Part shown: piece by piece, positions 1 to 64,000 of the stretch
Layout of the letters: the number at the start of each line of letters is the position of its first letter
How positions within the stretch are numbered: the first letter of the stretch is position 1
Source of the DNA: Ramazzottius varieornatus
Taxonomy: Eukaryota; Animalia; Tardigrada
Reading direction: 5' to 3'
Assembly: GCA_001949185.1 (NCBI GenBank)
Contig: BDGG01000007.1
Location: 871,556-935,555 of the forward strand
DNA length: 64,000 nucleotides
The notes under the pieces: model-generated
The model's database searches: none
Told to the model about the DNA's origin: nothing
What the model saw: only the letters and a program-made list of their open reading frames with translations
Program-made: the position numbers and the translations under genes

Positions 1-851
1 GTCACGGTTAACGCGATGGTGCAGTGACGTTCGTCGATAGGATGTAGTTCCACAATGTGTCTGGTCAGTGCCAAATAGGCAATCTGAAAATTCCATTTGA
101 CTGAGTCTTTGAACATGCTTGTGATGATTAATTAGTTCAGGACAAACCTCCTCGTTACCTGGATGAATATCCGCTGTAAGCAGCGTATGACCCACATGTT
201 CCAGTAAGTCGCGACATAGGGGGTGATTGCAAGGATGATCCCCGATAGAGACAGTGTAACACATAGCACAGATTTCCTGCCCAGCTTATCCATGAAAGGT
301 AAAGACAAGGGTTGAAAGGGCCAGATGGCAACACTTGACAATCCAGGGAACGCCGAGCTAAATACATGATTGCAAGTCACGTTGAGCTGCAACGAAGTAA
401 CATTACTGTAAAGCGCAGTATCCGAAACATGGAGGGGGGGGGGGTGTCACTTGAAGCTTACTTTTTGCGAAAGTGTAGGTCCAAAACGACGCGAGATGGG
501 TTTAGCGTCTTCTGTGAGCGCAAAGTCACTGGTGTCTTCCATGTATTCGAAGTGGTCGGAACACGATTGAAGAGTTTTACTTATCTTATAAGAACCGTTA
601 ACTGCATGAAACTTGTACATATCGCAACTTGCGTACATGGATTTATTGTCGGCAGTAACGTCGATTTTTCTTATGAAGTCAGTCCATTTGGCGCCAGGTG
701 GCGTTCGACAGCGATGAAGTGGACTGTATGCAATGGTTATGTTGAGATAAATATGGGCGCAACAAATGGCTAATAAAGGGATGGTTACGGTGTAATACAT
801 AACATGCCAGTTCCCATAACCAGCCGTCTTCAACGCATCGATCAACAACAT
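1..851 (-). CDS. SLC22/organic-cation-transporter-like MFS protein, 5' part (runs off window start)
   Basis: ORF 447-851 has a TM1 ending in SPLHRC and a Cys-containing extracellular loop. Splicing TLSQK|LNVTC (compare TIVTE-FDLVC) joins it to ORF 132-392, which has the MFS motif MDKLGRK and further TM segments. Confidence 0.7.
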
Positions 852-1499
852 ATCGGTCAGGACGATTTAGGGGATCAACCATGCAAAACAATGGCTGATG
901 CCTCAGAATTCGCGACTCCATCTTGCAGATGACGAAGCATTGCTCTGATGTTAGCGTAAGTGCCCGCTCGATTACCGTCTTCCGGGCTCCTGGTAGACCA
1001 TTAACTTTGTTGCTATGCCTGTGACGGTAACTCCGTTCGAATGGATATCAGCATCAGTTCTGAATGAAAAAATTCACCCATCACTGTCTGAATCAAGCCC
1101 GTCAGTGATCTGCACGGTGAAAACCCAAAGCAGCCTCTGGCTCTCGTTTTCAGGGTCGTTGGTCCAATAAAGTGTCCGTCTGGTGCTATTTCTGTCGTAA
1201 GTGGGTCTAGCATGTCTCATAACGTGCAAGACTTCAATGAATCAAAGTCAACTGTTGGAAAACTTACAAAGAAACTGTACCAAGAAGCAAAATTAATTCA
1301 GACGTAAAGTAACTTACAGGAGAACGAGAAAGCAATCAGTCTGACAAGTAACTTTAATTTGTCGAAGCTTAAAATTCTTCGATTTCTTTAATTAAACTAC
1401 GAGACCGATTGTCCTGATAATTCTGAGCGTTTTCATTTGCTCGGGAAAATCCCGGGTTTACTTCTCTCTGTACTGAAGCTGGCAGCCACTGCGGCACAT

Positions 1500-2148
1500 C
1501 CTGCTTGGACTGCGTACACATCCTGCGAATCCAATAAGGCAACGTTCTCCTGGTACAGGCGACTGTTGGACTAGTTTTCGAACTGACGCGATAGCCTACA
1601 GTCGACGTTGCAAACCAGTCGCAAACCAGTCGCAAACCAGCGTGATCTGGTTGAACTGAGAAACAAAATCGTGACATGTTGATGCAATGTGATTTATGCC
1701 CAGTGCTCTGAATGCCAAAGTGGGCATGCAGTTAAGTTCTGCAGCAGAAGAGAGATAGCCTTACGGTCATATTGGGGCATATGTATCCGGTCAGGACGCC
1801 ATTGACGTCACATCGGAAGAAGACCTGACAGTCCCCTTTGACGGTATCAGCGTAAAAGCCGGGCTGGTCGAAAACAACGCACTCCAGTGTGTTCTGTGGG
1901 ATCTCAGAATGAAGCGGGTAGTCCTGACCAGGCACTGCATTGGCTATAATGTTCTGAATGGTCTCCGTATCAAGTGGTGCACTCGCGCGCAGCATGTCCA
2001 GCGCATCCCACACCTTGGGCTGTTGATCCCCGTTCCCCCGCCGAAAGCGGTGGAGAGAACCTGTGGTAACATTAGCCACCAGAATGGTAAGTACGACGAA
2101 AACCTTTGTAGTGATGGAGCAGTTTATTCGCTGAGCGGTGAAAAACAA
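1500..2148 (-). pseudogene. Chitin-binding peritrophin-A (CBM14) protein, probably disabled
   Basis: PGQDYP...C...PGFYAD...CQVFFRC...YICPNMT|FNQITLVCDW is a CBM14 domain. In exon 2 (from 1655) an 11-bp tandem repeat (1610-1640) lies where the closing NVDC falls out of frame, and the NVDC frame has TAG at 1573-1571. No ATG precedes the signal-peptide-like stretch. Confidence 0.65.
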
Positions 2149-3159
2149 CCCTGCAATCGCCTCACTTGTCGTTCTCTTATGGATGAGTGTTAAATCTTGG
2201 CCAAAAGACGACCGAGCCTTCAGCGACCATCAGTTGACCGAAGGTTTCGAACCTAGTTTGCGTGTTGAGACAGTTGAAGTCAGCACATCGTTCGCTAAGT
2301 CGGTGAGAGCTTGCAATTAGGTATGCACAATGAATTAGTTATGGGTTCTGTTGCCCTTGAATTTCATGATACTGAGCGAGCTCTTCGTTTCCTCGCTCAT
2401 TGAGTTAACTCATACAGAGTGCAACTTCGTTGATTGACGCATCAAATTAGCTCGCGTGCATTCAGTTGTGTTGATCCATTTCATTGTTTTGTCTGCAGAG
2501 TGGAAGCAATATATCAGCAAAGGCGCCAGTTTGACACTCCTATGCACCGGAACCTTGAAACGAGATAATATAGAGATTAGGTTACCACTCCCGTTCGCTT
2601 CCCCCTGTAGCCAAGGCTAGCTCTGCCCCTTTTGTAACATGTAACTACAATTTGCTTTCCGGAGTTTCCATTATTTTCGAAAAATAGCGTAATCAGATTT
2701 ACGATAAGCTAGCGTTGTGAAGCATGGTGGCTGCCCAACTATTTAGAATTGTGGTCAGCTGCTCCGCTTATAAGTGATGTTGAGGCCCACTCTAGCTACA
2801 GTCCGACCTTACTCCGGCGGTGCCAACTTAATCTCTGTAATAAAATTATGTTGTTGGCCGACTTTCGACTTCAGCCGACGCTGGTTTCGATGCCTACTTA
2901 AAATATCATTCAGGTATTGCACCCGTTAAATCAGCAGGCAACCAGATTGTTGATTTTGCACTACGACCTCCATGCGGGTTTTCCGCCTGTCTCCGCCCTT
3001 ACATTCTCCGGACTCATGACGATCTCGGGTTTCCAGATGGGGCAGCAGGGGTTAGCCAGGGTTAGCCTGATCAAAGAGAATATTCAGAAAAGTTCAAAAC
3101 CTATACACAACATATATACATCCTGTATTTTACTTAAATTTTATCTACCGATATTTATT

Positions 3160-3285
3160 TACTGTAATGCTTCTTGAATCTCACGCATCTACGTCTCATC
3201 ACGTGTGCACTACATGCGTCATTATACCCGTAAAAATTGCGCGCATTATGACGCCAGTGCGTGAGATCCAAGAAGCATTACAGTA
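3160..3285. mobile_element. MITE-like inverted-repeat element, family B (TACTGTAATGCTTCTT termini)
   Basis: Left arm TACTGTAATGCTTCTTGAATCTCACGCA; right arm TGCGTGAGATCCAAGAAGCATTACAGTA is its reverse complement with 1 mismatch. TA at both ends. A related copy is at 43041-43181. Confidence 0.8.
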
Positions 3286-3923
3286 CCCATACTTACCCAT
3301 AACCTCCCTCCAAAGGCAAGAAATCAAACCCCAAAGTCTCTCTCTCTGAATCGCCGTCGCGTACATAGTATTAGCGGATAAATCGATGGTCTTCGAATGA
3401 CTCGATGATACGCATGTACATCATGAACAGTCCTTTCGCTGTTAGCGGCCGGGGGCACGCCATACATACAGCGGGTATTGCGAGCTGGGCCGCTGGGTAC
3501 CGTATGGGTAATCTGGCTGCCCCCAAATACAACGCCTCGGAAGATGCGATTAGCGGATTTTGATCGCTATCTGCCAGATCTGTACCAGCGTACACTCCCA
3601 CTCACTTCATGGAAGCCTTCCATACCTTTATGGATGCTTTGACCCTCCATGTCAGTTCATGATGCCAAAGCTCATCGCGAAAATAGAACAAGTCATCATA
3701 CAGGTTTGGTTCCACTTTTGGTATGTTTATATTTTTGCTAGCTTCGCAAAAGAACAAATTACAAGCTCCACATAATCACAAAGAGATTCTTCCGGCAACG
3801 GCTAAAGTTGAAACAAAAGGTAGCAGATCGTTGGTTAGAACTGCATGGAGTGACACCGCTCACCTTAACGTTTCCTCCCGACTTTGTCGACTTTGCTGGT
3901 AGATGCCGACTTTCTGAGTTGAG

Positions 3924-4625
3924 TCACTTGAACGTCATATCAGCTAGTCCCAAGAACATATCCTCATCCACCCAGATTGCTTCGTCTTCCGTCTCTCCTT
4001 GCCACTTGACCAAAAATTGTCGCTTCGTTCGAACATCTAAGATTCTTCCAATTTCAGACTTGTCATCGATCCCGTCCGTTTCACACTCCTCTCCATGCTT
4101 TGAATACTCCGCAAAATTGGCCGACTCCGGTTCGGACAATAGCTCGACAGGATCTGATGACCCGATGGCCTTCCTGGACGACTTCTTGGTCGCGGTTTTG
4201 ATGGCCATGCTGCGATCCACAACCTGGTTGACAGCCGCGAGTTTTTCAGGCCGGAAACCGGCATTAATCAGATAATTCTTCAGGGTTTGCTCACTGTAGC
4301 TGTAGAGCTTGGCAGCTGCTTTGGTAGTCATACCCTTCCTTACAACCGCATCGACCGCATTCTGAGCTTCTAATGCAATTTTCAGGAGGGGTTCCGATCT
4401 ACAACAAACAAAGTTTTATAGCACGGCTACGCACGACCCGGATCTGAGCCATATTAGATTAGGTAGTTTGCCATGCAGTCTCAAGCGCACTATCCGTTAC
4501 CGTTTTCGCTTCGGAATGCATTGGACAACGGTAGAATTGTTTCGAAGTTTCATTCGCAAGGCGCGTCCCGGACCAGCGTCTCGAACACCGACCTCATCTT
4601 CCTCGGGAGGGTTAATGTTGGCCAT
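3924..4625 (-). CDS. Small nuclear protein: pipsqueak/CENP-B-type HTH plus C-terminal chromodomain (2 exons, 4625-4501 and 4398-3924, about 199 aa)
   Basis: ATG at 4625 and a phase-2 GT-AG intron (4500-4399) join in frame to ORF 3924-4331. Contains a PKRKR NLS-like motif, psq-like NAVDAVVRKGMTTKAAAKLYSYSEQTLKNYL and chromodomain-like EIGRILDVRTKRQFLVKWQGETEDEAIWVDED. Confidence 0.65.
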
Positions 4626-6186
4626 GAAAGCTAGTGGATAAATAACAGACTGTAGGCGCAACTGCTCACGTCGATGTAACTAGAGAGGTTGACACGGAAC
4701 TCGAACAGCGCAAGAAATCCGAGTAGCGTAAGACTTTGACCCCTCCCATTCCTTACTCTAATCGGCTGAGGTTGAGACCCGCTACGCGATCCAGCCGATT
4801 AGCGTGACTTCTCCGGAAGGTTTTGCAAAACCTCGATCAGTTTTCGTATTAATGACTGTTTGGTAAGATGCGATGTCAAATCAGACAAAGTTTCCAGTTC
4901 TGATACAGCAACGGAAAGAGTGATGTCCAGTTCCGACTGCTTAAAGCTCAAGTGAATCTTGATACGAAAAGCAGCAGTTAAAGGCAAAGTAAAATGCAGA
5001 AAGTGGCAAAGCCAAAGTTAGAGACACAGTTCTTATTGTGGCGAAAGTCACAGTTGAAGTTGCAGTCTCATCGAAGTTTCGAAACCGCAGTTACACCCAC
5101 AGTCAAACTGAGATTTTCGTTGTTTTCTAGGTTGACAAAGTCACAGTCAAGCAAGCAGTCGTTGCTACAGTTTGACGACTAATTAATAACCGACGTTAAA
5201 CCCTGAAAGATGCAGTAAGAGGGGCAATTTGCACCTCGGTGGAACGTCTTGAAAGCAAATCTGAGGTTCTGAGAAACTTTTGGGAAGAAATACCCACAGA
5301 AAAGCTCAGTTGGACCGTTACTCGGATTTCTTACGCACTCGAGTAACGGCCCGTATGCCTTACTCGGGAATTAAGCACCGAGCACATTAGTAGGTTCAGT
5401 CGCTTCGGCTCCGCCCACGTGCTCCCTTTCAATTGGCTCATTCCTACGCTAATCCGATTTCTTGCTCTGCTCGAGCGCCATATCAACCTCTGGAATGTGC
5501 TGTAAAACGAGCGAAAATCAGAAAAGCGCCCCTGCTGTAGAAATCTCTCTGCTAGAGGGGATTTTACCACGTGATACCTCATTTTTTTTCCTACTGCTCG
5601 TATTCGTAAACCGTCCCCGTGGGTCGGAGGGCTTCGCCCTACGATCACCCGGGGCAGATTTCCCGTACTTACAGGTACTGATGTGCACCGCTTCGTATCG
5701 CACACTGCTTCGTGTCCCTGATGTCCGTTCGAGGTGCAAGGCGCAGTATTCATATGGCTGTGTATCAATGTTCCCCGAGCTACTTTGCGACAGACATGAT
5801 TCAGAACTTCAGTTCTTGTGGACGTAAGCCCAAAACAGATACGGATCAGAATTAAGAAACGATCAACGGCTGCTCCAACGCGCATTTGACCATGATGTTT
5901 AGAGAGCAAATTCAGTTCCCGCTACTCCAGGTAAGACAGTATTAGTCGGCAACCAGGTAACATCAGGCAGACGAGAGCGTTCACCCCAAACATGCAGAGG
6001 TACGAAAGTAGTCGGCACGAAAAGTAGACACAAGTGAAAAGGAACTGAGTTTTCGATTCCAACACCGCTCCGTCACCTAAAATGAGCACCCGCACCGTAA
6101 AATCCCGATAGCGGACACTCGTACTCAATGGACGGATCCGCTGGCAGCCAGTACGTCCTTGCCCGCCACTTCTAGATTTGTAACGT

Positions 6187-6296
6187 TAGCAAATGATTCC
6201 ACCCAGATTTGCTATCCGAAGTGGCGCGCGTTCTCAGTCTCATTGGCTTGGAGCGTGCGTTGCTTTGGATTACGATCTGGCTAAATTCATTTACCC
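6187..6296. mobile_element. Hairpin MITE-like element, family A (degenerate copy)
   Basis: Outer arms GCAAATGATTCCACCCAGAT ... ATCTGGCTAAATTCATTTAC enclose AAGTGGCGCGCG ... GCGTGCGTTGCTT, matching the copies at 15.9, 18.5, 25.8 and 37.2 kb. Confidence 0.55.
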
Positions 6297-6386
6297 ACAT
6301 CTCATTTAATAAACACAAAACAGTAGGTTCAGCTGGTTTGCGAGGAAGTACACTAAGCGCTGAGGTAACTATAGGTAAAGGTCATG

Positions 6387-6832
6387 TTATTTGGTTGATA
6401 GTTTATTCAGTTCCAGGAAAATATCCTCGTCCACCCAAGTCGCTTCCTCTTCCGTTTCTCCTTGCCATTTAATCAAGTATTGTCGCTTTGTGCGAACATC
6501 CACAATTCTCTCGATCTCTGGGGTCGATTCTTCCACTGCGGCGTTCGGCTGTCCGGACGATGTTTCTGTGGTTGATTCCACAGTCGGTTCTTCGGGTTCG
6601 CCATCAGTCCACTCTTTCTCGGAGTTGACTTCCTCATTTCGGTTTGCCGTAGCTAATTTAGCAGTTGATTGTACCAACCTTGAGCACTATTGCAATTAAT
6701 GCATCCGCTCTGATACCATGGATCGAAACAGCTGACAGGAACAGCAACGACTTACAAGTTTCGTTCCTTGAGAGTTTTTGACACACTCCTGCAGCTCACA
6801 TTACGCACCTTAGCTGCAGCTTTGATAGTCAT
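6387..6832 (-). CDS. Paralog of the HTH-chromodomain gene (possibly degenerate)
   Basis: EIERIVDVRTKRQYLIKWQGETEEEATWVDEDIFL is close to the 3924 copy, and upstream MTIKAAAK (ATG 6832) matches MTTKAAAK. The splice junction linking the two parts is uncertain. Confidence 0.55.
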
Positions 6833-7332
6833 ATTGTTCTGCGTCGTGCAGCCACTAGTCGCCCTAGATTGCCCACAGTTCAGCAGAATAATTCCCCGCG
6901 CCAAAAGAAGACGGAATTCAGTACTCGTAGCCCTACTCTATTGTTCCTCCATAAGAGAGAGATGCATTGAGAGAATGCATTCATCGGCTGGAAAACACTC
7001 GTCAAGGGGTGGACACTGGACAACAGCTTTCGTGTACAAAGCAAATTCTGCTGGAACCGAGACCAAGTTGACCAAATTTTGGTTCAGACAAGACTGAGAA
7101 AACTATGTATCTTGTTTCGTTTGACGTACAAAATGTAAGACAAGATTGCGAAACCATTGAATAAAACATATAATAAAATATAGCCAATAAATTACACATT
7201 AGGACAATCTGCAGGAAATGCTTGACTTGAGGTTTACAAAACAATTTCTTTCACGACAGACTGCGCGAATCAAATCACATTTCATCAAAGGACGGCGAGG
7301 CCTGAATCAAAGACTCAAAGCTCAACATCTTC

Positions 7333-10300
7333 TCACAATCTGGCCGAATTCTCTTCACTCCCATGATGCGAACTTCTCAGCGGGTGATCCAAAGCCGGCT
7401 CGATGGGCACAATCTCCCTCATCTGAGGCCTTGGGCCTTTCGTCACGTAATCGTACTGTGGAACAGGCTGCACCTTCAGCTGGTTCTTGCCTTTCTTGTC
7501 AAACGTCCCTTTGACCTTCTTCTCGTTGGCTTCGTTCTCTTTGATGAAGGCCGTGTTGGAGTATCCACTCATCTCCCAGCTATCCTCGTTGTCTTCGTAG
7601 TACGGGACGTAAGCGTGTGATCGAACTGTGGCAGTTGAGCTGGGTGGTGGGTAATCTACGGTGTAGAGAGCCAGTGAACTGTCGCGTGGAAGAGTGTTGA
7701 GCGTCGTCAAGGTTTTGACGGGCACCGCCGGAGCAGAACCGTGGTTGCGCACTCGGACGCATATCATCCAGATGAGAAGGATGAGCAGTATGAGGAAGAG
7801 GACTGTGCCAGCGATGCCCCCTGCAACAACAACATTCGATAACTTTGAAAGGCAATTGAGTGCGTCGGTTGATGCCTTACCGGCAATGTAGGCTGTTTCC
7901 GATTTGGATTGGCACCGTTCGCCGTAGAAGGAGGAGAGGCACTCGCAGAAGGGGTTGCCACGAGCGTCTTTGGAGCACTTGCCTTGGTTGAAGCAGTAGC
8001 CGACGCACATGTCTTCGCACTGCTCCATACCGTCACCCCGGAAGCCGCTCTTACACAGGCACTTGAAGCCATCGCCATTCTTCAGGCACTGGGCGTTTTG
8101 ATGGCAGACAATCTCGCCATTCTTGCACTTGTTAGTCGATACACACCTGCAAGGACAAGTCCACCTTTTTGTCCAGTCAAAAAATTACTGTCTATTCACT
8201 TGTCCCAAACAACGAACGATCGGTAGAATAATTTGAAATCAGTCAATTTATTTTTCAAGAACTTGTGTATCTTATACCTACACCAATGAACTCAGCCAAA
8301 CACCTTTATACAATTTTCTGTATCGCGATACAGTCAGCGAAATGCTGAAAATTTCACACAGGCCAGATAATATACAGGCTTCGCCCGACAAGATATTTTA
8401 GACTTACTGGTCGAGACTGAGAGCTCCATAGCGAACGGTCGTCATATCATCCGGACAAGGAATGCAGTTCTTCTGTTCGGCGTTCGGTTGATAGAACCCG
8501 AACGGGCAAATGACGCAGACATTACCACCCTCGTCGAAGAACGACCCGGCCGCGCACGACGGAACGCTGCACTCCGTGGCCGCCATACTCCGGTTCCCCA
8601 TGGTCGTGAAGCCCTTCGGACAAGGGAGGCAGCTTGGACCCATCCCTCGTGACCTATCAAGAAAACTGATCGTTGAACGAACTGTTAGCTAACTATTAGC
8701 TCTAGAGGAGAAACCGTACCTGTAATTTCCTCGTTGGCACGTTCGGCAGACAAACTGCGGCATCAGTTCCTCCCCATCGTCACAGTCGGCAATACAGCTG
8801 CTCGGACTGAGCGACGTCTCATTTGTGGTAGTCATGTGTGGTGGACAGTGCAGACATTCGAACTGCCCTGCCAGCGGTTGATACAGCCCGAATCCGCACG
8901 GACGACATTTGGACTTGGACAGGTCAAAGTAGTTTCCAGCGGAGCAGACTTCCTTGCAGTCGGAAGGGGAAGTCGAACCGGTCGTTAGCGTGATGGCATG
9001 CTTCTTGTTGACTGCAGAGCAGATCTTGCAACTGGACTGAGCGCTTCCTTCCTGATAGTAACCTGCAAAGTCCGCATTAGGGTCAGAATGTACACTTCAG
9101 ATAGAAAACCTGGTACTGTGACATTGCTCATACGGTGGTGGTCACTTGGTTTCTATCGGGATGTCTCATATTTTCAAGTTTGAGTTGGCCTACTTCGTGA
9201 AAATTGGAATAATCACGTTTCGAAATTTGATTGGTACCTTGAGGACATCGTTGACAGGCCACGCCGTTATGGAACGTCCCAGCCGGACAAGGAGCACATC
9301 CGCGGTCTTTCAGGACGTTTCCACTGGGGCAGACGAAGCTCTCCCCAACCTTGATATCGCTGTGCTTCGCAATTGCATTCGGTAACTGCGTGTCGAAGTT
9401 CAAACCTTTGCTGACGTAGGCGAAGGTATCCAGAATATTCTTTACACTGGCTTCCTGCTTGGTGGCGGCGTTCCTCACTGGATCGTTCACAGCGGGGAAA
9501 GTCAGGTTGAAGATGACGCCAAACGGCTCGACAGCCTGTCTTCTCCTTCTGGCGTTCGCTTGATTGTTTGAATTGTTGAATGTCATTTGTAAAGGCATTG
9601 GAGTCGTCGTACCGAACTGAGCGGAATCTGATGCTGCAATGGTGATTTCAGCTGTTGTTTCGGTCACTAGTGGTTGCTTAAGCGATGGACTGGACTCCGA
9701 GGAAGACGTCAGGCATCTGGACACGATGTTCAGCCCCGGACAATTTGTCGCCAAGCATGTCAACCAGTCCAACTGCAACTCCAGGAATTTCCTCTGAATG
9801 GCGCTACTCAAGAACTGTCTCGTCTGGTCATTACAGGCGATGTTGGGGTACGATGCAGACAGACTGAACATTCTCTGCGGCTGAACCACGGCTACACACG
9901 CAGGTACCTTCATCAGCGTCGAGTTGAAGGAAGGGTGCCACAGTCCGTCCGCTTCACATGTATACACTCTGGGCGCGTCTTCGGCAAAGTCGTACATGGG
10001 GTTACAGCTAGCCAAACACCGTCGGTACAGGTTGTCCGGACCGTAGTCGGAACAGTCCAACGTACCGCTGACGGGCGGCTCCAGATCGCCACAAGGCTGA
10101 CCATGGACGTACAAGTCAAAGTGACACATTACGCCACCAGCTTGTACAATCGATACTGGGTACCGACCGGGTGACAGGGGACGACCGTTGGGGACATTGG
10201 TCATCAACGAGCCGGAAGACTCACTCAACAACCGTTTACCCCAGGTGACGTTGGCGTAGCCCTGTACAGCCAAGTATTGCTTACTGATTGGGCACTTCAA

Positions 10301-13300
10301 CGGACTGGTCGCAGCGTCGTCATCCGTGCGTGCTCGAGCGTCGTCCATTGGTCGTTGACATTTGGAAGGCCGGACAAAATCCACTTTGGCGTTGTGGGAC
10401 ATGTCAACATCGATGAGTTGGTAAATCAGTCCGTCTTGGAGGTTGGCTCCGCAGGACTGAAGTTTGGGTATGTCTTCGGTGAAAGACAGTGGTCGGTTCC
10501 ATGCTCGAACTTGTGAGATCAGACCGTAGAATGGACCGATGCTGATCGAGCCGTACATCGGCAGGGACTTGACCATGGTGGGCGTTAATCCGCTGTCGAC
10601 TCGGATGGAATCAAGCGTGACCATCCAGGCGCCGTCCTCCAGCTGCCAGGTGAAGACGACGGAATGCCAAGCACCGTCGTTGACACGGATATTCTGTGGT
10701 GTGAAAGGCACCTGGACTTTGGTCGATGCCAGTATGAGGACAGCGCCTTGTTCGTTGACTTGGATGGCTTCACTTCCGCTCCGACGAACGGTCTCGGCAT
10801 CATTGGAGACAGAGAGGGTGAGGATGGTGGCGGTGTCGTTGGGTCGGCTAAACTTGACCCAGATGTTGATGGACAGGGCAGAGGTATTAAGTATGAAGGG
10901 TGTGAGGGAGGAGATTCGGGTGGACTTGGCTTGGTCGTACAGGAACCAGTCAAAATCGGTATCGGCCGCCTTCTGGCAGGTCGAGCCCGTCAAGTGCAGC
11001 GGACAGGAGCAGACGGGACCGGAGGAGGAGACGAAGCACCCGAAGTTGGCAGCGGGGCAGGTATCGGGTCGACATGACTCCACTGGACTGTCACACGTTT
11101 CCCCTGCAAGACGAAAATCAATGGGTCAAATGCTTCGAACTTGATAACCATTCTTTGTTGGAGAATTTCTGAAGTAAACGCCACCAAATCAGTTATCTCG
11201 TCAAGTTGAAATTCATTCTCACGATCAAACCACAGTTTCCGCAGATGGCATGGATTTGACATGAAGGGAGTTCGGGTGACTGTTTTCTACCTTTAGTTCA
11301 CCCGAAACTTCAGACGGAATTGAGTTTGGTGTTCATCGCAAAGACTCTCACCGGTGAAGCCTTCTTTACACGTGCATTTGAATCCATTCTGCAACACTTC
11401 GCATTCTGCGCCATTCTTGCACATGCCCGCCAAGCAGGGATCGACTTCGTAAACACAGCCCGGCCCGAAAAAGTCCTCAGTGCATTGACAGACGTCCTTC
11501 ACACCTTCCGTCGAGTTCGGCTGCAGACACTGTCCGCCATTCAAGCAGGGATTCCCGAAACACCTACAAATGAGCCAACCCTCACTTAAATCATCACAAT
11601 ACTTCAGTCGACGGGTAGTGATATCGGGAAACAAACCTACATATCGAACATCTGATTGCAGGTTGGTCCATGATAGCCATCGCGACACTGACAGAAGAAG
11701 GTTGAGCTGTTGCCATTCCAGACATCGAAGCATACTCCGCCATTCAGACAAGGACTGTTGGCACATGCCGACCTCTTCTGTTCACACCGTCGACCTTCCC
11801 ATCCGGTAAGACAAGTGCAGCTGGCTGTACCGTTCTCCATGTCATGACATGTTCCGTCGTTCAGACAAGTGTCCTTCTGACAATCCGCCTCGACTTTATC
11901 ACAAGTGTCGCCCTTGAAGCCGGCCTTGCACTGGCACGTGTAGCCGTTGACCAAGTCGATGCAGTGATCCGTGTTGTTGAGGTTGCAGGGAGAGGGTTCG
12001 CAGTCGTTGATGTTAATCTGACATTGCGTCCCATTGGTTCCTTCCGGACACGAGCATCTAGAAACAGTCAAGCGGTTGACATGTCACATCCAGAATTGCA
12101 CAGTAGTTTTTAGCAGCTGAGCTGACTCCATTTCTTTGGCTTTACCTGAAAGTGTCGACTTCGTTGGTGCAGTTGCCACCATTCTGGCATGGTGTACTGA
12201 GGCAGTGGTCGACACGATGCTGACACGTCGAGCCGACAAAGCCATCGGGACAATGACACTGGAAGGTGTCCAACTTGTTAACGCAAGTCCCCTTGTTCAA
12301 GCAGGGTAGACCGGCGCAGTTATCCACCATCTCCGCACACTCCGGACCTTTAAAAAGAAACCAATCGTTTGACTCTGTACGCCTTGAAACCGATCGCGAA
12401 TTTGTAAATTTCACTTCGAAAATGGGCTCACTGACCATACGGGCAACTGCGTTTGTTACACACACAATACAGTACACCACAATCATGTCGTTTACTGGAG
12501 TGGTTTACGACGGAGAAAGAGCACACATAATTCAGGCCGAGTTGGTCTTGTTCTGTTAGACTGTGTACGAATTGTTTGCCCACTTACCTAACCAGCCGGT
12601 GTTACAAATGCATCTTGCCACCGTGCTTTCCAAGTCGGCAAAGCAGAAGCCATTCTTGCAGTCGACGTCGGCGCACAAGTCGGCCATGTTCTCACAGTAG
12701 GTCCCCGAAAAGGGTTGAGCGCAGTCACAGCGGAAGTCATGGACCAAGTCCGTACACGTTCCACCATTGGCACATGGGTTGTCGCTGCAGTCGTCAATGT
12801 TGCTCTCGCAGTAGGTCCCGTTGAAGCCGGGTGGACAGCGACAGAAGAAACGGTCCATCTGTAGCCGCTCGCACTGGCCACCGTTCATGCAGACACCGGT
12901 AGCGCAAGGGTTGACTGTCTCGTTGCAGTACGGACCGGCAAAACCTTTCCGACAGAGGCATTGGTATGACTGGTCGGTCGTCCCGCGGTTCTGGCACATG
13001 CCGTGGTTGGGACAGCTGATGGAGGCGCAGTCCTTCGGCTCGATCTCACACCGAAGGCCTGCGCACAAAAATATGAATTCAAGTAAGACGCAATGAGAAA
13101 AGACTAGCAAGAGTCGATCACTTCCACATTAAATCAATGATCATTCACGAATATTGTCATCGATTGCATCGCGACATTTTTTCCAATGAATTGTCGACTC
13201 TCAGGGCACTTGTGCATTTTCTACAATCTCAGTTGGCAGTCACGCAGTCAAGCCAAAAGAAGTTAGGAAGGTTGCACTTTGATGTGCAATTATCTAGTGG

Positions 13301-16300
13301 GCTTATACCTGAATAGCCAGCTGAACAGGCGCATCGGTATCCACCATTTATATTCGAGCAGAAGCCTCCGTTGAAGCACGGCTGACTTGCGCACTGGTCC
13401 TCATTGTCATCGCACCTGTCTCCCGTAAAGCCCGGCAAACACTTGCACATGGCTCTGTGGTTCACCACTTCGCACCGTCCACCATTCAAACACCGTCCCG
13501 CTTCACACACCACCTGAAACCACACCTCAATAAAATTTCCCCGTAACATTCAAATTCACATGGGAAATGTTGTACCTCTTCACAAATGGTCGCCCCGCTG
13601 TCCGTTGTGGACTGCCCACCACTGCATTCTTCACACATGGTGGCCGCTTCCCTCATACTGACGAAATTCTTTGGACAAGCTGTGCACGGTGCCAGTCCGG
13701 TCGGCGAATACTCGCCCGGCAGACACTGCGTCCGACATTGGCTTACCGAAGTGGCCCCGGAAGTGACCGTGTACATGCCCACTGGACATTGGGTGCAGTT
13801 TTTGTATGCTCCAGCACTTGCAACCGAGGAATACGTGTCTTTGGGACAGGCCAGGCACGGTAAGACACCGTTGGGTGAATAGGTTCCAGCTAAGCAAGCC
13901 GGAAGACATTCGTTGATGAACTTGGCTCCGTACGTCGACGTGAAGAAACCATCGGGACATTTCCAGCAGCTGGTCTGGCCGGAAGAGTTCTGGTACGAAC
14001 CGGGTGGGCAGAGAAGGCAGGAAGCCAGGTCCAGTTTGCGACTGCTGGCGCTGGAAAGGATGGCGGGCGAAGCGGTCGATGAAAGGGACGAAGCGAAAGT
14101 ACCGACGGGACAATCTAAACAGACTTTGTTCTTGATGAGCGTCTGTCCCGACAGACAGGTGTAACCTACCAAAGAACCACGATAAACCTTAGAATTTGAT
14201 TTCTCGTCAAAGGGATTTTTTTGTGTCGGGTTTTGACCAAAGGGTTCCCCCTTGGGCAAGCTGAGCCCACCTCGTGTAGAGTTGGACTCGATGGCTTCCA
14301 AATTAGCGCAGACGGTGTTAGCGTCTTGCAGTTTCCATATTGAGGTGATGGCTGGGTCTGTGGGTGGGACGGAAAAGTCGAACATGGTGTCGATGGTCAA
14401 GCCGCACAAGTCGTACAGCCGAGCGGTGGGACGTGAAGGCGCGATGCGGTACTGAAAGAGTCCTTCAACGGCCATGTTGGAAGCTGATGAAGGGCTCATC
14501 TTTGATGACAGTGCAGTGACTGTGATGGGCACATCAATGGTCTTGGAGCACTTGGTACTCAGCATCTCCGTAATGATTTCCTGCTGGGTGGTGACGTACT
14601 TGTTGTACTGCGCCAGGCATTCGGGTGTGGGTGAGGAAGGTGCGACGTAGACGACGGCGACGATGGCGTCGTAGACAGGCTCATGACCAGCTAAAAAAAA
14701 CAACGTTCTTTTGTCCACGGATTGCCAGGGTATTACAGGCGTCTTCTTTTACAGGCACGAGCGATGGGCAGAGAATTTTAGAGGGATTACCGTGCCATTT
14801 TTCTACGGTTCACCAAGGTTATTAGTCGGCCAAGGCTCGGTCTTACCTTATGGGTGGCGACCGATGCAAATAATGCGAGCAAGGTCCGAGCCTCAAAAAA
14901 GGAGAATGTGACCTCGGAAAAATTCCTAACATGTATTTCAGGAATCCTGAAATGCATTTTAGGATTCCTAAAACACATTTCAAGATTNNNNNNNNNNNNN
15001 NNNNNNNNNNNNNNNNNNNNNNNNNNNNNNNNNNNNNAATCCTGATATGTGTTTTAGGAATTCTGAGATGCATTTCAGGATCCCTGAAGCACATGTTAGG
15101 AATTTTTCCGCCATTACATTCTCCTTTTTTGAGGCTCGGAGCTGGCTCGCATTATTTGCATCGCTCGTCGTCCATATTACCTTCTGGAACACAGCTTGGA
15201 ACGTAGATGTCGCTGTTGTTGCCCGAGGCACTCCGTGGATCGCAAACGTAGTCCGGCACAGCGCCATTGGCAAACACAAAGCCGGCATTGCAGCTGAAGG
15301 AACATATTACCTACAATAAGCCTCGCAGTTAATTTTTGACCTTCTCTACTTTCGTCAAGCTGAAGTCCGATCAATTTTGATTCTCGATACCGTTCCATCG
15401 GATCTCGTTCTGCAGCTGGTCACTCCATTGTCCGGGGCACCAACCGATGCCTCGGTACAAGGTACCGGCAGCACCAGTACCTCAAAGGAACAACTGGTCG
15501 AGCGGTTGTTGCTATCCGTCACCGTTGCCGTCACATTCACGAAGTCGCTGGGGTGAAGGTCCACCCACTCTGGGGAATAAGATATCTGGCGATCTTTGGT
15601 CCCAGTAAGGATTTCGACGGGATGAGTGCCATTGTTAAACCGTAACTGGGCATAATCTTGACCAGCTTCCAGAGTGAGGTTGTACGATCTCGAGCAAGCG
15701 ATGATCGGCGGTGCCTCCTCCACAACCCGAACCTACCCCAGAAACACCATATGGGTCCAGTTGGCTAAGCTTGGTTTAAGAACTTGAAATCTTTGCTGAT
15801 ATCGGTGTAAATACATTGGGCCAGATCGATATTACAAGCGGCGCACGCGTCCGTCAAATAGCAGTGAAAAGTGCGCCACTTAGGAAAGCAGTTAAACTCG
15901 ACCAGATCGTTTGCCCAGGTGGCGCACGCTTTCCGTTCATGACAATGAAAATATGCGCCACTTGGAGAACAATCTGGTCGAGTTGGTTGGCCGAGCTTCT
16001 ATATCCGGTAATACCAACCTGAAAGCTGCAAGTGGCGTTGTTCCCATCAGCGTCGAAGGCCACATACTCCACATGTCTATCTTCGAAGACCACGATTCCC
16101 GGCGCAAAGTTGTCCGGTCTAACTTCCATCCTGGCTATTCGTCCACTGTTATCCTTGGCCACCGGCACCTCATACTGCACAGCGTCCACTTTCCCGTTAC
16201 TGGCTTTATGCACCACCACCGTCTGTTTCGGACACGACACGAACCTAGGAGGTTCGTTATCGACACACACGGGCGTCGTGGCGTTCCACCCGACCACCGC

Positions 16301-19300
16301 TTTCTCGTCTTCGTCAGCTGCGCACCCGTAAAACTCCATCTTAAGGCAAGGGTTGCCGATGTAACTGAGGACTCCCACTGCCAGGAAGCGACCTCGGACG
16401 GATGGACGGAGTGGGATGGTGGAGAGTGCGCCATAGGTTGGGGCTGTGTCGGAGATGTCGCCATCGAGCGCGCTGTAGCGACCGTCGGATGTGAGCTTGG
16501 TAAAGAGGCGGAATTGTGTTACCCGACCGGCCATCCCATCCGCCACCACACCTGCAAGAATGCAGAAAAATATAAAATTATTTATCGCTCATACGATTGA
16601 CCGATCGAAGTTACACTATTCGTTGATTGAATGAGTTTACGAAGAATCGATTATGCATTAATGTTCCACGTACCTTTTAGCCGCACCGTGGTGATTCTGT
16701 AGATTCTGCCCAAGTCCATTTCCATGTAGGTGAAATTCTCTTGTCTAGCACACCATCCCGTCGACGCACTTAGCCTCAAGTTCCGCAACTCGAAGCCAGG
16801 AATCTCCGAAGTAGACTTCATGGCCATGTCGGGAATCCAGCCTGCTGACAAGCCCACTGGTCTGATCACTGCACAGTCCGACTGTCGCTGACACATCAAG
16901 GGGCTGTCATCTGTCAAGACGTAGCCCGCTCTACTACATTGGAACTTGACCAGAGCCGACTCTTCGTAGGTTGCGGCCATCTGGATGCCGTCGGCTGGAC
17001 GACCAGGGTCGGTGCACGTGGGGCCGTCACAACGGAGACTACCAAAGTCCCAGATACCGTGCTTGGTGCACCGTACGATCTGGTCGCCCACACTGCTTTC
17101 ACCTATTGACACAACACGCTCATTACAACACCGTCAGGCTGGCGAATCGTACGATACCGAAGGGGACAAAAAGACTGACCTGAGGTGACGAAAGGGAAGA
17201 CACAGTCGAAGCCGAAGTACGAGCCGTACGTTGTCCGAGACAAGTTGGAGTAGAAGGAACCAGGAAGTAGCGTAGGTCGCTTACAGTCAACCAGCTCGCA
17301 GAAGGGTTGCTGACCGGTCAACCTGCAACAGAAAGCATAGCCATGATGGCGCACTGATCTCAGTCGAGAGAGAGATGGCTGCTTCTTACCAGTAGGATTT
17401 GTCGGTGGCGCGTCGATCGTAGACGCATTTCCTTGCAGCGGCCATGGCCGTCCCCGGTAGCTTATACTGCGGACCGCGGCACATGAGCGACACGTTGCGC
17501 CCAAGTCCCACCGTGTCACTTCCTGGGTCCACAGCCAGTCCAGTCCGCAAGTCGTCTTGGAAGTTTTGGCAAACAGCCGGCAAGCACAGCGGTTGGGTGT
17601 CGCTCCACTCGCCACCTTCGACGCACTTCAGCGTCGCACTACCCACCATCTCAAAACCGAACAGACAGGCAAAGTTTGCCGTGTCGCCGAAACGGAAGAT
17701 GGACTGCGTGCTGAGGAGGACACCGTTCAGGGGAGAGAGTAACGGCAGGCAGCTTTGTGGGACGCAGGTTTTATTGATGAGGAGTGTATCACCTTCGATG
17801 GTGCCAGTCTCGAATTCGCTCAAAAAGTATGCCGAGGTTCCGTTGGACTGGTAGATTTGGTAACCGATGTGGCATCCACACTCGACACTTCCCGGTGTGT
17901 TCAGGCAAACCTGGAATATAATCCGATTTATCCACTTGATCCGACAAATTAAAAAACCTGTTCGAATTTATACCTGGTCGCAACCGCCGTTCTTTCCGTC
18001 GTTGCATTCGTTGACATCCAGACAGGACTGCTTCCAACAGCCGATCAAATCTAACCGCATACAAGGTCCTTCCAGATAGCTCTCTACCCTGATTCTGACC
18101 ACCTGCGTCTCAATGGCGGTATGTAGCAGCGTTCCAGTGGTCGAGTTGGCAAAGACGGGAAAGACCATGGCGTCACCGTTAGGCTCTGAGTAAAGCGTCA
18201 TGTTGCCGCTCTCAATGTCCTTGTACAGAATGGAGAAGGACTTTACGGCGGCTAGCATGTTCGAACCACCGAGAACTGGCAGGATGCGGATAGCCGACAC
18301 CACTTTCGGCGCGTTGAGGTTGATTTCCACCCAGTTGTCGGTTGGGTGGTTGGAAGTACCGCACCAGCCGCGAGACGAAAGGCCAATTTGCGTCTTATCG
18401 TAGTCTGGGATGGAACCTGATACCGTTATTCCGTAGATCTCGGGCCTAAAATTTTAACGAAAGCTGAAGGTTGGGGAAAAAACCGATTTAAGCACTTGGA
18501 CAGCTGGCAAACGATAAGCGCAAAATCGTTCTTTGGAGCGGCGCACGTTTTCCTTCCAGTTGCTGCCAGCGTGCGCGAATTTAGAGCACAACCTAGCAAG
18601 TGGCGCACGCTTATATTGAGATTAGCTGGAAGCGTGCGCCAAATTAGACAACGATCTTGCACGTTTCGTTTGCCAGCCTATCATGTCTTGAATTTCATCA
18701 TGGTTTCACCTAAAGGCGCCGATGCCAAAAAGAACACTCTTCGAGCAGTCAGGTAGTCCCGCATAGCCCGCACGACATTTGCAGTAGTGATCGCCCACAA
18801 CGTTGACACACTCCGTCGATGCCCCATCGCACGTTGATCTGTCGAGACACTCATCGATGTCTGCACATGAGGGCAATTGGCCGAATGTCTGGTTGGATAG
18901 GCACGTCACGTCTGCTGATCCCTTCAGTTGAAAACCCGGCAGACATCCGACAATCAGCTTGTCACCGAAGAAGAAGTCGGTCTGCTTCGTGTCGTAGATG
19001 AAACCGTGGGTAATGTTGGGAAGAGGAAGGCACTTCTGACGAGTGCAAGAGGGGACAGGGGCGGACCAGCTAGTGTTGGCCAGACAGACGACTGCCGACG
19101 CACCGGTCAGACCGTAACCTGGCTCGCAGAAGAAACTAATGACCGACCTGTAATCAAAATATTGTTGTGATTTGAAAAGCCGGAGTAAATCTTTGGACGT
19201 AGAAAGTGGTGTTACCCAAATTGGTATTGGTTTCCCGTCAAGACTCTGGCACTCAGATGGGAGACCGCCACCGGTGGTAGTATCAATTCCGGACATCGAG

Positions 19301-22300
19301 AGCTTCCACAAGACGGTACAGCGGTCCAACTTCCGTCTTCTCGACAAGTCACACTTTCCTTCTCTTTCCCACTCTGGAACCCGAAGCCTTGTAGACACTT
19401 GTACTCGACCACTCCGCCGTAGCTGAAACCTGTCACGTTGACCGGTATGGCATTCAGCGCCACCGGGACACTTCCGCAGTACTCTGGCTGACAGACCGGG
19501 ATCTTCTTGACAGACCAGTTGCCACCCGGCAGACACTTCGCATCGATCCGTTCAGCTCCAGACTCGGCACGGACACTCAGCTCGTAACCTACAGGACAAG
19601 TGATGGCCACGTGCGTTCCGACGATGGTCAGGTTGGTGGAGACCAGAATCGGTTCAGTCCGACCCACTGATCCGTCTGAGGGACTTCGGCTTTGTCCGCT
19701 TTGTGAATGGCTGAGCTGGACCAAGTCCGGACAGTCGACCGAATACGCCACGGTGAAGACTGTGCTGCTGCCCATCGGACCAGACAGAAGCTTGATCAGG
19801 GCGTCACCAGACGGCACATGTAGACCAAACGAGTCGCCATTCGGCCCAGAAAGCAAACCAGTTTCGTTCTGGCTGGGAAATAACAGCTTGCTGTTGCCCT
19901 TCTTGTCCATCGAAGAATCTGCCTCTATCTCAAAAACCTTCAGGGTGTCGAGGGGTTGTAACGCGACTTTCGTGAAGCTCAGCGTGAATGGCCGACTGTC
20001 GCGCGGCTTGATGCGGTAAGAACATGCCAGGTTTCGCGGAAAAGGCAATTCATCTCCTCCTGCGAAAACGGCGTACACCGTTTAGTCAAAAAAATCGATA
20101 AGACTGAGAACGCATCATACTAAAGGGGCGGAAAGCCGTCACCCACACCAGGCAGATATTAGCCATACCAAGGAATTAATCAGGTGAAAGAATCTGCTTT
20201 AAAGTTCTATCACTTCACGAAATCTGATTTCTTGGCCGACGATCGTTTTTACCTGGTGTGTGGAAGACTCCGGTAGAGTTTCCAAACTCCAAATCACAGG
20301 TCGCGGCGAAGCGAAAGCTAAAATTCCCATTCCTGTCCTTTGTGCCATCACTCCGCAGTGACGTCACAAAGAGGTACAGCTGGTTGGTGGTTGACTGCAG
20401 CACTCGTTGATTCGTCATACTGGACCCATCTGGAAACGATGTTATCAGCGGACTTGTCGCCGTCGCTCCATCTCGAACATTGATTGCAAAATTCCCTCCC
20501 TCCAACGACTCTTCAATGTCCAGCGTGATGGTGGAACCCGCTGGTCCGGTAACCGTATAGACGCATTCTTTCAGGAATAGGGAAGTTGAGGGAATCAGCA
20601 CACGTTGAAACTCGTCCGTCGCTGTCACTTCTCCACCACATTGAGTGTAAACTTCGCTCAACGTCGCAGTGAAACCTTTGCCTTGGAGGGAAGCATCACT
20701 GCTGAATTTGACCAAGAGAAGCCCGTTAGTGGATCGGAATGTCAATGGGGAGGAAATGTCACCGGAAAGTGCGGCCAATGATACTGCCGAGCTTTGTAAA
20801 GGCGATGCCGACAATACCGTCATGAAATCTTTGTCTTTTTCCGTGGAAAACTCTGTGAAGGTAAGCTCGACTTCGCGGTCAAAGTTGCCAGTGTCGATCA
20901 GCCAGAAGCAGGAAGAGTTGGCTGGATAGTTTGAAGGAAAGTTAGGAGAGGAAATGACAGAGTTGAGAGACGTAATGTGGAAAGTACAGAAAGAGTCTTG
21001 CTTGCGCGGGCAGTTGAATTCGTCCGAGCGGGATTCGCACTCAAAGACTCCATCACAGACTTTCGAATCGTCGATGCATTTGTCCTCGCCGAGACATCGG
21101 GTAGTCTTCTTGGGACAAGCCTTGATTTGGCACACGAAGGGTAGGAGTGTCTCACAGGCTTCCATTTTCCAGTTGTCGGTCTTTTGGTACGAACTAGCAA
21201 CCAGCTTTGTACAGTTGCCGTTGTGGAAGTTGGGTTCGCCGATGGCCCATGAGCCGGAGAAGAGTCCATTGGAGAGACTGGGGAAGACGGACGTTCCGTA
21301 TTGAGCAAGGAAGGGCAGGTACCCCAGAGAGGACTGGGAAGGCGAATCGATCCAAAAGTCGTCGGGATGGCGGCTGGTGTTGGACAGAGTGAACAGTGAG
21401 GATATCCATGCGTTGTCAAAGTTATCCTTCACTATAGGAAGTGAGCCACCAATCCTACAGGAAATAACACACCAGTGCAATGATGAATGCACCAGAATTT
21501 CAGAATCAATCGTAGACCACAGTCGAAGGAAAACTGCCATTGTTTCAGCTCTATCATTCGAACAAGCGCTGGTGTTATTTCAGAGTATCAAATTTCTACT
21601 CCAAACCGTGACGTCACAATTAAAATCTGATCGAACGACGTTACCGCGGAATTCAACCTGTTGATTGATCCGATTCTGAAATGTTAGTTTTTGCTCGGGT
21701 TCAATTTGGCAGACTGGAATTAGGATTTCCCGACGAGTTTTTCTCTGTTTTTCGGATTATTAGATGGTGTGTTTTTTAGTTTAATGACAAGTATAGGTTG
21801 CAATTTAATAAGTCCTGGCGTCAGGGAAGGCTCCATGGCGATTGAAGGAAGCCTTGAGGACTTACCGGTTGCATGTGAGATTGGCAGTGGCCCATGACGC
21901 TTTTTTCTCAAAGTGTCTGTAGCATCTCCAGTCGAGCAAGAACCAATCTGTAAAGACAATAGCATCGATGCAAACGCAAGAGTTACAGTTACAGCACAAT
22001 GCTTGTCAGCCACAACTTGTCGCAATAAATTTTAGAGCCGTCACACCAGCGTGGACAACGGCAGGCATTGTCCGAAAGAAGAGCAACGGGGTTGATGACA
22101 GGGATCTTCTTCTTCACGTCGTAACTCACCCTCTCTCGCCACTCTTTGTAATACTTACGCAACGTTGCCACTTCCAAGTATCTCAGAAACGCCTTGATCA
22201 CCCAATTTTGCGTAAAAAAATGTCCTCGAAAAGTCAATCAGATGAGGTATATTTACAACGCCGAATTTTTTCTTGTCTCTGATGTAAATTCGAATGCTTT

Positions 22301-22704
22301 CTTCATTTCCTTCCTTATTCGGTTACTGAGAGTGCTTACCTTTGGGACAGTGAAATAAATCTGGAACAACCTGGAAACAGAATAGTGTATGTCAGTCGGA
22401 AGTCATGCCATTTTGATACAACGAACTGGAAACGCGAAAGCCAGTGGTCAGTCGTTAATAATTAGCAGCGGTATCATACGGTGATTGGTACGGGCTTAGA
22501 AAATATTTTTACACCATAGTACCGCACCCAACAAACTCTCAGCTTTTGAAGACGTTTCCGGCCTAATCTGAAATTTGTGCTTACCGTAAGTTCCACATCG
22601 TTCCTTTGACACAAACAATCACATATAAATACTCCAAACAAAAATAACAACAAGAACAAATTCCCAAGAAGCCGCTTGCTCCTGGACAAAGCTTGAAACT
22701 CCAT
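7333..22704 (-). CDS. uif: Uninflatable-like large type-I membrane protein (signal, C-type lectin, LDLa, CUB, CCP/sushi, F5/8, HYR, GCC2/3, many EGF, LamG/pentraxin, TM, short tail); multi-exon
   Basis: Signal peptide at 22704; CTL exon 21948-21868 plus ORF 20215-21540 (WKMEAC, LDLa CDGVFEC, CUB ISSPNFPSNYP); sushi and F5/8 ORFs at 16-20 kb; HYR (DNEPP, AKDNSG); CPxGxY repeats; tandem EGF at 11.3-13.5 kb; LamG at 10.4-11 kb; TM AYIAGGIAGTVLFLILLILLIWMIC. The domain order matches Drosophila Uninflatable. Confidence 0.88.
14851..15174. mobile_element. Foldback/MITE-like element with ~135-bp terminal inverted repeats and internal 21-bp palindromic tandem units, spanning the N gap
   Basis: 14851-14987 is approximately the reverse complement of 15038-15174. 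TA flanks both sides (14849-50 and 15175-76). Internal units such as ATGTATTTCAGGAATCCTGAA. It lies in uif intron 15180-14691. Confidence 0.8.
14988..15037. other. Assembly gap (50 N)
   Basis: Run of N in the sequence. Confidence 1.
15836..15993. mobile_element. Hairpin MITE-like element, family A (uif intron)
   Basis: AACTCGACCAGATCGTT ... AACAATCTGGTCGAGTT arms around GTGGCGCACGC ... ATGCGCCACTT, with a second GCGGCGCACG ... GTGCGCCACTT hairpin upstream. Confidence 0.7.
18503..18677. mobile_element. Hairpin MITE-like element, family A (uif intron)
   Basis: GCTGGCAAACGA ... TCGTTTGCCAGC outer arms enclosing two GGCGCACG ... CGTGCGC hairpins. Confidence 0.75.
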
Positions 22705-23905
22705 GGTGAAGGTGAGCAGATGGTGAACGATCCGCCCAATGTTCGTTTAGATACTCAGCAGGAAGATTCCAGGGTGGAAAGAGTCCAAAAAAATTCCCGC
22801 CATACAGCTCATGATCATGCCCAGACAACGGAGACTGGGCAAGAGAATTTCCAGTAAGCAAGCCTGGTTCCAGCGAAAACACTGTAGTCAATCAGGATTC
22901 GAAAGTGGGCCAATGATTCAGCTGGAATATCAGCATTGACTGAAGGAAAAGAACAACACGTTAACTTGGGGCACGTTTAATGAGGCGGCGAATGATTAGT
23001 GTATATTCACTCTACTGTCTTAGAGGTGTGAAAAGAATAACCAGCTAACATGATTCGAACTTTGTAAAAGTTGTAGCTACAAGATTTTAATGAAGCGTCA
23101 CTGATGAGCGCTCTTGCATACCTGGAGTAAAAATACGCTGCACTGCTTGTAGGCACGTTCTTACTTCGTAGTGCACCTTTGGCCTGGCCCTTCTTCCTTT
23201 TGTACAATTCTTCTCCCTCCTGTGGATTTTAATAGCCTATATCAAGCTGTTTTGATCATTTCGGCCTCTCGAAAGCATGCGAGAAGTGGATGAAGGCAAA
23301 CAGTAACAGGTGATAAACGGCGCATGTCCGAGTTATCGATCCAAGGCTGTTTGAATGGGCACTGGCCAGCCAGCCGATCGTATGTCTTGTGTACAAAGAT
23401 TCATCATGTCATGCTATATTAATATGTCGACTTCAAGTGGAACGAAAGGAACGGAACGGACATCATACCGTCGTCCGCCTTATTTATTACAATCCACCAA
23501 TCAACTGGGTATAAGTGTGCCGTTTTGCAATGGGTTGCGCCGCGCCGAAATGACCGGAATTCCCCTTCACGGAAGTTGGCACAAGTAATACGCAACGACT
23601 TTTACAATCTTATCGAGGAACGAAGCCGAAAGATTTGATATGGTTGTACTGCCCCATAAAGCTCTGATTTCTTCGCAGGGTCGTCAGGATACCTTACGCA
23701 ACTATGTTTATTCACCGTTCATATCTTATTGAAAATGATATGGCCATTGTTGAACGAATTTCCATTTCAAGGTCGGTTTATGATGGCGAATATCGAAGGA
23801 AGGGTTTGTCACCGTCAATTACCACACTGCGGATCGCTCCTTTCCTCCATCAACCGCAGACAAGACGAAACGAAATCCCTTTTGACCCGGAAAGTTGCTT
23901 GAAAA

Positions 23906-26900
23906 ATGGAGATGTTTTCTTCGCTTTTTTTTCTGACCTCCCTTTTTCTGTTCAGCAACGCGGAAACTTTTCGCAACCCAATTAAGGTACGTTGTACTCA
24001 CGATCAAGTTCCAGGTCCGTCCAGCAGTAATTCTTATTTAGGATGGCGACGCACCTGACCCATGGATTCTCCGGTACAATGGAGCATACCTCCTGTCTCA
24101 TACCGGATGTAAGTTGTAGTCCGGAAGGGAGGTATTCGACCAGCCAGCCAATTGGTAGTATGAAGACTAACTCATTGCTGTTCCTGCAGATGACGAAGTC
24201 GTTGTCTATCAGAGTGACAGAGCCGACAACTGGCGAGGAGCCGCTTCGGTGACTGCATGGCGACCCCTTCCCGCGTTCAACGATTTCACCGAAGTGTGGG
24301 CCCCGGAAATCCACTTTATCCGTGGGAACTTGTACATATACTTCACGGCTAATCCTCACAGCAACTACTCGTTCAGTTCCAACGGCCACCGAATGTTCGC
24401 CTTGCAAGCAGATGATCCATCCAATCCGCTGGGGACATGGACATTCCGAGGTAGAATCTTCGATCCAAGAAAAGATATCTGGGCGATCGATGGCACTATT
24501 CTCCAGCATCAAAGCGGGAAACTCTATTTCATCTGGGTTGGAGGATTTGTAAGTAACCTTTATGACTGGGTTTAAATGCCCCAAAAAACACAAATCAACA
24601 TATTTTCGTCGAAGGAGTTCGACGGATTGACCACCTATATTTCCGAGATGGGCGATCCTCTGACCGTAGTGCCCGGTTCCACTATCTTACTGAACAGAGC
24701 TACGCTGCCATGGGAGACCCAAGACGGGAATGTGTCAGAAGGTCCAGCGGTGATAGACAGCGGAGACAACTATTACGTGGTCTACTCCGGAACCAGTACT
24801 TGGTCGGATAACTACAACCTGGGAATGCTGCGTATCAACAAGACCAAGGACCCCATGGTGATCGGGAACTGGTACAAGAACCCGGAGCCGGTGTTTGTTA
24901 AGAACGTCACCGAAGGCGTCTACGGTCCTGGGCATGCTTCGTTCACAGTGTCACCAGATGGTACTGAACACTGGATGGTGTACCATGCGATGAACAAAAC
25001 CGTAAGTCCACAAGTACAGGGTGCAGTTGTGATGTACCATTAAAACAATTTGCTTCGTAGTACGCGGATGGCAACTGGCGGCAAGCTCGAATACAAAAAA
25101 TGTCCGTGGACAGTCAGGGAGTTCCCGTTTTCCCCGAAGCCGTTGGCTTCAACCGAGAACTGGAAGTGCCATCTGGCTCGCCGAAGATGTTCCGTAACCC
25201 TATTCTGGTAATCAAAATCTCACACTCCAAATTTCAGCAGCACGAAATATTGTAGAAACTCGTGTCATTAGCTTCATGTCAGATTCCATATATTTCAGGA
25301 CCGAGATGCACCAGATCCGTGGATTCTGCGGTATAACAACACCTACCTGATGACTTTCACCATGCGTGAGTTAGCCTGATTAAATATTCGTGGAAGGTGT
25401 GTTATATTTTTATTCGCTGATTTTTCGCAGACGACTGTATTGTCATATATCAAAGTGATAAGCTGGAAGACTGGAGAAACGCAACGACTGCCACCATTTA
25501 CACGCCTCCACCAAACATGTACTACGAGTTGTGGGCTCCAGAGATCCATCTGATCAGGGGCAACCTTTACATTTACTACACGGCTACCACAAACCGCAGC
25601 GGTACCGAGGGTCACCGCATGTACGTCCTGCGATGCAATGATGCCAGAAACCCTTTGGGGAACTGGACCTTCGAAGGCAAAATTCTCGATCCCATCTGCG
25701 ATTGGTGGGCCATTGATGGAACGGTCTTACAACACGTCAATGGCAAAATGTACTTTATTTGGGCTGGTCGATGGGTAAGCTAAACGTAGGCTCACAGAAT
25801 GAGACCCAACTTGGGAAGCCGGCAAAGGCAACGTACAAGATCGGTATATCAAGTGGCGCACATTTCCATTATTGTTAGCTATTGATAGAATTATGCGCCC
25901 CTTCGGACAATGCTCTTGTACGTTCCGTTTGTCGGTCTCCCAATTCTTAACATTTCCCCATTTGACATTTTGCACAATCATCTTTATAGCCAGCAGCCCG
26001 TTACCGCGGTTTGAATATGTATTAATCTCGATCTTAGATATTTCTCGTTAGAATGTTCATATTCTTACTCGGTCGAATACCTCATGGCTGATCCTCGCTT
26101 ACAGTGTCCATGTGGCAAACCAAGGTTGTTGGTCTGTGCAAACTCGAAATAAAGTTTGATTCATCGTTACAGGAATACGCGGACTGGACGACTGACCACC
26201 TTCTGCAATTGCTCATCGCCGAAATGAGCGATCCGTTGACCATCATTCGCGGGTCGACCCGTTTGTTGAACAGACCAGCTTTGGACTGGGAAATGCATGG
26301 CGATGAGGTGCATTACGGCGTGTCTGAAGGCCCGGCGGTCATCGAAACTGAAAATTATTATCACGTCCCGTACTCTGGATCTTCAACATGGACGAACAAC
26401 TACGCACTGGGTATGCTGACTATCAACAAGTCTGCGGACCCGATGATCGCAACAAATTGGAATAAAGCTCAGCGTCCAGTTTTCGTGACAAATGAGGCAG
26501 AGAGCGTCTTCGGGCCTGGTCACGCTTCGTTTACAGTTTCGCCTGACGGGACGGAACACTGGATGGTGTACCATGCAATGGACCGAATGGTATAGAACTT
26601 CCTGATGAACTCAGTTGATACTGTATACGTAGTGCTACCAGATTATCGCGCACTCAACCACGTGAACAGTAAATGATGCCCTGGTGAGAGCCGGAAAGGC
26701 CAGACTGAAAACATCTGATCAAACTGGGCAACGACGACTCATCACGTGGCTGAGTGCGCGATAATTTGGTGGCACTACAGTACTTATCACCTCATATGGG
26801 AAGTGGAATAATGAGCCGAACCAGATTGTTGTTATTAGCTGAGTGCGCGCGCCACATGAATTAGCATCTGGTTCACAGCGTTTTCTATCTGTTTATGTTT

Positions 26901-27298
26901 TGCAGTACCAAGAAGGAAATGAGAGATATCCCAGAATTCAACGTTTCACCATAGGCAAAGATGAATTCCCAGTGTTCCCCAGTCAAGCTGCTGGTTTCGC
27001 TCGAGACCTGGCTGTTCCTTCCAATTCGTCCCGGGATTCTACCAGCACATCCGCGACGATGACGACAGTGACGCTGCCATCAGTCGCTCCACCATCATCC
27101 ACCCGATTTCCCACTTCGCAAACACCATTGGCAGTCACATCCACTCCCCGACCCTCGAACCAGGAAACAACAACGCCGATCGCGACCAGCACACCCACGT
27201 CATCTTCCAGCCGTTCGACTACACCATCATTTGCAACATGCTCTACCGGTGGGATAATTCTACTGTTTTCTTCGATTACTCTACTCTGGGTGTCGTAA
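23906..27298 (+). CDS. Secreted, probably GPI-anchored protein with two tandem GH43 (arabinofuranosidase/xylosidase-like) domains; 9 exons, about 753 aa
   Basis: Exons 23906-23986, 24042-24108, 24190-24548, 24615-25001, 25061-25207, 25299-25365, 25431-25774, 26173-26589 and 26906-27298 splice in frame. Signal peptide MEMFSSLFFLTSLFLFSNA. Each domain has FRNPI..APDPW, WAPEIH, AIDGT, SEGP, GPGHASFT and VYHA. A Ser/Thr stalk and a hydrophobic C-terminus follow. Confidence 0.9.
25811..25943. mobile_element. Hairpin MITE-like element, family A (GH43 intron)
   Basis: CCGGCAAAGGCAACGTACAAGA ... TCTTGTACGTTCCGTTTGTCGG arms around AAGTGGCGCAC ... ATGCGCC. Confidence 0.7.
26619..26782. mobile_element. 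MITE-like inverted-repeat element with TACTGTA/TACAGTA ends (GH43 intron)
   Basis: TAGTGCTACCAGATTATCGCGCACTCAACCACGTGA pairs with TCACGTGGCTGAGTGCGCGATAATTTGGTGGCACTA (3 mismatches in 36). Confidence 0.8.
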
Positions 27299-27585
27299 AA
27301 TTGTCCGCCTGCAAGTGATTCGTAAGGCGAGATCTTTCATTTTGGTTGGATGGGAAGGAATCAGGGAAGTTGTTAGATCAGAGAATTTTGGTGCAAAGTA
27401 CCTGTTACTCATTCTGTCGCTTGATAAATGTGTTTAGAAGAAAGTAAAACTGTAGCTGTGAAGATCACATTCGAAAATGGAAACTCTCAAGATGGCTTCA
27501 AAACGACTCTGCGCAGCTGGAGTGACTTCAGGAAGACACACGTCCACAAATCAAGCAACAAGTAAGAACAGACACAAAACAGAAA

Positions 27586-29040
27586 TCACCGAGATTTTCT
27601 TTCTTTTAAGTTCATCAAATCTCCCTTAATCGAACCCAAGCTGTTCCCCGCCAAGCAGTCCGGACAATACCAGGCTCGTTGTCTGATCCGTTCGACGTTC
27701 TTGATCCTGACACATTCAGCGTGGAACCATTCGGTCTTGCAGCGCTTCCCATTATCGCAGGCAATCATTACTCTTCCGCCATTCCGCTGTCCGCAGAAGC
27801 AGTACTGTTTGTCCTCGTCCTCTTCGTCCTCGAATGTATGCGAGCTCGCCGGTATGGCTCGTTTGTAGCGACCAGAAGTTGTGGTAGGTACGAGGAATGG
27901 ACTGTCGGAAGTGGGAACCGTTACTCGTTGAAGAAAACGGTCTCGACGGTTGGCCAGAGGAGACGTCTGCACAATTCCATCCACCTCCTTTTCAGACTGC
28001 AACATCTCTTCGACCTCAGGATATAAGATACCCACAGCTGACGTTCCACTCGGAGCCAGTGCAATGTTGGAAGACGAGGCTTCACTGCAGGAAAGGAGTA
28101 GTCAATCAAGACCCAATTACCAATCAGGTGAATCAACTGTAATCCGCAGTGACGTCACAACACTTTTGCTGTGCGCGTGTTTAGCAAGTATATCGATCAA
28201 CAAATCAATCGAGCATATTCATTCACAGTTTGCTTCTACGACGCCGGTTCCGTCGGTTCCCGCTCAGTGTGCGGAACGGATGGAACGCCGAAAACCAAAA
28301 CATTCGATGACGTGGCAGTTTCGAATCCAAGTTTTGATTGTTCGATTGGGACTTCCACGACGTTAGCCCAGTGTTAGCCATGTAAACATTCCGTGCTACT
28401 CAGCATGGCTCGCCATATCGTGGTAAAACCCGAAATGGTTCGGATTGATGAGATTCAATCGAGGTACCGGAATGTTTACCTGCCGAACACTGCGTTGGCT
28501 CGCTCAGAACCGGAAGCAGACAAGCAGTACTTCCAGGGTTTTCTACCATGAACACAGCAGGAACTTTCATCTGACTTACCACGAATGGGGAACATCGAAA
28601 TCCACAGAGGTTGGAGGTTTGAGATGGCCAGTCATTTCTTCCAGAGCGCGAGTTTCCAACTTGATTGTGCAACCTGGATTATCCGCTTCGATTTCCATCT
28701 TGAACTTGTCCGTGTCACCTTCCAGCCTGGTGTTGAAGCGCTGCATCACCTGCTCGAGAGTCCAGACTGTTCTTAGCTTATCGACGCCCAGCTGCACAAC
28801 TTTGTTGAGCTCTTCCTCGACCTCAGCGGTCATTTGGACTGCTTTGTCATCCGTCTCCGCGTCGTCCGACTTGCCTCGCTCGCGCTTCATCTTGGCTAGT
28901 TCTACCGTAAGTCTCTTGGCATGATCCTGACGGTTGTTCAGCTCTAAATCAAGAGTTCGGATCTTCGTCAGGCTGTCCCTAAAAATCTGTGGGAGCTCGT
29001 CGGTGTACTGCAGAAAATCCTCCAGGTACATTAGCGACAT
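27586..29040 (-). CDS. ING3: Inhibitor of growth family PHD-finger protein (ING3-like)
   Basis: N-terminal MYLEDFLQYTDELP...KFKMEIEADNPGCT (compare ING3 KFKMELEADNAGIT) and C-terminal PHD YCFC...MIACDN...EWFHAECV...WYCPDC. Confidence 0.82.
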
Positions 29041-29562
29041 GGCGGATCCGAAAGGGAAAATCAGCTTCTTCCTCGCTGGCGTGGTAAAATTACACCAGAA
29101 AGAGTAGGATGATGTTCGCAGTTTTCGTCTTCCAAGACAAGAAGCTTGAGGTCCACCTAGAAAGGTGCAAACCGTCAAGGTTCGGAAGAAATTGCGGAGC
29201 AAGAATGCTGCAAAATCCAAACAGCGAACAAGGAATTCGAAATTCGAATAAAATTTCAGAAGTATGAAGTTTCCGCTCGATCAAGGCGTCATGTCAATCA
29301 ACAAAAAACTGGCGCTTGGCCCAGGCCGGGGTCCCGGTCCCCAGAATTTGGAGCCCGGATCGTGCTTTTCACCCTTAGATGTGGGGGCTGGTGGTAAAGG
29401 TTACGGCACGGCCTTGACCAGAGCGACCTTGAAACTTTTTCCAGTTTTTAATTTTTTCTTCAGAAACTCTACCTCGGAAGCGCGAGGCTTGTCTTCGTCC
29501 TTCTAAACTCACAGCTCTCCGGCAGGTACCAGCATTCAGAACGTGACTTCGTGGAGTCGGGA

Positions 29563-30993
29563 ATGTCAGGAAACTATGCCGCAGGCCTGTCCAAGTACGC
29601 GAACAAAGGGATTCTTGGACTGCCGGAAGTCAGTAACTCATCCTGTGTTTACATTGTGTAGTCGCTTGATTGTAGATCGATTCACCTGATTTCTCTTGTT
29701 TTTTCCAGCATGAAGATTCTCCCGAGTTTATCCGAAAGAAGATCTCGCTGCTCGTCCAGATGATTCGCTCCGCACAGCATGTCGTTGTTCATACAGGCGC
29801 AGGGATTAGTACGTCCGCCGGAAGTATGGGGAAGCGTTTCATTTTCCGGGCTGGAGTTTTTGGTCGGATCAAATTTGCAAGACTTTTTCTTACTTGCAGT
29901 TGCTGATTTTCGTGGTCCGAAAGGAATCTGGACAGCCGAGAAGAAGAAAATCGCCCCTGCAACTTCCAAGCCTTTCGACGAAGTTGTACCTACCTACACG
30001 CACATGGCATTGGTGGAGCTAGTCAGACAGAACGTCGTCCAGTTCGTGATTTCGCAGAACATCGATGGACTGCACCTTCGCTCTGGACTCTCACCTGGCC
30101 ATCTGGCTGAAATGCACGGAAACATCTTCATGGAACGATGCAGAAAGTGCAGGCGACTGTACACGAGGAAGACTCTGGTACCTACCATCGGCGTGAAGCC
30201 AACGGGCGGTATTTGCGAGGCACTTAACGCACGCGGAAGTCCATGCAGGTAGAACCAAAGTTTTAATCTATTGAGCGAACATGACGTTTAGGATATGCTC
30301 ACCTGGATCCTTCTATTCTTTTTGCAGAGGTGTCCTGGTAGATACGATGCTTGATTGGAAGAGTCCACTACCTTTGGAAGATTTGGATGCTGCCACCCTG
30401 AATGCCAAGTAAGCTTTGTCTAGACTCTAGAATACGCGTCAGTGGTCACATTTGCAAAATTCTCTTACGTTGGTCAGGCTGCTTCCCTTTTTAGAGCGGC
30501 AGACTTGAACATTGTGCTGGGATCAACCATGCAGATTACTCCAGCAGGTGATCTGCCGAGAAGCCGGAAACAGTTTGATCCCAACGCGAAATTCGTCATT
30601 TGCAATCTCCAACAGACAAAATTTGTAAGTGTGGCATATTCAGCATGAAATTACGGAATTCAAGGATCGTGTTGATATTATACGTTTCGAGTTTGTGCAC
30701 GTTGGTTGCAGGATGGAGATGCAGATTTGATAATGCGTGCAAAGGTGGACGATATCTTCGCAGCAGTGATGGCAGAGTTAGGCCTGAAAGCTGCGCCGTA
30801 CAGTAAGGAAACTGATCCAGTCCTCGCGACGACAAATGAGCGAAAAGAATTCGTCCGGGCCTTGAAACATCCACCCGAACACCGAGTTCGACCACTGACT
30901 GCCACTGATGAAGAAACAAAGCCTGAAATAGTGCCAAAGAAAGTCGAAAAATCACGCAAACGAAAGTTCGACGAAGAAAATGATCTCGGCTAA
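29563..30993 (+). CDS. SIRT6: NAD-dependent deacetylase sirtuin-6, multi-exon
   Basis: [23 protein letters not shown]-terminus; [50 protein letters not shown]. Confidence 0.93.
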
Positions 30994-31211
30994 ATTATCA
31001 CGAGTGGTTTGGTTCAAGCATTCAGTTGGTTACTATTTTCTGAATTTTATCCAACTGTCTTTCGTCAGAATCGTGGACCATAATCTCGGTTTAATTTATT
31101 TTTACATCCATTCCTGTGAGGCTCATTTTGTCACGCGGATTCTTTTCTGTTTTATGAACAGTTATAATTTTATTGTCGTAGTCGCATAAGGAATTAAATA
31201 TCCGTTGAACT

Positions 31212-32994
31212 CTATCGCTGTTTCTTTTTCCTCCCCGGAAGAACAGCAGTCTCTGCCCTTGCAGCTTCCTCTTGATCGTTACCGCTTTCGTCGACAGTCG
31301 ACATTTCTGTCCATATTGATTCGTCTTCGATAACTTCTTCCTCCTCCACGATTTTCCTCTTCTTCGTCGCTTTACCTTCCTTTTCTTCCGCTAGTCTTTC
31401 TTCTGCGTCCAGCTGGTCGTCTCTGGACCATATTCTAACTGCCTCGTTTGTGAAACGTAGACAGGTCGGGACCGATTTCATATAAATCTGCATCAAGGAA
31501 AGATCCCAGTCAAAATTTTAGTGCTTACCCGCGTGCACAGCAGATAACTAAACCACGCTAATGGCACGTTCAAATGCAAGATCAAGCATGAAACACGGTT
31601 TCACCGGGTCCCAAACGTGCTGCAAGCGTGCACGTGCCACGTATGCCTGACGGGTAATCGGCTAAACTTCTGAAAATGGTTCAGACAGAAGCCACACTCA
31701 CTTCCGACACGAAGGTCTTCTGGGACGTTTTATACAGTCTGAGGAACCTATCCAGTCCACAAACAGCAAAGTGGTCACTTTCTGACGGATGGAATTGAAT
31801 ATCTCTGACGGAGCCTTGGTTTCCCGTGAAGGCTCGCAGCACCATTCCTTTGGTTCCTCTCAGATCAAACAGGGCGACTTTGCCCAATCTGTTCGCCACC
31901 AGGACCTCAAACTCTTTTTGGGGATTGATGTCCAGGCATGTCAGGGGATCTTCCGAATAGTTGACGATCATTGTGGGACGACGCTTCGCCCTGACGTCGA
32001 AGACCTGCAGTTCGTGATAGGCTGTGACAGCAAGGACGACTTTGTCGTCAGACTTCGGCCGGAATTTGAGATCGTTTATCCAGGTCTTCACACGAAGTCT
32101 CAGCTTATCGTCCGGAAGCTGAAAAGATGAAAAAAAGGGGTTGGATTTGCTACGACGATCGCCCTGAGAAAAAGAAACTCGTTGCCTACATTCTTTGCGG
32201 TGAAAATCGGAGTGGACGCATTCGAGAAATCCCACACTTTGAGGAGATTTTCCCTGCCACCGGTGACGAATGTACTCGGATGAGAAAGACCTTGGGTCAT
32301 TTGGCAAACATCGCTTCCACAGGAAGATATTTGCTGTAGAACGCGATGACAGATCAAAAGCGAAAACATCCGACTTTTTCGAAAGTTCTGCAATTTACAA
32401 CAAATTATTTTACTTTACTCCTCTGCATCCTTTCGTTCCTAAAGATGTGTCCTGACTGCACACATGTCGTCATGTTGCTGAAAAGAAGAAATCGAAGGTT
32501 ACAAACTGATATACAACATAAGGACGGAATAAACACTCACTCTCCAATCATTCCTCCACCAACGAAGTTCCCATCGCCCCCTTCGGTCCGGAGTTTACTA
32601 AAATGTTGGCCGGGATTCCGGACATCCAAACAAACAAAGTCGCGATTTCTGAGACCAAGTCGAACCTGCAACGAAAAACACGGACGTGCATTCAAGTTGG
32701 CGGTCAACGGGAAGGGAAGAAACGATTGGTACTGCTTGGAAATGTCGCTAACTTTGAGGGAGTCGTCATGTTCGGCGCCGTCTTCAGTCTGATCAAACAA
32801 AATGATATCGACAGCCCGTTCTTTGTTGACAAGAGAGGATGAATCCGTAGCGATATTCGTGAATGCTCTGGAGGGAATATTAACGGCTGCAAAGAAAACG
32901 ACCGGAAGCCAAGTGTAACAAAGCCATATAACTGCCTTTCCTTACCTTTAAGCAAGCCGGTCTCGCATCCAACTAGCACATGAACACTATCCAT
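31212..32994 (-). CDS. WDR74: WD-repeat protein 74 / Nsa1 (60S biogenesis), multi-exon
   Basis: VLVGCETGLLKG start; TGGRENLLKVWD; IFTAKN; DKLRLRVKTW; GNQGSVRDI; CGLDRFLR; acidic/basic tail. Confidence 0.88.
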
Positions 32995-33349
32995 GATTCT
33001 GCGTCGTCCTCAAGCCGTATAGCCGTGTAGAATCTTACTGCCCCAGAAAAATTCGCAGCAGGAAGAAAATAATTGCCATCAATTGCGAAATGGATCGTCA
33101 ATCAGCTGATTGATCCAAAGAGACACAAAAACTCTGCTGGTAGGCTTGTGGTGAAAGCTTGTTTCCATACCACTCAATCAGCTGTTTCTCCTTTGCCCTT
33201 TTTCATTTTATTTTCTCGCTTCGGAGTTCGGAAGTCCTGTAGAACTCCTGTTTCACTTCCGCACCTCGCCAAAGAGACGTGTCGTCGGAGTTCGGACTGC
33301 GGCGTCTGACAGGTGGAAGTATATTCTGGAAGGCTCTCCGTACCCCAAA

Positions 33350-34508
33350 ATGACCAGCCGGCACATCAGTCGGCTCGTTGCGAACCAGACGATTTTCTTT
33401 TGCTGTGGTAAGTCAAACTCTAACGTTATTCCCACTTCCTCCTTTTGAGGTTGCTTGTTGATGCTCAGTAGCTGGTGTCCGAGAACAGGTATATTTCCTT
33501 TTAGACATGCAAGAGGCTTTCCGTCCGAATGTCAAATACTTCTCGGAGATAATGGAAATTGCCAGACGCTTGGTGAGGGAATTGCGTACAGTACTACCAT
33601 GAATGGAAAATACCCAAAATTTAGCTACCGAATTTTTTTTCTTCCATGTGAAAAGTTTGTTGTTTTCTACTAGATCGAAGGAGGAAAGCATCTTGGTATT
33701 CCTCTGGTCGTGACGGAGCAGAAAGGCGTAAGTGTATATTATTTCATTCAGTTTCCTTCTCCCGAGCTGTTCGCTTGTGAAGTTTTCAAGTTGAGAGAGT
33801 TGAGGTGTTTCCGTGCAGAAACTGAAGTTCTTGTCGTGCACCTAGTATCCTAGCGAGCTAGAAAAGACGGTCAAAGAACTAGACGTCTCCCATGGCTCCG
33901 TTTTTGAGAAGAAGAAATTCAGCATGTTCATACCGGAAGTTGAGAGTTTGTTGAAAGAGAAGAAATCGAAGACAGTCGTTCTTTTTGGAGTCGAGGTGAG
34001 TCTCCAGTCTGGATCAGGAAATTACAACCCCTGGCTGTTCTTGGGGCTAATTGAAATTATTTTCTCAGGCCCACGTATGCATTCTTTGCACGGCCTTGGA
34101 TTTAAGGGAGAAGGAGTACGAAGTTCACATCGTGGCTGATGGATGCTGTTCAAGAGTAAATTCTATCTGTAGTTTTGTAATCTTTTGAGGGTTCCTTAAT
34201 CGCTGTTTCCTTACAGGCGATGAGCGACAGAGCATTGGCATATGAGGTAAGAATATTCGTCTTACTCCTCGGATGAAATAAAGATGTCTTGTAAGAGTTG
34301 TCGTAAAATCGGAAAAACTTCCGGGTGCTTTATATTTGTTTTCCGTGGGAATTTTTAGCGCTTGAAGCAAGCTGGATGCATCATGACTTCTTGTGAAACA
34401 GTCTTGATGGAGCTGCTGGGCTCGAAGGACCATCCCAAGTTCAAGGACGTACAAAAAGTTGTTATGGATCGAGCTCCAAACACCGGACTGTACCGCACTG
34501 ACAATTAA
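33350..34508 (+). CDS. Isochorismatase-domain protein (ISOC1/ISOC2-like), multi-exon
   Basis: Spliced FFCC|DMQEAFRP...VTEQ...KKKFSM...VVLFGVE|AHVCIL...VHIVADGC...ETVLMELLGSKDHPKFKDVQ. Confidence 0.85.
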
Positions 34509-35085
34509 CTTTCTTGGCTTGAGTGACCATAGTGGAGTTTCTCCTTCGCATGTTTTTGGATTCGCCCGTTTTACTTGATGTATTTTTATCTTTCATTTTG
34601 CTGTTTCATACCGTGGGATGTTGGTGGAAGCTTGCCTTGCGGTCGAGTTATTCGGAACTGCAGGCCCCGAGTTTCCGGTCTTTTGTGCTGTGGTACCGGA
34701 TTCATAACTTAGTCTCACCAGAAGTATCAGGTCCTTGATAGATATGGTTAATCTGCCCTAACAAACACAAGAAGAGATGAACTAAAACGCTTCTGTGGTC
34801 GATCCTTCGAACAAATCGGTGGGACCACTTCCGGTTCCTCACACTGCAGTGACGTGTCCTAGTATTGCACCTCACCTGACATTACTGTTTAACTGCAGTG
34901 TGTATGACATATCCAACAGTAATGTCAGCCGATGTCGAAACTCTGTTCAATTGGCCTTTTTGGATTGTTCCCTCCGTCTACCTCAGTCCCCATAGTTTTC
35001 TTCGGTTCGTGTTCTTCGATCGGGAAACGGGAGGACAGTTTGTTCGAAGTAGTTGCGGATCGGTGAGGGAGAGCCACGCTCGAGG

Positions 35086-36740
35086 ATGAGTGTCCCCCAG
35101 CACAAGATCGTGTTAGTTAGCATGTTGGTTTGTTATCGAGCCGACTGGTCACTGGATTACTGTTTTGCCGTAGGAAACCACGATCGCAGCGCGGCAGGAG
35201 ATTCCTCGAGGCTCGCGAGCCGAAGATTTTCGAGAATGACAAGACTGCTCTGGGATTAAGGACAAGCTCTGCAAATGAAACCGTGGTCAAGATCTTGAAG
35301 GATTTGGTGAGCTTAACCCGAAAGTCATTTACGTTCGTATTTCGTTCCTTCATGTGATGCATATATTCGTCATTCAGACTGCCCTCAAGAAGCCTGATTC
35401 TTCCTTCCTTGGCCGGTAAGTCCCGTTTTCACTCCGAAAAATGTTTCTTCGTTCACTGAAATTCCATTGTGCCAGGAAGCACGATTTGCGGCCGTTCGAG
35501 AACGAGCAGCAACTGGTAAGTCTTGATGCTTGTGTAGTCTTGTGGTTACCGTGATGCATGTTTTTTTTGAATCAATCAACCGGAAGTGATGATTTTCTCC
35601 TTCATGGTTTGTCCTGTTTGCAGGAATCCTTCTCGACCAAATACGATGCATCGCTCATCGTAACCGGTTCTCACAACAAGAAGCGTCCATGCTGCATCAC
35701 ATTCGGTAAACTTTGTCCGTCTATTTATGCTGATTTTCCCTAAACGACGTCTGATGTGCTCGTTGTGTAAGCATGTGTTATTCCAGCCCGCACCTTTGAT
35801 CATCACATCTTGGACATGTACGAGTTCTGTGTGGAAAACTTCAAGAGCATTTCAGACTTTCCGGTACGGACAATCACAATATAAACCGCGACCGTTGATC
35901 GTGTTCCATAACACGGAATACATTTGTTTGGTTTTTCTCTAGGGACTTTCGCCGCCGTTGGGAAACAAGCCCTTCCTCATATTCCGCGGAGACAGCTTTG
36001 AACATGATCCAGTGCATGAGAAAATCAAGACCATGCTCATCGGTAAGTATTCCCTCGGGCGGTGCCCGTTGTTGAACGGTCATCTTGATGATCCGTTCCG
36101 TTTTTCCTCAGATTATTTTCGAGGACCCAGTGTCGATAAAATTCGACCCGCTGGCATTCAGCATTGCATAACGTTCGTTGCCACCGGCGGAAGAATTCTC
36201 ATGAGGACTTTTCTGTAAGCTTACTCGTATCTCCTCTATCCACTGTCCCAACGAAGGAACCTGGGCGCCTTTGTCAAGGCTTTGTGCATGGTTGTTTTGT
36301 TATAGAATAAATGGCCCACCGGAAGGAACCGAGCCAACGACCAAGACGCCCATTGCCACACTGGTGCCTACCGGTCCCAGCATGGACTTCATACCGAAGA
36401 GAACGAAGACGGCTTCCAACGATCTGTGGAAGGTGGCCTGTAGAACACCCAAAACATCGACGGTAATATTCTAGTCACGGATAAAATATTCTTCGTCTAC
36501 TGATTATATCTTGTCTGCCTTTAGATCAAGAAGAAGAAGAATGTCACACAAGACGTGTTCGGTTCCACACTGGGCCGCATCCACATGGGTACTCAAGATT
36601 ACACAAAGTTGGTAACTAAGAAGATGAAAGGTCTGAAAGAAAGCAGATCGAAGGAGGACGGAGAAGGGTCTGTGGCTGAACCGATGGACGTCGGTCAGGC
36701 GAACGATGATTACGCCGACATAGGCGGTGATTTGGACTAA
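35086..36740 (+). CDS. RPF2: Ribosome production factor 2 (Brix domain), multi-exon
   Basis: KPRSQRGRRFLEAREPKIFENDK; RPFEN; GSHNKKRP; GNKPFLIFRG; DYFRG; GPSMDF; GSTLGRIHMGTQD...KMKGLK. Confidence 0.92.
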
Positions 36741-36899
36741 CCAATATTACGAGAACTACAAAGCACACTGTTCTGCTGAATGTTACTGCAGAGACTGTCC
36801 ATCTAACTGAGCCACTTTTTTCGGTTTGTGTTCAGCTTTCGTTCATTACTGACAGTCCGAACAGACTGGTCAAGTTGTTGGTCCACAGAAGCGTGTGAA

Positions 36900-38028
36900 A
36901 CATTGTCGGTTAGTCCTAAGATTTTTGTGACGGCCAGAAGGCTATGCTCGTTTGTTGAAGAACTTGATCTGTCTCTTCCGAGCGCCATTGGCACATGGCT
37001 TCTGGACGATAAAGCTCTTGGGGTCTCCGGTCATATTGACGGCCACCTGTCCAATCCAGTTCTGTCCCTTAGGGAAACTAAAAATAGCCTGCAGAGAAAA
37101 GAGGTTAATGGTACTCGTATTGCTGTTGCAGAATATAAAAGAAAACTGGACGTCGGCAAACGAACTCCACCAAATCATTTTCCGAAGTGGCGCACGCTTC
37201 CAGCCAATACCAGGGGAAAAGTGCGTCACTTGGTGAAACGATTTGGTCGAGTTCGTTTGCCGCGCTCCGAAACAAGTCTGTGCGTACGAAGATATGAAGG
37301 ATCAAATTTCCAAACTGGTCGTGTTCGTCCTGGAAAGCCGTAGCGGTGATGCTTTGCAAATCTGATCCACAGTCTTTCTTAAGGTTGTACCGCTGTAGAC
37401 GAAGAGGACAACGGGTATTAGAAGGTGGAAGCAAAGTACTAAATTTGGTGGAAGAGAATCAACGTATAAAGGGCCCTCACAGGTTCGTTAAGGATCCGGG
37501 TGTAAGACTGGTCTTTCCCGACCAATTTAAGCTCGGTTCTTGTAGAGTTGAATTTAGCGCAGGGATTATTCATCAGGGATGGCGGAGAGGTCCCTAGTGT
37601 GATAGCCAGTTCCCTCTGGATGGATTTATTCAATCCGGAGAACGGGATACTGGCCTAACAGGGAAATACAAACACCGCAGTAAAGAAACGTCGGCAACGG
37701 ACTTCTGTACAACTGGCGAAGCGCGTACCTCGACGTGGAAGATGGGCCCGATGACAACAGCCTTTTCTTCTTGCCAGCTCAGGGCCATCGCATTTCCGAC
37801 ATCGGGACCGCATTCTTCGCGAAGGTCGAGCTCCTGAAGCGTACAGGCAGGACCATGAGAAACGGTTCGAAAAAGGGACTCAGAATTCGGATAGTTAAAA
37901 CGTACCCAGGCCAAGATGCTGACGAACGACGAGTCAGATTTCACTTCCGTGGGTGCCGTTCGTGTCCCGGAGACAGCCCCCGCAGCCAGACAACACAGAG
38001 TCAGTAGTTCCAAACAAAGAGGCGCCAT
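36900..38028 (-). pseudogene. Degenerate secreted ANF-receptor/periplasmic-binding-fold-like gene
   Basis: Signal peptide MAPLCLELLTLCCLAAGAVSG and AVVIGP motif. Downstream frames are broken by stops, and a family-A element is inserted at 37154-37262. The 3' boundary is uncertain. Confidence 0.35.
37154..37262. mobile_element. Hairpin MITE-like element, family A (best-preserved copy)
   Basis: CGGCAAACGAACTCCACCAAATC ... GATTTGGTCGAGTTCGTTTGCCG arms around AAGTGGCGCACGCTT ... AAAAGTGCGTCACTT. Confidence 0.8.
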
Positions 38029-38472
38029 TTCTAGTTCGCCTGAATACAGAGAGTGGAACAGACTAGGTCGGTCTTCCGACGGTTCCGCGAACTTGTCTTT
38101 ATAAATTTATTTTCGTAATGCTGATCTCGACACCAGGAGCTTACGGTTGCCGGCGTGCTTCTGTGCACATATATTCATATCCCTAAGGGTGCCTTGAGAT
38201 TCTCACGTCCAACTTTTCGTCTGCTGTTCGCGAGCGGAAACAGAACGCAGTTGATCTACGTATACTGTATAGCATATGGCAAGTCCGTAATGCCGTTGAG
38301 GAAGTTACCAGTTATTCCTGTTTTTCTGGTCTGTTTAATCACCACACGTATGTTTTTACAGCCACAAGATGTGCACTTATGAAAGCTGTAGCATCAACTT
38401 ATCGAAGGATGTCTTTACGGGTGCCGGCATCGAAGCCAACCACCTTTCCCTTACAGTATAAGGAAATCATAA

Positions 38473-38977
38473 TTAATTAGACGATGGCGCGTCAATACAA
38501 GGGTTCTTCTTGATAGTGGCTACGGCTCTTGGGTTGGTAGGCACAGAGACGACCATTTCCTTGAGCAAAACTGCCTTGTCCCGGGGAAAGTTCACTTCCA
38601 CCTGTTTACAAAGCCAGTAAAGTTGTAGAACATTAGTAAGGCAACCTGGTGCAGCGAAACGAAGATGGCATTACCTTTGCGAAATACGTTATTCCTCGGT
38701 CACTAGTCTCGATCTGGTAGCTTGTAGCCTTGATGCCGCCAAAGTGCAGTCCGCAGTCCCGGATGAGTTGTTCAAAAATCACTGGAAGCTAGAAAAAAGC
38801 GAGAATATCATCAGCCAGGAAGTTTTAGCTCAACCAAAACGATAGGAATTCGCGCAACGTACTTACATGGAGAACATCGTCGATGGTCTTGTCACCAGGC
38901 TTCGGCGCGGACTTTAGGCTGATCGTGCCCACTGGGAAGCAGAACAGAGCCAAAACGATGATCAACTTCGATGCCAT
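38473..38977 (-). CDS. Small secreted cystatin/stefin-like protein, 3 exons, 117 aa (not in the ORF track)
   Basis: Exons 38977-38867, 38788-38675 and 38601-38473 are joined by phase-0 GT-AG introns: MASKLIIVLALFCFPVGTISLKSAPKPGDKTIDDVLH|LPVIFEQLIRDCGLHFGGIKATSYQIETSDRGITYFAK|VEVNFPRDKAVLLKEMVVSVPTNPRAVATIKKNPCIDAPSSN*. ATSYQ...GITYFAKV resembles stefin AVSYKTQVVAGTNYFIKV. The gene model is better supported than the family call. Confidence 0.65.
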
Positions 38978-41454
38978 TGTGGTCCTTCGCGGGAATTAGG
39001 CGCTTGGCCAAAGAAGAAGGCGGAAGGAAACTCTAACAGAGTAATACTGACTTCGACGGTCATTATGGCGTGCTTTTGTACGAGGAGCGGGTCCCAACTT
39101 TGTCCGCTAGCTATTACTTTTTACACTACGTCACCCATACGTCACAAGCCTAAATTTCCTACGACTAGCTCGGGACGTACTGTACAGATTTTTAGCCAGT
39201 GAACAAAGTTAGGACCAGCTCCTCGTACTGTACTTGAGGAACTGCAGCAGGTGACTAAGCACGTACTGAAATTTCTTGCAAAACGGAAAATATAATTCCT
39301 TTGTCGGACAAACGAAACAAACGACTGACGGCTTTGTGAATTTTATCAAAGATGCCGAAACGGAACAGGTTTAGTGTGTGAAGGGGAAAACTACCTGACT
39401 CATGCGACGAAGAACCGGCTGCTCAACTTCACAGTAGTTGTCCAGTCTACTGCGCTGGAAACACAAAGACCGAAGCGACTTTTGAACTGTGATTGTCGTA
39501 TCTACTGAATAGGCGGCACCAGCAAACTTTTGGTGTACATGTGCTGTGTTAGACAAGATGTTGACATACATTTTAGTAATCAGGAAAAGTGACCCGAAGA
39601 TATCGGCAGTGGTTTTCGTTCGCTTGTCTGCGCTCAACAACACAATGGAGAACTTGCGCGATTTCAAACAAGATACACCACACCCGATGTGAACAGCAGC
39701 AAATAGCGAACTGCCGTATGACTTTGATACTAGCAAAGTATATTCTACAGCTGCCACGGCTGCTAGCATGAGTCCTCCGTAAGACAAACTGAAAATTATT
39801 GTCTTTAGCGATGATTGTGGTTAATGTTGGTGACTGACAAGCGTCTTCACTTCCCGCAGTTATCCATGCCGACATGGTGTTCTTCCGGGACTGTTTTGGA
39901 CTTCTGGTACGCACAAGCAATGCAACACGATGCATGCACGTACTGTCGCTGATCAGCTCTGATGCACTTTCTAGTTCGCCAACTCTATCCAGTAATTCTT
40001 CATGTCCGGCTGTAATTAGGTGCGGAAGTATGTCTTGTTACTCCTAAAAGTACCCTGAGTTTAAAATTTCATAGCTACACTCCTCCTTGTCCGTTTGTCC
40101 TGCGCTTTCTTTCCAGTCACTCTGTTAACTCCTAGCTATCGTTTGGCGTTCCATTAACCCAAGTTGTTGTGCTTCGGGGTAGGGCAGGTATCGTTTTGAC
40201 GGAATCATGGTAAACCCAAATTTTAGGCGATTCAACTATTTGAATTTTCTCAAGGCGTCAACGCATCCCACACAGGCGCGAAGATATGCTTTGTTCCTCG
40301 TGATGAGGAAGCTATTACTGTAGTTAAACCGTTGGAGGTTGGGTAATTCTTTTCACCACTGTAGATTTCCAAGTCGGAAGTCGCCCTTACGGATGACCGA
40401 AACTGCAGTTGGATAATAACGTGCTCGGGGAGTCTGCCTTTCGAATTTTTGAAAGTTTTCGTCGGAGGAGTAACAAGTCATACTTCCGCACCCGATACAC
40501 AAAACATCACGTTCCATGCAAGCGCTGACGCGCCGAACCACGGAACCGGGTCTTTAACCGATGCAACAGCGGTTAGAGCCGTACTTCTTGCCTCTCCGTT
40601 AACTACTCGTACGCGTACACGTGTACCGCTTAGAGCCAGATCGCCTTCATATGTGACGTCTAGTATGGATAAACAATCAAACGCAATACTTACAGTTGAA
40701 ATTCCCTCCCGGCTGAAGAACCTGCTTTCCGAACATCTTGATATTCCGTGAGTAAGCTTTCTCGTTTCTAACAGGTTGAGAAAATCAGTTTTCGGACGAG
40801 AACCTATTGATATTTTTTATGTTTCTGTTGGGATCTTTTAGCCGAGCCTTTGTTGATCTTTCAAGGTCCCCGCTGTTTTCGAGTCTGACTATGCAAATTT
40901 TTATGGGCATGGCCTTCATTCATCGAACTCTAGTGCGACCACCAAGTCACTGAGAGGATTCTGAAAACCATACGGAGCATCCAAGGAAATTTACAACCAC
41001 GCCCAGCGGGTAATTCTCAACAAGCGGGCTCTGGGTTTTAAATTTGCCCGATCCAAATTTGGTCTATCAGATCAGCAAAAATGCGAGGAAACCAAACAGT
41101 AATCCAATCGCCGAACATGATCGCGAAGCTATGCCGGCTCTGTTTATTCAACGAAAAGGCCAAGGAGACAGATAACAGCAGTGTATAGTCACGACCACGA
41201 GCGCTTAGTGATTCGATGTCGGCGAGAAATCCTACAATGCTGGAGCTGTCCATCAACAAACATCTTTCGTGAATATCACAGATCTCTTGGTCCACAAAAT
41301 ATGACTGTCCTTTCTTGCGAAGCTCCGCCCGATATATCAGGCTGAAAAAGCAAAACCCTCTTCATTGACTGTATCAGACATCGGGACTTAATGGTAGTAA
41401 GTTTCCTGGCAGGTAGATACGGCAAGGGTACTAGGGAATGTAACTGCAGTGCCT

Positions 41455-43660
41455 TCAAGAACACACGTACCAGCAAGTACAGCAGCCCGCCGAAATAAGC
41501 AGAGCTAATGCAGGTAGCAGTACTGCCGCTATTACGCTTCCTTTGCTATAGTAAGTTCCTTGCTCCAGACAGTCCTGCTTTTTTCCATCAAAGCCGCATC
41601 TGGGCTCGCTCGGTGGAGGAAGTCCTCCGCGCCACTGCAACTATTTTCCGTAGGAGGTGGTTGCAGTTTGTGTCGCTCCGTTATACAATACAATGATCTG
41701 AAATGGAAATCGTTCGGTTTAACCTGGGTAACGGGCTTTTCGGCTGGTGACCTATAGGGGCTTGTAACACTGTGCTTGGTGGGGGCTACGCCATAAATTA
41801 TGGAGATGAGCCAATTTTTAACGGTTAAATTTGCCGTACACGGTACCGTAGCTATCAGGTCTATGGTTCCGTACGCCGATGCCATGTGAACAGCCAGTTC
41901 AGTCTTTTCCGCGATGGCCGGTACGGGAGACGATCTCATCCTCGCTAGCATAGTAGCGGTATCATTGGCTGGTATTCTGCGTACTAGAGTGTCCGTATCG
42001 GCAATAATGTACAGCAGAGAGCGAAAAGCTTCCCGGGCAACCTGGGCCGAAAATAATTCCGGGTCAAATATTTGGCGACCCACAACTGTACGACACTGTG
42101 GCCACAACACCTTTGTAGAGCTGGGCTAAAAATTCCGTCTGACTTTCCAGGCACATTTTATCGCCAATCTTTATCTTTATGTGATAACCCAAACTCTCTT
42201 CTCTTCGAGAGAATCCAGAATATACGAGGTGCGACTGCCGTACCCAAAACTACGACAGAAAAACTTCACGCTTGAAACGCGAAAGTGGCGCACGAAGTCA
42301 ATTTTCCCGGTATTTTCGAAAACTGATTTTTTTCTCATGAGCTCATGTTGATTTTTCCGATAAAATAGCTCATGTAGAATGATAGAACATCCAAACTGGC
42401 ACCAAATGAGCGAAGTTTCTTTCGGGATCGGTCATTGTGAGACCGCTGGAATTCAAATTCGTCAAAAATCTTGTAAACTGCTCGGATCACTGCCGCACCT
42501 GATCCATGCGTTCCCTGTCCACAAATAGAAGTCATACAACCAAACTTTTCTTTAAATTCTGTAGATAGCAAAGAGAACTATCACTGGTAGATAGAGAGTT
42601 AGTGAGTAAAACGTGCTACTGATTTTTCAGACGACTCAGAAAAACTCAGTGTACAAAGCTGGTAAGGCCACACTGTAGCTTGAACCAGCTACCTGGTCAA
42701 CTGTGTCGTTCTTATGCCATGACAGGTTGGATAACCATTGTGCGATAGAAAGGGTTGCATGAAGATGTACACCTACTTTGAATGACATGGGAGGTAAGAT
42801 AATTGATGAACTGAATCTTCCTCAACACGCTTTTTGTTTGTAACAAAGTAGTCACAAATCAGCGACTTACGTATTCACTAGTTGTCATGTTTTGGCGGTA
42901 TGCGTGAACCTGAATTTCAAATTAGAAGTTAGCGCCAGTGATTATAGTATCACGTGAAGAGCATAGTCAGGCTCCTACCATTAGCTGTCGTACTGTGTCA
43001 TGTTCGGCAAGCAGGAAGACGACTTTAAAGAGATTCTAGTTACTTTAATGCTTCTTCAACTTCGCGAACACGTCATAATACGCGCGGAACATCGCCCCCG
43101 GGGGTTGGCAGGATATAGATACCGAGGTTGAACTCTACGCGTACGATCACGTGATTCGCGAAGTTCAAGAAGCATTACAGTGGTTACCCAGCTTTCGCTA
43201 GAAAAAAAACTATGCTGTGACCCATACCTCGTGAGCTTTTGGCAATCATACCAATCAAGAATGGATAGTCGATCCCGGTCGCTAACTGACTATTGTAAGA
43301 CCCCAACGATAGCCGATAATTCCCCGGGCTTTCGAGTGCCAGCCTGAGTCCAACGCAGTTAGTGCGATAGAAGTAATTAGCATCTGTCAAGCTGTTGTCG
43401 TACAAGAGAAAGACTGTCTTCCATCGGTAGGTGATCAGAAGGTGTCTGATGAAGGCTGGTAAAACACTGTTTTCCGACGCGCTCGTCGAAAGTAGAGTGG
43501 GATATTTTTGCCTGTTATGCAGATCCAAGGGAGTACCGGCCCTGCAAAAACACGTCTTCGAGTAAAGCGTGAGGAGTTTCGACCGCTAATGAATGCCTAC
43601 AGATACTCAGACATACAAATCCTCCTACCCACAATGTACAGAATGGAGCATCCCATCCTA
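41455..43660 (-). pseudogene. ANF-receptor-type (receptor guanylyl cyclase-like) ectodomain + TM gene with a frameshift
   Basis: Exons WDAPFCT|LAG..YPTLLSTS..YRWKTVFLLYD..SSR|..VFLL..VRQLM|..AYRQNMTTSEY|VYIF..(shift)..SWHKNDTVDQ|VAREAFRSLL, then WRGGLPPPSEPRCGFDG and a TM. Exon 42772-42693 is 80 nt between two phase-0 junctions. No kinase or cyclase domain was seen. Confidence 0.65.
43041..43181. mobile_element. MITE-like element, family B (intron of the ANF-like gene)
   Basis: TACTTTAATGCTTCTTCAACTTCGCGAACACGT ... ACGTGATTCGCGAAGTTCAAGAAGCATTACAGT; termini shared with 3160-3285. Confidence 0.75.
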
Positions 43661-46600
43661 CACATCAAAGGTTAGTGACTGACACAATGAACGCTCCACA
43701 TGTCAAAGCTACCCAAAGTCCCAAACACGGAAAAACTTTTTGCAGTCGGTAACACAGTTCTTTCGGTCTACTAAACCTTTTTTCCGCGAAAATATATCGT
43801 ACGAAAATACATCATACGTTTGCTGGTCTGACACCAACCTGAAAATAGTGGTAGTACCTCCATTATATTTTGAACAAACAGTACAAAACAAAGTACAATA
43901 TACAGTCACCGTCACGGGTTATCGCCAACCCATGGTATTCGTTCGCAATTTCGCGTCTCATGAACCCATTGTCCGATTCCAACAATTTAAACGTTGTTAT
44001 GTACAGAGCAACTCCAGCTTTTCGGCCACGTGACAGACAAGCCGTTTTTCACTCAATCAACCGGTAAGAATTGGTCGTTCGAACAAGGAAACAAGGGTTT
44101 ATTTAGCACCTGTTCACACATTACGTGGGATGTTTATCAGAGAGCCTAAACGGCCAAAATGTAGCAAAAACATCGTCCTATGCACCACACTAAATGGTAA
44201 GTGGGCCACATAGTAGATGCGGTTGACCGAAAGTGCAATGCTCACTGGTGTTCCGATCATTGCAGTTGATAACGGAAAATATCCGGAAACGACCTGTCTT
44301 GGAAATCCAATATGACTATTAAGATTAGGAATCCAAGGCTGGGCAATTCCAATATAAATTAAAATTGTATCGGAATTCGGAAAAAAGAAGCTGTAATTGA
44401 TAATTGAAATGCTTAACGTAACAGTTCAAATTATTGAATTTGCGCCAACAGCGGGGTGAAACAGCGGGTGAAACGCAGGCAGGTGCGTCAGGTTTGGGGA
44501 TTTTCGCGTGCATTCATAAACCTTGCTTGTTCAAATTTGTATTCATAACTTTTCATTCATAAGTTGTGAGCAGAAGGATGCGAAGTACTGCAAATCCTTG
44601 ATCGTTCTTTCCCAAGGATCAAAAGAGTTTGTAAAAATTTTAGCCACTCGTTCAAGGCTGTGAATGGCTGTCACGCTTGTCGCGCTTGAAATCGAATGTA
44701 CCCGGTTAAGATTTGAAACTTGACGTCAAAAACTGTTCAGTTTGTCCTTAAAAGCCATTTCACAAGTCGGTCGCGACAGGCGCTATTTGCCAAAACGCTA
44801 AAAATGACAGGTGAACTAACGCTGTAAGTCGAGGCGCGTAATGGCTGCCAGCTGAAATCGAACAGAATGCGAACCGTTGTCACGACAACGGTTCGCTGTT
44901 TCAATGGCTACTTCATAAGCAGGATGATAATGCCGGATAGTTTGACTGGTACATAACTATCAAGACGATGTTGACGGGTAAGCTGGATATACCAGCAGGA
45001 CTTTGGTCGACTACAAGCAGGGCCATGCTAATCCGAAAGAAAGCGCACTTTGAGTAAAAAATGATCGCAGGAGTGTACGCTAGGTTTTTAAAAATGATCG
45101 TAATTTATTATCAGCCCCAATACCCGATCCAATAAAGCTCCTCGCCGTAAAGCGGGATTCCAGGTGAGAAACGTGATGAATAGTGAACGAAATCACCCAG
45201 ATGAGAACGTGTTCTGCCATCAGCCCCTATGCTCCTTTCGTGGAAAGATGTCGACGTCAAACGCTCAACAGCCGTAAGATCTCCACGTATCGCAAGAGAG
45301 GATGATCATTGTAATGGCACTCAATTACGAATTCAATGTGACAAGCATAACTTCACCTCTAATTCGCTCCTGGTAAGTGGGACCTGCATATAATCTGCCC
45401 TCTGGCTCCGGTGAACAAATACGCTAATGCAACTCGTGTTGTTATGCTTTTGCCGAACTAAATTGAAAGAGCTGCATAAGGGGTGCAACGCTACATACAT
45501 CCTTCTTCTACTCATCAACATTAGTATCCATTTCGCCCACGCCACGAAACTGGGACAACCCGTTCAGTGGAGCTCGGGACCAAATCATATCGAGACCAGA
45601 TTTCAGAACACGCGAAAGCTTTTCGGCTGCTGCTACGTATCTCTCTAATGTCCAAAACCAAATCGATTAGATATCGCTACAGGTTTACAGCCAACTTTGC
45701 TGGAGAGCAATTCTGAGCCAGGAGTTCTTCTGGAGCCTGAGATTCCTTTCGCCGAAGAAAAGAAGCGTTCTAGCAAAGTAGTGACAGAAGTGTATTCCGT
45801 ACTGTCGTTTGGGCCGGACAGGTACCCAGAATCCCAGATCCAGTGATGAGGTGCTAAAAGGGGCATCCACTTGCACACGGCCTGCCAAAACCGCAAGCCG
45901 TCGAAAACGGCGTTTGATTAGTCATTATCAAACAGTTGGTAGTGTGTACGTGGTGTAGACTTCCATACACAGACACCCGGTCCAAACTATGTCACTCACG
46001 CTTTTTGCAGCCCATTAGTTGCTTGTGTTTGGCGAGACGGTTTTCTTTTGTTGCTCGGATTCCTTGATTGAATGAAGAGCTCATCTTGAATTTTGTTAGT
46101 AGCTTACATCACATTACGTACTGTATATCATCAACGTGTGACGTACACCATATCGGTCCTACCTATTTGTTAGCGGAACGTAATCAATCAATCGCTCGAT
46201 CAGTGTGTCTGAAGTTCCGGCAAGGCCCCCTTTAGCAGCTCATGTATGCCCAGATCACACATTTATCTCAACCGGCGCATACGGGGCAGAGCGCAGGCTG
46301 TGCGCCGGTATCTACGGTTGGTGATGCACGCAAAAGTAGTTTGGACTTGTAAAATTTTGGACGAACTGCCATCAACCTCTCCTCGCTCCTCTCACTCCTT
46401 TTCGTCACTCTACTACAGTATTACCTGGATGGAATCGATCATCAAGCATCAATGGAAAGTTTGCTTTCCATTGATGCTTAATCGTCTTGGGGGGATGTGG
46501 AGGTCCTCAGCCGATTTCGCCTTCTATGGCATACAGCAGTTTCAATTACTGCCATCAATAATGGATTTTTCTCGCGAAAAAATGTTCCGTTCTAGAAGAT

Positions 46601-46666
46601 ATAGTTAACTTAAACATGATGTCCAGATGTCTAACAAACGGATGTTTGTTTCTAGTGAATTCTTTC

Positions 46667-48152
46667 TCAGCGGAAAAGAGAAGCGTCTAGACCATAATTG
46701 CGAGCTTCTTGCTGAATCCAATCATCAATCTTCTGTCCGTATTCCTCAGAAAGATGCTTTCGCCAGCCTCTGACTTCCCCTAATTAGACAGCAAGTAAGA
46801 AGTATCAGGTAGTTAAAAAAGCGGATAAAATGCGTGGATCTCAATTCCATTCGATCGTACCTTTTCGCATGAACTCAAATTTGGTTTCACCCGTCGTTTT
46901 GTCTGTTACGGTCATGGCGCTCGAGTTGAGGTTTTCGTTCTGGCGCATGTTGTCGAAATCTGTGTGATGTGCAATCTGTTCTGCTTGCTGGCTCGTCAAA
47001 GGCTTGTCCAGGAAATCTGCAAGTCGCTTAATTTCGCTTCGGGGGTCCTGTCAGGAAAAACCGTCAATGTCAACAGTACCTTGCGTTTCGCACGCTGATG
47101 TATCGAACAACCTGGTTCCGGTGCTACAGTGTACCAAAACATTAACCGTCGATAATGGGCGTGACAATTAAACGGGAGCTTAATTATCGTGTGACCAATA
47201 ACGGTTTTGATTCGACGCATGCGCAAATTACGTTGGTCATTTCCATCTGGCTCCTTCTAACACCCGTTCTCGACGGTTAATTTTTTGGTACACTGTAGCA
47301 TACCTCGCGTAGACTTTCATACGACAGATGGTGTACATTCGGGTCATTTCGATGTTCCCAGACACTCTTGAACGTATGGAAATATGGTGCATGGTGGACT
47401 TTGTCCTGCATGAACAGCTCCGCGAACTCCGCCGCAGAGTTTGCTGGATGAGCTGACGCTAGGTTGGGGAAAGTGCAGTACATGTGGTACATGGAGACGA
47501 TAACGTCCTTCAGGTTCCGGTGAACAAAAACAATCTACGGACGAAACAACAGTAAAGACTCGTACGCATATTTCTGCGAAAATCACATCTCCAGATCAGA
47601 GAGTACTCTAGGGCTGTTTGTGGTGACGCTTTGCGGCAATAGTTCCCAAGAAAGATGGGTTCGCAACAATCGCGGGGGAGCTGCGTCCCGCGCTGCTTCA
47701 ACTGGGCGTTTGCCTTTGCAAGCAGGTGCATTCATTTCGATGTAAAGCCACTCATCGAGTTTACTCTGGCTGACATCAATCGGCTCGGTGTCCTTGGCAT
47801 GCATAATCATGGAAATGATCGCCTGTGTCCAAGTTGTCCCTGAATGACGACAGAAGATATGTTCCCCATGGCGCAATGATCGATTACCTGACTTTGGACA
47901 CTTACCTGACTTTGGATATGAGCAGACAACAATATCATTTTTGGCGAATTCCAGTGCTGCCACCTTTTGCATCACTGGAATGTTGAAATCCTCTAAAAGC
48001 ATTACATTGGCCGGCCCGTACGGCACACTGGAAAAGAAAACGAAACGGGAAGTGTTGGGAGAGGGATCATTCCTCCCAATGAATATTCGTGCTCACAGCT
48101 TGTCCGTCTTCCCCGTCAGTTGCTCGAACAGCGACTTGTTTCCTGGCGGCAT
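46667..48152 (-). CDS. Cytosolic sulfotransferase (SULT1-like), multi-exon
   Basis: 5'-PSB motif SYPKSG|TTW; RLLRTHL; 3'-PB motif RNLKDVIVS; YESL; DFDNM; FMRKG|EVRGW. Confidence 0.9.
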
Positions 48153-50396
48153 TTCACACTGTTTTGTAGCGGAACGCAATGGAACACACGGACAACAGAC
48201 CAGTGAGCGCTCATCCAAACTATAGGCTGGAAAAAAGAAGATATCTACTGAAGAAAAACGGCTGGCTTTAAACCATCTTTCTAATCAGCGGAAGAAGCCA
48301 CGAGTAGACAGCATGTCTTTTATTGCCTCGAGCAACAGATGCGTATTACGCCTAGGGTCCTTAGGCGTAATACGCAGTACGACTACCTATGGTAATAATT
48401 CCGATAACGACGACGTTTGGACACATACAATCGATCCGTACATGGTAACGTTACTCGTCCATGGCCGTCTAAACTCTGAAGGTATGCGTACCGCTGCTGT
48501 AGAGTGCTAAGAAGGTTCGCCATCGTGGTTTAACCTACCGTGTACACAACAGTGTTGTATTCAGTCTCGGACATAAATTCCGGCTTTTGAATCAATCAAG
48601 CAGAGCTAGTCCACTGAGACTGAGCAGATACGTAAAGACTAGCTTTCCTAGCACAGTTCTTACATCAGTTTTCAACATCGTTTATCAGGTGACTTGTGTT
48701 GCTTGAATAATCGTTAGGTACGTAAACTATGCCCACACTGAATACAACCCTGGTACACAAGCAGAAGTACGAACCCCGTTTCATGAAGATCGACCGAACG
48801 TGCCACCAACATTTTAGCAGAAAGCTTTGGACGAGTTGCAGTCACTGGTACAAGGATAAACTAACAGGAAGGGCATATGTTATGCCAGCGATATATAAGC
48901 ATCATACCTGTCTTACCAGGGAAAAGTTAGTTCTATGGTTGCGGATGATTTGAACGTCAAAATACTGCGCGCTTGTCCATTTATGACAGCATTACGTACT
49001 ACGTACAGAGCAAAATAAGTTCGCGATTCGTCCAAGCACAAACTATGGAATCCGGATTATAGTTTGTCATTCTAGGCTCTTTAACACGGGATTTGAACAT
49101 TTCGTTAATTGTGGATCTCCTGGATTCTCTGATCCCTCGCGTTGACTGCATCTAGTACTGTGCGACAGCCCAGAAATTTGGTAAGAAAGAACAAGCAAAT
49201 TTTGACGGCTGATCTTACACAGCCGGTTTGAGGCGGCTAACTTTACAATCTTTACACCGCCAGACTTCGAAACCTATAGGGACTGCTGTGACGCCTGTTT
49301 AGTCTGACCAAAACCAAAGATGAAGATCAGATTAACGGCTTGAAAACCCGAGTTGCATTTAGACGAGAAGGAGCTCAGGGAACCGTGGACAGGCGGTGGA
49401 CTAAAAAAACGCAGAAATAATCGACCATAGCAGAATTCAAGCAAAATTAGGTCTGTGTGGGCCAGTTTACGGGTTTTAGGTACTGTACAGTATACTTGAT
49501 CCAAAAGGTTGACTGGAGGTCTGCGGCTTCCCCGATGATTTGTGAGTTGTCTGAGTCCAGGGTTTCCTAAGTTCTTGCTGACTAGACGTGACTCGGGTTT
49601 CAGAACACTCAGTGTGATCTTCATTTCTCGGTTTAGGTCAGACTAGACAGCGTCACAACGGCGGTATCGGTCCTGGAACCATAATCGAAATATCCCTACA
49701 AGTTTTTCTGCCCAAACTAATGTTCCCGAAAGGGCAAGAAGTGGTCTTTGCGACAATGAGTCCTTTTGTTGGCTAACCTCTAACATAAGCAGATACAGTA
49801 CTGCGTACTGCATCGTTTCACGATCCCTTGCACTCTTGCCGTACCGTATCCCCGAACACAACCTAAGCAATCGGAGCGCAATTTGTACAGATTCCTCACT
49901 GTCGCGAACCTCACTGAGCTTATGCTCAGCGAAGTCTGCTTTGTGGGACCATTGTCAAGAACTGAACAGTATTCAGCCGTTGGACAAAAAGGTGCCGCGC
50001 GATCAATTTTCTAGGTCATGTATGCTGTATCATCTACGAAGAAACAATCAGTCATCTTCGTTTTTTTGTTGTAAAAGTAGAGGTGTAACTTTAGCCTGAT
50101 TTTTGTTCGAGTATATCAAAGCAGAATTGACCAGGGTGTAACGTTAGCGGATCATAATTAAATTCCACACCCTGTGGGGTGACTATAGTCAAATAGAGTG
50201 TAAGGGCGTGACTATAGCCATTTCCTTTTTGTATTCACGTTCAGAGAAATATGCCAAGTGACAATGCAGCTGTGAGCTGTCTGGAATGCAGACAATGCAG
50301 TGTCGGTCTCAAATTGCGTTTGCTCTTATGTCTATAGTAGTAATACAGTATCTTTGTGCGCAAAACAGTTAGTCGCGGGGGAAAAAACCTCGATCT

Positions 50397-51574
50397 TTAT
50401 TCCATCGCAATCCATTCGGGGAGCCAGAACGATGACAGATCCATCCACTTAGCAAAGTCCGAACCGGGTTCCGGCCACCTCTTGTAATAAATAACATTTG
50501 GAGCCGACGAGAGGTAACCAGCGAAAAACGAGAACGTCCCCACACTGAGGATCAGATGGTCCATTTTGGTCAAGACCGCCATGTCCACGTACGACGTTTG
50601 GTTTTCGACGAAATGCAAATCGACCCCGAGAAGATTCTGTCTGGACCACTCCACGTCGTTTGTGCAAACTATATAGATCGGGTCCACGACTCCTTTACTC
50701 TTCAGGTATTCCATGGCATGACTGACGTACTCCCGACTAGCCACCGTGAAGCCCCACTTTTGCCAACCGTTGCTCATGACATCTCCACGTCTTATGTGGA
50801 TCCCCACGGTTGGTCGTTTCTACCAATAGCAAAAACATCAGATCAATATGGTGCTACCGATTTCTGTTGTGAAACGAGCTGAACGAGCTCAGTGCTCCAA
50901 GTGACGCACATTCTCATCGTTGTGTGCTGAGGGGAAGCCACTTGGGGAGCGATCAGGTTCAGTTGATTTACCCACGTCCTATGTACTGCACCGTCGTACC
51001 TTTGAGCTGTCGCCGCTTCTCGAACGGAATTCTTGGATGATTTGATCAGCGTGAGAGTCGATATCTTCCTTGAAAGCGAACTGACGGCGAATGTCGCCTT
51101 CGTACTGCGGATGAAAATACCTCCACGACTGAAGGTAGCCCCACAAGGAGACATTCTTTCCTTTTGCGGTCTCCGAGATGCGCTCTGTCCTATTATCATA
51201 CAGACAACCTTCGTCTATTCCGAGGACTAGGTTGTTGCAGTCACTGAGATCAAAGAAATCTTCTGGAGGGAGATCAAGATGAAAGACGTCATGCAGTTTG
51301 GTGTGCTTGATGGTCGGTCTCAGTCCATTCTTTTTTGCGATCCCCCATAACGACGCGTACATGAACATCAAATTCCCGATGCCGACTTTCGGATGGAAAT
51401 TATGAGAAATATACGCAGGTGTTGCTGGCGAAAGGGTAGTTGTGGGCGGAGAACAGACGCAGTTGGATCGGAAGATGTTCCATTCTTCGAGAGCGGCTGT
51501 TTTGGAGGTAGCATCAGTTGTTGAGGATAGCGCATCAGAAAGACGAGGAAGACTGCTCCCGCGATCACGACCAT
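50397..51574 (-). CDS. Alpha-1,2-fucosyltransferase (GT11) with an apparent N-terminal frameshift
   Basis: GIGNLMFMYASL, GYLQSWRYF, VGIHIRRGD, DHLILSVGTFSFFAGYLS; one phase-0 intron at 50999-50820. The signal-anchor MVVIAGAVFLVFL is in a different frame from the catalytic domain. Confidence 0.82.
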
Positions 51575-51940
51575 CCATTTTCCTGTGAGCTTTTACACCG
51601 TTCAAATTGAGAGATCAAAACATATGCTGGAAAATGTGCGTTCCAGCAGATAACCAGTGGAACGGATGCAGGTTTTTTCCCGTAACTAATCTTGTCGACT
51701 GTGAATCTATGATCAGCTGGTGGGAGCAGGCAAGAAATCAACGCCATTGATTGTACATCAGCTGATCGATCTTCGACTACCGGTAGGTCAGGCATAACGC
51801 AGCCACACCCCCATGCTTCCGAAGCTTAAAGGTCCATTTCCTCTGGGTTTGACATCGTCTGGTAATTTGCATCGCCACCGCTCGGTCAAGAGGGTTATTC
51901 TTCAGGAACTAGGACGACAACTTCACGAGCAAGAACAGGG

Positions 51941-54900
51941 ATGGCGAATCCATTCCTGCATGCGGTTTCGGAGCTGCGCATCGTCGAGGAACACCTCAAA
52001 TTCTTCGATCTCCTGAAGCTGTTTTCCGGTCCACAGCGGGAACTGTTCGGTAAGCACAAATTCAGACGAAATTGTAAGATCTTCCTCTATGAAAGTGTTT
52101 GTCGTAGATCGATTGCCGTTCAGTATTCGCGTGCTGCTGGAATCAGCTGTGCGCAACTGCGATGGCTTTCACGTGTTGGAAAGCGACGTGGACAAAATCC
52201 TCAACTGGGAGAAGACGCAGAAGGACAACGTTGAAGTCGCATTCAAAGCTGCTCGCGTCATCCTTCAAGACCTAACGTAGGTACATCTTTCTAATGTAGT
52301 CGGAAAAACAGTACAGGAAAAAAGCAAGAAATTATTTGGAGAAAGTTAATTTTTGCATCGTTGTGCATGTCGAAAGACGTGTATCGGAATGCTAAACGAC
52401 CGCACGATCTCGTATTGCATCACAGACCTGCGTACACGATACTCGCGATGTGGAAAACCTCACGCTTTCAGGGCTTTCTGCTACGGTAATTCAATGTACA
52501 GTGTGTTATTCGTGCAGAGGTGTTCCAGTGGTGGTCGATCTTGCGTCCATGAGGAATGCGGTGGCTCAGCTGGGCGGAGATCCCAACAAAATTAACCCGA
52601 TTTACCCCGTTGATTTAGTCATCGACCATTCCGTCGTTGTCGACGCAGCTCGCACGTAAGGTGGCTTCCTTATCTCGACATTCTTATCTTCCACCATAAT
52701 CTTCAAGAAGGCAAAGTGTTCACGTGGTCGTGGTTTATTTCAGAGTAGATGCCTTGCAAATTAACGAAAGACTAGAATTCGAACGCAACCAAGAACGATT
52801 CCGCTTCCTCAAAGTAAGTATATTACCGCTCGAAAACAATCAGCGAAATTGTTCGAAATGTGTTATCAACTCTAGTGGGGAGCAAAAGCCTTCCAGAACA
52901 TGTTGATTGTTCCACCCGGTTCGGGCATCGTCCATCAAGTCAACCTCGAATATTTAGCCCGGGTTGTTTTCGAGTCGGACGATGGGCTGCTGTATCCGGA
53001 TACTGTAGTCGGAACTGACTCCCACACGACCATGATCAACGGACTGGGCGTCCTCGGATGGGGTAAAAGACACTTCGAAATGTCCTGCTTGGAAAGGCAA
53101 AAAAACACAATGATTGAGTGTATGTATGGTGCTTTAGGTGTGGGCGGTATCGAAGCCGAAGCAGTCATGTTAGGCCAAGCTATCAGCATGGTCTTACCGG
53201 AAGTTGTCGGATTCAAGTTGACCGGACAGTTGAATTCCATCGCTACGAGTACCGACCTCGTCCTCACTATCACAGCGGTGAGTGACAACACTGGTCTGTA
53301 GTCCTACAGTAAGCACAAATCAACAACCATAAAATCATGCTCCGGAGTTTCCATATTTTGTGCTGTATTTGCAGCAAACGAAATAAAATGTATAGTAGTA
53401 TGTAAATTGTAAGGTATTATTATTATGGGCGTGTGCGCAGTCCACTCCGTTCATTTCGATGCCGTTCACCACGAATTTGTCACGTGTTGCAGATTTTGCG
53501 CAAGCTGGGAGTGGTCAATAAGTTTGTGGAGTTTTTCGGGCCCGGTTGCGCTCAGCTGTCCATCGCGGATCGCGCAACGATCGGTAACATGGCACCGGAG
53601 TATGGTGCGACATGCGGATTCTTCCCGGTGGACGAGAAGACGCTGTTATATCTGACCCAAACCGGTACGAGTATGCCTTGCTCCTTTCGAAGGCTAATAT
53701 ATCCATGTGGTGGTCACGTGCCATTGCAGGTCGAACGCAAAGGAAACTGCAACACGTGGAAACGTACCTTCGAGCCAGTGGACTGTTCCGTGACTACAAT
53801 GACGCCGCACAAGATCCGACCTTCACCACTGTGGTCGAACTGGACTTGTCGACCGTCGTACCATGTGTCAGTGGACCCAAGCGACCTCACGATAATGTTC
53901 CGGTTACTCAAGTCAAGGATGACTTTGAGAAAGCCCTGACGAACAAGGTAAAACAAGACGGACTTGTCTCTTCCGCAGCCGAATGCAGTTATTACTGTTG
54001 TGCGGCTTTCAGATCGGCTTCAAGGGTTTTGCCATTGCACCAGAGAAGACTCACAGCCGAGCACCTCTGGCCTTCGAAGGTGGCCACTACGAACTGGCGC
54101 ACGGCGATGTGGTGATTGCGGCCATCACAAGCTGTACCAACACCAGCAACCCCAACGTCATGCTAGCTGCAGGTAATACCCATCATTGGTATCCAAGGTC
54201 CAAAACTCTACTCAGTCTTTCTGCTCATAATTTCCTTTATCACTGTGAACCATGTTGACCTGACAGAACTGCATCAGACTTATCCTGTTGACCTTCGCTG
54301 CACATCTGCATTATTCTACGGTTTTTGGCATGATGTGTTCGCTCCAGATCGAATTATTCCTGTAGCCGGTTTTGATCCATTTGGGTATTCCACCATAGGT
54401 CTGGTTGCTAAAAAAGCCGTGGAAGCTGGTCTTTCCGTCAAGCCTTACATCAAAACTAGCCTCTCACCCGGCAGTGGCGTTGCCAAACTGTACCTTGACC
54501 AAGGTGGACTGACCCCGTACCTGACCGAACTGGGCTTCGCTGTGACAGGCTACGGTTGCATGACTTGCATCGGCAACTCCGGTCCTCTACACGAAGCTGT
54601 AGCCAGTGCCGTGGAGAAAGGCGATCTAGTGGTAGCTGGCGTCCTGTCCGGCAACCGCAACTTTGAAGGGCGCATTCATCCCTCCACTCGCGCAAACTAC
54701 CTGGCTTCTCCCCCGCTGGTCGTGGCCTATGCTCTGGCTGGCACTGTGGATATCGACTTTGACAAGGAACCCATCGGGAAAAGTCCGCATGGAAAAGACG
54801 TTTTCCTCAAGGATATTTGGCCTGCTCGGGAAGAAATCGTTAAGTTGGAAAGAGAGGTGGTGTTACCGGGCATGTTCCAAGAAGTCTACTCACGTATCGA

Positions 54901-56202
54901 GGTAGTTGTTTTAAAACGGTTTTAAAACATATTACGTAGGACCGCTAAATTTCACCGAGTAGGCGCAAGTCCAACTTGGAGTAGTCACTTGGTAGGTGTT
55001 GAACCTACGGGGTCCAACGGGACGTTGATATCCCCACTTTTACTAATTACAGTGTGGTTTTTGTAGGCGGGGAATGATCGATGGAATTCGCTGCAAGTTG
55101 AGCCTTCCGTTCTGTACCCATTCGACAACGATTCAACCTACATCAAATACCCAGGGTACTTCGATGGTATGACGCTGGACCTTCAGCCCATCCGACCCAT
55201 CGAAGGCGCGCACGTCCTGCTGAACCTGGGAGACTCCATCACGACGGACCACATCAGCCCAGCTGGTAACATCGCGCGCAACAGTCCCGCTGCCCGATAC
55301 TTGACAGAGCGTGGTGTGGCACCAAAAGACTTCAACTCGTACGGCTCGCGACGTGGTCATGATGAGGTGATGAAGCGAGGCACCTTCGCTAACATTCGAC
55401 TGGTCAATAAACTGCTGACCAAACCTGGACCCCGCACGATGCATTTCCCATCTGGCCAGGAGATGGACGTTCCCGACGCGGCAGATAAGTATATCCAGCA
55501 GGGTATTCCCCTGATCATCTTGACCGGCAAGGAGTACGGGTCGGGCTCTTCACGTGACTGGGCCGCCAAAGGCCCACTGCTCCTGGTAAGCGTCAATCCT
55601 GGCCTGGCCGACGTCGTTTTCGAACTAGTACAAGCTGCGAAAGCCAGTTTTTTATTTGTGGCATTATTTCTTGATATACGCTGGTCTTCGATGTTGTGAT
55701 AAACTGTAGAAAAATGGCGAAATTGATGCTACGTCCAGATGAATGTGATGTGGGCTTTCGATCTTGAATATTTACAGTATCAAGGACGTGTACCCACACA
55801 CACACACACACCATTTTTTGTTGAAGGGTGTGAAAGCAGTTATCGCGGAGAGTTACGAACGGATTCATCGGAGTAACCTGATCGGCATGGGCATCGCTCC
55901 GCTGCAGTACTTGTCAGGTCAGTCGGCAGATACTTTGGGCTTGACAGGCAAAGAGCGCTTCACCATCGCGCTCGACGATAGTATTCAGCCCGGCGACCGA
56001 GTTAAAATTACGGTAAGCTTTGGAAAGTGTCCTCTGTGCGGAAGCCGTTGTTGTGGCTGATCAATGTCTTTCGTCGGTTTTCTAGGCTGACGATGGAAGA
56101 AGCTTTGAAGTTTTGGCTCGTTTCGACACGGAAGTGGAGCTGACTTACTATAGGCACGGTGGAGTGCTACAGTACATGGTTCGAAAGATGATACAAGAGT
56201 AA
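51941..56202 (+). CDS. ACO1: Cytoplasmic aconitase / iron regulatory protein 1, multi-exon
   Basis: MANPF; [18 protein letters not shown]; DLVIDHS; [15 protein letters not shown]; [13 protein letters not shown]; [13 protein letters not shown]; [12 protein letters not shown]; SGNRNFEGR; TTDHISPAG; [10 protein letters not shown]; ERIHRSNL; GGVLQYM. Confidence 0.96.
55795..55811. repeat. (CA)n microsatellite in an ACO1 intron
   Basis: About 8 CA units just upstream of an acceptor site. Confidence 0.85.
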
Positions 56203-56758
56203 CCAATCGCTCATCACATTATTTCAATTATTTGCTCATTCCGGTGCACGTTGATATAGTACAGAAGATTTATTTATCGGTTTTTATCTTCCCTCTATCC
56301 ATCCGTGATTCTTGAGTTTAACAGAGCTATAAATTTGTTGGAATCAGGCGAGTTGATGAAAGTGGCGTCCATGTTTTGCTCATCGTTACCAAGAGGAAAA
56401 CTAATCGCCGTCAGACAGCCCGATGTTCCTAAAGATAGGGTTTCGCTTCTGGGCGCGCTTCTGATAACAAACTGAAGTCTGAAAGACGCGTGTGCCACTT
56501 ATCACGTTCAATATCAGTTTGACGGTAATCGTTTGGCCTAGCCACATCTCTTTTTGATTGCACTTCCGACCGCTGTTTCAGTCACAGCTGTCTCCTTCAA
56601 ATGGAGAGTAGAGTTAGACCACCATCTCCCGTTATTACGTACTCGGTTTCGTCTCAAGACGGAATTGATCAACAGGTTGGTTCTTGTTATCAGGTTAGCT
56701 TTGCACGTTTTAGACGGCAAATAAGCCTTTTGTTGTTGTTTCTTCTTCTTAGAAATGG

Positions 56759-57346
56759 ATGGGAACAAGTCTGCTTTTACTTCGTATCTCAATTACAATA
56801 TTCTGTCTCAGCTACATCGCAGTGGGCATCTACGGAATTTTCCTGGGCGGTAGCGGTGTCCAAGCAGCCAACTCCGCCTACCCAGACTACACATCCCTGG
56901 ACCAAGATACCCTCGGCACGTATAACAGTCGACTGCGGATGTTCTCCTACGGTTGGGCCACCTTAGGCTGCACCATCGTGCTCAACGCAGTGCTGAACGT
57001 CATCGCTGCTTGGAGATGCAACGAGCGGCTTATCGGGTTCGTCTTCGGGATGTACGTCATAGCGTTTTGCATGGCCATTGTCGCCATCATCGTCTTTGAA
57101 GTGAGGTTGAATGCTCAAGAGACGGATAAGGACGAGGTGGATGTGGCCTGGGAAATGCTGGCTAGTTTACCGCAGAGCTCCATCTCTACCCTGGCTAGTA
57201 TTTCGTTTTTGGCGGCGCTGGGAGTGGCGTTGAACGTGGGGTTGAAGCTTCTGTCTAAGAGCTACAAGAGAATCGAACAGGAGAAAGACCACGAACTGGA
57301 CGAAGTGTTTTCCGCGCGCACGGATAGTGTCAGATCTCGTTGCTGA
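56759..57346 (+). CDS. Intronless four-TM membrane protein (tetraspanin/MS4A-like topology), function unknown
   Basis: 195-aa ORF with four hydrophobic segments and a charged C-terminal tail; no CCG motif. Confidence 0.7.
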   Translation: MGTSLLLLRISITIFCLSYIAVGIYGIFLGGSGVQAANSAYPDYTSLDQDTLGTYNSRLRMFSYGWATLGCTIVLNAVLNVIAAWRCNERLIGFVFGMYVIAFCMAIVAIIVFEVRLNAQETDKDEVDVAWEMLASLPQSSISTLASISFLAALGVALNVGLKLLSKSYKRIEQEKDHELDEVFSARTDSVRSRC

Positions 57347-57835
57347 ATGCAGTGATGGAAGAACAATCCATGATACGCTATAGCGTGGTAGTCGGTCGAC
57401 CGGGATCAAAACTCTTCCAGAAACCGATCTGCATGTTGACTTTCTGCAGATGTCCGGCGAAAGCCCAACATGCAGATCGCTTTCTCGAAAGAATCTTGAT
57501 CCTAGTTGACGTAATCCCACAGTAAAGGCATCAATTGGCTGCCGAAAAAATGAGGGAAGTACCTTGCTAGTATGGGTGGATAACCTGATCAAAAACACCG
57601 AGGTTCGAAGTCAGGGAGCTTTCGTGAAAATCTTGGTCGGGAGAGTAACAAGTCATATAGATACTTGAGCATGTGGCATTTTTCGGATTTTGCTGGTCTT
57701 AAAGAGATCATTCAGTGTCATCTCATTATAAAATACTCTGAACCAATACGGCTAAATTTAGGCGGTATTCTCAGAAAGACTGCTCAGCAAACTGAGATAA
57801 CTCTAATAAACTGTTCGAATTCTGGCGGGCCACGT

Positions 57836-60800
57836 TCAGGTGGTTTCCAGTAACGTCTCACTATCGTCGTCTATGAAGGCTGGTTCTTCTTCCGTGGCTG
57901 AAAAGGATAAATTTGGCGCCGAAGAGTTACTGTTTAAACTGGGTGACGGAACCACACTATCTATGACAACTCCGTGATGGGTCACCGTAACCAGAGGAGT
58001 GTCGCTGGCGCTCTTTTCCAGTGTAGCCGATACCGTCATTTCTTCGTAGTGTAGTGATGCGGGTGGCACTGCGGCAGGTTGACTTTCTTCTCTCGTGCTG
58101 CTCTTCATTAGACCCAGGTCGGAATAGCCTCGGGATATTCGCCGTTTGTTAGGTCGGTTCTGGTAATCTGCGGAGGTTGTATCCCCTTCACCGGGAATGT
58201 TGAGAAGCATGGGATCGGAGGACTGGTGGTTGAGTAGGATAGGCCGTAGCTTTGTGGTCTTGCCCAGGTTTAGCCGGGAATTTTTCGTTTCGGTGCGCGC
58301 GTCAGGGGATGTGTCCGAACCAGAAGAAGGAAGGCCTCGCTGTTGCATGAGTAAATCGAGGACGGTGTCGATCTTGCCCTCAATATCGTCCACCTGAAAA
58401 CCACAGATGTTTTCTTCAGGTCAGTAAACTGGGTTTCCGGCGGCCTCAGTCGTAGTGTACCTGTCGTTCTATCTTGACAACTCGAAGTGCAAGGCAAACT
58501 TTGGAGTCGTAGGAATCGACGGACTTTGAGTTCTGCTTTCCAAGCAACTGGTCGCATCTGCAATCCAATCAAACATCGCCAATAACTGTAGAAAACCATC
58601 AGGTAGATCTATCACTAACCGAAAGTGGCTGATGTAGTGCTGAGTGTACCGTAAAGCGAGATTGCTCAAATGATGGACTTACCTTTGTTGCAAGTTTTTG
58701 ACACGAGCCAGAAGGTCCACATGTCCAGCTGAGTACTGTTCAATCACATCCTTGACGTCGTAGGGTTTCAGAGCTTCCCTGAATTTCCGTTTGGCGACGA
58801 GGTACTTCATTTTTCTGATAGCTCGAATGGCGCGTCTCTGCTGATCGGTCAGTTCTCTTTGGACTATCCCATCCACCGATGACGTCTCATCGTCATCTGA
58901 TCACAGATAAATTAAGAACTTTGATTACAGAATAGAATTCTGTAAACTATTGTTGGATACCAAGAATCTTACCTTCGAGCGCCTTGCGGAGTTCCTCAGG
59001 TTGCGTTAGTGCCATGCGCCGATGATGCTGGGCAACACCGGTGATGGAGCCTTTGGAGGGCCGAGCTCTTTCCCCCGAAGTAGGAGCATTGTCCGGCGGA
59101 GCACTGTAGGTTTTCCTTGCAGAATTGACACGACGAAGTAGATCTCCAGACGAAGCACTTTTCAACGTGTGAGTAACGCCCTCTTTGAGGGAAGTTAAGG
59201 CACTGGAAGCGGTGACGACAGCGGTGGCCGGAGCATGCGGACCATGGCCAGAAGCGCCGTGTGCCGCTGGAGGGACGTGGTTGGGAACATGCTTGGGCCG
59301 TTTGATAGTGGAGAAACGGCTGACGAAGGAAGTGGAGCTGGCGTGGAATTTGTAAGGCATGGAGGAGACAGAGGCGGCTGCCGACTGTCGAAGGCCACGA
59401 AGATGAGGCTCCCACGTCGCCACTGAGCAGGACCGCTCGTCGGCGGCGTAACAGCGCCACATGCACTGGATTAGCAAGGCGGCGGGGTTCCGCCGTCGGA
59501 TCAAGTGCTTCTGCCGCTGTTGCTGCTGCACTTTCAGGGCAAACCCCGAACCCAGTATACTCTACAAAGAGTCAGAAAATCATAAACCAGAGTATGTACG
59601 CTTCAGTGTTAAAGTTTTGGGAATTCTTCGTAAAAATTGTTCGGAAATATTACTGTTCGATCAAGCTTGGAGTTGGGACAGCAGTAAGCGGTGATTATCG
59701 AACACGCGAGACTCTCAGTTTCCTTGGCTTTCCTCATTGATGACATTTTTTAAATCTTCAGACTTTATTACCGTACTTTGGCAGAGGAAGTTTACTGGAA
59801 CTTACAGCGGGTAGGGCGAAGAAAGAAATGCCCATCATGGCGCAAATGCCAGCAATCAACTTTCCCTTCCATGAAATGGGTACGGAATCTCCATAACCGA
59901 CCGTAGCCAGGGTAATCTGAAAGTCAAGATAAAAACACAACAGTCAGTCATGTCAAGAGCTGGGCAATCAAGACGTCGTGCCTTCCGACCAGGACGCCCC
60001 TTTTGCATTGCAGACTGCAGCGCATGATGTAACGGTTGATGACTTACCACGCCCCACCATAAAGCGTCGGCAAAGGTAGTAAAGCGCTCATTGATGTCTT
60101 TCTCCACCAGATAAATCAAAAAGGAGGAAAAGATCAAGCCCAGGAAGCCGATGTAGAAGGTCGTCAAGAGTTCCTGTAAGGAGGAAGAGAGGCCCAGCCA
60201 TTACGTAAAGGTTAACTGGGCACGTCGCTGGCGTTAAATAATTTGCTTTATCATCCGAACTTTCAGAGTGATGGTTGGACTATTTTTAATGGTAAGTGCA
60301 CTTGAAATATGGCAACTTTGTCGCATAGTTGTGAACTGACAGTCTCACCTGTCGATGAGCCCAGACGACGGAGCCAAGCAGCTTCCACGTTCCTCCTCGA
60401 CGGTCCATCCGCACCATCCGAAGGATTTGGAAAAAGCGGAGACCCCGCAGGGCGGACGCGGCGAATACTTGGCCATGACTGCCCAAACCCAGAACAACGA
60501 TCGAGGCAAAAATGATAATCGTATCTGCAAAACACGATCAAAGACTAATCCAGCGATGGCAAGTCAATGCGATATACTGTAGATATTCGGCTATGGCCGC
60601 CATGCCATTCAGATTGTTGTAGCTGATTCAAGACTTTCCATGGTCCTTCGTTCGAATTGACTTTTTTCCTACGGGGCACTTTGCGTATTAAACCGCTGTT
60701 CCCTCCTTTCCGAATTAGGTGTAAAACCCTGCTGATAAATCTGACCGACCTACAGTACAATAATAATTCGCAGTTCCAAAATACGTCTCATGGACGAGAG

Positions 60801-62993
60801 TTTTATTGGGAGAGTGCGGTGACATATGAATTCAGTTCAGGAGACTGAAGTAATCGTAGAAAAGAAACCAAGGATGCTGCTCACCGGAACGGCAAGGTTT
60901 CACGTGAAAGTGTGATTACGCATGCTTGTGCCGAACGCAATCCACCCACTGACTAGCTTCAGCTTGTAGGAATCGTCCGTGTGACGTATTGTAGAAGTGA
61001 TGATTATTACTGTACTGATTTGCACAGAGTACATATTTCGTTCAGTTGATTGATCGCGGGTAGTAAGTCAAGGTTGTTTCTTCCGGCCTGATGTCCACTG
61101 CTGGGAAACTGGACCAATGGACAAGAAGGATTGCTTGACTTTGTAGTTTAGGCAATTAGTTGGATCCAATTTTCGGGGTTATTCCGTGGGAGTGAGCAGG
61201 ATTACTTCCAGCTCGGGATAATTCGTGTTGAAATAACAGAGAGAAATTTTTTCTTGATTGGTTCCGGTTGGTTAGGTGGAAGGCACTGGCTTTTATTGAT
61301 AAGCGGTGTACCCACGCGTGGGACTGTGTATCCGCCGCGCGAAAGAAGGGCACGCATACCCGGGAGCCTTCCCCGGAAAAGGCTTTACGGTCAGGAGAGC
61401 ACAATCGATATGGCCAGTCGGGTAATTGTTTGTGTTCATCCGGTCGTTAGCATTTCTTGTGGGAGAGCCTCATTAAAACGGCAGGCAGCTTATGATCCAT
61501 GAAAATATGAGGCCACGCGCCGCCTCAACTTGCATAATGGGGTAGGCCAGATCCCACGTTTGAGACTTGCTGTGACTGCTAAAACGCTTCCAGCGACCTT
61601 GGAATGCTCGCTTGTAGCTTATGACAGCCTGGCTGGATTGATCAGTCAATAACTCAGCGCAATCGATTTTGATCTGTCATAACTAGAGTTTTGAATGACG
61701 GATATATGAATTCGGGACAATCGAGGAGACATTGAAATTCAGCTGAGCACCCATATGACATACCCTTGCAAAAAGATTGATAAAGTCTAGACAGGGTTTT
61801 CAACATTTCAAATACCTATATCGAAAGAAACCTTAACCACTGAAATTTTTATGCGGCTGTGACTGTAAAGGGCACCATGATATTTTCCATGAAAAGAGAG
61901 CGAACGAATTTGTGTCAAAACCAGTGTTCTGTTTCACAAGCCACAAAAAAGAATGTCTTATGAGTTTGTACAAGTTTACGGAAATATGGTATAACTAAGA
62001 AATAAATTTGTACGGTTGTTTGGGCTTCCGTCTGACGATCTGGATATAAGTAGACCCCTGAAGTTTGGCCTCCTGTGTGGATAAGTTTTTACTACAAAGC
62101 GCCACAGCAGGGAAGCGCGTTTCCGCCAAAGTTATTTGTGTCGATTGAAAAAGGGATGAGAGGGACTTCGTTATGGTGATGCACACAAGCCTGAGTGTGA
62201 CAAGGATGATTAGAGCTAGTGCAGCGCAGACTTACCGATGACGGTGAATGGTCTCTTGAAGAAGAGTAGTCGTCCTTGGACGCCCTGATAGCGCGAGCGG
62301 CACCCCACCGACCACATCCGCAGCAGGAATTCAACCGTGAACCACACTACCACCACCAACTCCTGCCAACACACAAGCACGCAACAAATGAATTCGCTGA
62401 TTGACACTTGCCCTAATGCTTTGATCGTCTAGCGCGCTGTAACTGACACACGCGCGCAAACCAGCGAATTAGTCAAACTTTGCAGCGGGCTTCCGCTCCA
62501 GACACTTTCAGTGCGCTTTCGAAGATTATAATCGGAGAAACTGGAACTATGTTATGCAGAAAGCCATGTGCTGACTGAGTTGAAACCTTTTCGTTAAATC
62601 GTGCTCCACCATCTTGGCCTATATATGGGTTTCAGGAAGCGCCGAACTCATGGTCGGTTTTTGCAACAGATCTGACTTTGTTGGAGTTTTCCAACATGTT
62701 TCTTTTATTCTGCGCTATACTAGCCGAATGCTCCACCGCATAGAGTCATTTTGGCGTTCAGTCTGATGGTAGCACCAAAACAGGGTATAGCTAATGCAGC
62801 AGCCCGAATGTTCGGCGGTCAGGCTGGATCGGCGTTGTTTGAGTTGCTGGCATGCGTCTCAGTGTTTATTTGCTTAACGGTCAAATAAGCTGTCCGACTT
62901 ACCATCCAAAATAAAGGCTGTTGTGTTGAGTCCTCAAAATCAGGCACTGTCGATAAAACCGTAAGGCAGAAGCATCCAAAAACTAACAGAAAC
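57836..62993 (-). CDS. KCNQ: KCNQ (Kv7) voltage-gated potassium channel, S1 to C-terminus (5' exon(s) not found, presumably beyond window end)
   Basis: S2 [15 protein letters not shown]; S4 [29 protein letters not shown]; S5 TTFYIGFL; pore [17 protein letters not shown]; S6 FFALPA; helix A LIQCMWR; helix [17 protein letters not shown]. Confidence 0.95.
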
Positions 62994-63193
62994 CTGGAAA
63001 GAAAACGACCCATGTTACGATCCCACGTCAGACGCAGTGATACTTTTTGGAGAAGGCTGCATTCGATTGTCCCGCCACTCAAAAACGACAACGTGCACAA
63101 AACAATTTGATTTTTTGAGGACCAAGATTTCCGGCCGAGGCCGAGCTGTTAAACTGTTTTGTCAGTACTGGTGTCGTTTTCGTCTTCTGGAGG

Positions 63194-63229
63194 TTTAATT
63201 GATTTAAGTGATTTAACTGATTTAATTGA
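63194..63229. repeat. 9-bp tandem repeat (TTTAANTGA x4)
   Basis: tttaattga tttaagtga tttaactga tttaattga. Confidence 0.8.
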
Positions 63230-64000
63230 CTGTTTCGATCGTTTCAAACTGTTTTTGCGATAAGAACAGACAACTTGGCGGTAGTTTGCCAGGTAGAAAG
63301 GTTCTGTTTGAAAAGACGGCAGGCTTCCACTGACGCAAATATATTCTAATTTGAGCCGGGGAAAGTTCTTCGATAAACAAGTCGTGACACTCCTCGGTGC
63401 ATTATGGCACAGTTTGCGGTACTTCCTGCGGAGACCCTGCCTAGCGTGCCAATCGGCTAATCCAGGATGCTTTCCATCCTTTTGTTTGGCAATGCTGTCG
63501 GGGTTTGCTTATACAGGAATGCGATTTGTGCGTGCGTGCGTTGGAAAACCACATAGACGCCATAGTTTTGCCGCAGCAACCTTGGCGCCGCGCTTCGGTA
63601 CCTTTCGTTGTATCTTTCGCGCCAGTGGTTGTGACATGCTTTCGCGCCAGTGAAACCAACGATCCAAAGTGCAGTACTGTATTAAAAAGGACGAGCTAGT
63701 ACCAATGACTTTCCGATTCTTTGTGAGGTTATCGTGTCCGTCCCTTTCATAACTGCAAGCCACCATTGAAAAATACCGTGAGCGAGTCCAAATTTGTGGA
63801 TCAGGCCAGCATCTGGTTGGATGTACTGTGCCATTGCCGAAGTATTGTTGTAAAAGTGGCAAATCAATCAATCGACAATCCGAACGGGGTCGTAAGGCGG
63901 TACAATCAAAGGCCTTGATTGGTACTTCCGGTGCAACCAGCTGTTTACCTCGTACACTTGCAACAAGTGTTTCTACGCCATTTCGCTTTCTCCAGTGATA

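What the first reader, a model, noticed from the sequence alone, without database searches (positions are those of the whole stretch)
23906..27298. Domesticated microbial-type GH43 rebuilt as a secreted, double-domain, probably GPI-anchored animal enzyme
Seen: a spliced 753-aa frame with a signal peptide, two complete GH43 domains, a Ser/Thr-rich stalk and a terminal hydrophobic tail. Each domain keeps the three catalytic acids (D in APDPW, D in AIDGT, E in SEGP). It is flanked by ordinary metazoan genes (uif-like, ING3). Known: GH43 arabinofuranosidases/xylosidases are mainly bacterial and fungal, and in animals occur mostly through horizontal transfer (e.g. plant-parasitic nematodes, bdelloid rotifers). 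Inference: an old HGT converted into a cell-surface enzyme, perhaps on the gut, for digesting algal, moss or microbial arabinose/xylose glycans. The two-domain + mucin stalk + GPI design recalls animal brush-border glycosidases.
Basis: partly seen in the sequence, partly recalled or inferred. Interest (0 to 1): 0.85.

Follow-up and report, generated by a model that had tools for sequence, protein, structure and literature searches.

The report
Tandem GH43 arabinofuranosidase gene in tardigrade
A water-bear gene of bacterial ancestry encodes two copies of a plant-sugar-cutting enzyme on a sugar-coated stalk that probably ends in a lipid anchor; the transfer was already catalogued, but this cell-surface design had not been described.

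Summary
Window 23906-27298 (+) carries a nine-coding-exon, all GT-AG gene. Its 753-aa product is identical to GenBank 'hypothetical protein RvY_12162' of Ramazzottius varieornatus. Spliced contigs from four studies show all eight coding introns and one mRNA spanning both domains.

- **Domains:** both halves are complete GH43 five-bladed propellers. Their nearest relatives by sequence and fold are subfamily-26 exo-alpha-1,5-L-arabinofuranosidases. Both keep the Asp/Asp/Glu triad.
- **Internal duplication:** D1 and D2 are each other's sisters (100/100) and share intron positions and phases, so the duplication followed intron gain.
- **Origin:** the tardigrade genes sit in an animal clade with springtails and sciarid flies. 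That clade is sister to agaricomycete fungi plus an amoebozoan, and the whole eukaryote clade is nested in Bacillota (Paenibacillus-like) sequences.
- **Host context:** the flanking genes are metazoan.

The horizontal-transfer status is not new. RvY_12162 is in an HGT orthogroup in Yoshida 2017, and the animal clade and its activity were published in 2022.

Not found described in the literature searched: the tandem propellers, the 77-aa Ser/Thr/Pro stalk and the GPI-type C-terminal signal. GPI anchoring, gut location and substrate remain inference.

Other springtail, sciarid and bacterial tandem GH43 proteins arose independently.

The parts
23906..23986 (+). Coding exon 1: start codon, signal peptide (residues 1-19, 23906-23962) and start of the mature protein (ETFRNPIK)
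   Evidence: The exon-intron junction is confirmed by spliced contigs in 4 runs.
24042..24108 (+). Coding exon 2 (67 nt, ends in phase 1): domain 1 APDPW motif with the predicted catalytic base Asp33 (24057-24059)
24190..24548 (+). Coding exon 3: domain 1 middle blades, with the pKa-modulator Asp150 (24489-24491)
   Evidence: Pfam GH43 E 1.5e-18
24615..25001 (+). Coding exon 4: domain 1 later blades, with the general acid Glu211 (24738-24740)
   Evidence: Pfam GH43 E 7.9e-19; PDB matches to GH43_26 enzymes
25061..25207 (+). Coding exon 5: end of domain 1, short linker and start of domain 2 (FRNPIL)
25299..25365 (+). Coding exon 6 (67 nt, phase 1, twin of exon 2): domain 2 APDPW motif with Asp353 (25314-25316)
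   Evidence: It aligns to SaAraf43A Asp20.
25431..25774 (+). Coding exon 7: domain 2 middle blades, with Asp465 (25715-25717)
   Evidence: Pfam GH43 E 2.2e-20. It aligns to SaAraf43A Asp135.
26173..26589 (+). Coding exon 8: domain 2 later blades, with Glu536 (26326-26328)
   Evidence: Pfam GH43 E 6.6e-17. It aligns to SaAraf43A Glu196.
26906..27298 (+). Coding exon 9: end of domain 2; Ser/Thr/Pro stalk (residues 661-737, 27017-27247); hydrophobic tail with candidate GPI signal (residues 738-753, 27248-27295); stop codon 27296-27298
   Evidence: No Pfam match. AlphaFold pLDDT is about 30 from residue 668.
27299..27487 (+). 3' UTR. Transcript contigs end at 27444, 27463 and 27487. A GATAAA lies at 27423-27428.
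23768..23905 (+). 5' UTR (proximal part). Contigs begin at 23768, 23802 or 23855. Further upstream non-coding sequence is joined in some contigs.
   Evidence: table 8 and joints
26629..26778 (.). Palindromic MITE-like repeat inserted in intron 8. It is not part of the protein, but it explains why intron 8 is 316 nt while its twin, intron 4, is 59 nt.
   Evidence: Inverted arms of 53 nt, 81% complementary. At least 40 copies at 85-90% identity across the genome.

Best explanation
RvY_12162 is a host-integrated descendant of a bacterial-type GH43 subfamily-26 exo-alpha-L-arabinofuranosidase.

**History after integration.** In the tardigrade lineage the gene first acquired spliceosomal introns. 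The whole catalytic module, introns included, was then duplicated in tandem inside the gene. A Ser/Thr/Pro-rich stalk and a C-terminal hydrophobic signal are attached after the second module.

**Predicted fate of the protein.** It enters the secretory pathway, with the signal peptide cut after Ala19. It is N- and O-glycosylated. Its last roughly 22 residues are most likely exchanged for a GPI anchor, with the best omega candidate at Ser731. That would leave two active five-bladed propellers held above the outer face of the plasma membrane.

**Predicted chemistry.** Each propeller should remove terminal alpha-1,5-linked L-arabinofuranose from arabino-oligosaccharides or arabinan by the inverting GH43 mechanism. 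The residues are Asp33/Asp353 as base, Asp150/Asp465 as pKa modulator, and Glu211/Glu536 as acid.

**Shown:** gene structure, a single spliced mRNA, two intact GH43_26-like domains, phylogenetic position, duplication after intron gain.

**Inferred:** enzymatic specificity, glycosylation, GPI anchoring, tissue and dietary role.
For: - **Gene model and identity.** The gene model and its identity to RvY_12162 come.
- **Transcription.** All eight introns and one contig across both domains appear in 4 runs from 4 studies.
- **GH43 assignment.**
- **Nearest solved relatives.** These are SaAraf43A (3akf), AtAbf43C (9nxg/9nxj), 5m8b, 5m8e and 3k1u.
- **Triad mapping.** The D2 triad aligns to SaAraf43A D20, D135 and E196, which mutagenesis has verified (PMC12493170).
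- **Structure.** The AlphaFold model has mean pLDDT 83.5. The top 10 Foldseek PDB hits are all from this group of arabinofuranosidase-type GH43 structures, at TM 0.87-0.90 for the single-domain chains.
- **Conservation.** Of the columns invariant in 40 single-domain relatives, every one is kept in both domains except one Ala to Ser change in D1.
- **Careful tree.** D1+D2 100/100; tardigrade clade 99/97; animals 95/90; eukaryote clade 99/97; bacterial sister group 93/94.
- **Named bacterial genomes.** The eukaryote clade is nested in a Bacillota-dominated set.
- **Introns.** Positions and phases are shared by D1, D2 and the paralog RvY_16399.
- **Stalk, tail and omega candidates** come.
- **GPI machinery.** Gaa1, PIG-T and C13 peptidase genes are present in the genome.
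- **Family activity.** The Folsomia clade member hydrolyses pNP-alpha-L-arabinofuranoside (PMC9460274). [quoted passage not shown]
Against: - No activity, localisation or anchoring data exist for this protein.
- No GPI or signal-peptide predictor could be run. The hydrophobic tail is short (about 14 residues, with two Ser inside), so the call rests on inspection.
- D1 has lost 22 and D2 13 of 82 family-conserved positions. Altered specificity, or one weaker domain, cannot be excluded.
- CAZy subfamily assignment by dbCAN was not possible.
- Architecture conservation in other tardigrades could not be verified. Only two short exon-like fragments from unnamed ENA contigs were seen, and H. dujardini shows only a single-domain relative.
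Confidence: 0.65

Rival explanations
1. The architecture is the same but the protein is not GPI-anchored. The C-terminal hydrophobic stretch would be a tail-less type I membrane anchor, or it would be clipped off so that the enzyme is a soluble, heavily O-glycosylated secreted (for example gut-lumen or salivary) glycosidase.
For: The tail is only about 14 hydrophobic residues, interrupted by Ser-Ser and Thr. No predictor was run. All other clade members examined except one sciarid protein end right after the catalytic domain, so they are presumably soluble.
Against: The tail ends the protein with no cytoplasmic residues and is too short for a stable membrane span. It is preceded by small residues (S731-F-A, A733, C735) and a 4-6 residue polar spacer, which is the classical GPI signal layout. 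The transamidase subunits are encoded in the genome.
Confidence: 0.25
2. The animal genes came from another eukaryote, for example a fungus, or moved between soil eukaryotes, rather than directly from a bacterium into a panarthropod ancestor.
For: The animal clade's immediate sister is a clade of agaricomycete fungi plus Planoprotostelium, inside one eukaryote clade (99/97). Sciarid-fly sequences are scattered among springtail sequences instead of forming their own group. The distribution in animals is very patchy.
Against: Animals and fungi are reciprocally monophyletic in the trees (95/90 and 100/99). Animals are therefore not nested inside fungi. Tardigrades versus arthropods follows the species tree. 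The whole eukaryote clade is nested among Bacillota sequences. The direction of any eukaryote-to-eukaryote step cannot be read from an unrooted subtree.
Confidence: 0.3
3. One or both propellers no longer act as arabinofuranosidases. They would have a different specificity (for example beta-xylosidase or galactofuranosidase) or serve as a carbohydrate-binding module, replacing the CBM42 that bacterial relatives carry.
For: D1 differs at 22 and D2 at 13 of 82 family-conserved columns. The D1/D2 stem and end branches are long (stem 0.62; ends 0.59 and 0.34). In bacteria the partner module of this GH43 is usually a CBM.
Against: Both keep the complete triad and all but one invariant column. Alignment to SaAraf43A across blade V, which makes the exo-type pocket, has only a 1-residue indel. 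Fold matches reach TM 0.87-0.90.
Confidence: 0.15
4. Vertical inheritance: an ancient eukaryotic (amorphean) GH43 retained in a few lineages and lost almost everywhere else.
For: Fungi, an amoebozoan and animals form one clade, and the tardigrade-arthropod split follows the species tree.
Against: Among named hits the lineage was seen only in tardigrades, springtails, sciarid flies, agaricomycetes and one amoebozoan. Vertical descent would therefore require a very large number of losses. The clade is nested inside bacterial sequences at about 45% identity, the same level as between animals and fungi. Yoshida et al. classed the orthogroup as prokaryote-derived HGT.
Confidence: 0.05
5. Contaminant or assembly artefact: a microbial gene mis-assembled into the tardigrade scaffold.
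For: None beyond the microbial affinity of the domain.
Against: There are eight spliceosomal introns confirmed by spliced transcripts. A host MITE sits in intron 8. The gene has metazoan neighbours on a 2.3-Mb scaffold and the same G+C as its surroundings. Paralogs on two other scaffolds share its intron positions.
Confidence: 0.01

Closest known systems
FcAraf43 of Folsomia candida and the published 'animal GH43' clade (PMC9460274)
   Same: It belongs to the same clade of GH43 arabinofuranosidase-like genes in soil invertebrates. It has an N-terminal signal peptide, an inferred bacterial origin and the same catalytic triad. FcAraf43 was shown active on pNP-alpha-L-arabinofuranoside.
   Different: FcAraf43 is a single 343-aa domain whose 1029-bp ORF is reported to map contiguously to the genome. 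It has no stalk and no C-terminal hydrophobic signal. RvY_12162 has eight coding introns, two domains, a mucin-like stalk and a GPI-type tail.
SaAraf43A (Streptomyces avermitilis, PDB 3AKF-3AKI) and AtAbf43C (Acetivibrio thermocellus, PDB 9NXG-9NXJ), GH43 subfamily 26 exo-alpha-1,5-L-arabinofuranosidases
   Same: The five-bladed propeller is shared. The triad aligns residue for residue, and blade V aligns with only a 1-residue indel. These are the best sequence and fold matches.
   Different: These are bacterial enzymes with one GH43 plus a CBM42, or with a dockerin. The tardigrade protein has a second GH43 in place of a CBM, plus eukaryotic targeting signals. Identity is about 31-36% in the fold alignments.
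Paralog RvY_16399 (R. varieornatus) and its ortholog OWA50136.1 (H. dujardini, annotated exo-alpha-(1->5)-L-arabinofuranosidase)
   Same: They are the sister lineage within the tardigrade clade (99/97), share intron positions and have a signal peptide.
   Different: They are single-domain. RvY_16399 ends in an approximately 80-aa Cys-rich extension without a Pfam match, not in a stalk and tail. They are about 43-48% identical to D1/D2.
Tandem GH43 proteins of Orchesella springtails (651-669 aa), Pseudolycoriella hygida (607 aa) and a Verrucomicrobiota MAG (673 aa)
   Same: They have two GH43_26-like propellers in one polypeptide, separated by a very short linker.
   Different: The trees indicate independent origins. 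Tardigrade D1/D2 are sisters. One Orchesella protein has its own sister pair. The sciarid and verrucomicrobial domains are not sisters. None has the Ser/Thr stalk. Only the sciarid protein ends in a hydrophobic stretch.
Vertebrate brush-border glycosidases (sucrase-isomaltase, maltase-glucoamylase, lactase-phlorizin hydrolase; GPI-anchored trehalase). This comparison rests on my own knowledge.
   Same: The layout is analogous: internally duplicated catalytic domains held on an O-glycosylated stalk at the cell surface.
   Different: There is no homology, because these enzymes are GH31, GH1 or GH37 rather than GH43. Sucrase-isomaltase uses an N-terminal signal anchor and lactase a C-terminal transmembrane helix. 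Localisation of the tardigrade protein is unknown.

Membership tests
Glycoside hydrolase family 43 (Pfam PF04616) | Profile match above the curated threshold | tested here: met
   Exons 3, 4, 7 and 8 each score 62-74 bits against a cut-off of 32.2. The whole protein scores 336.8 bits in two stretches.
Glycoside hydrolase family 43 (Pfam PF04616) | Five-bladed beta-propeller fold | tested here: met
   The predicted model has two all-beta domains at pLDDT mostly above 90. Foldseek TM to single-domain GH43 structures is 0.87-0.90 at rmsd 2.1-2.3 A. This is a prediction, not a solved structure.
Glycoside hydrolase family 43 (Pfam PF04616) | Asp base, Asp pKa modulator and Glu acid at the aligned positions | tested here: met
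   D353, D465 and E536 align to SaAraf43A D20, D135 and E196 (mutagenesis cited in PMC12493170). D33, D150 and E211 are the D1 equivalents.
GH43 subfamily 26 (exo-alpha-1,5-L-arabinofuranosidases) | Closest characterised relatives belong to the subfamily | tested here: met
   The top PDB sequence and fold hits are 3akf, 9nxg/9nxj, 5m8b, 5m8e and 3k1u. PMC12493170 assigns SaAraf43A and AtAbf43C to GH43_26. Subfamily membership of the other three is from my own knowledge.
GH43 subfamily 26 (exo-alpha-1,5-L-arabinofuranosidases) | CAZy/dbCAN subfamily model assignment | not testable with these tools
   No dbCAN or CAZy subfamily HMMs were available.
GH43 subfamily 26 (exo-alpha-1,5-L-arabinofuranosidases) | Deep, narrow exo-type pocket made by the extended blade-V loop | tested here: inconclusive
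   The blade-V region aligns to SaAraf43A with only a 1-residue indel. Pocket geometry was not measured on the model.
GH43 subfamily 26 (exo-alpha-1,5-L-arabinofuranosidases) | Release of terminal alpha-1,5-L-arabinofuranose from arabino-oligosaccharides | not testable with these tools
   Only indirect evidence exists: the clade member FcAraf43 is active on pNP-alpha-L-Araf (PMC9460274).
HGT-derived animal GH43 clade (springtails, sciarid flies, tardigrades) | Groups with the other animal sequences, and the group is nested in bacterial sequences | tested here: met
   Animals 95/90; eukaryote clade 99/97; bacterial sister 93/94. The clade is nested in a Bacillota-dominated set.
HGT-derived animal GH43 clade (springtails, sciarid flies, tardigrades) | True integration in the host genome | tested here: met
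   Introns, spliced mRNA, metazoan neighbours and a host repeat in intron 8.
GPI-anchored proteins | N-terminal ER signal peptide | tested here: inconclusive
   The hydrophobic core at residues 4-16 is followed by S-N-A|E, which fits the -3/-1 rule by inspection. SignalP was not available.
GPI-anchored proteins | C-terminal signal: small omega to omega+2 residues, a short polar spacer, and a hydrophobic tail that ends the protein | tested here: inconclusive
   S731-F-A, spacer TCSTGG, tail IILLFSSITLLWVS, with no residues after it. This fits by inspection only. NetGPI and PredGPI were not available.
GPI-anchored proteins | Organism has the GPI transamidase | tested here: met
   Multi-exon matches in the genome to Gaa1, Gpi16/PIG-T and Peptidase_C13.
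GPI-anchored proteins | Lipid anchor demonstrated (PI-PLC release, mass spectrometry) | not testable with these tools
   This needs an experiment.
Brush-border disaccharidases (GH31 sucrase-isomaltase type) | Homologous catalytic domains | tested here: not met
   Pfam finds only GH43. The resemblance is architectural only.

The most novel reading that the evidence does not exclude
A horizontally acquired bacterial-type arabinofuranosidase has been rebuilt in a tardigrade into a GPI-tethered, mucin-stalked, double-headed ectoenzyme, a convergent brush-border design. Both heads would be active. It would be used on the gut epithelium to strip arabinose from algal or moss pectic arabinan. The independent tandem duplications in springtails and sciarid flies, one of them with its own hydrophobic tail, would then mean that doubling the propeller is a repeatedly selected step in domesticating this enzyme in soil animals.
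Probability: 0.3. Interest if true: 0.55.

Novelty: new variant of a known kind. Interest (0 to 1): 0.4.

Why it matters
This is a clean, well-supported example of how a foreign gene is made over by an animal genome. The additions are a signal peptide, introns, an internal duplication that copied the introns, a mucin-like stalk and a probable lipid-anchor signal, and the product is expressed as one mRNA.

It adds to the catalogued tardigrade HGT list a concrete, testable hypothesis: a cell-surface arabinan-trimming enzyme.

Together with the springtail and sciarid tandem proteins, it suggests a recurrent evolutionary route for acquired glycosidases in soil fauna.

It does not change the accepted picture of limited HGT in tardigrades, and the HGT call itself is not new.

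Tried and rejected
- **Joined model never sent.** The spliced protein was never typed or sent to any search tool. Searches were made exon by exon by reference. The joined model was built only inside a script from window.fa. A homology search later returned database protein P0284, which a script showed to be identical to it. All whole-protein steps used that id.
- **The look-up of encoding contigs was closed.** The contigs carrying the ENA fragments P0001 and P0002 could not be fetched. P0001 is D1-like, 80% identical to exon 4. P0002 carries the D2-specific VHYG insertion. Conservation of the two-domain, stalk and tail design in other species therefore stays untested. P0002's position in the tree was unresolved (support 81).
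- **JGI metagenome scan with P0284.** It returned one locus at 41% identity, which is not an ortholog.
- **Exon queries with the search for homologous proteins.** These were not attempted, because the length window would exclude full-length relatives. I used the representative search with exon 4 instead, then queries with full-length relatives.
- **Literature search by accession** found nothing in main texts. Only a supplement of PMC5531438 names RvY_12162. The Hashimoto 2016 supplements are not held.
- **The search of earlier findings by words** gave nothing.
- **First large IQ-TREE run** (162 rows) did not finish and was replaced by FastTree plus smaller IQ-TREE runs. One script call returned no answer, but its tree was recovered.
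- **Contamination** was considered and rejected.
Full report
**What is there.**

Reading window 23800-27400 and splicing nine exons gives a 2262-nt ORF of 753 codons. There is no internal stop and all eight introns are GT..AG. Introns are 55-91 nt, except intron 7 (398 nt) and intron 8 (316 nt).

The genome handle is 55.8 Mb in 200 contigs. Homology searches later returned 'hypothetical protein RvY_12162 [Ramazzottius varieornatus]', 753 aa, from a 2.34-Mb contig. A script showed it is identical to my model. The gene model is therefore already in GenBank, without a functional name.

Exons were searched by reference. After, whole-protein steps used the database id P0284.

**Transcription.**

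Twenty public runs hold 0.21-0.65 of the sampled words of the 3.6-kb stretch; fifteen of them hold 0.61-0.65, which is the exonic share. Contigs of four runs from four studies were laid on 23500-27800.

Every one of the eight coding introns is skipped exactly at the predicted GT..AG borders. In each run a single contig of about 2.5 kb or more carries all of the larger exons and skips all eight introns, so both domains are on it.

The runs are only guessed to be RNA. Intron-less contigs can only come from spliced transcripts, so this guess does not weaken the result.

The transcript runs from about 23768-23855 to about 27444-27487, and a GATAAA lies at 27423.

Upstream joints suggest a further non-coding 5' exon. 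They are 23584>23679 with GT..AG ends, and 23581>23768 with non-canonical ends. I left this unresolved.

**The domains.**

Pfam GH43 matches exons 3, 4, 7 and 8 individually and matches the protein twice.

The best solved relatives by sequence are SaAraf43A (3akf), AtAbf43C (9nxg/9nxj), 5m8b, 5m8e and 3k1u.

In the alignment to SaAraf43A, D353, D465 and E536 fall on D20, D135 and E196 (chain index +1). These are the residues whose mutation abolishes activity (PMC12493170). D33, D150 and E211 are the equivalents in domain 1.

Of 82 columns conserved in at least 85% of 40 single-domain relatives, D1 keeps 60 and D2 keeps 69. Of the columns that are fully invariant, both keep every one except a single Ala to Ser change in D1.

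An AlphaFold model has mean pLDDT 83.5 and pTM 0.73. It shows two confident all-beta domains and a disordered region from residue 668.

Its top ten Foldseek PDB hits are all from this same group of arabinofuranosidase-type GH43 structures, at TM 0.87-0.90 for the single-domain chains. PMC12493170 states that all ten characterised GH43_26 enzymes act on alpha-1,5 arabino-oligosaccharides or arabinan.

**Targeting signals.**

Only two hydrophobic segments exist. The first is residues 4-16, followed by S-N-A|E, which reads as a signal peptide. The second is residues 739-752, which end the protein.

Between domain 2 and the tail lie 77 residues that are 68% Ser+Thr+Pro. There are also 11 N-X-S/T sequons.

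The tail is preceded by small residues and a short polar spacer: S731-F-A, then TCSTGG, then IILLFSSITLLWVS. This is the classical GPI-signal layout.

The genome encodes Gaa1, PIG-T and C13 peptidases. No GPI predictor was available, so anchoring is a reasoned inference. I put it at about 0.6.

**Origin.**

A search of 1.84 billion representatives with exon 4 found 904 proteins at E<=1e-10. Named relatives came from three further searches.

A careful IQ-TREE was built on domain slices: 49 rows, LG+C20+F+G4, support given as UFBoot/SH-aLRT. It gives:

- D1+D2: 100/100
- tardigrade clade (D1, D2, RvY_16399, H. dujardini OWA50136): 99/97
- that clade plus an unnamed EukProt transcript: 98/93
- animals (tardigrades plus Orchesella and Allacma springtails plus Bradysia and Pseudolycoriella sciarid flies): 95/90
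- one eukaryote clade that also holds agaricomycete fungi and Planoprotostelium: 99/97
- bacterial sister group, containing Paenibacillus sp. OAS669: 93/94

With 42 named bacterial genome loci added, the eukaryote clade stays intact (99). It lies inside a Bacillota-dominated set (96), and Bacteroidota lie outside. Quick and FastTree runs on larger samples agree.

This supports a bacterial, Paenibacillus-like ancestry. It also supports an old acquisition shared with, or exchanged among, other soil eukaryotes. The trees do not resolve whether animals got the gene directly from bacteria or via another eukaryote.

**Prior knowledge.**

The supplement of Yoshida et al. 2017 lists H. dujardini bHd09176.1 as a prokaryote-derived HGT candidate. 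It was validated there by phylogeny, expression and perdurance. Its orthogroup OG0009631 contains RvY_06493, RvY_16399.1 and RvY_12162.1, with a Glyco_hydro_43 domain.

The Folsomia candida paper (PMC9460274) described the animal GH43 clade, including 'a tardigrade'. It placed that clade next to Paenibacillus and Thermoanaerobacterium and showed pNP-alpha-L-arabinofuranosidase activity of FcAraf43.

The HGT inference is therefore known. I found no description of the tandem, stalk and tail architecture.

**History inside the tardigrade.**

D1 and D2 are 59% identical. They share all four intron positions and phases, which agrees with the scan's other note s1-808309.

Two of these positions are also exactly shared with the paralog RvY_16399. 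The other two lie within 4-5 alignment columns of its introns.

The introns therefore predate the paralog split, and the internal duplication copied a module that already contained introns.

Because RvY_16399 groups with the H. dujardini gene (100/98) and not with D1/D2, the RvY_12162 lineage seems older than the Ramazzottius-Hypsibius split. Even so, only a single-domain H. dujardini protein was found.

Short ENA fragments suggest that both domain types exist in another organism. P0001 is 80% identical to exon 4. P0002 carries the D2-specific VHYG insertion.

**Tandem GH43 elsewhere.**

Two-domain relatives occur in Orchesella (651-669 aa), Pseudolycoriella (607 aa), a Verrucomicrobiota MAG (673 aa) and unnamed metagenome fragments. 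In the trees their domain pairs have separate origins from the tardigrade pair. Tandemisation is therefore recurrent.

None of them has the Ser/Thr stalk. Only the sciarid protein ends in a hydrophobic stretch.

**Context and artefact check.**

The neighbours are metazoan. Upstream on the minus strand is a Lectin_C, LDLa, CUB, Sushi, EGF, HYR and Ephrin_rec_like giant gene. Downstream on the minus strand is an ING plus PHD gene. Beyond that lie a Sir2 gene and a WD40 gene.

G+C of the gene region (0.48) matches its surroundings. Intron 8 contains a host palindromic repeat with at least 40 genomic copies. Contamination is excluded.

**Verdict.**

GPI anchoring, gut location and substrate remain hypotheses, and xylose glycans are less likely than arabinan.

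This is a new architectural variant of an already recognised class of horizontally acquired animal glycosidases. It is of moderate interest.

Noticed in passing
window 26629-26778 (intron 8): A palindromic MITE-like element with 53-nt inverted arms (81% complementary) and a 44-nt loop. At least 40 scored copies at 85-90% identity lie across many scaffolds, out of 189 first-look candidates. RNA contigs with foreign flanks pile up here. It may relate to the palindromic element families noted by the scan just upstream of this window.
   Followed up: partly
G000:C3:191720-192588 (locus L004, about 1365-2400): A third GH43 copy, 67-75% identical to RvY_16399 and probably RvY_06493. It looks degenerate. 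The exon equivalent to the ADPW catalytic-base exon has both Trp codons turned into stops, and the frame ends shortly after GPGHAS, so the last blade is missing.
   Followed up: partly
P0168 = RvY_16399, residues about 377-457 (G000:C13 locus, L003/L007): The single-domain paralog carries an approximately 80-aa Cys-rich C-terminal extension with no Pfam match. This is a different add-on from the stalk and tail of RvY_12162. The H. dujardini ortholog lacks it.
   Followed up: no
window 23581-23772: Two alternative upstream joints appear in transcript contigs. 23584>23679 has GT..AG ends (one run). 23581>23768 has no canonical ends at any permitted shift (two runs). They could reflect a 5'-UTR intron, a strain deletion or an assembly effect. 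Unexplained.
   Followed up: partly
window 27299-27800: One run's contig continues from the GH43 3' UTR into the convergent ING/PHD gene, whose stop codon lies at 27586 on the minus strand. The two 3' ends therefore abut or overlap.
   Followed up: no
window 25934-26126 (intron 7): Short RNA contigs with loose ends at 26078 and 26109 lie inside the 398-nt intron 7, whose twin intron 3 is 66 nt. This is probably another inserted repeat.
   Followed up: no
P0285 (Pseudolycoriella hygida, 607 aa): The sciarid tandem GH43 ends in a 16-residue hydrophobic stretch followed by NLSVE. It may be a second, independent membrane-tethered tandem GH43. The gene model is N-terminally truncated.
   Followed up: no
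trees: Sciarid-fly GH43 sequences are scattered among springtail paralog groups rather than forming one dipteran clade. This means either ancient paralogy with loss or transfer between soil arthropods. Agaricomycete fungi plus Planoprotostelium form the sister of the animal clade, which the 2022 paper did not report.
   Followed up: partly
P0292 (Orchesella cincta, 561 aa): A GH43 domain is followed by a Janus/Ocnus domain (PF05005, E 2e-30). This is either a real fusion or two merged gene models.
   Followed up: no
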